NCBI GenBank assembly: GCA_051313645.2
Contig: JBNRSN020000020.1
Coordinates: 106,516,001 to 106,580,000, forward strand
Source of the DNA: Centroscyllium fabricii
Taxonomy: Eukaryota
Direction of reading: 5' to 3'
Length of the DNA: 64,000 nucleotides
Shown: one piece after another, positions 1 to 64,000 of the stretch
How positions within the stretch are numbered: the stretch's first letter is position 1
Layout of the letters: each line of letters begins with the position of its first letter
The notes under the pieces: generated by a model
The model's database searches: none
What the model saw: only the letters and a program-made list of their open reading frames with translations
Told to the model about the DNA's origin: nothing
Position numbers and translations under genes: made by a program

Positions 1-3000
1 ATCTCCCCTCTTCAGTCAGTGATCTCCCTGTTAAGTCAGTAATCTCTCCTCTTCAGTCAGTAATCTCTCATCTTCAGTCAGTAATCTCTCCTCTTCAGTC
101 AGTATTCTCCTCTCTTCAGTCAGTAAACTCCCTCTTCAGTCAGTAATCTCTCCTCTTCAGTCAGTAAACTCTCCTCTTCAGTCAGTAATCTCCCCTCTTC
201 AATCAGTAATCTCCCTCTTCAGTCAGTAATCTCTCCTCTTCAGTCAGTAATCTCCCCTCTTCAGTTAGTAATCTCCCCTCTTCAGTCAGTAATCTCCCTT
301 CTTCAGTCAGTAATCTCCCCTCTTCTGTCAGTGATCTCCCTCTTCAGTCAGTAATCTTTCCTCTTCAGTCAGTAATCTCTCCACTTCAGTCAGTAATCTC
401 CCCTCTTCAGTCAGTAATCTCCCCTCTTCAGTCAGTAATCTGCTCTCTTCAGTCAGTAATCTCCTCTCTTCAGTGAGTAATCACCACTCTTCAGTCAGTA
501 ATCTCCCCTCATCAGTCAGTAATCACCCCTCTTCAGTCAGTAATCTCCCCTCTTCTGTCAGTAATCTCTCCTCTTCAGTCAGTAATCTCCCCTCTTCAGT
601 TAGTAATCTCCCCTCTTCAGTCAGTAATCTCTCCTCTTCAGTCAGTAATCTCTCCTCTTCAGTCAGTAATCTCTCTTCAGTCTGTAATCTCCCCTCTTCA
701 GTCAGTAATCTCTCCTCTTCAGTCAGTAATCTCTCATCTTCAGTCAGTAATCTCTCCTCTTCAGTCAGTAATCTCTCCTCCTCAGTCAGTAATCTCTCCT
801 CTTCAGTTAGTAATCTCTCATCTTCAGTCAGCAATCTCTCCTCTTCGGTCAGTAATCTCCCCTCTTCAGTCAGTAATCTCTCCTCTTCAGTCAGTAATAT
901 CTCCTCTTCAGTCATTAATCTCCCTCTTCAGTCAGTAATCTCTCCTCTTCAGTCAGTAATCTCTCCTCTTCAGTCAGTAATCTCTCCTCTTCAGTCAGTA
1001 ATCTCTCCTCTTCAGTTAGTAATCTCCCCTCTTCAGTCAGTAATCTCCCCTCTTCAGTCAGTAATCTCCCCTCTTCAGTCAGTAATCTCCCCTCTTCAGT
1101 CTGTAATCTCTCCTCTTCAGTCAATAATCTCCCCTCTTCAGTCAGTAATCTCTCCTCTTCAGTCAGTAATCTCCCCTCTTCAGTCAGTAATCACTCCTCT
1201 TCAGTCAGTAATCTCCCTTCTTCAGTCAGTATTCTCTGCTCTTCAGTCAGTAATCTCTCCTCTTCAATTAGTAATCTCCCCTCTTCAGTCAGTAATCTCC
1301 CCTCTTCAGTCAGTAATCTCCCCTCTTCAGTCAGTAACCTCCCCTCTTCAGTCTGTAATCTCTCCTCTTCAGTCAATAATCTCCCCTCTTCAGTCAGTAA
1401 TCTCTCCTCTTCAGTCAGTAATCTCCCCTCTTCAGTCAGTAATCTCTCCTCTTCAGTCAGTAATCTCCCTCTTCAGTCAGTAAGATCCCCTCTTCAGTCA
1501 GTAATCTCTCCTCTTCAGTCAGTAATCTCTCCTCTTCAGTCAGTAATCTCCCCTCTTCAGTCAGTAATCACCCTCTTCAGTCAGTAATCTCCCCTCTTCA
1601 GTCAGTAATCGCTCTTCTTCAGTCAGTAATCTCCCCTCTACAGTCAGTAATCTCTCCTCTTCAGTCAGTAATCTCTCCTCTTCAGTCAGTAATCTCCCCT
1701 CTTCAGTCAGTAATCCCCCCTCTTCAGTCAGTAATCTACCCTCTTCAGTCAGTGATCTCCCTCTTCAGTCAGTAACCTCTCCTCTTCAGTCAGTAATCTC
1801 TCCTCTTCTGTCAGTAATCTCCCCTCTTCGGTCAGTAATCTCCCCTCTTCAGTCAGTAATCTCCTCTCTTCAGTCAGTAATCTCCTCTCTTCAGTCAGTA
1901 AACACCCCTCTTCAGTCAGTAATCTCCCCTCTTCAGTCAGTAATCACCCCACTTCAGTCAGTAATCTCCCCTCTTCACTCATTAATCTCTCCTCTTCAGT
2001 CAGTAATCTCCCCTCTTCAGTTAGTAATCTCCCCTCTTCAGTCAGTAATCTCTCCTCTTCAGTCAGTTATCTCTCCTCTTCAGTCAGTAATCTCTCTTCA
2101 GTCAGTAATCTCCCCTCTTCAGTCAGTAATCTCTCCTCTTCAGTCAGTAATCTCTCTTCAGTCAGTAATCTCCTCTCTTCAGTCAGTAATCTCTCCTCTT
2201 CAGTCAGTAATCTCCCCTCTTCAGTCAGTAATCTCCCCTCTTCAGTCAGTAATCTCCCCTCTTCAGTCAGTGATCTCCCTCTTCAGTCAGTAATCTCTCC
2301 TCTTCAGTCAGTAATCTCTCCTCTTCAGTCAGTAATCTCCCCTCTTCAGTCAGTAATCTCCCCTCTTCAGTCAGTAATCTCTCTTCAGTCAGTTATCTCC
2401 TCTCTTCAGTCAGTAATCACCCCTCTTCAGTCAGTAATCTCCCCTCTTCAGTCAGTAATTACCCCTCTTCAGTCAGTAATCTCCCCTCTTCAGTCAGTAA
2501 TCTCTCCTCTTCAGTCAGTAATCTCCCCTCTTCAGTTAGTAATCTCCCCTCTTCAGTCAGTAATCTCTCCTCTTCAGTCAGTAATCTCTCCTCTTCAGTC
2601 AGTAATCTCTCTTCAGTCAGTAATCTCCCCTCTTCAGTCAGTAATTTCTCCTCTTCAGTCAGTAATCTCTCCTCTTCAGTCAGTAATCTCTCCTCTTCAG
2701 TCAGTAATCTCTCCTCTTCAGTCAGTAATCTCTCCTCTTTAGTCAGTAATCTCTCCTCTTCAGTCAGTAATCTCACCTCTTCAGTCATTAATCTCTCCTC
2801 TTCAGTCAGTAATCTCTCTTCTTCAGTCAGTAATCTCTCCTCTTCAGTCAGTAATCTCCCCACTTCAGTCAGTAATCTCCCCTCTTCATTCAGTAATCTC
2901 CACTCTTCAGTCAGTGATCTCCACTCTTCAGTCAGTAATCTCTCCTCTTCAGTCAGTAATCTCTCCTCTTCAGTCAGTAATCTCTCCTCTTCAGTTAGTA

Positions 3001-6000
3001 ATCTCTCCTCTTCAGTCAGTAATCTCCTCTCTTCAGTCAGTAATCTCTCCTTTTCAGTCAGTAATCTCTCCTCTTCAGTCAGTAATCTCTCCTCTTCAGT
3101 CAGTAATCTCTCCTCTTCAGTCAGTAATCTCCCTTCTTTGGTCAGTAATCCCCACTCCAGTCAGTAATCTCTCCCCTTCAGTCAGTAATCTCCCCTCTTC
3201 AGTTAGTAATCTCTCCTCTTCAGTCAGTAATCTCTACTCTTCAGTCAGTAATCTCCTCTCTTCAGTCAGTAATCTCTCCTCTTCAGTCAGTAATCTCTCC
3301 TCTTCAGTCAGTAATCTCCCCTCTTCAGTCAGTCATCTCCCTCTTCAGTCAGTAAGATCCCCTCTTCAGTCAGTAATCTCTCCTCTTCAGTCAGTAATCT
3401 CTCCTCTTCAGTCAGTAATCTCTCCTCTTCAGTCAGTAATCTCCCCTCTTCAGTCAGTAATCACTCCTCTTCAGTCAGTAATCTCCCCTCTTCAGTCAGT
3501 AATCTCTCCTCTTCAGTCAGTAATCTCTCCTCTTCAGTTAGTAATCTCCCCTCTTCAGTCAGTAATCTCCCCTCTTCAGTCAGTAATCTCCCCTCTTCAG
3601 TCAGTAATCTCCCCTCTTCAGTCTGTAATCTCTCCTCTTCAGTCAATAATCTCCCCTCTTCAGTCAGTAATCTCTCCTCTTCAGTCAGTAATCTCCCCTC
3701 TTCAGTCAGTAATCTCCTCTCTTCAGTCAGTAATCTCCTGTCTTCAGTCAGTAAACACCCCTCTTCAGTCAGTAATCTCCCCTCTTCAGTCAGTAATCTC
3801 CCCTCTTCAGTCAGTAATCTCCCCTCTTCAGTCAGTAATCTCTCTTCAGTCAGTAATCACCCCTCTTCAGTCAGTAATCTCCCCTCTTCAGTCAGTAATC
3901 ACCCCTCTTCAGTCAGTAATCTCCCCTCTTCAGTCAGTAATCTCTCCTCTTCAGTCAGTAATCTCCCCTCTTCAGTTAGTAATCTCCCCTCTTCAGTCAG
4001 TAATCTCTCTTCTTCAGTCAGTAATCTCTCCTCTTCAGTCAGTAATCTCTCTTCAGTCAGTAATCTCCCCTCTTCAGTCAGTAATCTCTCCTCTTCAGTC
4101 AGTAATCTCTCCTCTTCAGTCAGTAATCTCTCCTCTTCAGTCAGTAATCTCTCCTCTTCAGTCAGTAATATCTCCTCTTCAGTTAGTAATCTCTCATCTT
4201 CAGTCAGTAATCTCTCCTCTTCAGTCATTAATCTCCCCTCTTCAGTCAGTAATCTCTCCTCTTCAGTCAGTAATCTCTCCTCTTCAGTCAGTAATCTCTC
4301 CTCTTCAGTCAGTAATGTCCCCTCTTCAGTCAGTAATCACTCCGCTTCAGTCAGTAATCTCCTCTCTACAGTCAGTAATCTCTCCTCTTCAGTCAGTAAT
4401 CTCTCCTCTTCAGTTAGTAATCTCCCCTCTTCAGTCAGTAATCTCCCCTCTTCAGTCAGTAATCTCCCCTCTTCAGTCAGTAATCTCCCCTCTTCAGTCT
4501 GTAATCTCTCCTCTTCAGTCAATAATCTCCCCTCTTCAGTCAGTAATCTCTCCTCTTCAGTCAGTAATCTCCCCTCTTCAGTCAGTAATCTCTCCTCTTC
4601 AGTCAGTAATCTCCCTCTTCAGTCATTAAGATCCCCTCTTCAGTCAGTAATCTCTCCCCTTCAGTCAGTAATCTCCCCTCTTCAGTCAGTAATCTCCCCT
4701 CTTCAGTCAGTGATCTCCCTCTTCAGTCAGTAATCTCTCCTCTTCAGTCAGTAATCTCTCCTCTTCAGTCAGTAATCTCCCCTCTTCGGTCAGTAATCTC
4801 CCCTCTTCAGTCAGTAATCTCCTCTCTTCAGTCAGTAATCTCCTGTCTTCAGTCAGTAAACACCCCTCTTCAGTCAGTAATCTCCCCTCTTCAGTCAGTA
4901 ATCACCCCACTTCAGTCAGTAATCTCCCCTCTTCACTCATTAATCTCTCCTCTTCAGTCAGTAATCTCCCCTCTTCAGTTAGTAATCTCCCCTCTTCAGT
5001 CAGTAATCTCTCCTCTTCAGTCAGTTATCTCTCCTCTTCAGTCAGTAATCTCTCTTCAGTCAGTAATCTCCCCTCTTCAGTCAGTAATCTCTCCTCTTCA
5101 GTCAGTAATCTCCCCTCTTCAGTCAGTAATCTCCCCTCTTCAGTCAGTAATCTCCCCTCTTCAGTCAGTGATCTCCCTCTTCAGTCAGTAATCTCTCCTC
5201 TTCAGTCAGTAATCTCTCCTCTTCAGTCAGTAATCTCTCCTCTTCAGTCAGTAATCTCCCCTCTTCAGTCAGTAATCTCCCTCTTCAGTCAGTAATCTCC
5301 CCTCTTCAGTCAGTAATCGCTCCTCTTCAGTCAGTAATCTCCCCTCTTCAGTCAGTAATCTCTCCTCTTCAGTCAGTAATCTCTCCTCTTTAGTCAGTAA
5401 TCTCCCCTCTTCAGTCAGTAATCTCCCCTCTTCAGTCAGTAATCTCTCTTCAGTCAGTAATCTCCTCTCATCAGTCAGTAATCACCCCTCTTCAGTCAGT
5501 AATCTCCCCTCTTCAGTCAGTGATCTCCCGCTTCAGTCAGTAATCTCTCCTCTTCAGTCAGTAATCTCCCCTCTTTGGTCAGTAATCTCCCCTCTTCAGT
5601 CAGTAATCTCCTCTCTTCAGTCAGTAATCTCCTCTCTTCAGTCAGTAAACACCCCTCTTCAGTCAGTAATCTCCCCTCTTCAGTCAGTAATCACCCCACT
5701 TCAGTCAGTAATCTCCTCTCTTCACTCATTAATCTCTCCTCTTCAGTCAGTAATCTACCCACTTCAGTTAGTAATCTCCCCTCTTCAGTCAGTAATCTCT
5801 CCTCTTCAGTCAGTTATCTCTCCTCTTCAGTCAGTAATCTCCCCTCTTAAGAAAGTAATCTCCCCTCTTCAGTCAGTAATCTCCCCTCTTCAGTCAGTGA
5901 TCTCCCTCTTCAGTCAGTAATCTCTCCTCTTCAGTCAGTAATCTCTCCTCTTCAGTCAGTAATCTCCCCTCTTCAGTCAGTAATCTCTCATCTTCAGTCA

Positions 6001-9000
6001 GTAATCTCTCCTCTTCAGTCAGTAACCTCCCCTCTTCAGTCAGTAATCTCCCCTCTTCAGTCAGTAATCTCTCCTCTTCAGTCAATAATCTCCCTCTTCA
6101 GTCATTAAGATCCCCTCTTCAGTCAGTAATCTCTCCTCTTCAGTCAGTAATCTCCCCTCTTCAGTCAGTAATCTCCCCTCTTCAGTCAGTGATCTCCCTC
6201 TTCAGTCAGTAATCTCTCCTCTTCAGTCAGTAATCTCTCCTCTTCAGTCAGTAATCTCCCCTCTTCGGTCAGTAATCTCCCCTCTTCAGTCAGTAATCTC
6301 CTCTCTTCAGTCAGTAATCTCCTGTCTTCAGTCAGTAAACACCCCTCTTCAGTCAGTAATATCCCCTCTTCAGTCAGTAATCACCCCACTTCAGTCAGTA
6401 ATCTCCCCTCTTCACTCATTAATCTCTCCTCTTCAGTCAGTAATCTCCCCTCTTCAGTTAGTAATCTCCCCTCTTCAGTCAGTAATCTCTCCTCTTCAGT
6501 CAGTTATCTCTCCTCTTCAGTCAGTAATCTCTCTTCAGTCAGTAATCTCCCCTCTTCAGTCAGTAATCTCTCCTCTTCAGTCAGTAATCTCCCCTCTTCA
6601 GTCAGTAATCTCTCCTCTTCAGTCAGTAATCTCTCCTCTTCAGTCAGTAATATCTCCTCTTCAGTCAGTAATCTCTCCTCTTCAGTCAGTAATCTCCCCT
6701 CTTCAGTCAGTAATCTCCCCTCTTCAGTCAGTAATCTCCCCTCTTCAGTTAGTAATCTCTCCTCTTCAGTCAGTAATCTCTCCTCTTCAGTCAGTAATCT
6801 CTCCTCTTCAGTCAGTAATCTCCCCTCTTCAGTCAGTAATCTCCCCTCTTCAGTCAGTAATCTCCCCTCTTCAGTCAGTAATCTCTCCTGTTCAGTCAGT
6901 AATCTCTCCTGTTCAGTCAGTAATCTCTCCTCTTCAGTCGGTAATCTCACCTCTTCAGTCAGTAATCTCCCGTCTTCAGTCAGTAATCTCCCCACTTCAG
7001 TCAGTAATCTCTCCTCTTCAGTCAGTAATCTCCCCTCTTCAGTCAGTAATCTCTCCTCTTCAGTCAGTAATCTCTCCTCTTCAGTCAGTAATCTCTCATC
7101 TTCAGTCAGTAATCTCTCCTCTTCAGTCGGTAATCTCACCTCTTCAGTCAGTAATCTCCCGTCTTCAGTCAGTAATCTCCCCACTTCAGTCAGTAATCTC
7201 TCCTCTTCAGTCAGTAATCTCCCCTCTTCAGTCAGTAATCTCTCCTCTTCAGTCAGTAATCTCTCCTCTTCAGTCAGTAATCTCCCCTCTTTTGTCAGTA
7301 ATCTCCCGTCTTCCGTCAGTAATCTGTCCTCTTCAGTCAGTAATCTCTCCTCTTCAGTCAGTAATCTCTCATCTTCAGTCAGTAATCTCTCCTCTTCAGT
7401 CAGTAATCTCCCCTCTTCAGTCAGTAATCTCCCCTCTTCAGTCAGTAATCTCCCCTCTTCAGTCAGTAATCTCTCCTCTTCAGTCAGTAATCTCTCCTCT
7501 TCAGTCAGTGATCTCCCCTCTTCAGTCAGTAATCTCTCCTCTTCAGTCAGTAATCTCCCCTCTTCAGTCAGTAATCTCTCCTCTTCAGTCAGTAATCTCT
7601 CCTCTTCAGTCAGTAATCTCCCCTCTTCAGTCAGTAATCTCTCCTCTTCAGTCAGTAATCTCTCCTCTTCCATCAGTAATCTCCCCTCTTCAGTCAGTAA
7701 TCTCTCCTCTTCAGTCAATAATCTCTCCTCTTCAGTCAGTAATCTCTCCTCTTCATTCAGTAATCTCTCCTCTTCAGTCAGTAATCTCTCCTCTTCAGTC
7801 AGTAATCTCCCCTCTTCAGTCATTAATCTCCTATCTTCAGTCAGTAATCTCTCCTCTTCAGTCAGTAATCTCCCCTCTTCAGTCAGTAATCTCCCCTCTT
7901 CAGTCAGTAATCTCTCCTCTTATGTCAATAATCTCTCCTCTTCAGTCAGTAATCTCTCCTCTTCAGTGTGTAATCACCCCTCTTCAGTCAGTAATCTCTC
8001 CTCTTCAGTCAGTAATCTCTCCTCTTCAGTCAGTAATATCTCCTCTTCAGTCAGTAATCTCTCCTCTTCAGTCAGTAATCTCCCCTCTTCAGTCAGTAAT
8101 CTCCCCTCTTCAGTCAGTAATCTCCCCTCTTCAGTTAGTAATCTCTCCTCTTCAGTCAGTAATCTCTCCTCTTCAGTCAGTAATCTCTCCTCTTCAGTCA
8201 GCAATCTCCCCTCTTCAGTCAGTAATCTCCCCTCTTCAGTCAGTAATCTCTCCTCTTCAGTCAGTAATCTCTCCTCTTCAGTCAGTAATCTCTCCTCTTC
8301 AGTCGGTAATCTCACCTCTTCAGTCAGTAATCTCCCGTCTTCAGTCAGTAATCTCCCCTCTTCAGTCAGTAATCTCTCCTCCTCGGTCAGTAATCTCTCC
8401 TCTTCAGTCAGTAATCTCTCCTCTTCAGTCAGTAATCTCTCCTCTTCAGTCAGTAATCTCTCCTCTTCAGTCAGTAATCTCTCCTGTTCAGTCAGTAATC
8501 TCCCCTCTTCAGTCAGTAATCGCCCCTCTTCAGTCAGTAATCTCTCCTCTTCAGTCAGTAATCTCTCCTCTTCAGTCAGTAATCTCCCCTCTTCAGTTAG
8601 TAATCTCCCCTCTTCAGTTAGTAATCTCCCCTTTTCAGTCAGTAATCTCTCCTCTTCAGTCAGTAATCTCCCCTCTTCAGTCAGTAATCTCTCCTCTTCA
8701 GTCAGTAATCTCTCCTCTTCAGTCAGTAATCACCCCTCTTCAGTCAGTAATCTCTCCTCTTCAGTCAGTAATCTCTCCTCTTGAGTCAGTATTCTCTCCT
8801 CTTCAGTCAGTAATCTCTCCTCTTCAGTCAGTAATCTCTCCTCTTCAGTCAGTAATCTCTCCTCTTTAGTCAGTAATCTCTCCTCTTCAGTCAGTAATCT
8901 CACCTCTTCAGTCATTAATCTCTCCTCTTCAGTCAGTAATCTCTCTTCTTCAGTCAGTAATCTCTCCTCTTCAGTCAGTAATCTCCCCACTTCAGTCAGT

Positions 9001-10091
9001 AATCTCTCCTCTTCAGTCAGTAATCTCCCCTCTTCAGTCAGTAATCTCTCCTCTTCAGTCAGTAATTTCTCCTCTTCAGTCAGTAATCTCCCCTCTTCAG
9101 TCAGTAATCTCCCGTCTTCCGTCAGTAATCTCTCCTCTTCAGTCAGTAATCTCTCCTCTTCAGTCAGTAATCTCTCATCTTCAGTCAGTAATCTCTCCTC
9201 TTCAGTCAGTAATCTCCCCTCTTCAGTCAGTAATCTCCCCTCTTCAGTCAGTAATCTCCCCTCTTCAGTCAGTAATCTCTCTTCAGTCAGTAATGTCTCC
9301 TCTTCAGTCAGTGATCTCCTCTCTTCAGTCAGTAATCTCTCCTCTTCAGTCAGTAATCTCTCCTCTTCAGTCAGTAATCTCTCCTCTTCAGTCAGTAATC
9401 TCTCCTCTTCCGTCAGTAATCTCCCCTCTTCAGTCAGTAATCTCTCCTCTTCAGTCAGTAATCTCTCCTCTTCAGTCAATAATCTCTCCTCTTCAGTCAG
9501 TAATCTCTCATCTTCAGTCAGTAATCTCCCCTCTTCAGTCAGTAATCTCTCCTCTTCAGTCAGTAATCTCCCCTCTTCAGTCAGTAATCTCTCATCTTCA
9601 GTCAGTAATCTCCCCTCTTCAGTCAGTAATCTCTCCTCTTCAGTCAGTAATCTCCCCTCTTCAGTTAGTAAACTCCCCTCTTCAGTCAGTAATCTCTCCT
9701 CTTCAGTCAGTAATCTCTCCTCTTCTGTCAGTAATCTCTCTTCACTCAGTAATCTCCCCTCTTCAGTCAGTAATCTCTCCTCTTCAGTCAGTAATCTCTC
9801 CTCTTCAGTCAGTAATCTCTCCTCTTCAGTCAGTAATCTCTCCTCTTCAGTCAGTAATCTCACCTCTTCAGTCATTAATCTCTCCTCTTCAGTCAGTAAT
9901 CTCTCTTCTTCAGTCAGTAATCTCTCCTCTTCAGTCAGTAATCTCCCCACTTCAGTCAGTAATCTCTCCTCTTCAGTCAGTAATCTCCCCTCTTCAGTCA
10001 GTAATCTCTCCTCTTCAGTCAGTAATCTCTCCTCTTCAGTCAGTAATCTCTCCTCTTCAGTCAGTAATCTCCCCTCTTCAGTCAGTAATAT

Positions 10092-10853
10092 CATAGAACA
10101 TAGAACATACAGCACTGTACAGGCCCTTGGGCCCTCAATGTAGTGCCGCCCTTAGTCCATCTCTGATTTTTCCTCTCCCCCCTACTGTTCCTTCCCCTCC
10201 ATGTACCTGTCTATCATCCTTTTAAAAGCACCCAGACTGTCCGCATCCACTATTTCAGATGGTAGCCTATTCCATTCCCCGACCACTCTCTGTGTAAAGA
10301 ACCTGCCCCTGCCATCCCTTCTGAATCTTCCGCCTTGAATCTTGTGCTCGTGTCCTCTTGTTGACGTTCTTCCCGCCCGGGGAAACAGTCTTTGCACGTT
10401 TACTCTATCGATCCCCTTCATCATTTTAAACATCTCTTTCAAGTCCCCCCTCTTCCTTCTCCGTTCCAGGGAGAAGAGTCCCAGCTCCCTCAACCTTTCC
10501 TCGTATGACTTTCCTCCCATTCCCGGCAGCATCCTGGTGAATCTCCTCTGCACCCTCTCCAGCGCCTCCACATCTCTCCTGTAGTACGGTGCCCAGAACT
10601 GCACACAGTACTTCACGTGTGGCCTCACCAGTGACCTGTACAGCTGCAGCATGACCTCCCGGTTCTTAAGCTGTATTCCCCTGTTGATGAAGGCCAATAC
10701 ACCATAGGCCTTTTTCACTGCTTTGTCCACCTGGCTGGCAGCCTTCAGTGATCTGTGTACATTTACTCCCAGATCACTTTGCTCCTCTGCTTCACTCAGG
10801 ATCCTGCCATTGACCCTATATTCCCTCTTCCTATTTGCCCTGCCGAAGTGCAT
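10092..10853 (-). mobile_element. 5'-truncated CR1-clade LINE inserted in the satellite
   Basis: Minus strand ends in a (GTTCTAT)n-type tail (plus CATAGAACATAGAACA at 10092); short 3' UTR with stem-loop (GGCCC-TT-GGGCC inside GCAC..GTGC); satellite resumes in register (GTAAT|CTCCCGTC); no clear TSD. Confidence 0.95.
10182..10853 (-). pseudogene. CR1 ORF2 C-terminal 223 aa (end of RT plus C-terminal domain), stop-free but 5'-truncated
   Basis: Motifs MHFGR, DLGV, LYRSLVRPH.YCVQFW.P, LERVQRRFTR, YEERL..LGLFSLE.RR.RGDL, FFTQRVV..WN.LP typical of CR1 ORF2. Confidence 0.92.
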
Positions 10854-13800
10854 CTCCCGTCTTCCATCAGTAATCTCTCCTCTTCAGTCAGTAATCTCTC
10901 CTCTTCAGTCAGTAATCTCTCATCTTCAGTCAGTAATCTCTCCTCTTCAGTCAGTAATCTCCCCTCTTCAGTCAGTAATCTCCCCTCTTCAGTCAGTAAT
11001 CTCTCCTCTTCAGTCAGTAATCTCTCCTCTTCAGTCAGTAATCTCCCCTCTTCAGTCAGTAATCTCTCCTCTTCAGTCAGTAATCTCCCCTCTTCAGTCA
11101 GTAATCTCTCCTCTTCAGTCAGTAATCTCTCCTCTTCAGTCAGTAATCTCTCCTCTTCAGTCAGTAATCTCCCCTCTTCAGTCAGTAATCTCCCGTCTTC
11201 CGTCAGTAATCTCTCCTCTTCAGTCAGTAATCTCTCCTCTTCAGTCAGTAATCTCTCATCTTCAGTCAGTAATCTCTCCTCTTCAGTCAGTAATCTCCCC
11301 TCTTCAGTCAGTAATCTCTCCTCTTCAGTCAATAATCTCTCCTCTTCAGTCAGTAATCTCTCATCTTCAGTCAGTAATCTCCCCTCTTCAGTCAGTAATC
11401 TCTCCTCTTCAGTCAGTAATCTCCCCTCTTCAGTCAGTAATCTCTCATCTTCAGTCAGTAATATCCCCTCTTCAGTAATCTCTCCTCTTCAGTCAGTAAT
11501 CTCTCCTCTTCAGTCAGTAATCTCTCTTCACTCAGTAATCTCCCCTCTTCAGTCAGTAATCTCTCCTCTTCAGTCAGTAATCTCTCCTCTTCAGTCAGTA
11601 ATCTCTCCTCTTCAGTCAGTAATATCACCTCTTCAGTCATTAATCTCTCATCTTCAGTCAGTAATCTCTCTTCTTCAGTCAGTAATCTCTCCTCTTCAGT
11701 CAGTAATCTCTCTTCTTCAGTCAGTAATCTCCCCTCTTCAGTCAGTAATCTCTCCTCTTCAGTCAGTAATCTCCCCACTTCAGTCAGTAATCTCTCCTCT
11801 TCAGTCAGTAATCTCCCCTCTTCAGTCAGTAATCTCTCCTCTTCAGTCAGTAATCTCTCCTCTTCAGTCAGTAATCTCCCCTCTTCAGTCAGTAATCTCC
11901 CGTCTTCCGTCAGTAATCTCTCCTCTTCAGTCAGTAATCTCTCCTCTTCAGTCAGTAATCTCTCATCTTCAGTCAGTAATCTCTCCTCTTCAGTCAGTAA
12001 TCTCCCCTCTTCAGTCAGTAATCTCTCCTCTTCAGTCAGTAATCTCTCCTCTTCCGTCAGTAATCTCCCCTCTTCAGTCAGTAATCTCTCCTCTTCAGTC
12101 AGTAATCTCCCCTCTTCAGTCAGTAATCTCTCCTCTTCAGTCAGTAATCTCTCCTCTTCAGTCAGTAATCTCCCCTCTTCAGTCAGTAATCTCCCGTCTT
12201 CCGTCAGTAATCTCTCCTCTTCAGTCAGTGATCTCTCCTCTTCAGTCAGTAATCTCTCATCTTCAGTCAGTAATCTCTCCTCTTCAGTCAGTAATCTCCC
12301 CTCTTCAGTCAGTAATCTCTCCTCTTCAGTCAATAATCTCTCCTCTTCAGTCAGTAATCTCTCATCTTCAGTCAGTAATCTCCCCTCTTCAGTCAGTAAT
12401 CTCTCCTCTTCAGTCAGTAATCTCCCCTCTTCAGTCAGTAATCTCTCATCTTCAGTCAGTAATCTCCCCTCTTCAGTAATCTCTCCTCTTCAGTCAGTAA
12501 TCTCTCCTCTTCAGTCAGTAATCTCTCTTCACTCAGTAATCTCCCCTCTTCAGTCAGTAATCTCTCCTCTTCAGTCAGTAATCTCTCCTCTTCAGTCAGT
12601 AATCTCTCCTCTTCAGTCAGTAATATCACCTCTTCAGTCATTAATCTCTCCTCTTCAGTCAGTAGTCTCTCTTCTTCAGTCAGTAATCTCTCCTCTTCAG
12701 TCAGTAATCTCTCTTCTTCAGTCAGTAATGTCCCCTCTTCAGTCAGTAATCTCTCCTCTTCAGTCAGTAATCTCCCCAATTCAGTCAGTAATCTCTCCTC
12801 TTCAGTCAGTAATCTCCCCTCTTCAGTCAGTAATCTCTCCTCTTCAGTCAGTAATCTCTCCTCTTCAGTCAGTAATCTCCCCTCTTCAGTCAGTAATCTC
12901 CCGTCTTCCGTCAGTAATCTCTCCTCTTCAGTCAGTAATCTCTCCTCTTCAGTCAGTAATCTCTCATCTTCAGTCAGTAATCTCTCCTCTTCAGTCAGTA
13001 ATCTCCCCTCTTCAGTCAGTAATCTCCCCTCTTCAGTCAGTAATCTCTCCTCTTCAGTCAGTAATCTCTCCTCTTCAGTCAGTAATCTCTCCTCTTCCGT
13101 CAGTAATCTCCCCTCTTCAGTCAGTAATCTCTCCTCTTCAGTCATAATCTCCCCTCTTCAGTCAGTAATCTCTCCTCTTCAGTCAGTAATCTCTCCTCTT
13201 CAGTCAGTAATCTCCCCTCTTCAGTCAGTAATCTCTCCTCTTCAGTCAGTAATCTCTCATCTTCAGTCAGTTATCTCTCCTCTTCAGTCAGTAATCTCCC
13301 CTCTTCAGTCAGTAATCTCCCCTCTTCAGTCAGTAATCTCCCCTCTTCAGTCAGTAATCTCTCCTCTTCAGTCAGTAATCTCTCCTCTTCAGTCAGTATT
13401 CTCTCCTCTTCAGTCAGTAATCTCTCCTCTTCAGTCAGTAATCTCTCCTCTTCAGTCAGTATTCTCTCCTCTTCAGTCAGTAATCTCTCCTCTTCAGTCA
13501 GTAATCTCTCCTCTTCAGTCAGAAATCTCTCCTCTTTATTCAGTAATCTCTACTCTTCAGTCAGTAATCTCACCTTCAGTCATTAATCTCTCCTCTTCAG
13601 TCAGTAATCTCTCTTCTTCAGTCAGTAATCTCTCCTCTTCAGTCAGTAATCTCCCCACTTCAGTCAGTAATCTCTCCTCTTCAGTCAGTAATCTCCCCTC
13701 TTCAGTCAGTAATCTCTCCTCTTCAGTCAGTAATCTCTCCTCTTCAGTCAGTAATCTCCCCTCTTCAGTCAGTAATCTCCCGTCTTCCGTCAGTAATCTC

Positions 13801-16800
13801 TCCTCTTCAGTCAGTAATCTCTCCTCTTCAGTCAGTAATCTCTCATCTTCAGTCAGTAATCTCTCCTCTTCAGTCAGTAATCTCCCCTCTTCAGTCAGTA
13901 ATCTCCCCTCTTCAGTCAGTAATCTCCCCTCTTCAGTCAGTAATCTCTCCTCTTCAGTCAGTAATCTCTCCTCTTCAGTCAGTAATCTCCCCTCTTCAGT
14001 CAGTAATCTCTCCTCTTCAGTCAGTAATCTCCCCTCTTCAGTCAGTAATCTCTCCTCTTCAGTCAGTAATCTCTCCTCTTCCGTCAGTAATCTCCCCTCT
14101 TCAGTCAGTAATCTCTCCTCTTCAGTCAATAATCTCTCCTCTTCAGTCAGTAATCTCTCATCTTCAGTCAGTAATCTCCCCTCTTCAGTCAGTAATCTCT
14201 CCTCTTCAGTCAGTAATCTCCCCTCTTCAATCAGTAATCTCTCATCTTCAGTCAGTAATCTCCCCTCTTCAGTCAGTAATCTCTCCTCTTCAGTCAGTAA
14301 TCTCCCCTCTTCAGTTAGTAATCTCCCCTCTTCAGTCAGTAATCTCTCCTCTTCAGTCAGTAATCTCTCCTCTTCAGTCAGTAATCTCTCTTAATCAGTA
14401 ATCTCCCCTCTTCAGTCAGTAATCTCTCCTCTTCAGTCAGTAATCTATCCTCTTCAGTCAGTAATATCTCCTCTTCAGTCAGTAATCTCCCCTCTTCAGT
14501 CAGTAATCTCTCCTCTTCAGTCAGTAATCTCCCCTCTTCAGTCAGTAATCTCTCCTCTTCAGTCAGTAATCTCTCCTCTTCAGTCAGTAATCTCCCCTCT
14601 TCAGTCAGTAATCTCCCGTCTTCCGTCAGTAATCTCTCCTCTTCAGTCAGTAATCTCTCCTCTTCAGTCAGTAATCTCTCATCTTCAGTCAGTAATCTCT
14701 CCTCTTCAGTCAGTAATCTCCCCTCTTCAGTCAGTAATCTCTCCTCTTCAGTCAATAATCTCTCCTCTTCAGTCAGTAATCTCTCATCTTCAGTCAGTAA
14801 TCTCCCCTCTTCAGTCAGTAATCTCTCCTCTTCAGTCAGTAATCTCCCCTCTTCAGTCAGTAATCTCTCATCTTCAGTCAGTAATCTCCCCTCTTCAGTA
14901 ATCTCTCCTCTTCAGTCAGTAATCTCTCCTCTTCAGTCAGTAATCTCTCTTCACTCAGTAATCTCCCCTCTTCAGTCAGTAATCTCTCCTCTTCAGTCAG
15001 TAATCTCTCCTCTTCAGTCAGTAATCTCTCCTCTTCAGTCAGTAATATCACCTCTTCAGTCATTAATCTCTCCTCTTCAGTCAGTAATCTCTCTTCTTCA
15101 GTCAGTAATCTCTCCTCTTCAGTCAGTAATCTCTCTTCTTCAGTCAGTAATCTCCCCTCTTCAGTCAGTAATCTCTCCTCTTCAGTCAGTAATCTCCCCA
15201 CTTCAGTCAGTAATCTCTCCTCTTCAGTCAGTAATCTCCCCTCTTCAGTCAGTAATCTCTCCTCTTCAGTCAGTAATCTCTCCTCTTCAGTCAGTAATCT
15301 CCCCTCTTCAGTCAGTAATCTCCCGTCTTCCGTCAGTAATCTCTCCTCTTCAGTCAGTAATCTCTCCTCTTCAGTCAGTAATCTCTCATCTTCAGTCAGT
15401 AATCTCTCCTCTTCAGTCAGTAATCTCCCCTCTTCAGTCAGTAATCTCCCCTCTTCAGTCAGTAATCTCTCCTCTTCAGTCAGTAATCTCTCCTCTTCAG
15501 TCAGTAATCTCTCCTCTTCCGTCAGTAATCTCCCCTCTTCAGTCAGTAATCTCTCCTCTTCAGTCATAATCTCCCCTCTTCAGTCAGTAATCTCTCCTCT
15601 TCAGTCAGTAATCTCTCCTCTTCAGTCAGTAATCTCCCCTCTTCAGTCAGTAATCTCTCCTCTTCAGTCAGTAATCTCTCATCTTCAGTCAGTTATCTCT
15701 CCTCTTCAGTCAGTAATCTCCCCTCTTCAGTCAGTAATCTCCCCTCTTCAGTCAGTAATCTCCCCTCTTCAGTCAGTAATCTCTCCTCTTCAGTCAGTAA
15801 TCTCTCCTCTTCAGTCAGTATTCTCTCCTCTTCAGTCAGTAATCTCTCCTCTTCAGTCAGTAATCTCTCCTCTTCAGTCAGTATTCTCTCCTCTTCAGTC
15901 AGTAATCTCTCCTCTTCAGTCAGTAATCTCTCCTCTTCAGTCAGAAATCTCTCCTCTTTATTCAGTAATCTCTACTCTTCAGTCAGTAATCTCACCTCTT
16001 CAGTCATTAATCTCTCCTCTTCAGTCAGTAATCTCTCTTCTTCAGTCAGTAATCTCTCCTCTTCAGTCAGTAATCTCCCCACTTCAGTCAGTAATCTCTC
16101 CTCTTCAGTCAGTAATCTCCCCTCTTCAGTCAGTAATCTCTCCTCTTCAGTCAGTAATCTCTCCTCTTCAGTCAGTAATCTCCCCTCTTCAGTCAGTAAT
16201 CTCCCGTCTTCCGTCAGTAATCTCTCCTCTTCAGTCAGTAATCTCTCCTCTTCAGTCAGTAATCTCCCCTCTTCAGTCAGTAATCTCCCGTCTTCCGTCA
16301 GTAATCTCTCCTCTTCAGTCAGTAATCTCTCCTCTTCAGTCAGTAATCTCTCATCTTCAGTCAGTAATCTCTCCTCTTCAGTCAGTAATCTCCCCTCTTC
16401 AGTCAGTAATCTCCCCTCTTCAGTCAGTAATCTCCCCTCTTCAGTCAGTAATCTCTCCTCTTCAGTCAGTAATCTCTCCTCTTCAGTCAGTAATCTCCCC
16501 TCTTCAGTCAGTAATCTCTCCTCTTCAGTCAGTAATCTCCCCTCTTCAGTCAGTAATCTCTCCTCTTCAGTCAGTAATCTCTCCTCTTCCGTCAGTAATC
16601 TCCCCTCTTCAGTCAGTAATCTCTCCTCTTCAGTCAATAATCTCTCCTCTTCAGTCAGTAATCTCTCATCTTCAGTCAGTAATCTCCCCTCTTCAGTCAG
16701 TAATCTCTCCTCTTCAGTCAGTAATCTCCCCTCTTCAGTCAGTAATCTCTCATCTTCAGTCAGTAATCTCCCCTCTTCAGTCAGTAATCTCTCCTCTTCA

Positions 16801-18480
16801 GTCAGTAATCTCCCCTCTTCAGTTAGTAATCTCCCCTCTTCAGTCAGTAATCTCTCCTCTTCAGTCAGTAATCTCTCCTCTTCAGTCAGTAATCTCTCTT
16901 AATCAGTAATCTCCCCTCTTCAGTCAGTAATCTCTCCTCTTCAGTCAGTAATCTATCCTCTTCAGTCAGTAATCTCTCCTCTTCAGTCAGTAATCTCCCC
17001 TCTTCAGTCAGTAATCTCTCCTCTTCAGTCAGTAATCTCCCCTCTTCAGTCAGTAATCTCTCCTCTTCAGTCAGTAATCTCTCCTCTTCAGTCAGTAATC
17101 TCCCCTCTTCAGTCAGTAATCTCCCGTCTTCCGTCAGTAATCTCTCCTCTTCAGTCAGTAATCTCTCCTCTTCAGTCAGTAATCTCTCATCTTCAGTCAG
17201 TAATCTCTCCTCTTCAGTCAGTAATCTCCCCTCTTCAGTCAGTAATCTCTCCTCTTCAGTCAATAATCTCTCCTCTTCAGTCAGTAATCTCTCATCTTCA
17301 GTCAGTAATCTCCCCTCTTCAGTCAGTAATCTCTCCTCTTCAGTCAGTAATCTCCCCTCTTCAGTCAGTAATCTCTCATCTTCAGTCAGTAATCTCCCCT
17401 CTTCAGTAATCTCTCCTCTTCAGTCAGTAATCTCTCCTCTTCAGTCAGTAATCTCTCTTCACTCAGTAATCTCCCCTCTTCAGTCAGTAATCTCTCCTCT
17501 TCAGTCAGTAATCTCTCCTCTTCAGTCAGTAATCTCTCCTCTTCAGTCAGTAATATCACCTCTTCAGTCATTAATCTCTCCTCTTCAGTCAGTAATCTCT
17601 CTTCTTCAGTCAGTAATCTCTCCTCTTCAGTCAGTAATCTCTCTTCTTCAGTCAGTAATCTCCCCTCTTCAGTCAGTAATCTCTCCTCTTCAGTCAGTAA
17701 TCTCCCCACTTCAGTCAGTAATCTCTCCTCTTCAGTCAGTAATCTCCCCTCTTCAGTCAGTAATCTCTCCTCTTCAGTCAGTAATCTCTCCTCTTCAGTC
17801 AGTAATCTCCCCTCTTCAGTCAGTAATCTCCCATCTTCCGTCAGTAATCTCTCCTCTTCAGTCAGTAATCTCTCCTCTTCAGTCAGTAATCTCTCATCTT
17901 CAGTCAGTAATCTCTCCTCTTCAGTCAGTAATCTCCCCTCTTCAGTCAGTAATCTCCCCTCTTCAGTCAGTAATCTCTCCTCTTCAGTCAGTAATCTCTC
18001 CTCTTCAGTCAGTAATCTCTCCTCTTCCGTCAGTAATCTCCCCTCTTCAGTCAGTAATCTCTCCTCTTCAGTCATAATCTCCCCTCTTCAGTCAGTAATC
18101 TCTCCTCTTCAGTCAGTAATCTCTCCTCTTCAGTCAGTAATCTCCCCTCTTCAGTCAGTAATCTCTCCTCTTCAGTCAGTAATGTCTCATCTTCAGTCAG
18201 TTATCTCTCCTCTTCAGTCAGTAATCTCCCCTCTTCAGTCAGTAATCTCCCCTCTTCAGTCAGTAATCTCCCCTCTTCAGTCAGTAATCTCTCCTCTTCA
18301 GTCAGTAATCTCTCCTCTTCAGTCAGTATTCTCTCCTCTTCAGTCAGTAATCTCTCCTCTTCAGTCAGTAATCTCTCCTCTTCAGTCAGTATTCTCTCCT
18401 CTTCAGTCAGTAATCTCTCCTCTTCAGTCAGTAATCTCTCCTCTTCAGTCAGAAATCTCTCCTCTTTATTCAGTAATCTC

Positions 18481-19031
18481 TGTCATGGGTGGACTGTCAC
18501 TTTAAATGTCTAGGCTGCAGTTCATTATTGGATCATCACCTATTGTAATGTAACACATCTGATTGGTCTAAATTCTAGATATAAGCCACCTGTTAGCCCT
18601 AGGACTTTGTCGGAGTGTTATTTCTATGCTGCTGGTTTAAGAGTTCTGTTATTTCCTGTTACCTGTTATTTCTGGAGTTATATTTGTATTCGTTTCCAAT
18701 CGTTTTGGATTCCTGGTTCCTGCCGTGTGAGATTACCTGGTACACCGATCAAGGAGTGTCCTTTCCTGAACTGTGATTATTGGAAGTACTGCAGCACCAG
18801 ACTTTTGGGCCTTGCTTTTTCAACCACCAAGGATTGGGGTTTGGACATTTGAACTCTGGCTTACCGGCTATCGGTATTTTGGACTACTGTTGCTTTATTG
18901 TGCATTGTGGATTATACTCTATGTGTTTTGATATCTTTATATGCACTGTTGTTATAATTAGGATTAAAGCACCCATTTACTATAGACTGTCTCCGGTGTT
19001 CTGCTATTGGGTTCGAAACCGAACCATTACA
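18481..19031 (+). repeat. 5' LTR (551 bp)
   Basis: TGTCATGGG...CCATTACA repeated at +5075; reverse CCAAT (GATTGG 18561), TATAAG 18580, ATTAAA 18963. Confidence 0.97.
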
Positions 19032-19032
19032 G

Positions 19033-19043
19033 AACACTCCGAC
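19033..19043 (+). promoter_or_regulatory. Self-priming primer-binding site (AACACTCCGAC)
   Basis: Exact reverse complement of GTCGGAGTGTT at 18609-18619, about 29 nt downstream of the TATA box; no TGG tRNA-type PBS. Confidence 0.85.
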
Positions 19044-19048
19044 CAATC

Positions 19049-20005
19049 ATGAACCCAGCAGACACACCGGGACGTCTGGCGCGCATGGAGGAGGTCCTGA
19101 CACTTCAGGGTCAGGCTTTTGGGGATTTGTTCTCTAAAATAGAACGGCTAACCTCTGACATGAGGGCGTTCGCTGTAGCAAACCCAGCAGGGACTTCTTC
19201 CACACCGGAACCTGTTTCAACAGCTGAATCAGTTTTCCTGCCTCTACTTCAGAGCTTCACACCCGAGCCCCGGGTTGGAGCACCAGAGCGTTATGCTGGT
19301 GAACCAGAACAGTGCGACCCCTTCATTACGAACTGTTCTATTTTGTTTTCCCTACAACCGCGCACCTTTGCCAGCGAGAAGGCAAGAGTAGCATTTATGA
19401 TCAACCATCTCTCGGGGAGAGCTAGACTCTGGGGTACTGCCGAGTGGGAGAGAGATACTCCGGCATGCAGTTCTTTCAGAACCTTTTCTGGGGAGTTGAG
19501 AAGAGTTTTTGGCAGGGTAGCCTTTGAGGTGGAGACGGCTGAGGGCCTTATGAGTATGAACCAGGGAAATCAGACGGTGGTGGACTATGCCATTGATTTT
19601 CGGATCAAGGCTCGTCGGAGCAATTGGAACATGGCTGCCCAATGTGAGGTTTTCCTGCATGGATTGGCGGGATACGTCAAGGATGAATTAGTATCACATA
19701 ATCTCCCTTCTACTTTGGATGAGATCATCAGTCTGGTTACTAGGATTGATCTAAGGATCCAGGCACGACAGCGTGAGAGAGGATTGGGAGAGACGGGTCA
19801 TCATCCTGGTAAACGGGTTCAGGAGAGATTCGTGGCGCCCAGAGATTCGGCCACGTCAGGGATTCCCGAACCCATGCAGTTAGGACGCACAGGTATTTCG
19901 CCATTAGAGCACAGTCGGCGCCGCAGGAGCCGTTTATGCCTATACTGTGGTCAGGCCGGCCATTTTGTCGTAGGATGCCCGGTAAAAGACCAGACTCACC
20001 AGTAG
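19049..20005 (+). CDS. gag: Gag (318 aa; retrotransposon capsid plus CCHC zinc knuckle)
   Basis: ATG at 19049 just after the PBS; PERYAG...L.GRARLW capsid motifs, [21 protein letters not shown]. Confidence 0.93.
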
Positions 20006-23000
20006 AGGGAGTCGTACTGGTGAGCCGAACTCCGATTAGACTCTCTTCAAATTCACGGCCTTTGTGCCAGGCTCGACTTCTTCTGCCGTCAGGATCTCGG
20101 AAGTTTGCCATATTTATCGACTCGGGGGCAGATGTTAATATCATTGATAAGGACCTGGTTACACAGTTGGGGATCGACCGGTGTCCACTGCCGCAACCTG
20201 TTGCTGCCAACGCTCTTGATGGCCACCTTCTGGGAACAGTGACTCATCAGACGTCGCCCATTCACTTATTGTTTTCAGGGAATCATCATGAAAGCATTCG
20301 GTTCCATATCCTGGATTCGCCTCAGCTTCCTCTTATTCTGGGACACGCGTGGCTTCGTCGTCACAATCCCCACATTGACTGGAACACGGGAGCCATTTTG
20401 GGTTGGAGTCATTCCTGTCACCAAGTCTGCTTAAAACAAGCCACTGGAGGCCGTCAGTCGGTCACACCTCTTCCCAGTTCTGATCTCTCTGCGGTTCCTA
20501 CCGAGTATCATGATTTCAGGGAGGTATTTAGTAAGGCTAGAGCCACTTCGCTACCTCCACATCGCCCATACGATTGTGCTATTGATTTATTACCAGGCTC
20601 CTCTCCACCCAGGGGGCGCCTGTATTCACTATCGGCACCTGAGAGGAGGGCCATGGAGGTCTATATCGAGGACTCAATATCTGCTGGGATCATCCGTTCT
20701 TCCTCTTCTCCAGCAGGGGCAGGATTCTTCTTCGTTGGCAAGAAGGACGGTTCGCTCCGGCCTTGTATCGATTATAGAGGACTTAATGATATCACTATCA
20801 AGAATCGGTATCCTCTGCCTCTTATCTCGTCAGCATTTGAATTAATTCAGGGAGCTACCATCTTTTCTAAATTGGATCTGCGCAACGCGTACCATCTGGT
20901 CCGGATAAGAGAGGGCGATGAGTGGAAAACCGCTTTCAACACTCCGTCTGGCCATTACGAATATCTAGTTATGCCGTTCGGGTTAACCAACGCCCCGGCG
21001 GTATTTCAAGCCCTGGTCAACGACGTTCTTCGGGACATGCTGAATATTTTTGTTTTTGTGTACATGGACGATATTCTTATATTTTCAAAGACTCAGGAGG
21101 AACATGTGCATCACGTACAGACGGTTTTGCAAAGGCTTCTAGAAAACTCTTTATTTGTAAAAGCCGAGAAATGTGAGTTTCATGTGACCACCGTTTCATT
21201 CCTGGGCTATATCATCGCGCAGGGGAGCGTGCGAATGGACCCGGAGAAGGTGACAGCCGTTACGTCTTGGCCTAGTCCGGAGAATCGCAAGCAATTACAA
21301 CGGTTCTTGGGTTTCGCTAACTTTTACCGAAGATTTATTCGGGGCTATAGCACGGTAGCGGCACCATTATCGGCGCTTACATCTTCTAAGGTGCCATTCA
21401 GATGGTCTATCGCTGCTGAGGAGGCGTTTAAGGAACTCGGGTCCCGCTTTACTTCGGCTCCCATTCTGCAGGTGCCTGACCCGGATCAACAATTTGTAGT
21501 AGAGGTGGATGCATCGGATGTGGGAGTTGGAGCCATCTTATCCCAGAAGTCAGTTTCGGACCAGAAGATCCATCCATGTGCCTTCTTCTCCAAGCGTCTT
21601 TCACCAGCAGAAATGAATTATGATATCGGGGACAGAGAATTGCTGGCGGTCAAGATGGCCTTAGAGGAGTGGCGCCACTGGCTGGAGGGGACCAAGCTGC
21701 CATTTCTTGTGTGGACGGATCACAAAAATTTGGAGTATATACGTACGGCCAAAAGGCTAAATTCACGGCAGGCTAGGTGGTCTCTTTTTTTTACGCGATT
21801 CCACTTCACCCTCTCCTACAGGCCTGGCTCCCGCAACATCAAACCCGATGCTCTATCGCGCCTATTTACGAGAGAGGAGGGTTCCGCCCCAGGGCCAGAC
21901 CTCATTTTGCCAGCCTCCTGCCGTATTGCTGCGGTTACATGGGAGATCGAGGAGAGGGTAAGAGCAGCTGCGGGGGAGCAGGGCGGGCCCAGCGGTTGTC
22001 CTCCCGACCGTTTGTTTGTGCCTAAGAACATTCGATCGGATGTCCTTCAGTGGGCTCATGCGTCCAAGCTGTCCTGCCATCCTGGGGCACTCAGGACCAA
22101 GGAGGTGATTTTGCGAAGGTTCTGGTGGGACACGCTAGAGGAGGATACTCGGAGTTTCGTCAATGCCTGTCCGATTTGCAACCAGCACAAGTCTTCTCGG
22201 CGGGCACCTGCTGGCCTGCTTCAACCATTGCCTATACCCCATCGGCCTTGGTCTCACATAGCCCTGGATTTTGTCACAGGGCTACCCTCATCCAAGGGAC
22301 TGACCACGGTACTAACGGTGGTGGACAGGTTTAGCAAGATGGCACATTTTATACCCTTGGCTAAGCTGCCCTCTGCTAAAGAAACTGCAGAGCTCATGTT
22401 GCAGCACGTGTTTCGGCTTCATGGGCTTCCGGTGGATGTGGTGTCTGATCGAGGTCCCCAATTTACTTCGATATTTTGGAGGGAATTCTGCAGTCTCATC
22501 GGGGCCAAGGTCAGTCTGTCGTCGGGATTCCATCCCCAGTCTAATGGACAATCGGAGAGGATGAATCAGGAGATGGAGAAGGCACTTCGGTGCATGATCT
22601 CCAAAAATCCCTCTTCCTGGTCCACATTACTATTGTGGGTGGAGTATGCGCACAACACGCTGACTAGTTCCGCTACAGGACTTTCGCCCTTTCAGTGCGC
22701 ATATGGGTTCCAGCCTCCATTGTTTCCGGACCTAGAGAAGGAGGTATCTTGTCCGTCCGTCCAGGACTTCATCCAACGATGCCACAGGACATGGGAACAA
22801 GCGCGGATGTCGCTCCTTCGCTCGGCGGATCGATACTCGGCTTCGGCCAACCGTCGTCGTTCTACTGCTCCGGAGTATCGGGTCGGGCAGAAGGTTTGGC
22901 TCTCCACAAAGGATCTGCCTCTCCAAGTGGAGTCCAAAAAACTCGCTCCCAGATTTATCGGACCGTTCGTGGTTGAAAAGATCATTAACCCCGCTGCGGT

Positions 23001-23478
23001 ACGACTCAAGCTCCCCAAGTCCATGAGGGTTCATCCCACTTTCCACGTATCACGTATAAAGCCTGCTCAGGAGAGTGCCTTAGTACCCGTTTCCGCACCC
23101 CCTCCACCTCCTCGTATGCTCGACGGTGGATTAGTGTACACGGTCCGTCGTTTGCTTGACTCCCGTCGCCGAGGAAAGGGACTTCAGTACCTAGTGGACT
23201 GGGAAGGGTATGGTCCTGAGGAGAGGTCCTGGGTCCCTGCTCGGAATATCATGGATCCCAAACTTATTTCCGACTTTCGCAAACAGCACCCTGGTCAACC
23301 GAGAAAGGGGAGGGCGATTCCTAGGAGACCTGGACAGGTTTTCGACCCCATTTTGAGTCAGGTGGACCTGGACGATAGGGTGGCATCTGATGACGAGGGC
23401 CCTGAAATAATGGGGCAGGATGATTCTGTTTCACCAGATGAGGAGATGGACATTGACAAGAGACCCGAAAATTGTTAG
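19936..23478 (+). CDS. pol: Pol: protease, RT, RNase H, integrase, chromodomain (probably made as a Gag-Pol fusion)
   Basis: IDSGA; [31 protein letters not shown]; VDASD, ELLAVK, TDHKNL; HHCC zinc finger, [17 protein letters not shown]; [16 protein letters not shown]. 1180 codons without a stop. Confidence 0.97.
19981..20047 (+). promoter_or_regulatory. Putative -1 ribosomal frameshift signal (G GTA AAA plus pseudoknot)
   Basis: Pol is in the -1 frame; heptamer 19981-19987, 7-nt spacer, perfect 10-bp stem CTCACCAGTA (19995-20004)/TACTGGTGAG (20015-20024); the loop can pair with 20039-20047. Confidence 0.75.
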
Positions 23479-23542
23479 TTCCTTCTCCCCGCCAACCCGG
23501 TTGTAGGCGATTGGGTTTTGGGGACGTCAGGTGGCGTCCCTT

Positions 23543-23552
23543 AAGGGGGGGG
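23543..23552 (+). other. Polypurine tract AAGGGGGGGG preceded by hairpin GGGACGTC-AGGT-GGCGTCCC (23521-23540)
   Basis: Lies 3 nt before the 3' LTR. Confidence 0.9.
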
Positions 23553-23555
23553 TTC

Positions 23556-24106
23556 TGTCATGGGTGGACTGTCACTTTAAATGTCTAGGCTGCAGTTCAT
23601 TATTGGATCATCACCTATTGTAATGTAACACATCTGATTGGTCTAAATTCTAGATATAAGCCACCTGTTAGCCCTAGGACTTTGTCGGAGTGTTATTTCT
23701 ATGCTGCTGGTTTAAGAGTTCTGTTATTTCCTGTTACCTGTTATTTCTGGAGTTATATTTGTATTCGTTTCCAATCGTTTTGGATTCCTGGTTCCTGCCG
23801 TGTGAGATTACCTGGTACACCGATCAAGGAGTGTCCTTTCCTGAACTGTGATTATTGGAAGTACTGCAGCACCAGACTTTTGGGCCTTGCTTTTTCAACC
23901 ACCAAGGATTGGGGTTTGGACATTTGAACTCTGGCTTACCGGCTATCGGTATTTTGGACTACTGTTGCTTTATTGTGCATTGTGGATTATACTCTATGTG
24001 TTTTGATATCTTTATATGCACTGTTGTTATAATTAGGATTAAAGCACCCATTTACTATAGACTGTCTCCGGTGTTCTGCTATTGGGTTCGAAACCGAACC
24101 ATTACA
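23556..24106 (+). repeat. 3' LTR (551 bp)
   Basis: No difference from the 5' LTR seen by eye; LTR-internal ORF translations in the track are identical. Confidence 0.97.
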
Positions 24107-27100
24107 AATCTCTACTCTTCAGTCAGTAATCTCACCTCTTCAGTCATTAATCTCTCCTCTTCAGTCAGTAATCTCTCTTCTTCAGTCAGTAATCTCTCCT
24201 CTTCAGTCAGTAATCTCCCCACTTCAGTCAGTAATCTCTCCTCTTCAGTCAGTAATCTCCCCTCTTCAGTCAGTAATCTCTCCTCTTCAGTCAGTAATCT
24301 CTCCTCTTCAGTCAGTAATCTCCCGTCTTCCGTCAGTAATCTCTCCTCTTCAGTCAGTAATCTCTCCTCTTCAGTCAGTAATCTCTCATCTTCAGTCAGT
24401 AATCTCTCCTCTTCAGTCAGTAATCTCCCCTCTTCAGTCAGTAATCTCCCCTCTTCAGTCAGTAATCTCCCCTCTTCAGTCAGTAATCTCTCCTCTTCAG
24501 TCAGTAATCTCTCCTCTTCAGTCAGTAATCTCCCCTCTTCAGTCAGTAATCTCTCCTCTTCAGTCAGTAATCTCCCCTCTTCAGTCAGTAATCTCTCCTC
24601 TTCAGTCAGTAATCTCTCCTCTTCCGTCAGTAATCTCCCCTCTTCAGTCAGTAATCTCTCCTCTTCAGTCAATAATCTCTCCTCTTCAGTCAGTAATCTC
24701 TCATCTTCAGTCAGTAATCTCCCCTCTTCAGTCAGTAATCTCTCCTCTTCAGTCAGTAATCTCCCCTCTTCAGTCAGTAATCTCTCATCTTCAGTCAGTA
24801 ATCTCCCCTCTTCAGTCAGTAATCTCTCCTCTTCAGTCAGTAATCTCCCCTCTTCAGTTAGTAATCTCCCCTCTTCAGTCAGTAATCTCTCCTCTTCAGT
24901 CAGTAATCTCTCCTCTTCAGTCAGTAATCTCTCTTAATCAGTAATCTCCCCTCTTCAGTCAGTAATCTCTCCTCTTCAGTCAGTAATCTATCCTCTTCAG
25001 TCAGTAATCTCTCCTCTTCAGTCAGTAATCTCTCCTCTTCAGTCAGTAATCTCTCTTCTTCAGTCAGTAATCTCCCCACTTCAGTCAGTAATCTCTCCTC
25101 TTCAGTCAGTAATCTCCCCTCTTCAGTCAGTAATCTCTCCTCTTCGGTCAGTAATCTCTCCTCTTCAGTCAGTAATCTCCCATCTTCCGTCAGTAATCTC
25201 TCCTCTTCAGTCAGTAATCTCCCCTCTTCAGTCAGTAATCTCCCATCTTCAGTCAGTAATCTCCCCTCTTCAGTCAGTAATCTCTCCTCTTCAGTCAGTA
25301 ATCTCTCCTCTTCAGTCAGTAATCTCTCTTCACTCAGTAATCTCCCCTCTTCCGTCAGTAATCTCTCCTCTTCAGTCAGTAATCTCTCCTCTTCAGTCAG
25401 TAATCTCTCCTCTTCAGTCAGTAATATCACCTCTTCAGTCATTAATCTCTCCTCTTCAGTCAGTAATCTCTCTTCTTCAGTCAGTAATCTCTCCTCTTCA
25501 GTCAGTAATCTCTCTTCTTCAGTCAGTAATCTCCCCTCTTCAGTCAGTAATCTCTCCTCTTCAGTCAGTAATCTCCCCACTTCAGTCAGTAATCTCTCCT
25601 CTTCAGTCAGTAATCTCCCCTCTTCAGTCAGTAATCTCTCCTCTTCAGTCAGTAATCTCTCCTCTTCAGTCAGTAATCTCCCCTCTTCAGTCAGTAATCT
25701 CCCGTCTTCCGTCAGTAATCTCTCCTCTTCAGTCAGTAATCTCTCCTCTTCAGTCAGTAATCTCTCATCTTCAGTCAGTAATCTCTCCTCTTCAGTCAGT
25801 AATCTCCCCTCTTCAGTCAGTAATCTCTCCTCTTCAGTCAGTAATCTCTCCTCTTCAGTCAGTAATCTCTCCTCCTCCGTCAGTAATCTCCCCTCTTCAG
25901 TCAGTAATCTCTCCTCTTCAGTCAGTAATCTCCCCTCTTCAGTCAGTAATCTCTCCTCTTCAGTCAGTAATCTCTCCTCTTCAGTCAGTAATCTCCCCTC
26001 TTCAGTCAGTAATCTCTCCTCTTCAGTCAGTAATCTCTCATCTTCAGTCAGTAATCTCTCCTCTTCAGTCAGTAATCTTCCCTCTTCAGTCAGTAATCTC
26101 CCCTCTTCAGTCAGTAATCTCCCCTCTTCAGTCAGTAATCTCTACTCTTCAGTCAGTAATCTCTCCTCTTCAGTCAGTATTCTCTCCTCTTCAGTCAGTA
26201 ATCTCTCCTCTTCAGTCAGTAATCTCTCCTCTTCAGTCAGTATTCTCTCCTCTTCAGTCAGTAATCTCTCCTCTTCAGTCAGTAATCTCTCCTCTTCAGT
26301 CAGTAATCTCTCCTCTTTATTCAGTAATCTCTACTCTTCAGTCAGTAATCTCACCTCTTCAGTCATTAATCTCTCCTCTTCAGTCAGTAATCTCTCTTCT
26401 TCAGTCAGTAATCTCTCCTCTTCAGTCAGTAATCTCCCCACTTCAGTCAGTAATCTCTCCTCTTCAGTCAGTAATCTCCCCTCTTCAGTCAGTAATCTCT
26501 CCTCTTCAGTCAGTAATCTCTCCTCTTCAGTCAGTAATCTCCCCTCTTCAGTCAGTAATCTCCCGTCTTCCGTCAGTAATCTCTCCTCTTCAGTCAGTAA
26601 TCTCTCCTCTTCAGTCAGTAATCTCTCATCTTCAGTCAGTAATCTCTCCTCTTCAGTCAGTAATCTCCCCTCTTCAGTCAGTAATCTCCCCTCTTCAGTC
26701 AGTAATCTCCCCTCTTCAGTCAGTAATCTCTCCTCTTCAGTCAGTAATCTCTCCTCTTCAGTCAGTAATCTCCCCTCTTCAGTCAGTAATCTCTCCTCTT
26801 CAGTCAGTAATCTCCCCTCTTCAGTCAGTAATCTCTCCTCTTCAGTCAGTAATCTCTCCTCTTCCGTCAGTAATCTCCCCTCTTCAGTCAGTAATCTCTC
26901 CTCTTCAGTCAATAATCTCTCCTCTTCAGTCAGTAATCTCTCATCTTCAGTCAGTAATCTCCCCTCTTCAGTCAGTAATCTCTCCTCTTCAGTCAGTAAT
27001 CTCCCCTCTTCAGTCAGTAATCTCTCATCTTCAGTCAGTAATCTCCCCTCTTCAGTCAGTAATCTCTCCTCTTCAGTCAGTAATCTCCCCTCTTCAGTTA

Positions 27101-30100
27101 GTAATCTCCCCTCTTCAGTCAGTAATCTCTCCTCTTCAGTCAGTAATCTCTCCTCTTCAGTCAGTAATCTCTCTTAATCAGTAATCTCCCCTCTTCAGTC
27201 AGTAATCTCTCCTCTTCAATCAGTAATCTCTCCTCTTCAGTCAGTAATCTCTCCTCTTCAGTCAGTAATCTCTCCTCTTCAGTCAGTAATCTCACCTCTT
27301 CAGTCATTAATCTCTCCTCTTCAGTCAGTAATCTCTCTTCTTCAGTCAGTAATCTCCCCACTTCAGTCAGTAATCTCTCCTCTTCAGTCAGTAATCTCCC
27401 CTCTTCAGTCAGTAATCTCTCCTCTTCAGTCAGTAATCTCTCCTCTTCAGTCAGTAATCTCCCATCTTCCGTCAGTAATCTCTCCTCTTCAGTCAGTAAT
27501 CTCTCCTCTTCAGTCAGTAATCTCTCATCTTCAGTCAGTAATCTCTCCTCTTCAGTCAGTAATCTCCCATCTTCCGTCAGTAATCTCTCCTCTTCAGTCA
27601 GTAATCTCTCCTCTTCAGTCAGTAATCTCTCCTCTTCAGTCAGTAATCTCTCTTCACTCAGTAATCTCCCCTCTTCAGTCAGTAATCTCCCATCTTCCGT
27701 CAGTAGTCTCTCCTCTTCAGTCAGTAATCTCTCCTCTTCAGTCAGTAATCTCTCATCTTCAGTCAGTAATCTCTCCTCTTCAGTCAGTAATCTCCCCTCT
27801 TCAGTCAGTAATCTCCCCTCTTCAGTCAGTAATCTCTCCTCTTCAGTCAGTAATCTCTCCTCTTCAGTCAGTAATCTCCCCTCTTCAGTCAGTAATCTCT
27901 CCTCTTCAGTCAGTAATCTCCCCTCTTCAGTCAGTAATCTCTCCTCTTCAGTCAGTAATCTCTCCTCTTCCGTCAGTAATCTCCCCTTTCAGTCAGTAAT
28001 CTCTCCTATTCAGTCAGTAATCTCCCCTCTTCAGTCAGTAATCTCTCCTCTTCAGTCAGTAATCTCTCCTCTTCAGTCAGTAATCTCCCCTCTTCAGTCA
28101 GTAATCTCCCGTCTTCCGTCAGTAATCTCTCCTCTTCAGTCAGTAATCTCTCCTCTTCAGTCAGTAGTCTCTCATCTTCAGTCAGTAATCTCCCCTCTTC
28201 AGTCAGTAATCTCTCCTCTTCAGTCAGTAATCTCTCTTCAGTCAGTTATCTCCCCTCTTCAGTCAGTAATCTCTCCTCTTCAGTCAGTAATCTCCCCTCT
28301 TCAGTCAGTAATCTCTCCTCTTCAGTCAGTAATCTCTCCTCTTCAGTCAGTAATCTCCCCTCTTCAGTCAGTAATCTCTCCTCTTCAGTCAGTAATCTCC
28401 CCTCTTCAGTCAGTAATCTCTCCTCTTCAGTCAGTAATCTCCCCTCTTCAGTCAGTAATCTCTCCTCTTCAGTCAGTAATCTCTCCTCTTCAGTCAGTAA
28501 TCTCCCATCTTCCGTCAGTAATCTCTCCTCTTCAGTCAGTAATCTCTCCTCTTCAGTCAGTAATCTCTCATCTTCAGTCAGTAATCTCTCCTCTTCAGTC
28601 AGTAATCTCCCATCTTCCGTCAGTAATCTCTTCTCTTCAGTCAGTAATCTCTCCTCTTCAGTCAGTAATCTCTCCTCTTCAGTCAGTAATCTCTCTTCAC
28701 TCAGTAATCTCCCCTCTTCAGTCAGTAATCTCCCATCTTCCGTCAGTAATCTCTCCTCTTCAGTCAGTAATCTCTCCTCTTCAGTCAGTAATCTCTCATC
28801 TTCAGTCAGTAATCTCTCCTCTTCAGTCAGTAATCTCCCCTCTTCAGTCAGTAATCTCCCCTCTTCAGTCAGTAATCTCTCCTCTTCAGTCAGTAATCTC
28901 TCCTCTTCAGTCAGTAATCTCCCCTCTTCAGTCAGTAATCTCTCCTCTTCAGTCAGTAATCTCCCCTCTTCAGTCAGTAATCTCTCCTCTTCAGTCAGTA
29001 ATCTCTCCTCTTCCGTCAGTAATCTCCCCTTTCAGTCAGTAATCTCTCCTATTCAGTCAGTAATCTCCCCTCTTCAGTCAGTAATCTCTCCTCTTCAGTC
29101 AGTAATCTCTCCTCTTCAGTCAGTAATCTCCCCTCTTCAGTCAGTAATCTCCCGTCTTCCGTCAGTAATCTCTCCTCTTCAGTCAGTAATCTCTCCTCTT
29201 CAGTCAGTAGTCTCTCATCTTCAGTCAGTAATCTCTCCTCTTCAGTCAGTAATCTCCCCTCTTCAGTCAGTAATCTCCCGTCTTCCGTCAGTAATCTCTC
29301 CTCTTCAGTCAGTAATCTCTCATCTTCAGTCAGTAATCTCCCCTCTTCAGTCAGTAATCTCTCCTCTTCAGTCAGTAATCTCCCCTCTTCAGTTAGTAAT
29401 CTCCCCTCTTCAGTCAGTAATCTCTCCTCTTCAGTCAGTAATCTCTCCTCTTCAGTCAGTAATCTCTCTTAATCAGTAATCTCCCCTCTTCAGTCAGTAA
29501 TCTCTCCTCTTCAGTCAGTAATCTCTCATCTTCAGTCAGTAATCTCTCCTCTTCAGTCAGTAATCTCTCCTCTTCAGTCAGTAATCTCACCTCTTCAGTC
29601 ATTAATCTCTCCTCTTCAGTCAGTAATCTCTCTTCTTCAGTCAGTAATCTCCCCACTTCAGTCAGTAATCTCTCCTCTTCAGTCAGTGATCTCCCATCTT
29701 CCGTCAGTAATCTCTCCTCTTCAGTCAGTAATATCTCCTCTTCAGTCAGTAATCTCTCCTCTTCAGTCAGTAATCTCTCTTCACTCAGTAATCTCCCCTC
29801 TTCAGTCAGTAATCTCCCATCTTCCATCAGTAGTCTCTCCTCTTCAGTCAGTAATCTCTCCTCTTCAGTCAGTAATCTCTCATCTTCAGTCAGTAATCTC
29901 TCCTCTTCAGTCAGTAATCTCCCCTCTTCAGTCAGTAATCTCCCCTCTTCAGTCAGTAATCTCTCCTCTTCAGTCAGTAATCTCTCCTCTTCAGTCAGTA
30001 ATCTCCCCTCTTCAGTCAGTAATCTCTCCTCTTCAGTCAGTAATCTCCCCTCTTCAGTCAGTAATCTCTCCTCTTCAGTCAGTAATCTCTCCTCTTCCGT

Positions 30101-33100
30101 CAGTAATCTCCCCTTTCAGTCAGTAATCTCTCCTATTCAGTCAGTAATCTCCCCTCTTCAGTCAGTAATCTCTCCTCTTCAGTCAGTAATCTCTCCTCTT
30201 CAGTCAGTAATCTCCCCTCTTCAGTCAGTAATCTCCCGTCTTCCGTCAGTAATCTCTCCTCTTCAGTCAGTAATCTCTCCTCTTCAGTCAGTAGTCTCTC
30301 ATCTTCAGTCAGTAATCTCTCATCTTCAGTCAGTAATCTCCCCTCTTCAGTCAGTAATCTCCCCTCTTCAGTCAGTAATCTCCCCTCTTCAGTCAGTAAT
30401 CTCTCCTCTTCAGTCAGTAATCTCTCTTCAGTCAGTAATCTCCCCTCTTCAGTCAGTAATCTCTCCTCTTCAGTCAGTAATCTCCCCTCTTCAGTCAGTA
30501 ATCTCTCCTCTTCAGTCAGTAATCTCTCCTCTTCAGTCAGTAATCTCCCCTCTTCAGTCAGTAATCTCTCCTCTTCAGTCAGTAATCTCCCCTCTTCAGT
30601 CAGTAATCTCTCCTCTTCAGTCAGTAATCTCCCCTCTTCAGTCAGTAATCTCTCCTCTTCAGTCAGTAATCTCTCCTCTTCAGTCAGTAATCTCCCATCT
30701 TCCGTCAGTAATCTCTCCTCTTCAGTCAGTAATCTCTCCTCTTCAGTCAGTAATCTCTCATCTTCAGTCAGTAATCTCTCCTCTTCAGTCAGTAATCTCC
30801 CATCTTCCGTCAGTAATCTCTCCTCTTCAGTCAGTAATCTCTCCTCTTCAGTCAGTAATCTCTCCTCTTCAGTCAGTAATCTCTCTTCACTCAGTAATCT
30901 CCCCTCTTCAGTCAGTAATCTCCCATCTTCCGTCAGTAATCTCTCCTCTTCAGTCAGTAATCTCTCCTCTTCAGTCAGTAATCTCTCATCTTCAGTCAGT
31001 AATCTCTCCTCTTCAGTCAGTAATCTCCCCTCTTCAGTCAGTAATCTCCCCTCTTCAGTCAGTAATCTCTCCTCTTCAGTCAGTAATCTCTCCTCTTCAG
31101 TCAGTAATCTCCCCTCTTCAGTCAGTAATCTCTCCTCTTCAGTCAGTAATCTCCCCTCTTCAGTCAGTAATCTCTCCTCTTCAGTCAGTAATCTCTCCTC
31201 TTCCGTCAGTAATCTCCCCTTTCAGTCAGTAATCTCTCCTATTCAGTCAGTAATCTCCCCTCTTCAGTCAGTAATCTCTCCTCTTCAGTCAGTAATCTCT
31301 CCTCTTCAGTCAGTAATCTCCCCTCTTCAGTCAGTAATCTCCCGTCTTCCGTCAGTAATCTCTCCTCTTCAGTCAGTAATCTCTCCTCTTCAGTCAGTAG
31401 TCTCTCATCTTCAGTCAGTAATCTCTCCTCTTCAGTCAGTAATCTCCCCTCTTCAGTCAGTAATCTCCCCTCTTCAGTCAGTAATCTCCCCTCTTCAGTC
31501 AGTAATCTCTCCTCTTCAGTCAGTAATCTCTCTTCAGTCAGTAATCTCCCCTCTTCAGTCAGTAATCTCTCCTCTTCAGTCAGTAATCTCCCCTCTTCAG
31601 TCAGTAATCTCTCCTCTTCAGTCAGTAATCTCTCCTCTTCCGTCAGTAATCTCCCCTCTTCAGTCAGTAATCTCTCCTCTTCAGTCAATAATCTCTCCTC
31701 TTCAGTCAGTAATCTCTCATCTTCAGTCAGTAATCTCCCCTCTTCAGTCAGTAATCTCTCCTCTTCAGTCAGTAATCTCCCCTCTTCAGTAAGTAATCTC
31801 CCCTCTTCAGTCAGTAATCTCTCCTCTTCAGTCAGTAATCTCTCCTCTTCAGTCAGTAATCTCTCTTAATCAGTAATCTCCCCTCTTCAGTCAGTAATCT
31901 CTCCTCTTCAGTCAGTAATCTCTCCTCTTCAGTCAGTAATCTCTCCTCTTCAGTCAGTAATCTCTCCTCTTCAGTCAGTAATCTCACCTCTTCAGTCAGT
32001 AATCTCTCTTCTTCAGTCAGTAATCTCCCCACTTCAGTCAGTAATCTCTCCTCTTCAGTCAGTAATCTCCCCTCTTCAGTCAGTAATCTCTCCTCTTCAG
32101 TCAGTAATCTCTCCTCTTCAGTCAGTAATCTCCCATCTTCCGTCAGTAATCTCTCCTCTTCAGTCAGTAATCTCTCCTCTTCAGTCAGTAATCTCTCATC
32201 TTCAGTCAGTAATCTCTCCTCTTCAGTCAGTAATCTCCCATCTTCCGTCAGTAATCTCTCCTCCTCAGTCAGTAATCTCTCCTCTTCAGTCAGTAATCTC
32301 TCCTCTTCAGTCAGTAATCTCTCTTCACTCAGTAATCTCCCCTCTTAAGTCAGTAATCTCCCATCTTCCGTCAGTAATCTCTCCGCTTCAGTCAGTAATC
32401 TCTCCTCTTCAGTCAGTAATCTCTCATCTTCAGTCAGTAATCTCTCCTCTTCAGTCAGTAATCTCCCCTCTTCAGTCAGTAATCTCCCCTCTTCAGTCAG
32501 TAATCTCTCCTCTTCAGTCAGTAATCTCTCCTCTTCAGTCAGTAATCTCCCCTCTTCAGTCAGTAATCTCTCCTCTTCAGTCAGTAATCTCCCCTCTTCA
32601 GTCAGTAATCTCTCCTCTTCAGTCAGTAATCTCTCCTCTTCCGTCAGTAATCTCTCCTCTTCAGTCAATAATCTCTCCTCTTCAGTCAGTAATCTCTCAT
32701 CTTCAGTCAGTAATCTCCCCTCTTCAGTCAGTAATCTCTCCTCTTCAGTCAGTAATCTCCCCTCTTCAGTAAGTAATCTCCCCTCTTCAGTCAGTAATCT
32801 CTCCTCTTCAGTCAGTAATCTCTCCTCTTCAGTCAGTAATCTCTCTTAATCAGTAATCTCCCCTCTTCAGTCAGTAATCTCTCCTCTTCAGTCAGTAATC
32901 TCTCCTCTTCAGTCAGTAATCTCTCCTCTTCAGTCAGTAATCTCTCCTCTTCAGTCAGTAATCTCACCTCTTCAGTCAGTAATCTCTCTTCTTCAGTCAG
33001 TAATCTCCCCACTTCAGTCAGTAATCTCTCCTCTTCAGTCAGTAATCTCCCCTCTTCAGTCAGTAATCTCTCCTCTTCAGTCAGTAATCTCTCCTCTTCA

Positions 33101-36100
33101 GTCAGTAATCTCCCATCTTCCGTCAGTAATCTCTCCTCTTCAGTCAGTAATCTCTCCTCTTCAGTCAGTAATCTCTCATCTTCAGTCAGTAATCTCTCCT
33201 CTTCAGTCAGTAATCTCCCATCTTCCGTCAGTAATCTCTCCTCCTCAGTCAGTAATCTCTCCTCTTCAGTCAGTAATCTCTCCTCTTCAGTCAGTAATCT
33301 CTCTTCACTCAGTAATCTCCCCTCTTCAGTCAGTAATCTCCCATCTTCCGTCAGTAATCTCTCCGCTTCAGTCAGTAATCTCTCCTCTTCAGTCAGTAAT
33401 CTCTCATCTTCAGTCAGTAATCTCTCCTCTTCAGTCAGTAATCTCCCCTCTTCAGTCAGTAATCTCCCCTCTTCAGTCAGTAATCTCTCCTCTTCAGTCA
33501 GTAATCTCTCCTCTTCAGTCAGTAATCTCCCCTCTTCAGTCAGTAATCTCTCCTCTTCAGTCAGTAATCTCCCCTCTTCAGTCAGTAATCTCTCCTCTTC
33601 AGTCAGTAATCTCTCCTCTTCCGTCAGTAATCTCCCCTTTCAGTCAGTATTCTCTCCTATTCAGTCAGTAATCTCCCCTCTTCAGTCAGTAATCTCTCCT
33701 CTTCAGTCAGTAATCTCTCCTCTTCAGTCAGTAATCTCCCCTCTTCAGTCAGTAATCTCCCGTCTTCCGTCAGTAATCTCTCCTCTTCAGTCAGTAATCT
33801 CTCCTCCTCAGTCAGTAGTCTCTCATCTTCAGTCAGTAATCTCTCCTCTTCAGTCAGTAATCTCCCCTCTTCAGTCAGTAATCTCCCCTCTTCAGTCAGT
33901 AATCTCCCCTCTTCAGTCAGTAATCTCTCCTCTTCAGTCAGTAATCTCTCTTCAGTCAGTAATCTCCCCTCTTCAGTCAGTAATCTCTCCTCTTCAGTCA
34001 GTAATCTCTCCTCTTCAGTCAGTAATCTCTCCTCTTCCGTCAGTAATCTCCCCTCTTCAGTCAGTAATCTCTCCTCTTCAGTCAATAATCTCTCCTCTTC
34101 AGTCAGTAATCTCTCAGCTTCAGTCAGTACTCTCCCCTCTTCAGTCAGTAATCTCTCCTCTTCAGTCAGTAATCTCCCCTCTTCTGTCAGTAATCTCTCC
34201 TCTTCAGTCAGTAATCTCTCTTCACTCAGTAATCTCCCCTCTTCAGTCAGTAATCTCTCCTCTTCAGTCAGTAATCTCTCCTCTTCAGTCAGTAATCTCT
34301 CCTCTTCATCAGTAATCTCTCCTCTTCAGTCAGTAATCTCACCTCTTCAGTCATTAATCTCTCCTCTTCAGTCAGTAATCTCTCTTCTTCAGTCAGTAAT
34401 CTCTCCTCTTCAGTCAGTAATCTCCCCTCTTCAGTCAGTAATCTCTCCTCTTCAGTCAGTAATCTCTCCTCTTCAGTCAGTAATCTCCCCTCTTCAGTCA
34501 GTAATCTCCCGTCTTCCGTCAGTAATCTCTCCTCTTCAGTCAGTAATCTCTCCTCTTCAGTCAGTAATCTCTCATCTTCAGTCAGTAATCTCTCCTCTTC
34601 AGTCAGTAATCTCCCCTCTTCAGTCAGTAATCTCCCCTCTTCAGTCAGTAATCTCCCCTCTTCAGTCAGTAATCTCTCCTCTTCAGTCAGTAATCTCTCC
34701 TCTTCAGTCAGTAATCTCCCCTCTTCAGTCAGCAATCTCTCCTCTTCAGTCAGTAATCTCCCCTCTTCAGTCAGTATTCTCTCCTAATCAGTCAGTAATC
34801 TCCCCTCTTCAGTCAGCAATCTCTCCTCTTCAGTCAGTAATCTCCCCTCTTCAGTCAGTAATCTCTCCTCTTCAGTCAGTAATCTCTCCTCTTCAGTCAG
34901 TAATCTCTCCTCTTCAGTCAGTAATCTCCCCTCTTCAGTCAGTAATCTCTCCTCTTCAGTCAGTAATCTACCCTCTTCAGTCAGTAATCTCCCCTCTTCA
35001 GTCAGTAATCTCTCCTCTTCAGTCAGTAATCTCTCCTCTTCCGTCAGTAATCTCCCCTCTTCAGTCAGTAATCTCTCCTCTTCAGTCAATAATCTCCCCT
35101 CTTCAGTCAGTAATCTCTCCTCTTCAGTCAGTAATCTCTCCTCTTCCATCAGTAATCTCCCCTCTTCAGTCAGTAATCTCTCCTCTTCAGTCAATAATCT
35201 CTCCTCTTCAGTCAGTAATCTCTCATCTTCAGTCAGTAATCTCCCCTCTTCAGTCAGTAATCTCTCCTCTTCAGTCAGTAATCTCCCCTCTTCAGTCAGT
35301 AATCTCTCATCTTTAGTCAGTAATCTCCCCTCTTCAGTCAGTAATCTCTCCTCTTCAGTCAGTAATCTCTCCTCTTACGTCAGTAATCTCCCCTCTTCAG
35401 TCAGTAATCTCTCCTCTTCAGTCAGTAATCTCTCCTCTTCAGTCAGTAATCTCCCCTCTTCAGTCAGTAATCTCTCATCTTCAGTCAGTAATCTCCCCTC
35501 TTCAGTCAGTAATCTCTCCTCTTCAGTCAGTAATCTCCCCTCTTCAGTCAGTAATCTCCCCTCTTCAGTCAGTAATCTCTCCTCTTCAGTCAGTAATCTC
35601 CCCTCTTCAGTCAGTAATCTCCCCTCTTCAGTCAGTAATCTCTCATCTTCAGTCAGTAATCTCCCCTCTTCAGTCAGTAATCTCTCCTCTTCAGTCAGTA
35701 ATCTCCCCTCTTCAGTCAGTAATCTCCCCTCTTCAGTCAGTAATCTCTCATCTTCAGTCAGTAATCTCCCCTCTTCAGTCAGTAATCTCTCCTCTTCAGT
35801 CAGTAATCTCCCCTCTTCAGTAGGTAATCTCCCCTCTTCAGTCAGTAATCTCTCCTCTTCAGTCAGTAATTTCTCCTCTTCAGTCAGTAATCTCACTTCA
35901 CTCAGTAATCTCCCCTCTTCAGTCAGTAATCTCTCCTCTTCAGTCAGTAATCTCTCCTCTTCAGTCAGTAATCTCTCCTCTTCAGTCAGTAATCTCTCCT
36001 CTTCAGTTAGTAATCTCTCCTCTTCAGTCAGTAATCTCTCCTCTTCAGTCAGTAATCTCCCCTCTTCAGTCAGTAATCTCTCCTCTTCAGTCAGTAATCT

Positions 36101-39100
36101 CTCCTCTTCAGTCAGTAATCTCACTTCACTCAGTAATCTCCCCTCTTCAGTCAGTAATCTCTCCTCTTCAGTCAGTAATCTCTCCTCTTCAGTCAGTAAT
36201 CTCTCCTCTTCAGTCAGTAATCTCTCCTCTTCAGTCAGTAATCTCTCCTCTTCAGTTAGTAATCTCTCATCTTCAGTCAGTAATCTCTCCTCTTCAGTCA
36301 GTAATCTCCCCTCTTCAGTCAGTAATCTCTCCTCTTCAGTCAGTAATATCTCCTCTTCAGTCAGTAATCTCCCCTCTTCAGTCAGTAATCTCTCCTCTTC
36401 AGTCAGTAATCTCTCCTCTTCAGTCAGTAATCTCTCCTCTTCAGTCAGTAATCTCTCCTCTTCAGTTAGTAATCTCCCCTCTTCAGTCAGTAATCTCCCC
36501 TCTTCAGTCAGTAATCTCCCCTCTTCAGTCAGTAATCTCCCCTCTTCAGTCAGTAATCTCTCCTCTTCAGTCAGTAATCTCCCCTCTTCAGTCAGTAATC
36601 TCTCCTCTTCAGTCAGTAATCTCTCCTCTTCCGTCAGTAATCTCCCCTCTTCAGTCAGTAATCTCTCCTCTTCAGTCAGTAATCTCTCCTCTTCATTCAG
36701 TAATCTCTCCTCTTCAGTCAGTAATCTCTCCTCTTCAGTCAGTAATCTCCCCTCTTCAGTCAGTAATCTCCCCTCTTCAGTCAGTAATCTCTCCTCTTCA
36801 GTCAGTAATCTCCCCTCTTCAGTCAGTAATCTCCCCTCTTCAGTCAGTAATCTCTCCTCTTAAGTCAATAATCTCTCCTCTTCAGTCAGTAATCTCTCCT
36901 CTTCAGTGTGTAATCTCCCCTCTTCAGTCAGTAATCTCTCCTCTTCAGTCAGTAATCTCTCCTCTTCAGTCAGTAATATCTCCTCTTCAGTCAGTAATCT
37001 CTCCTCTTCAGTCAGTAATCTCCCCTCTTCAGTCAGTAATCTCCCCTCTTCAGTCAGTAATCTCCCCTCTTCAGTTAGTAATCTCTCCTCTTCAGTCAGT
37101 AATCTCTCCTCTTCAGTCAGTAATCTCTCCTCTTCAGTCAGTAATCTCCCCTCTTCAGTCAGTAATCTCTCCTCTTCAGTCAGTAATCTCTCCTCTTCAG
37201 TCAGTAATCTCTCATCTTCAGTCAGTAATCTCTCCTCTTCAGTCGGTAATCTCTCCTCTTCAGTCAGTAATCTCCCGTCTTCAGTCAGTAATCTCTCCTC
37301 CTCAGTCAGTAATCTCTCCTCTTCAGTCAGTAATCTCTCCTCTTCAGTCAGTAATCTCTCCTCTTCAGTCAGTAATCTCTCCTCTTCAGTCAGTAATCTC
37401 TCCTCTTCAGTCAGTAATCTCCCCTCTTCAGTCAGTAATCTCTCCTCTTCAGTCAGTAATCTCTCTTCAGTCAGTAATCTCCCCTCTTCAGTCAGTAATC
37501 TCTCCTCTTCAGTCAGTAATCTCTCCTCTTCAGTCAGTAATCTCTCCTCTTCTGTCAGTAATCTCCCCTCTTCAGTCAGTAATCTCTCCTCTTCAGTCAA
37601 TAATCTCTCCTCTTCAGTCAGTAATCTCTCAGCTTCAGTCAGTAATCTCCCCTCTTCAGTCAGTAATCTCTCCTCTTCAGTCAGTAATCTCCCCTCTTCA
37701 GTCAGTAATCTTTCCTCTTCAGTCAGTAATCTCCCCTCTTCAGTTAGTAATCTCTCCTCTTCAGTCAGTAATCTCTCCTCTTCAGTCAGTAATCTCTCCT
37801 CTTCAGTCAGTAATCTCTCCTCTTCAGTCAGTAATCTCACCTCTTCAGTCATTAATCTCTCCTCTTCAGTCAGTAATCTCTCTTCTTCAGTCAGTAATCT
37901 CTCCTCTTCAGTCAGTAATCTCCCCTCTTCAGTCAGTAATCTCTCCTCTTCAGTCAGTAATCTCTCCTCTTCAGTCAGTAATCTCCCCTCTTCAGTCAGT
38001 TATCTCCCGTCTTCCGTCAGTAATCTCTCCTCTTCAGTCAGTAATCTCTCCTCTTCAGTCAGTAATCTCTCATCTTCAGTCAGTAATCTCTCCTCTTCAG
38101 TCAGTAATCTCCCCTCTTCAGTCAGTAATCTCCCCTCTTCAGTCAGTAATCTCCCCTCTTCAGTCAGTAATCTCTCCTCTTCAGTCAGTAATCTCTCCTC
38201 TTCAGTCAGTAATCTCCCCTCTTCAGTCAGCAATCTCTCTTCTTCAGTCAGTAATCTCCCCTCTTCAGTCAGTAATCTCTCCTCTTCAGTCAGTAATCTC
38301 TCCTCTTCCGTCAGTAATCTCCCCTCTTCAGTCAGTAATCTCTCCTCTTCAGTCAATAATCTCTCCTCTTGAGTCAGTAATCTCTCATCTTCAGTCAGTA
38401 ATCTCCCCTCTTCAGTCAGTAATCTCTCCTCTTCAGTCAGTAATCTCCCCTCTTCAGTCAGTAATCTCTCATCTTCAGTCAGTAATCTCCCCTCTTCAGT
38501 CAGTAATCTCTCCTCTTCAGTAAGTAATCTCTCCTCTTCCGTCAGTAATCTCCCCTCTTCAGTCAGTAATCTCTCCTCTTCAGTCAGTAATCTCTCATCT
38601 TCGGTCAGTAATCTCCCCTCTTCGGTCAGTAATCTCTCCTCTTCAGTCAGTAATCTCCCCTCTTCAGTCAGTAATCTCTCATCTTCAGTCAGTAATCTCC
38701 CCTCTTCAGTCAGTAATCTCTCCTCTTCAGTCAGTAATCTCCCCTCTTCAGTCAGTAATCTCCCCTCTTCAGTCAGTAATCTCTCCTCTTCAGTCAGTAA
38801 TCTCTCCTCTTCAGTCAGTAATCTCACTTCACTCAGTAATCTCCCCTCTTCAGTCAGTAATCTCTCCTCTTCAGTCAGTAATCTCTCCTCTTCAGTCAGT
38901 AATCTCTCCTCTTCAGTCAGTAATCTCTCCTCTTCAGTCAGTAATCTCTCCTCTTCAGTTAGTAATCTCTCATCTTCAGTCAGTAATCTCTCCTCTTCAG
39001 TCAGTAATCTCCCCACTTCAGTCAGTAATCTCTCCTCTTCAGTCAGTAATCTCTCCTCTTCAGTCAGTAATCTCACTTCACTCAGTAATCTCCCCTCTTC

Positions 39101-42100
39101 AGTCAGTAATCTCTCCTCTTCAGTCAGTAATCTCTCCTCTTCAGTCAGTAATCTCTCCTCTTCAGTCAGTAATCTCTCCTCTTCAGTTAGTAATCTCTCA
39201 TCTTCAGTCAGTAATCTCTCCTCTTCAGTCAGTAATCTCCCCTCTTCAGTCAGTAATCTCTCCTCTTCAGTCAGTAATATCTCCTCTTTAGTCAGTAATC
39301 TCCCCTCTTCAGTCAGTAATCTCTCCTCTTCAGTCAGTAATCTCTCCTCTTCAGTCAGTAATCTCTCCTCTTCAGTCAGTAATCTCTCCTCTTCAGTTAG
39401 TAATCTCCCCTCTTCAGTCAGTAATCTCCCCTCTTCAGTCAGTAATCTCCCCTCTTCAGTCAGTAATCTCCCCGCTTCAGTCAGTAATCTCTCCTCTTCA
39501 GTCAGTAATCTCCCCTCTTCAGTCAGTAATCTCTCCTCTTCAGTCAGTAATCTCTCCTCTTCCGTCAGTAATCTCCCCTCTTCAGTCAGTAATCTCTCCT
39601 CTTCAGTCAGTAATCTCTCCTCTTCATTCAGTAATCTCTCCTCTTCAGTCAGTAATCTCTCCTCTTCAGTCAGTAATCTCCCCTCTTCAGTCAGTAATCT
39701 CCCCTCTTCAGTCAGTAATCTCTCCTCTTCAGTCAGTAATCTCCCCTCTTCAGTCAGTAATCTCCCCTCTTCAGTCAGTAATCTCTCCTCTTAAGTCAAT
39801 AATCTCTCCTCTTCAGTCAGTAATCTCTCCTCTTCAGTGTGTAATCTCCCCTCTTCAGTCAGTAATCTCTCCTCTTCAGTCAGTAATCTCTCCTCTTCAG
39901 TCAGTAATATCTCCTCTTCAGTCAGTAATCTCTCCTCTTCAGTCAGTAATCTCCCCTCTTCAGTCAGTAATCTCCCCTCTTCAGTCAGTAATCTCCCCTC
40001 TTCAGTTAGTAATCTCTCCTCTTCAGTCAGTAATCTCTCCTCTTCAGTCAGTAATCTCTCCTCTTCAGTCAGTAATCTCCCCTCTTCAGTCAGTAATCTC
40101 TCCTCTTCAGCCAGTAATCTCTCCTCTTCAGTCAGTAATCTCTCATCTTCAGTCAGTAATCTCTCCTCTTCAGTCGGTAATCTCTCCTCTTCAGTCAGTA
40201 ATCTCCCGTCTTCAGTCAGTAATCTCCCCTCTTCAGTCAGTAATCTCTCCTCCTCAGTCAGTAATCTCTCCTCTTCAGTCAGTAATCTCTCCTCTTCAGT
40301 CAGTAATCTCTCCTCTTCAGTCAGTAATCTCTCCTCTTCAGTCAGTAATCTCTCCTCTTCAGTCAGTAATCTCCCCGTTCAGTCAGTAATCTCCCCTCTT
40401 CAGTCAGTAATCTCTCCTCTTCAGTCAGTAATCTCTCCTCTTCAGTCAGTAATCTCCCCTCTTCAGTTAGTAATCTCCCCTCTTCAGTTAGTAATCTCCC
40501 CTCTTCAGTCAGTAATCTCTCCTCTTCAGTCAGTAATCCCCCCTCTTCAGTCAGTAATCTCTCCTCTTCAGTCAGTAATCTCTCCTCTTCAATCAGTAAT
40601 CACCCCTCTTCAGTCAGTAATCTCTCCTCTTCAGTCAGTAATCTCTCCTCTTCAGTCAGTATTCTCTCCTCTTCAGTCAGTAATCTCTCCTCTTCAGTCA
40701 GTAATCTCTCCTCTTCAGTCAGTAATCTCTCCTCTTTAGTCAGTAACCTCTCCTCTTCAGTCAGTAATCTCACCTCTTCAGTCATTAATCTCTCCTCTTC
40801 AGTCAGTAAGCTCTCTTCTTCAGTCAGTAATCTCTCCTCTTCAGTCAGTAATCTCCCCACTTCAGTCAGTAATCTCTCCTCTTCAATCAGTAATCTCCCC
40901 TCTTCAGTCAGTAATCTCTCCTCATCAGTCAGTAATCTCTCCTCTTCAGTCAGTTATCTCCCCTCTTCAGTCAGTAATCTCCCGTCTTCCGTCAGTAATC
41001 TCTCCTCTTCAGTCAGTAATCTCTCCTCTTCAGTCAGTAATCTCCCCTCTTCAGTCAGTAATCTCTCCTCTTCAGTCAGTAATCTCCCCTCTTCAGTCAG
41101 TAATCTCTCCTCTTCAGTCAGCAATCTCTCTTCTTCAGTCAGTAATCTCCCCTCTTCAGTCAGTAATCTCTCCTCTTCAGTCAGTAATCTCCCCTCTTCA
41201 GTCAGTTATCTCCCGTCTTCCGTCAGTAATCTCTCCTCTTCAGTCAGTAATCTCTCCTCTTCAGTCAGTAATCTCTCATCTTCAGTCAGTAATCTCTCCT
41301 CTTCAGTCAGTAATCTCCCCTCTTCAGTCAGTAATCTCCCCTCTTCAGTCAGTAATCTCCCCTCTTCAGTCAGTAATCTCTCCTCTTCAGTCAGTAATCT
41401 CTCCTCTTCAGTCAGTAATCTCCCCTCTTCAGTCAGCAATCTCTCTTCTTCAGTCAGTAATCTCCCCTCTTCAGTCAGTAATCTCTCCTCTTCAGTCAGT
41501 AATCTCTCCTCTTCCGTCAGTAATCTCCCCTCTTCAGTCAGTAATCTCTCCTCTTCAGTCAATAATCTCTCCTCTTGAGTCAGTAATCTCTCATCTTCAG
41601 TCAGTAATCTCCCCTCTTCAGTCAGTAATCTCTCCTCTTCAGTCAGTAATCTCCCCTCTTCAGTCAGTAATCTCTCATCTTCAGTCAGTAATCTCCCCTC
41701 TTCAGTCAGTAATCTCTCCTCTTCAGTAAGTAATCTCTCCTCTTCCGTCAGTAATCTCCCCTCTTCAGTCAGTAATCTCTCCTCTTCAGTCAGTAATCTC
41801 TCATCTTCGGTCAGTAATCTCCCCTCTTCGGTCAGTAATCTCTCCTCTTCAGTCAGTAATCTCCCCTCTTCAGTCAGTAATCTCTCATCTTCAGTCAGTA
41901 ATCTCCCCTCTTCAGTCAGTAATCTCTCCTCTTCAGTCAGTAATCTCCCCTCTTCAGTCAGTAATCTCCCCTCTTCAGTCAGTAATCTCTCCTCTTCAGT
42001 CAGTAATCTCTCCTCTTCAGTCAGTAATCTCACTTCACTCAGTAATCTCCCCTCTTCAGTCAGTAATCTCTCCTCTTCAGTCAGTAATCTCTCCTCTTCA

Positions 42101-45100
42101 GTCAGTAATCTCTCCTCTTCAGTCAGTAATCTCTCCTCTTCAGTCAGTAATCTCTCCTCTTCAGTTAGTAATCTCTCATCTTCAGTCAGTAATCTCTCCT
42201 CTTCAGTCAGTAATCTCCCCACTTCAGTCAGTAATCTCTCCTCTTCAGTCAGTAATCTCTCCTCTTCAGTCAGTAATCTCACTTCACTCAGTAATCTCCC
42301 CTCTTCAGTCAGTAATCTCTCCTCTTCAGTCAGTAATCTCTCCTCTTCAGTCAGTAATCTCTCCTCTTCAGTCAGTAATCTCTCCTCTTCAGTTAGTAAT
42401 CTCTCATCTTCAGTCAGTAATCTCTCCTCTTCAGTCAGTAATCTCCCCTCTTCAGTCAGTAATCTCTCCTCTTCAGTCAGTAATATCTCCTCTTTAGTCA
42501 GTAATCTCCCCTCTTCAGTCAGTAATCTCTCCTCTTCAGTCAGTAATCTCTCCTCTTCAGTCAGTAATCTCTCCTCTTCAGTCAGTAATCTCTCCTCTTC
42601 AGTTAGTAATCTCCCCTCTTCAGTCAGTAATCTCCCCTCTTCAGTCAGTAATCTCCCCTCTTCAGTCAGTAATCTCCCCGCTTCAGTCAGTAATCTCTCC
42701 TCTTCAGTCAGTAATCTCCCCTCTTCAGTCAGTAATCTCTCCTCTTCAGTCAGTAATCTCTCCTCTTCCGTCAGTAATCTCCCCTCTTCAGTCAGTAATC
42801 TCTCCTCTTCAGTCAGTAATCTCTCCTCTTCATTCAGTAATCTCTCCTCTTCAGTCAGTAATCTCTCCTCTTCAGTCAGTAATCTCCCCTCTTCAGTCAG
42901 TAATCTCCCCTCTTCAGTCAGTAATCTCTCCTCTTCAGTCAGTAATCTCCCCTCTTCAGTCAGTAATCTCCCCTCTTCAGTCAGTAATCTCTCCTCTTAA
43001 GTCAATAATCTCTCCTCTTCAGTCAGTAATCTCTCCTCTTCAGTGTGTAATCTCCCCTCTTCAGTCAGTAATCTCTCCTCTTCAGTCAGTAATCTCTCCT
43101 CTTCAGTCAGTAATATCTCCTCTTCAGTCAGTAATCTCTCCTCTTCAGTCAGTAATCTCCCCTCTTCAGTCAGTAATCTCCCCTCTTCAGTCAGTAATCT
43201 CCCCTCTTCAGTTAGTAATCTCTCCTCTTCAGTCAGTAATCTCTCCTCTTCAGTCAGTAATCTCTCCTCTTCAGTCAGTAATCTCCCCTCTTCAGTCAGT
43301 AATCTCTCCTCTTCAGCCAGTAATCTCTCCTCTTCAGTCAGTAATCTCTCATCTTCAGTCAGTAATCTCTCCTCTTCAGTCGGTAATCTCTCCTCTTCAG
43401 TCAGTAATCTCCCGTCTTCAGTCAGTAATCTCCCCTCTTCAGTCAGTAATCTCTCCTCCTCAGTCAGTAATCTCTCCTCTTCAGTCAGTAATCTCTCCTC
43501 TTCAGTCAGTAATCTCTCCTCTTCAGTCAGTAATCTCTCCTCTTCAGTCAGTAATCTCTCCTCTTCAGTCAGTAATCTCCCCGTTCAGTCAGTAATCTCC
43601 CCTCTTCAGTCAGTAATCTCTCCTCTTCAGTCAGTAATCTCTCCTCTTCAGTCAGTAATCTCCCCTCTTCAGTTAGTAATCTCCCCTCTTCAGTTAGTAA
43701 TCTCCCCTCTTCAGTCAGTAATCTCTCCTCTTCAGTCAGTAATCCCCCCTCTTCAGTCAGTAATCTCTCCTCTTCAGTCAGTAATCTCTCCTCTTCAATC
43801 AGTAATCACCCCTCTTCAGTCAGTAATCTCTCCTCTTCAGTCAGTAATCTCTCCTCTTCAGTCAGTATTCTCTCCTCTTCAGTCAGTAATCTCTCCTCTT
43901 CAGTCAGTAATCTCTCCTCTTCAGTCAGTAATCTCTCCTCTTTAGTCAGTAACCTCTCCTCTTCAGTCAGTAATCTCACCTCTTCAGTCATTAATCTCTC
44001 CTCTTCAGTCAGTAAGCTCTCTTCTTCAGTCAGTAATCTCTCCTCTTCAGTCAGTAATCTCCCCACTTCAGTCAGTAATCTCTCCTCTTCAATCAGTAAT
44101 CTCCCCTCTTCAGTCAGTAATCTCTCCTCATCAGTCAGTAATCTCTCCTCTTCAGTCAGTTATCTCCCCTCTTCAGTCAGTAATCTCCCGTCTTCCGTCA
44201 GTAATCTCTCCTCTTCAGTCAGTAATCTCTCCTCTTCAGTCAGTAATCTCCCCTCTTCAGTCAGTAATCTCTCCTCTTCAGTCAGTAATCTCCCCTCTTC
44301 AGTCAGTAATCTCTCCTCTTCAGTCAGCAATCTCTCTTCTTCAGTCAGTAATCTCCCCTCTTCAGTCAGTAATCTCTCCTCTTCAGTCAGTAATCTCTCC
44401 TCTTCCGTCAGTAATCTCCCCTCTTCAGTCAGTAATCTCTCCTCTTCAGTCAATAATCTCTCCTCTTGAGTCAGTAATCTCTCATCTTCAGTCAGTAATC
44501 TCCCCTCTTCAGTCAGTAATCTCTCCTCTTCAGTCAGTAATCTCCCCTCTTCAGTCAGTAATCTCTCATCTTCAGTCAGTAATCTCCCCTCTTCGGTCAG
44601 TAATCTCTCCTCTTCAGTAAGTAATCTCTCCTCTTCCGTCAGTAATCTCCCCTCTTCAGTCAGTAATCTCTCCTCTTCAGTCAGTAATCTCTCATCTTCG
44701 GTCAGTAATCTCCCCTCTTCGGTCAGTAATCTCTCCTCTTCAGTCAGTAATCTCCCCTCTTCAGTCAGTAATCTCTCATCTTCAGTCAGTAATCTCCCCT
44801 CTTCAGTCAGTAATCTCTCCTCTTCAGTCAGTAATCTCCCCTCTTCAGTCAGTAATCTCCCCTCTTCAGTCAGTAATCTCTCCTCTTCAGTCAGTAATCT
44901 CTCCTCTTCAGTCAGTAATCTCACTTCACTCAGTAATCTCCCCTCTTCAGTCAGTAATCTCTCCTCTTCAGTCAGTAATCTCTCCTCTTCAGTCAGTAAT
45001 CTCTCCTCTTCAGTCAGTAATCTCTCCTCTTCAGTCAGTAATCTCTCCTCTTCAGTTAGTAATCTCTCATCTTCAGTCAGTAATCTCTCCTCTTCAGTCA

Positions 45101-48100
45101 GTAATCTCCCCACTTCAGTCAGTAATCTCTCCTCTTCAGTCAGTAATCTCTCCTCTTCAGTCAGTAATCTCACTTCACTCAGTAATCTCCCCTCTTCAGT
45201 CAGTAATCTCTCCTCTTCAGTCAGTAATCTCTCCTCTTCAGTCAGTAATCTCTCCTCTTCAGTCAGTAATCTCTCCTCTTCAGTCAGTAATCTCTCCTCT
45301 TCAGTTAGTAATCTCTCATCTTCAGTCAGTAATCTCTCCTCTTCAGTCAGTAATCTCCCCTCTTCAGTCAGTAATCTCTCCTCTTCAGTCAGTAATATCT
45401 CCTCTTTAGTCAGTAATCTCCCCTCTTCAGTCAGTAATCTCTCCTCTTCAGTCAGTAATCTCTCCTCTTCAGTCAGTAATCTCTCCTCTTCAGTCAGTAA
45501 TCTCTCCTCTTCAGTTAGTAATCTCCCCTCTTCAGTCAGTAATCTCCCCTCTTCAGTCAGTAATCTCCCCTCTTCAGTCAGTAATTTCCCCTCTTCAGTC
45601 AGTAATCTCTCCTCTTCAGTCAGTAATCTCCCCTCTTCAGTCAGTAATCTCTCCTCTTCAGTCAGTAATCTCTCCTCTTCCGTCAGTAATCTCCCCTCTT
45701 CAGTCAGTAATCTCTCCTCTTCAGTCAGTAATCTCTCCTCTTCATTCAGTAATCTCTCCTCTTCAGTCAGTAATCTCTCCTCTTCAGTCAGTAATCTCCC
45801 CTCTTCAGTCAGTAATCTCCCCTCTTCAGTCAGTAATCTCTCCTCTTCAGTCAGTAATCTCCCCTCTTCAGTCAGTAATCTCCCCTCTTCAGTCAGTAAT
45901 CTCTCCTCTTAAGTCAATAATCTCTCCTCTTCAGTCAGTAATCTCTCCTCTTCAGTGTGTAATCTCCCCTCTTCAGTCAGTAATCTCTCCTCTTCAGTCA
46001 GTAATCTCTCCTCTTCAGTCAGTAATATCTCCTCTTCAGTCAGTAATCTCTCCTCTTCAGTCAGTAATCTCCCCTCTTCAGTCAGTAATCTCCCCTCTTC
46101 AGTCAGTAATCTCCCCTCTTCAGTTAGTAATCTCTCCTCTTCAGTCAGTAATCTCTCCTCTTCAGTCAGTAATCTCTCCTCTTCAGTCAGTAATCTCCCC
46201 TCTTCAGTCAGTAATCTCTCCTCTTCAGTCAGTAATCTCTCCTCTTCAGTCAGTAATCTCTCATCTTCAGTCAGTAATCTCTCCTCTTCAGTCGGTAATC
46301 TCTCCTCTTCAGTCAGTAATCTCCCGTCTTCAGTCAGTAATCTCCCCTCTTCAGTCAGTAATCTCTCCTCCTCAGTCAGTAATCTCTCCTCTTCAGTCAG
46401 TAATCTCTCCTCTTCAGTCAGTAATCTCTCCTCTTCAGTCAGTAATCTCTCCTCTTCAGTCAGTAATCTCTCCTCTTCAGTCAGTAATCTCCCCGTTCAG
46501 TCAGTAATCTCCCCTCTTCAGTCAGTAATCTCTCCTCTTCAGTCAGTAATCTCTCCTCTTCAGTCAGTAATCTCCCCTCTTCAGTTAGTAATCTCCCCTC
46601 TTCAGTTAGTAATCTCCCCTCTTCAGTCAGTAATCTCTCCTCTTCAGTCAGTAATCCCCCCTCTTCAGTCAGTAATCTCTCCTCTTCAGTCAGTAATCTC
46701 TCCTCTTCAATCAGTAATCACCCCTCTTCAGTCAGTAATCTCTCCTCTTCAGTCAGTAATCTCTCCTCTTCAGTCAGTATTCTCTCCTCTTCAGTCAGTA
46801 ATCTCTCCTCTTCAGTCAGTAATCTCTCCTCTTCAGTCAGTAATCTCTCCTCTTTAGTCAGTAATCTCTCCTCTTCAGTCAGTAATCTCACCTCTTCAGT
46901 CATTAATCTCTCCTCTTCAGTCAGTAAGCTCTCTTCTTCAGTCAGTAATCTCTCCTCTTCAGTCAGTAATCTCCCCACTTCAGTCAGTAATCTCTCCTCT
47001 TCAATCAGTAATCTCCCCTCTTCAGTCAGTAATCTCTCCTCATCAGTCAGTAATCTCTCCTCTTCAGTCAGTTATCTCCCCTCTTCAGTCAGTAATCTCC
47101 CGTCTTCCATCAGTAATCTCTCCTCTTCAGTCAGTAATCTCTCCTCTTCAGTCAGTAATCTCCCCTCTTCAGTCAGTAATCTCTCCTCTTCAGTCAGTAA
47201 TCTCCCCTCTTCAGTCAGTAATCTCTCCTCTTCAGTCAGTAATCTCTCCTCTTCCGTCAGTAATCTCCCCTCTTCAGTCAGTAATCTCTCCTCTTCAGTC
47301 AATAATCTCTCCTCTTCAGTCAGTAATCTCTCCTCTTCAGTCAGTAATCTCCCCTCTTCAGTCAGTAATCTCTCCTCTTCAGTCAGTAATCTCCCCTCTT
47401 CAGTCAGTAATCTCTCCTCTTCAGTCAGTAATCTCTCCTCTTCAGTCAGTAATCTCTCATCTTCAGTCAGTAATCTCTCCTCTTCAGTCAGTAATCTCCC
47501 CTCTTCAGTCAGTAATCTCTCCTCTTCAGTCAGTAATCTCCCCTCTTCAGTCAGTAATCTCTCCTCTTTTGTCAGTAATCTCTCCTCTTCAGTCAGTAAT
47601 CTCCCCTCTTCAGTTAGTAATCTCTCCTCTTCAGTCAGTAATCTCTCCTCTTCATTTAGTAATCTCTCCTCTTCAGTCAGTAATCTCCCCTCTTCAGTCA
47701 GTATTCTCTCCTCTTCAGTCAGTAATCTCTCTTCTTCAGTCAGTAATCTCCCCTCTTCAGTCAGTAATCTCCCCTCTTCAGTCAGTAATCTCCCCTCTTC
47801 AGTCAGTAATCTCTCCTCTTCAGTCAGTAATCTCTCATCTTCAGTCAGTAATCTCTCCTCTTCAGTCAGTAATCTCCCCTCTTCAGTCAGTAATCTCTCC
47901 TCTTCAGTCAGTAATCTCCCCTCTTCAGTCAGTAATCTCTCCTCTTCAGTCAGTAATCTCTCCTCTTCAGTCAGTAATCTCCCCTCTTCAGTCAGTAATC
48001 TCCCCTCTTCAGTCAGTAATCTCTCCTCTTCAGTCAGTAATCTCTCCTCTTCAGTCAGTAATCTCTCATCTTCAGTCAGTAATCTCTCATCTTCAGTCAG

Positions 48101-50033
48101 TAATCTCTCCTCTTCAGTCAGTAATCTCCCCTCTTCAGTCAGTAATCTCTCCTCTTCAGTCAGTAATCTCCCCTCTTCAGTCAGTAATCTCTCCTCTTCA
48201 GTCAGTAATCTCTCCTCTTCAGTCAGTAATCTCTCCTCTTCAGTCAGTAATCTCTCCTCTTCAGTCAGTAATCTCTCCTCTTCAGTCAGTAATCTCCCCT
48301 CTTCAGTCAGTAATCTCCCCTCTTCAGTCAGTAATCTCTCCTCTTCAGTCAGTAATCTCCCCTCTTCAGTCAGTAATCTCTCCTCTTCAGTTAGTTATCT
48401 CTCCTCTTCAGTTAGTAATCTCTCCTCTTTGGTTAGTAATCTCTCCTCTTCAGTCAGTAATCTCCCCTCTTCAGTCAGTAATCTCTCCTCTTCAGTCAGT
48501 AATCTCCCCTCTTCAGTCAGTAATCTCCCCTCTTCAGTCAGTAATCTCCCCTCTTCAGTCAGTAATCTCCCCTCTTCAGTCAGTAATCTCCCCTCTTCAG
48601 TCAGTAATCTCCCCTCTTCAGTCAGTAATCTCCCCTCTTCAGTCAGTAATCTCCCCTCTTCAGTCAGTAATCTCTCCTCTTCAGTTAGTAATCTCTCCTC
48701 TTCAGTCAGTAATCTCCCCTCTTCAGTCAGTAATCTCTCCTCTTCAGTCAGTAATCTCCCCTCTTCAGTCTGTAATCTCTCCTCTTCAGTCAGTAATCTC
48801 TCCTCTTCAGTCAGTAATCTCTCCTCTTCAGTCAGTAATCTCTCCTCTTCAGTCAGTAATCTCCCCTCTTCAGTCAGTAATCTCTCCTCTTCAGTCAGTA
48901 ATCTCTCCTCTTCAGTCAGTAATCTCTCCTCTTCAGTCAGTAATCTCTCCTCTTCAGTCAGTAATCTCTCCTCTTCAGTCAGTAATCTCTCCTCTTCAGT
49001 CAGTAATCTCCCCTCTTCAGTCTGTAATCTCACCTCTTCAGTCAGTGTGCTCTCCTCTTCAGTCAGTAATCTCTCCTCTTCAGTCAGTAATCTCTCCTCT
49101 TCAGTCAGTAATCTCTCCTCTTCAGTCAGTAATCTCCCCTCTTCAGTCAGTAATCTCCCCTCTTCAGTCAGTAATCTCCCCTCTTCAGTTAATAATCTCT
49201 CCTTCAGTTAATAATCTCTACTTCAGTTAGTAATCTCTCCTCTTCTCTTGGTAATCTCTCCTGTCTGTGGATAATCTCTCTTGGGAGAATAAGGTTGTTA
49301 CGATAGATATTCCTACAGGCTGACCTGTTTTAGAGATATGCCCCAACATCAAAACTGCCATTTCCCATTCTGTGCTTTCCCAGGAGTGGGTACTGACCCA
49401 TTCCGTTCCAGCTGGGAGCAGCGATACTCATGCAGCCAATGTGTCATGTACATATTTACCAAAGGGTAGTTAAAATCATTAATATGTCGAGGAAACATAA
49501 ACAGATATGAAATAAAGTGGAAAAAGAAACAAATAGTAATCTTATTGTGCACTGGTAAGACCCGAGAGATTATGCATAATTATTGTCTAAAGATCAGCAT
49601 TGAGCTGATGCCTATTTTTAGACAGAAACCATGGAAACGCTGTAGTTAAACAGCAGTGCCTGTTAGCTATCTTTTCATTATAGCAAAAAAAAATCTACTT
49701 ATGCATATTTTAGCAGTTTTGTTTGGATGTAAATATCAGGCAAATAGAATAAATATTAAATCGCAGAGTGTGTGAATATCTCGGCAGAAAATGAATGGTC
49801 TCTTGTCTCTACACACTGAACCCAGTTTTTATGTCGATCTTTTCATATTTTTGTCTCCCCCTCCTCTCCCATTGGTGTTGGCTGGAGCTGGAGTACCCTC
49901 CCACGGTGGGGGAAATGGGGGCATCTCTCTGGTACCTGTCCCAGGTTCCCGTTCTTCCTGCCCCAGCTCAGATACCAAAGGCCAACAGGTAGTTTGACTG
50001 TGAAATACATGACAGAAGAAAGAACTTGTCTTT

Positions 50034-51015
50034 GAACATAAGTATACACAAATAGGAGCGGGAGTCGGCCATTTTACCCTTCGAGCCTGCTCCGCCATAC
50101 GGCCCATCGAGCCTGCTCCGCCATACGGCCCCTCGAGCCTGCTCCGCCATACGGCCCCTCGAGCCTGCTCCGCCATACGGCCCCTCGAGCCTGCTCCCCC
50201 ATACGGCCCATCGAGCCTGCTCCGCCATACGGCCCCTCGAGCCTGCTCCGCCATACGGCCCCTCGAGCCTGCTCCGCCATACGGCCCCTCGAGCCTGCTC
50301 CCCCATACGGCCCCTCGAGCCTGCTCTGCCATACAGCCCCTCGAGCCTGCTCCGCCATACGGCCCCTCGAGCCTGCTCTGCCATACGGCCCATCGAGCCT
50401 GCTCCACCATACGGCCTCTCGAGCCTGCTCCACCATACGGCCCATCGAGCCTGCTCCGCCATACGGCCCCTCGAGCCTGCTCTGCCATACGGCCCATCGA
50501 GCCTGCTCCACCATACGGCCTCTCGAGCCTGCTCCACCATACGGCCCATCGAGCCTGCTCCGCCATACGGCCCCTCGAGCCTGCTCCGCCATTCGGCCCC
50601 TCGAGTCTGCTCCGCCATTCGGCCCCTCGAGTCTGCTCCACCATACGGCCCATCGAGCCTGCTCCGCCATACGGCCCCTCGAGCCTGCTCTGCCATGTGG
50701 CCCCTCGAGCCTGCTCCGCCATTCGGCCCCTCGAGTCTGCTCCGCCATATGGCCCCTCGAGCCTGCTCCACCATTCGGCCCCTCGAGTCTGCTCCGCCAT
50801 ACGGCCCCTCGAGCCTGCTCCACCATACGGCCCCTCGAGCCAGCTCCACCATACGGCCCCTCGAGCCGGCTCCACCATTCAATAAGATCATGGCTTATCA
50901 TCGACCTCAACTCCACTTTCCCGCCCGATCCCCATATCCCTTGATTCCCTTAATATCCAAAAATCTATCGATCTCTGTCTTGAATATAATCAACGACTGA
51001 GCCTCCTCAGCCCTC
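50034..51015 (-). mobile_element. CR1 3'-end fragment containing an expanded minisatellite
   Basis: Minus strand encodes IFKTEIDRFLDIKGIKGYGDRAGKWS*; 3' UTR matches the CR1 ends at 57067-57164 and 62509-62588. Confidence 0.9.
50078..50880. repeat. 26-bp minisatellite (CCCTCGAGCCTGCTCCGCCATACGGC), about 31 copies
   Basis: Direct tandem repeat; 26-aa periodicity in all three minus-strand frames. Confidence 0.97.
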
Positions 51016-51017
51016 GG

Positions 51018-51485
51018 TGTAGCGCCTTTCACCACCACTAGGACGTCCCAAAGCGCTTTACAGCCAATGAAGTACTTCTTTTGAAGTGTAGTCACTATTG
51101 TAACGTAGGAAACGCTGCGTCCGATTTGCACACAGCAAGCTCCCACAAACGGTGTTTACATAAATGACCAGTTAGTCTGTTTTAATGATGCAGAAGCTAC
51201 ATACCGTGGATGCTGGAAATCTGAAAGGTCAGCGAGCTGAAATGTTAACACTGCTTCTCTTTTCAGTGATGCCGCCTGACCTGCTCATTTGCAGCATTTT
51301 CTGTTTTAGCGAAGTTGGTTCAGGGATAAATATTGCCCAGTACACCAGGGAAAACTCCCCTGCTCTTCTTCAAATTAGTACCATGTGACCATTTATATCT
51401 ACCTGAGAGAGGGCAAACAGGGCCTCAGTTTAGAGTCTCCTCTAAAAGACGGCCCCTCCGACAGTGCAGCACTCCCTCAGCACCA
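51018..51485 (-). mobile_element. DeuSINE (SacSINE1-like) body and tail, split by an insertion
   Basis: Reverse-complement similarity to the plus-strand copy at 57207-57549 (CACAGCAAGCTCCCACAAAC; AGGGATAAATATTG; CTCTTCTTCAAA; CTCCGACAGTGCAGCACTCCCTCAG); L2-like tail GTCCCAAAGCGCTTTACA. Confidence 0.8.
51200..51308. mobile_element. Short degenerate remnant resembling a shark Penelope-like element terminus
   Basis: GATGCTGGAAATCTGAA...GAAATGTTAAC...GATGCCGCCTGACCTGCTC...CAGCATTTTCTGTTTT; recognised from memory of elasmobranch repeats, not by alignment. Confidence 0.5.
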
Positions 51486-52284
51486 CCCCTCCGACAGTGC
51501 GGCGCTCCCTCAGTACTGCCCCCTCCGACAGTGCAGCGCTCCCTCAGTAATGCCCCTCCGACAGTGCGCCGCTCACTCAGTACCACCCCTCTGACAGTGC
51601 AGCGCTCCCTCAGTACTGACCCTCCGACAGTGCGGCGCTCCCTCAATGCTGCCCCTCCGACAGTGCGGCGCTCATTCAGTACTGCCTTTCCGACAGTGCG
51701 GCGTTCCCTCAATGCTTCCCCTCCGACAGTGCGGCGCTCATTCAGTACTGCCCTTCCGACAGTGCGGCGTTCCCTCAATGCTGCCCCTCCGACAGTGCGG
51801 CGCTCATTCAGTACTGCCCTTCTGACAGTGCGGCGTTCCCTCAGCACTGACTCTCCGACAGTTCAGCGTTCCCTCAGTACTGCCCCTCTGACAGTGCAGC
51901 ACTCCCTCAGTACTGCCCCTCCGACATTGCCCCTCCGACAGTGCGGCGTTCCCTCAGTACTGACTTTCCGACAGTTCAGCGTTCCCTAAGTACTGCCCCT
52001 CCGACAGTGCGGCGCTCCCTCAGTACTGCCCCTCTGACATTGCCCCTCCAACAGTGCAGTGTTCCCTCAGTATTGACTCTCCGACAGTTTGGTGTTCCCT
52101 CAGTACTGCCCCTCCGACAGTGCGGCACTCTGACACTGTGGCGCTTCCTCAGCCTTGCCCCTCCGACAGTGCGGCATTCCCTCAGTACTGACTCTCCGAC
52201 AGTTCAGCATTCCCTCAGTACTGCCCCTCCGACAGTGCGGCGCTCCCTCAGTACTGCCCCTCCGACAGTGTAGCGCTCCCTCAG
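51452..52284. repeat. 33-bp minisatellite (GCCCCTCCGACAGTGCGGCGCTCCCTCAGTACT), about 25 copies; resumes at 56807-56835 and 57165-57190
   Basis: Tandem repeat with 11-aa period (PPTVRRSLSTA); first unit is contiguous with the DeuSINE. Confidence 0.95.
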
Positions 52285-52584
52285 TGTGACCAAAATAACG
52301 ACCTCGTGGACGAGTAGTTATAAGGGTGAAACAATACGGCTTTTATTCACTAAATGGTGGACATGCACCAGGTAGTCGACCGTCCCCAGGAATGGCTGGG
52401 GGATGGGAGACGGCCACTTATATACCTCCTCCTGGGAGGGAGGAGTCACGGGCAGAGCCAGCCTGGGCATGTCCAGGTAATCGTACAACAGGTTAAACAG
52501 GTTATATACAAACATAGATATAAGCATGATTACAGAGATACATCATAGGGTGAGTATATACAATGGAAACAGTGGTTTACCACA
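52285..52584 (-). repeat. 3' LTR (300 bp)
   Basis: About 4 substitutions and 1 indel versus 56506-56806 by eye. Confidence 0.95.
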
Positions 52585-52641
52585 TTCACCCCTTTTTTAA
52601 AACAAAAGTCCGGCGGGGTGAACGTGACAGTTCTTTTAAAT

Positions 52642-55576
52642 TTACAAATTAAGTCGCTCCGGCGGCCTGGTGATCCTGGTTGAGCGTCGCACCGCTGGTG
52701 GTGTCCGCGGTCGTGGAGTGACCGGCCGAGTTGGTTGTGTCGATGGTGCTGATGCTGGTTGGCGAGCGGTGATTGACAGCGTCGATTGGTTTCTGGGTGG
52801 TGGTGCCCTTGTAGTGACAGTAGGAGGTGCGCTCTCTCCCTCGTCGTCTGACTCTAGGGGGCGTGCGCTGTGGAGCCATGCTGGAGGCCATGCCGTGCTG
52901 CTCGCAGGTGCCGGGTCCTCGTGCCGGCGAGCGTACCTTGGCGCCGGTGGCTGGGGTGGCGTGGCTGGCCGCGGTGGCCCGGGCGGAGTGGCTGGCCGTC
53001 TTGGGTGCGCGGGCTGCTGGGCGGGGCGTCTTGGGTGCGCGGTCTGCTGGGTGGGGCTGGGTTTGGGGACTCCCGCTGGTGCCAGGTCCTTGATTGACAC
53101 GGTGTCCTCCCTCCCGTCGGGGTACGCCACGTAGGCGTACTGGGGATTGGCGTGCAGGAGGTGGACCCGTTCGACCAGGGGATCTGCCTTGTGGCCCCTC
53201 ACGTGCTTCCTGAGTAGGACTGGTCCCAGGGATAGCAGCCACGATGGTAGCGAGGTCCCGGAAGCCGACTTCCTGGGGAAGGCAAAAAGTCGTTCGTGAG
53301 GGGTGGCATTAGTGGCCGTACACAGGAGGGACTGGATGGAGTGGAGCGCTTCAGGGAGGATGTCCTGCCAGCGGGTGACTGGGAGGCCTTTAGACCATAG
53401 GGCTAACAGGATGGCCTTCCAGACAGTGGCGTTCTCCCTCTCTACCTGTCCGTTCCCCCGGGGGTTGTAGCTGGTAGTCCTGCTAGTCGCGATGCCTTTG
53501 GCTAGCAGAAACTGACGCAGCTCGTCACTCATAAAGGACGCCCCCTGGTCGCTATGGATATAGCTGGGATAGCCGAACAGGGAGAAGATGCTGTGGAGGG
53601 CTTTGATGACCGTGGCGGAGGTCATGTCCGGGCAGGGGATGGCAAAGGGGAAGCGGGAGTACTCGTCAATTACGTTGAGGAAGTACACATTCCTGTTGGA
53701 GGAGGAAAGGGGTCCTTTGAAATCGACGCTGAGTCGTTCAAAGGGGCAAGTGGCCTTAATCAAATGCGCCCGGTCTGGCCGATAGAAGTGCGGCTTGCAC
53801 TCCGCACAGACCTGGCAATTGCTGGTCAGGGTCTTGACCTCTTCGATGGAGTAGGGGAGGTTGTGGGACTTCACAAAGTGAACCAACCTGGTGGCCCCCG
53901 GGTGGCAGAGGTCATTGTGTAAGGTTTGGAGGCGGTCTGTCTGTGCGCTGGCACAGGTACCGCGAGATAGGGCATCTGGGGGTTCGTTAAATTTCCCGGG
54001 CCGGTACAAGATATCATAGTTGAACGCAGAGAGTTCAATTCTCCACCTTAATATCTCGTCGTTCTTTATTTGACCCCGCTCTTTGTTGTTGAACATAAAA
54101 GCGACTGATCGTTGGTCAGTCAGCAGGGTAAAACGCTTGCCGGCCAGGTAGTGCTTCCAGTGACGCACTGCTTCAACGATGGCTTGGGCCTCCTTCTCGA
54201 CTGAGGAGTGACGGGTCTCGGGGCCCTGGAGGGTACGCGAGAAGAAGGCCACGGGTCTGTCCACCTGGTTAAGCGTGGCGGCCAGGGCAAAGTCCGATGC
54301 ATCGCTCTCTACTTGGAATGGGACAGATTCGTCCACAGCGTGCATCATAGCCTTCGCGATGTTGTCTTTAATGCCGCAGAACGCCGTGCGGGCATCTGCT
54401 GACAGGGGGAATGAGGTAGATTTAAGCAGTGGGCGAGCTTTGTCCGCGTAATTGGGGACCCACTGAGCATAATAGGCAAAGAACCCCAAGCACCGTTTAA
54501 GGGCCTTGGGGGAGTGGGGGAGGGGAAGCTCCATGAGGGGGCGCATGCAGTCCGGGTCGGGACCGATGACCCCATTCTCCACAACACTGCCGAGGATGGC
54601 AAGGCGGGTGGTACTAAACACACATTTTTCAGTGTTGTACGTTAGATTGAGTGTTTTGGCGGTGTGGAGAAATTTCTGGAGGTTGGCGTCATGGTCCTGC
54701 TGATCGTGGCCGCAGATGGTCACGTTATCGAGGTACGGGAAAGTGGCTCGCAGCCCGTACTGATCGACCATTCGGTCCATCTCCCTTTGGAAGACCGAGA
54801 CCCCATTCGTGACGCCAAACTGGACCCTGAGGAAGTGGTAGAGGCGGCCGTCAGCCTCGAAGGCAGTATAGAGACGGTACTCTGGGCGAATGGGAAGCTG
54901 GTGATATGCGGACTTCAGATCTATGGTGGAGAACACCCGGAACCTCGATAACCCCCTCCTTCAGGAGGCGCTGCACCTCAGACTTGATAAAGTCCATGTC
55001 CCCAGCACTGTAGCGCCTACTCTTGGTGGCGACGGGCTTGCAGTCTGGTGTGAGGTTGGCAAAGAGCGAGGGAGGGGCGACCTTAAGGGTCGAGAGGCCA
55101 CAGGTAGCGCGCCGGGGGTGCTGCGCTCAGCGCCGGTTGCTGACCGTGAGCAAGGGAAGGGGCCCACCGTACGCCATGGTAACGCTTTGGAGATGGCACT
55201 GGAAGTCCAGACCCAATAGTAATGGAGCGCAGAGCTGCGGCAGCACAAAAAAGCTAAAATTATTAAAGTGCACGCCCTGCACCGTTAGAGCCACTGCGCA
55301 ACGCCCAGAGACGTCCGCAGATTCAGATTTAGAAGCCATTGAAATTCTTTGGCTCGCTGGCATAACCTTAAGGGAGAGGCGCTTTACTGTCTCAGGATGA
55401 ATAAAACTCACCGTGCTCCCACTGTCGAAAAGGCACACCACGTCCTGTCCGTTCACTCCCACAGGCATCATCGATTTCCCGAGCGATTGGGCCTTGTTCT
55501 GGTCCAGAGTCACCGATGCCAATATTGGGTCGGCCGATTCCTCTTGATCCGAAGAGTAGTCCTCCGGGGCTGGTCC
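52642..55576 (-). pseudogene. pol: pol (protease, RT, RNase H, integrase), disrupted
   Basis: LFDSGS protease; in-frame TGA at 55127-55129; frameshifting deletion near 54943 removes the RT N-terminal motifs (GVIE joined to FRVFSTIDLKSAYHQ); YLDN, ESDASD, TDQRS, HHCC, DFKGP, HSDQG, GNGQVER; Pro-rich tail ending RRSTRITRPPERLNL. Confidence 0.9.
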
Positions 55577-56482
55577 CTAAGATGGCTGCCGCCATGCGGT
55601 GTTCTGCGGAGGGGGTGGCTGGGTCCAATATGGCGACTGCTGCCACGCGGGGTGCTGAGTGGGGGATGGTTGAGTCCAATATGGCTGCTCCCATGTTCCA
55701 CACGCGGCACTGCCCGGTTTCGGTTTAGGGGCTGATGTGGTCGCCTTACAGACTTTGGCATAATGTCCCTTTTTCCCACATTTTGAGCAGGCCGCTTCTC
55801 TTGCCGGGCAGCTACGTCTCGGATGCTGAGACTGCCCGCAAAAGTAACATTTTGCCGTCTTCGCGTGAGCGGCTGCGATCATTTCTTCCGCCGGCCGTTG
55901 CGCCGGCGCTGTCCAAGATGGCGGGGCTGGGCCCGTATAATTGCCGGAATATGATGAAAGATTTAGTGAGGCCACGTCCAGCGCGTGTCCCAGATCCGTT
56001 GTTGCCTGCAGGTCAAGGCCATTCTGCTCTAACAGCCTCTGTCTGATATAGTCCGACCTGAGGCCTGTAACGTATGCATCTCTAATGAGACTGTCCACAT
56101 GGAGCTGGGCCGATAGCGCTCTGCATTCGCAGGCCCGTGAGAGCACTCTCAGCGCTCTTAAAAATTCCATGCTGGACTCACCGGGTTGCTGCTTCCTGGT
56201 AGCTAGGATGTGTCTGGCATGGACGATATTGGGTGCCCGGTTGTACTCTGCCTTGAGGATCCTGATAGCATCCAGAAATGATGATGCGTCCACGATCATG
56301 GAGTACACCTGAGGGCCCACCCGGGCGTTGAGGAGCCGCCGTTTGTCCTCTTCGGTCCTGACGACCGCTGCGTTCGCTCTCAGGTACGCATCGAAAACAT
56401 CATACCAGTGCGAGAATGTGTTTGATGCGCCTGGTGTCTGGGGGTCCAGTTCAAACGTTGCTGGCTTGAGCATCGCTTCCAT
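55577..56482 (-). CDS. gag: Gag with two zinc knuckles; ends at a TAG that is in frame with protease
   Basis: ATG at 56482; TRKQQPGES..EF...L capsid motif; CYFCGQSQHPRRSC and CSKCGKKGHYAKVC. Confidence 0.8.
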   Translation of the reverse strand: MEAMLKPATFELDPQTPGASNTFSHWYDVFDAYLRANAAVVRTEEDKRRLLNARVGPQVYSMIVDASSFLDAIRILKAEYNRAPNIVHARHILATRKQQPGESSMEFLRALRVLSRACECRALSAQLHVDSLIRDAYVTGLRSDYIRQRLLEQNGLDLQATTDLGHALDVASLNLSSYSGNYTGPAPPSWTAPAQRPAEEMIAAAHAKTAKCYFCGQSQHPRRSCPAREAACSKCGKKGHYAKVCKATTSAPKPKPGSAACGTWEQPYWTQPSPTQHPAWQQSPYWTQPPPPQNTAWRQPS

Positions 56483-56505
56483 CTTCAAAATTTAGTGAAT
56501 AAAAT

Positions 56506-56806
56506 TGTGACCGAAATAACGACCTCGTGGACGAGTAGTTATAAGGGTGAAACAATACGGCTTTTATTCACTAAATGGTGGACATGCACCAGGTAGTCGA
56601 CCGTCCCCAGGAATGGCTGGGGGATGGGAGACGGCCACTTATATACCTCCTCCTGGGAGTTGAGGAGTCGCGGGCAGAGCCAGCCTGGGCATGTCCAGGT
56701 AATCGTACAACAGGTTAAACAGGTTATATACAAACATAGATATAAGCACGATTACAGAGATACATCATAGGGTGAGTATATACAATGGAAACAGTGGTTT
56801 ACCACA
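56506..56806 (-). repeat. 5' LTR (301 bp)
   Basis: Minus-strand TATATAA at 56645-56639 and AATAAA at 56568-56563. Confidence 0.95.
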
Positions 56807-56835
56807 CTCAGTACTGCCCCTTTGACAGTGCGGTG

Positions 56836-57164
56836 TGGTGGTTGGGGGTCTAGAACGAGGGGTCACAGTCTCAGGATACAGGGTAGGACATTTAGGACTG
56901 AGATGAGGAGAAATTTCTTCACTCAGAGGGTGGTGAACCTGTGGAATTCTCTACCCCAGAACGCTGTGGAGGCCAAGTCATTGAATATATTTAAGAAGGA
57001 GATCGATAGATTTCTAGACACAAAAGGCATCAAGGGGTATGGGGAGAGAGCGGGAATATGGTATTGAGTTGGAGGATCAGCCATGATCATATTGAATGGC
57101 GGAGCAGGCTCGAAGGGCCGAATAGCCGACTCCTGCTCCTATTTTTCTATGTTTCTTTGTTTCT
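56836..57164 (+). mobile_element. 5'-truncated CR1 3' end with 26-bp TSD
   Basis: SRTRGHSL...RRNFFTQRVVNLWNSLP...GYGERAGIWY*; (TTCTATGT)n-like tail; AGTACTGCCCCTTTGACAGTGCGGTG at 56810-56835 and 57165-57190. Confidence 0.92.
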
Positions 57165-57206
57165 AGTACTGCCCCTTTGACAGTGCGGTGCTTCCACTGT
57201 ACTCAG

Positions 57207-57549
57207 TGTCAGCTGTGTCTCAGTTGGTTGCACACTCGCCTCTGAGTCAGAAGGTTGTGAGTTCAAGTCCCACTCCAGAGACCTGCACACATAAAGTTAG
57301 GCTGACACTCCAGTGCAATGCTGAGGGAGTGCTGCGTTGTCGGAGGTGCCGCCTTTCGGATGAGCTGTTAACCCGAGGCCCCGACTGCTCTCTCAGGTGG
57401 AGGTAAAAGATCCCATGGCAGTGTTTTGAAGAAGAGTAGGGACATTATCCCTGGTGTGCTGGCCAATATTTCTCCCTCAATCAACATAACAATAAAAAAT
57501 AGATGATCTGGTTATTTTCACATTGCTGTTTGTGGGAGCTTGCTGTGCC
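57207..57549 (+). mobile_element. tRNA-derived DeuSINE (SacSINE1-like), 3'-truncated
   Basis: A-box-like TGTCTCAGTTGG, B-box-like GAGTTCAAGTCCC, Deu-domain-like GAGGGAGTGCTGCGTTGTCGGAGGTGCCGCCTTTCGGATGAG...GAGGCCCCG. Confidence 0.82.
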
Positions 57550-57570
57550 AGATTAACGGTGCTCAACCTG
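57548..57570. mobile_element. Orphan right terminal inverted repeat of the pogo/Tigger-like MITE
   Basis: GATTAACGGTGCTCAACCTG followed by TA; matches the MITE ends at 60179 and 63557. Confidence 0.8.
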
Positions 57571-59131
57571 TACTGGGATAAGAGAGAGCTGTTCCATTTG
57601 GACGGGCTTCAGTTGAACCAGGCTAGAGTCCTGGCGAATCGAATAACTAGGGCTGTAGAGAGGGCTTTAAACTAAATAGTGCGGGGGAGGATCGAGGCGA
57701 GCGGGAATTAAAAGAATCAATGAGAAAGCAATAGAGCAGGATAGAGATGGTGGAATTTTAACCAGAGTGTGACAGGAAGGGACAGAATGTTTAAAAATGA
57801 GTGCAACAGAAAATGGGGCCAAAACAAGGAGAGATGGTAAAAAGACAATGTTAAAAGTTCTATATCTGAATGCACGCAGCATTCATAACAAGATAGATGA
57901 GTTGACAATCCAAATGGGTATGATCTGATCGCCATTACAGAGACGTGGTTGCAAGGTGATCAAGGCTGGGAACTGAATATTCCAGGTTATTTGACAATTC
58001 AGAAGGATAGACAGAAAGGAAAGGGAGGTGGGTTGGCTTTGTTGGTAAAGGATGGGATCGGTGCAGTGGTGGGAAGTGATATTGGCTCAGAAGATCAAGA
58101 TGTAGAATCGGTTTGGTGGAGATAAAAAGTAATAAAGGGAAAATGTCTCTGGTGGGCGTAGTCTACAGGCCCCCGAACAGTAGCAATATTGCTGGACAGA
58201 GTATAAATCAACAAATAATGGAGGCCTGTAAAAAAGGTACGGTAATAATCATGGGTGATTTTAATATCCATATTGATTGGACAAATCAAATTGGCCATTG
58301 TAGTCTGGAGGAGGAGTTCATAGAGAGTATCTGGGATGGTTTCCTAGAACAGTATGTAATGGAACCAACCAGGGAGCAGGCTATCTTGGATCTGGTATTA
58401 TGCAATGAGACAGAATTAATAAATGATCTCCTAGGAAAGAGTGATCATAACATGGTTGAATTTCAAATTCATTTGGAGGGTGAGAAAGTTCTATCTCAAA
58501 CCAGTGTCCTGATCTTAAACAAAGGCAATTACAATAGCATGAGGACAGAACTGGCTAAAGTGGACTGGAAAATAAATTAAAGGGTAAGAAAGTTGAAATG
58601 CAGTGGCGGACATTTAAGGAGATATTTCATAACATTCAACAAAAATATATTCCAGTGTGAAAGAAAGATTTTAAGAGAAGGGAGCATCATCCGTGGCTAA
58701 AGGATGGTATTAAATTGAAAACGAAGGCATACAATGTTGCCAAGATTGGTGGGAGACCAGAGGATTGGGAATGTTTAAAAAAACAGCAAAGGATGACTAA
58801 AGAAATAATAGAGAGAAGATGAATTATGAGAGTAAACTGGCAAGAAACATTAAAACAGATGGTAAGAGCTTCTAAAGGTATATAAAAAGGAAGCGGGTAG
58901 CTAAAGTAAACGTTGGTCCCTTAGAGGATGAGACTGGGGAAATAATAAAGGGAAACGGGCAAATGGCCGAGACTCTGAACAACATCCCAATAATGGATAA
59001 TCAAGGGGCCACAGGGAGGGGGGAACTAAAGACAATCAGTATCACTAAGGAAGTACTACAGGTTGAGCACCGGTAGTCCGGCACGGGCGGGACCAGGCCC
59101 GTGCCGGGAAAATGAAAAAAACGGTAGAATG

Positions 59132-59510
59132 AAGTTCAAGTTCAAGTTCAAGTTCAAGATCAATTTTATTTGTCATTGTACAGCGAACAAACACCATACA
59201 ACGAAATGCTTACTGCTACCCGACACACCGTGCAACAACAACAACCGCGCAACAATTAAGCTGCCCGGCGCGAATGAGCCCGCAAGACGTCAGCCAAACT
59301 ACGGTGCCATCATCGAGTATCCCGTTCCTGCTCTGGCCACTCAACCGTTGGTAAAATTGTCCTCTCTCGCCCAGTCAATTCGCTCTGCCACTGTTCCTAG
59401 CGTGGCCGCTCTCAGTCCGACTCCCCGAATCCACGGAGCTCCGATCTCCGGGCGCAGCGTCCTGAGGCCTGAAGCCTAGCCCTCTCCGTCCCAGCTCCCC
59501 TGAGCTCCGA
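59132..59510 (-). mobile_element. Unclassified retroposon 3' end nested in the MITE (right boundary uncertain)
   Basis: Minus strand AATAAAATTGATC followed by a (TTGAAC)n tail; segment absent from the related MITE at 63056. Confidence 0.6.
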
Positions 59511-59511
59511 A

Positions 59512-59770
59512 CTCCAGCGCCCGACACAGGCTCCCCGGAGCTCCAGCGCCCGACACAGGCTCCCCGGAGCTCCAGCGCCCGACACAGGCTCCCCGGAGCT
59601 CCAGCGCCCGACACAGGCTCCCCGGAGCTCCAGCTCCCGACACAGGCTCCCCGGAGCTCCAGCGCCCGACACAGGCTCCCCGGAGCTCCAGCGCCCAACA
59701 CAGGCTCCCCGGAGCTCCAGCGCCCGACACAGGCTCCCCGGAGCTCCAGCTCCCGACACAGGCTCCCCGG
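59512..59770. repeat. 29-bp minisatellite (GCTCCAGCGCCCGACACAGGCTCCCCGGA), about 9 copies
   Basis: Near-perfect tandem repeat. Confidence 0.95.
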
Positions 59771-60682
59771 TCAGTGCGCATGCACGCACCATTCAAAATG
59801 GCCACGCGCATGCGCACAACATTGGAAATGGCCGCCGAATGTCCTTGCTGAGTCTCAGCTGCGGTTTGTGCCTCCTGATGACGGCCTGCAGGTTGCTCCG
59901 GGGAACCGCGCGCTCCACCATGGCGGGCGCGCAGGAGTCGCACATTCAAAACGCAGCACGAGTCGCCGCGCCCTGATGCCACGGAAGGCCCGGCTCGTCC
60001 GGCGGCCATTTTGAATGATCTGCGCATGCGCTCGCCGTTCGGCGGCGCATGTGCAGATCATTCGCCGAAGCCTCGATCGCAGCTGCCATTTTGCACATAC
60101 GCAGGGCAGTCGGGGCGATTTATACCGGACCACTGAAGTTGCCGGCGTTTCGGGTAATGGATTACCGGTGCTCAACCTGTACTTGGTAAAATAATGGGAC
60201 TAAAAGATGACAAGTCCCCTGGACCAAATGGCCTGCATCACAGGGTCTTAAAAGAAGTGGCAGCAGAGATAGTGGATGCATTAGTTGAAATATACCAAAA
60301 TTCCCTGGACTCTGGAGAGGTCCCAGCGGATTGGAAAACCGCAAATGTAACACCCCTATTTAAGAAAAGAGGGAGACAGAAAACAGGAAACTATAGACCA
60401 GTTAGCCTAACACCTGTCGTTGGGGAAAATGCTGGAGTCCTGCATTAAGGAAGCAGTAGCAGGACATTTGGAAAATCATAATGCAGTGAAGCAGAGTCAG
60501 CGTGGTTTTATGAAGAGAAATCATGTTTAACAAACTTGCTGGAGTTCTTTGAGGATGTAACAAGCAAGGTGGACAAAGGTGAACCAGTGGATGTGGTGTA
60601 TTTGGATTTCCAGAAGGCACTCGATAAGGTGCCACATAAAAGGTTACTGCACAAGATAAGAGCTCATGGAATTGTGGGTAAT

Positions 60683-60991
60683 CATAGAATCACAGAATCC
60701 CTACAGTGCAGATACAGGCCATTTCGGACTATCGAGCCTGCACCGACACATATCCCCACCCTATCCCCGTAACCCCACATATTTAATCCCCCTAACACTA
60801 AGGGTCAATTTATCCTGGCCAACCAACCTAACCCGCACATCTTTGGACTGTGGGAGGAAACCGGAGCACCCGGAGGAAACCCACGCAGACACGGGGAGAA
60901 TGTGCAAACTCCACACAGACAGTCACCCGAGGCCGGATTTGAACCCGGGCCCCTAGCGCTGTGAGGCAACAGTGCTAACCACTATGTCACC
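60683..60991 (-). mobile_element. HE1-type V-SINE
   Basis: tRNA-like head (AGTGGTTAGCAC; GGTTCAAATCC), V-domain GGAGTTTGCACATTCTCCCCGTGTCTGCGTGGGTTTCCTCCGG, CR1-like tail (GATTCTAT); TSD GTAAT (60678-60682 and 60992-60996). Confidence 0.9.
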
Positions 60992-61500
60992 GTAATATAG
61001 CAGCATGGATAGAGAATTGGCTAACTAACAGAAAGCAGAGAGTCGGAATAAATGGGTCATTTTCTTGTTGGCAAACGGTAACTGGAGGGGTGCCACAGGG
61101 ATCGCTGCTGGGGCCTCAACTATTTACAATCTGCATTAATGACTTGGATGAAGGGACCGAGTGTAATGTAGCCAAGTTTGCGGATAATACAAAGATGGGT
61201 GGGAAAGCAAGTGGTGCAGAGGACTCAAAGAATCTGCAAAGGGATATAGACAGGCTAAGTGAGTGGGCAAACATTTGGCAGATGGAGTATAATGTGGGAA
61301 AGTGTGAGGTTATCCACTTTGGCAGGAAAAATAAAAAAGCAAATTATTATTTAAATGGAGAGAGATTACAAAATGCTACAGTTCAGAGGGACCTGGGGAT
61401 CCTTGTGCATGAAACACAAAAAGTCAGCATGTAGATACAGCAAGTAATCAAAAAGGCAAATGGAATGTTGACCTTTATTTCAAGGGGGATGGAGTATAAA

Positions 61501-61989
61501 CAGAGGTGAACTTCCTCCTAAAATGCAAAAAATTCGACAAAACAAGAAAAACATACTTTGACAAATTAAGCTTGGCAATCCCAGATTTCAAAGAACTAGA
61601 TGATATATCAAAACTAAGAATAATCCTTGGCGAGGGAAATAGGGCACAGCTTAGTGCACAATACGTAACAGCATGCCACAACCTGAGAGACAGTGAATGA
61701 CCAACATGCACACACGCACGCACACACAAACAGAGACTAATCAACACTAATTATTATACTGTTTGTAACTGCAAGAACGTGTAGCAACCGATAAAAGGTT
61801 ACAGATGTATTGTGTGTATATATATATATACATATGTACAGGGGCATATCTGCCCATACATTGTATACCGGTATCTGTATCTGTATATATGCATTTTAAC
61901 TATGTATGTTATGTTTTATACTTTAGCAACATAGGGATGTATCCTGTCATGCCAATAAAGTTTTTTTTAATTGAAAAAAAAATTGAATT
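61501..61989 (+). mobile_element. Non-CR1 LINE 3' fragment (RTE-X/L2-like) nested in CR1
   Basis: C-terminal peptide EVNFLLKC...KLRIILGE...YVTACHNLRD*; AATAAA plus (AATTG)n tail; 7-bp TSD GTATAAA (61494-61500 and 61990-61996). Confidence 0.75.
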
Positions 61990-62631
61990 GTATAAAAGCA
62001 GGGAAGTCCTGCTACAACTGTACAAGGTATTGGTGAGACCACACCTGGAGTACTGCGTACAGTTTTGGTCTCCTTATTTAAGGAAGATATACTCGCATTG
62101 GAGGCAGTTCAGAGACGATTCACTAGATTAATTCCAGAGATGAGGAGGTTGACTTATGAAAGGTTGAGCAGTCTGGGCCTATACTCATTGGAATTTAGAA
62201 GAATGTGAGGTGATCTTTTTGAAACATATAAGATACTGAGGGGGCGCGACAAGGTAGATGCAAAAAGGATGTTTCCCCTCGTGGGGAAATCTAGAACTCG
62301 GGGGCACAGTTTCGGAATAAAGTGTCGCCCTTTTAGAACTGAGATGAGGAGGAATTTCTTCTCTCAGAGGGTCGTAAATCTGTGGAATTCTCTGCCCCAG
62401 AGAGCCGTGGAGGCTGGGTCATTAAATACATTTAAGGTGGAGATAGACAAAGTTTTGCAAGGTAAGGGAGTGAAGGGTTATGGGGAGCGGGCTGTGAAGT
62501 GGCTTTGAGCCCAAGATCAGCCCTGACCTTATTGAATGGCTCGAGGGGCCAAGGGGCCGATTCCTGCTCCTATTTCTTATGTTTCTTATAACCATGACAT
62601 ACCTACACTTCCCCTGTACCCTCCCCAAATT

Positions 62632-62979
62632 CCCCCCTATCTCTGTAACTTCCTCCAGCCCTAAAATCCTCCGCGATCTCGGTGCTTCTCCAATTCTGGC
62701 CTCTTGCACATTCCCCGATTTTAATCCCTCCACAATCGGTGGCCGTGCCTTCAGCTGCCTGGGCTCTAAGTTCTGGAATTCCCTCCCGAAACCTCTTTGC
62801 CTGTCGAGCTCTTTCTCCTCCTTTTAAGACGCTCCTTAAAACCTACCTCTTTGACCAAGCACCTGTCCGAATATCTCCTTATGTGGCTCGGTGTCAAACT
62901 TTGTTTGTTTGCGCTCCTGTGAAGCATCTTGGGACGTTTTGCTATGTTGAAGGCGCTATATAAATCCAAGTTGTTGTTG
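62632..62979 (+). mobile_element. L2-clade LINE 3' end
   Basis: GGRAFSCLG.K.WNSLP..L then FKTLLKTYLF; tail TGTGAAGCATCTTGGGAC...GGCGCTATATAAAT..(GTT)n. Confidence 0.85.
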
Positions 62980-63055
62980 GTGCTGAAGACACATCATATC
63001 ATCACCTGCTCTTCTTAAGTCCTCACCTCCCTCTGTCTGGAATAAAAAGCTAGTA

Positions 63056-63557
63056 CAGGTTGAGCACCGTTAATCCGACACGGTCGGGACCAGGCCCGTG
63101 CCGGACAAGTGAAAACACTGAAAGGCCGGCGACCATTTTGAATGGTCTGCGCATGCGCTTGCCGAAGCATCAATCGTTCGGGACCAGTCAAAATGGCCAC
63201 CGTGAAAGGTCGTTTTGAATGGTCTGCTCAGGCGATCATCATTCCGGGAGGCCCAGGATGGTTCGGGACCATTCCAAATGACCACCGTGAAGGGCCGGTG
63301 GCCATTTTGAACGGTCTGTGCATGCGCTCATCATTTGGGGAGGCCTGGGCTCATTCGGGACCATTCAAAATGGCCGCCGTGAAAGACCGGTGGCCATTTT
63401 GAATAGTCTGCGCATGTGCTCATCGTTCGGGGAGGCCCGGGCGTGCACAGCCTGGCACGGTGGCCATTTTGCGCATGCGCAGATTAGTCGGCCGGGTTCG
63501 TTTCGGACGACTGAAGTTGCCGGATTAATGGTGTCCGGATGAACGGTGCTCAACCTG
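63056..63557. mobile_element. pogo/Tigger-like MITE (502 bp), same family as 59059-60179
   Basis: TIR CAGGTTGAGCACCGTT; TA TSD; shared subterminal sequence; internal 80-90 bp quasi-palindromic repeats. Confidence 0.9.
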
Positions 63558-63559
63558 TA

Positions 63560-63742
63560 TCAGTAATGGTGACCATGAAATTACTGGATTTTCATAAAAA
63601 CCCATCGGGTTCACGAATGTCCTTGAGGGAAGGAAATCTGCCGTCCTTACCTGGTCTGGCCTACATGTGACTCCAGACCCACGGCAATGTGGTTGACTCT
63701 TAATGCCCTCTGAACTGGCCCAGCAAGACACTCAGTTGTACC
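63560..63742. mobile_element. Unclassified interspersed-repeat fragment (LINE 3' UTR-like)
   Basis: GGGAAGGAAATCTGCCGTCCTTACCTGGTCTGGCCTACATGTGACTCCAGAC resembles a common shark repeat from memory; no coding support. Confidence 0.45.
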
Positions 63743-63985
63743 AGGGATGACACGGTGGCGCAAGGGACGACACGGTGGCACAGTGGTTAGCGCTGCTGCC
63801 TCGCAATAAGGAGCTCCTGGGTTCGAATCCTGCTTGGCCTGGGACCTCTCTGCGTGGAGTTTGCATGTTCTCCCCGTGTTCGTGTGGGTTTCCTCCAGGT
63901 ACTCCGGTTTCCTCCCACCACCCAAAGACATGCAGGTTAGGTGAATTGGAGATGCTAAAAATTGCCCATGAGTATGTGTGTGAGA
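63743..63985 (+). mobile_element. V-SINE (HE1-like) with a duplicated 5' head of about 20 bp
   Basis: GGTGGCACAGTGGTTAGC (A box), GGTTCGAATCC (B box), V-domain matching the copy at 60683-60991. Confidence 0.88.
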
Positions 63986-64000
63986 TATAATTCTTGGAGT

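Follow-up and report, generated by a model that had tools for sequence, protein, structure and literature searches.

The 15 bases that follow the 5′ LTR of a Ty3/gypsy element in Centroscyllium fabricii most probably form the primer-binding site (PBS) of a gypsy clade that carries no tRNA site and is likely primed by its own RNA. The element lies in a stretch of 64,000 nt of contig JBNRSN020000020.1, referred to here as the window. We hold with equally high confidence that the feature is real, is lineage-wide and is best read as self-priming.

The element is encoded on the minus strand, as are all of its features given below. Its 5′ LTR (56806-56506, 301 nt, TG..CA) is 98% identical to the 3′ LTR (52584-52285, 300 nt), the two differing by four substitutions and one indel, and the 5-bp target-site duplication CTGAG is present upstream (56807..56811) and again after the 3′ LTR (52280..52284). 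A purine run at 52585..52598 adjoins the 3′ LTR as the polypurine tract. The gag frame, which contains a zinc knuckle and has 75 homologues, spans 55577..56482 and ends in a stop codon at 55579-55577. It is followed by an aspartyl protease region (55127..55510; Pfam Asp_protease_2, E 3e-13) closed by a stop at 55129-55127, and by reverse transcriptase (RT), RNase H (RH) and integrase without a chromodomain (52642..54960, from Pfam and the translation). The Pfam domain order gag-PR-RT-RH-IN, together with the TG..CA LTRs, the target duplication and the polypurine tract, identifies a Ty3/gypsy LTR retrotransposon. The N-terminal part of the RT is lost and the frame is broken near 54945, with the RT-RH match beginning at residue 54 of the comparison piece; the copy is young but broken. 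Short internal repeats occur at 55660-55580, where a W-x-Q-P-rich stretch is encoded after the zinc knuckles, and at 53070-52930 in a Pro/Arg-rich integrase tail. A degenerate G-rich tandem repeat surrounds the insertion and extends to either side of it (51500-52284 and 56807-56840).

A single-base spacer (A, 56505) separates the LTR end from the primer site at 56490..56504, which is of the non-tRNA type and complementary to the element's own LTR. Read along the element, the 15 nt at 56504-56490 are exactly the reverse complement of one segment in each LTR, 56576-56562 (5′) and 52355-52341 (3′). The 5′ LTR copy of this partner (56562..56576) is the predicted 3′ part of a self-primer, with the predicted cut site at its 3′ end, between 56562 and 56561. 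It contains an AATAAA (56568-56563), which is the only AATAAA or ATTAAA of the LTR, and the gag ATG at 56482 stands 7 nt past the duplex. When the LTR was compared with the 20 nt after it, the longest reverse-complement match was 15, whereas 2000 dinucleotide-shuffled LTRs reached no more than 9. For the leader (56625-56470) the folding z is -3.5, and none of 200 shuffles equalled it. Rfam covariance models gave no matches in 56300-56900 at E up to 1, for self-cleaving ribozymes or any other family, and ARAGORN returned only one doubtful tRNA from the window and all loci. The initial annotation had described each of these elements of the arrangement in the window copy: the missing TGG of a tRNA-type PBS, the exact 15-nt complementarity including AATAAA and its second copy in the 3′ LTR, the gag ATG 7 nt past the duplex, and a primer-like geometry with a 1-nt gap and the partner 3′ end facing the LTR end. 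All of its coordinates were reproduced, and the geometry is the one found in a sushi-type element of the same window with its site at 19033.

Relatives were chosen by Gag protein similarity alone, blind to the primer site. Sixteen Gag homologues were aligned and metagenome contigs were then scanned, from which 207 stretches were confirmed; the best 80 of these 207 were kept as loci and grouped into 30 families at 80% gag DNA identity. Two scans of viral contigs for relatives found none. The primer-site feature itself is seen solely in the window and in metagenome contigs. A perfect run of at least 11 pairs, starting one base after CA and with its partner 15-100 nt upstream, is present in 46 of the 66 loci with more than 220 nt upstream (window included). 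At four control offsets the same run was found in 0/81, 0/72, 0/42 and 1/39. The single control match is an unrelated 13-bp inverted repeat after CA, at about 3120-3175 of locus L051.

By family, pairing is kept in the same register in 26 of 30: 24 reach 11 pairs, among them L078 (16/17 pairs), whose register was set by hand, and two more reach 9 before one mismatch. The four families in which no helix was found have 48 (L017), 92 (L025), 118 (L034) and 153 nt (L060) of upstream sequence; L034 starts at the apparent cut end of a partner and L060 is the most diverged. These four are truncated or decayed loci. An unanchored inverted-repeat search recovers the same helices. That CA is where the LTR ends is confirmed by LTR pairs with 5-bp duplications for families L004, L015 and L040, and the same LTR 3′ end is confirmed for those of L059 and L036; in L042 the LTR-pair alignment stops 3 nt short of the CA used. 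Further comparisons were made on 27 representatives, namely the window and the best copy from each of 26 families, those with fewer than 9 pairs being dropped. All 27 have A as the spacer base, and none has a site beginning with TGG.

The site changes from family to family and its partner changes with it. Among the 27 representatives there are 26 different sequences of the first 13 site bases, with a mean difference of 5.3 positions, and a site pairs at 12.7 of 13 positions with its own partner against 7.8 with foreign partners. In a MAFFT alignment, which retains three out-of-register rows (L042, L063 and L065), both sides change in 12 of 14 pairs, with 79 double-change cells against 20 in shuffles (0/500). 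The pairing between PBS and LTR that the initial annotation had proposed is therefore both conserved and covarying in relatives. In the same alignment the real register pairs at 92% and slid control partners at 27-49%, a comparison in which the real register has an advantage, having been derived from the same sequences; the double changes are independent of that advantage.

Within this first helix, 344 of the 351 core cells of the 27 representatives are Watson-Crick pairs, seven are mismatches and none is G-U, a zero that is biased by a search admitting Watson-Crick pairs only. The 12 single-locus families agree with the full set (151/156 Watson-Crick, no G-U). Mismatches common to separate insertions fall at position 14 (in four families, one of them with 7 insertions) and once at position 13, never at positions 1-12, and a core duplex of about 12-13 bp follows from this. 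Loci L007 and L008 do share a mismatch at position 2, but they share the flank too. In L027, L032 and L033, upstream of gag, the duplex by eye resumes past 12-13 bp after a one-base bulge, which suggests selection for RNA helix stability beyond the core.

Contigs from four sequencing runs show that the family exists in a great number of versions, with 9,914 pieces in X1. Variants occur in both arms: one at 56497 accounts for 410,000 of 1,038,000 depth in X1 (about 40%), is similar in X7 and is absent from X10 and X12, and one at 56570 makes up 25% of depth in X1, 29% in X7 and 71% in X10. The compensating positions, 56569 and 56496, are not among the variants listed (40 of 76). These arm variants could represent uncompensated subfamilies.

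At partner position 11, A is present in 18/27 families, and at position 10, G in 19/27, in each case after a T-rich run (the two positions are 56572-56571 in the window). The two bases could be an initiator, a recognition element for RT or RNase H, or an inheritance. A primer made by splicing was considered, as a T-rich AG at positions 11-10 is acceptor-like, but pairing continues to position 13 in unspliced sequence, and this candidate was rejected.

A second helix adjoins the first. The bases directly after the partner are a purine, C, C and mostly T; of the 27 representatives, 25 have C at +2 and 23 have it at +3. This RCC motif would be the 5′ arm (56558..56561 in the window), identified from its conserved bases and a scan for 4-bp partners, and a motif scan places a possible 3′ arm of the window copy at 56510..56513. 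A 4-bp partner is present in the loop of 19/27 representatives, compared with a mean of 5.2 and a maximum of 12 in shuffles; it is missing in the remaining eight, and helix 2 is absent from the minimum-energy fold of the window copy. The first pair of helix 2 in these 19 is G-U in 13, G-C in four and A-U in two, and predicted loop helices contain G-U in 32 of 245 pairs. The absence of G-U is thus particular to helix 1. A wobble-free helix 1 beside a wobble-tolerant helix 2 is the contrast that would be expected from a primer copied into the PBS.

The position of the partner in the RNA depends on where transcription starts. A predicted TATA box (TATATAA) lies at 56639..56645, and 31 nt after its start an initiator-like motif (56610..56616, by comparison with the general consensus) gives a predicted start at 56614, which places the partner at nt 39-53 of the transcript. 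Family L027 has the same TATA-initiator spacing. The earlier proposal that the partner lies about 35 nt inside the predicted transcript thus stands as to its internal placement, on the TATA box and initiator, with the distance corrected to about 38 nt. An internal primer is likely in the window element on these motifs, an inference that draws on few families, since TATA(A/T)A occurs in only four of the 24 representatives with 130 nt upstream (at -75, -82, -84 and -110 from the cut site).

For comparison, Tf1 RNA anneals to the PBS through its first 11 bases, and cleavage by RNase H following base 11 releases the primer (PMC7175516). In the element described here the PBS would likewise pair with the partner in the 5′ LTR, and the partner would be cut at its 3′ end to become the primer. 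With a transcription start some 53 nt before the cut, this primer would be capped and about 50 nt long, whereas Tf1 uses its first 11 nt. The cut may be made by the element's own RNase H, as it is in Tf1. The strong-stop DNA copied from it would measure just 23-71 nt across the clade (56 in the window element). Strand transfer would use as its repeat the stretch of the 3′ LTR that runs from the poly(A) signal to the poly(A) site. If the primer is copied into plus-strand DNA, this may help to hold the two arms matched. Taken together, we tentatively propose, as a possibility that falls short of being probable, that a widespread animal gypsy clade uses a capped primer of about 50 nt ending in its own poly(A) signal, that helix 1 hides the 5′ signal and is then cut at its junction with helix 2 to yield both the primer and the start of the repeat, and that the clade would thereby represent a second way of self-priming, of separate origin from Tf1, in which 3′-end formation is coupled to replication.

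Transcription might alternatively start at or just before the partner. The initial 11-18 nt of the RNA would then serve as primer, and the TATA upstream would not be a working promoter. Such an ordinary Tf1 geometry, which would still be self-priming and whose weight falls within the confidence given to self-priming above, is a serious, though rather unlikely, alternative. The core duplex of 12-13 bp has a fairly sharp edge and is near the 11 bp of Tf1, 20 of 24 families have no TATA box, and the common A and G at positions 11 and 10 are initiator-like. Against this, pairing often exceeds position 11 and its outer ends have no fixed base, and the window element has a TATA box and an initiator 31 nt apart, the latter 53 nt upstream of the cut, an arrangement that L027 shares. 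A Tf1-type start would moreover need a TATA box at -40 to -50, and TATA(A/T)A was found there in none of the 24 representatives, whereas the Tf1-type element of the window does have its TATA about 30 nt before the partner.

The internal primer would end at a poly(A) signal, and this raises the question of what the helix is for. In 19 of 27 families the partner ends in AATAAA or ATTAAA; two others have the hexamer in the loop, outside the helix, and six lack it. In HIV-1, the AAUAAA of the 5′ LTR is held in the polyA hairpin, a helix local to R-U5, and priming is by tRNA. The helix described here may similarly serve to hide the 5′ poly(A) signal while another RNA acts as primer, and the lack of any other such hexamer in the window LTR agrees with this. 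We nevertheless consider such a function on its own improbable: the eight families without a canonical hexamer in the helix include the two that carry it in an open loop, masking needs neither a fixed one-base register nor the exclusion of G-U, and no alternative primer site is left, the position being occupied by 26 different 13-mers. The arrangement also differs from the HIV-1 hairpin in that the masking strand is the PBS itself and masking would concern the 5′ end only. Since the junction, not the hexamer, is invariant, masking is probably a frequent side benefit. Of the suggestion that the helix masks the 5′ poly(A) site, what remains is thus probably a secondary role, fitting the 19 families with the hexamer in the helix and not the other eight. 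Gating of gag translation by the same helix, also suggested initially, does not hold as a general feature because the spacing is too variable: across relatives the distance to the ATG ranges from 16 to 78 nt when measured from the LTR end and from -1 to 62 nt when measured from the duplex.

The poly(A) signal precedes the poly(A) site, and a copy of the partner is thus present at the 3′ end of the RNA as well, where the 3′ LTR carries the identical 15 bases. Priming could then proceed from a circularized RNA whose 3′ end is cut at the poly(A) signal, which would again be self-priming. This version, put forward in the initial annotation for either copy, found no support for the 3′ one and seems very unlikely. 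The 5′ copy is just 23-71 nt from the primer site in all 27 representatives and should pair first, a cut at the partner would remove the tail, and the second helix favors the 5′ copy. Four representatives, window included, have the 3′ arm of helix 2 at a distance of 29-48 nt downstream of the partner; the poly(A) site probably precedes this arm, in which case helix 2 would form at the 5′ end only. That the site binds a host tRNA end, a tRNA fragment or another small RNA, with the LTR match arising by chance, is extremely improbable: most LTR retrotransposons do use tRNA and half-tRNA primers exist (PMC6317226), but TGG is found in no representative, the site changes per family in step with its own LTR, and a chance match is excluded by the shuffles and offset controls.

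Self-priming has been demonstrated experimentally in Tf1 and predicted by sequence in its chromovirus relatives and in one plant copia lineage (PMC7175516, PMC6317226, bioRxiv 2022.12.06.519325). The window offers a direct comparison, as it contains a Tf1/sushi-type chromovirus (18479-24106, plus strand) whose 553-bp LTRs are identical and whose gag and pol frames are long and open; it is inserted in a 21-bp satellite. The self-priming site of this control is 11 nt long and located at 19033, separated from the LTR by one base, and its partner begins at 18609, about 30 nt after a TATA box. The satellite is a 21-bp tandem repeat array of about 1,970 copies with strong strand skew that occupies 1-49200 of the window, and its long ORFs are by-products. 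Pfam finds a Chromo domain in the 19816-23475 frame of the control and none in the pol frame of the element studied here. In an RT-RH tree of 48 rows, midpoint-rooted, with no named references and with the window's own chromovirus as its one chromovirus row, the element, 20 locus rows and nine database proteins form a single clade with 100/100 support and a stem of 1.16 changes per site. Two loci have RT-RH matches of this clade at unexpected places: in L030 near 693, upstream of gag, which would be a tandem or neighbouring copy, and in L011 near 11845, some 4.8 kb past gag. The control lies outside this clade and is 33.5% identical to the clade's query. As judged from these sequences, the clade is not part of Tf1/sushi, in agreement with the non-chromovirus placement made at the outset, and it is plausible that tRNA independence was reached separately. 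The closest named proteins are from sharks and rays, with 77% identity in pol to a Narcine protein, as suits a cartilaginous fish host, and proteins of the clade are found in cartilaginous fish, hagfish, Trichinella, Trichuris, insects, shrimp, snails and a coral.

Among known systems, Tf1 and Tf2 of Schizosaccharomyces pombe, Tj1, Tosmo1-3, Tcry1 and the Tf1/sushi group including Tcn1 likewise have no tRNA site, with a PBS complementary to their own 5′ LTR and the 3′ end of the partner toward the LTR end. Self-priming has been reported for Tj1 (PMC4600332) and for the Tf1/sushi, Tcn1 and TAR lineages (PMC6317226), and in about half of the Tf1 cDNA the PBS is present as a single-stranded DNA copy (PMC11042837). 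The one-base gap is common to the window element and the window's sushi-type element. The differences from Tf1/sushi are that the clade lacks a chromodomain and forms a separate RT-RH clade, that its partner is predicted to be internal rather than at the cap and ends at a poly(A) signal, and that its loop is 23-71 nt compared with 412 nt in the window's sushi-type element. In Tf1-type elements the primer is located at the 5′ end of the RNA within a pretzel structure (bioRxiv 2022.12.06.519325). A crude test for the three duplexes of this structure in the 27 representatives gave longest helices of 5.7 against 5.4 in shuffles (downstream) and 4.1 against 4.4 (upstream), and when applied to the initial 60 loop bases of the sushi control it did not show a clear signal either. 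The clade thus differs from Tf1/sushi in having no PBS-flanking duplexes of the pretzel kind by this test, and in having a conserved LTR-internal helix 2 instead. In sum, the element would work like Tf1 without being a member of Tf1/sushi, and its new part would be the predicted internal, poly(A)-linked primer.

Outside Tf1/sushi, the TAR lineage of plant Ty1/copia elements (Houba and Osr-1) is likewise predicted to self-prime from PBS-LTR complementarity, and the trait is therefore known in more than one lineage (PMC6317226). It differs from the present clade in being a plant copia lineage and, in the passages of that study compared, shows no link to the poly(A) signal. The fungal GalEa copia elements with a “conserved hairpin site” and the bivalve biv-TRIM are also without a canonical PBS, and a hairpin has been proposed in its place, but both arms lie in the internal domain (PMC6934838), whereas the helix described here joins an LTR arm to an arm at the PBS position. 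Saci2 has assigned tRNAs and 4-bp target duplications (PMC12471100), compared with 5 bp in the present element. For the named metazoan gypsy clades (Mag A/B/C, Cigr-1, CsRn1, MolGy and Saci2), the parts consulted of two clade papers (PMC6238403, PMC8556966) gave names without PBS data, and further clade names come from PMC3587641 and bioRxiv 2023.10.26.564294. Full-text searches returned no account of the feature for this lineage, while subscription papers, Repbase Reports and Dfam notes may contain a remark.

As the predicted cut site is fixed to one base, it is directly testable in small-RNA, CAGE and degradome data. The lack of a tRNA-type site accounts for PBS-based annotation overlooking such elements. 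If self-priming is correct, tRNA-free priming would be common in animals by way of a non-chromovirus gypsy clade. This bears on whether hairpin priming, which has been suggested as possibly ancestral, is indeed so or has arisen repeatedly, a question raised earlier (PMC3601003). It also predicts that elements of this clade would escape control by tRNA supply or by tRNA fragments.
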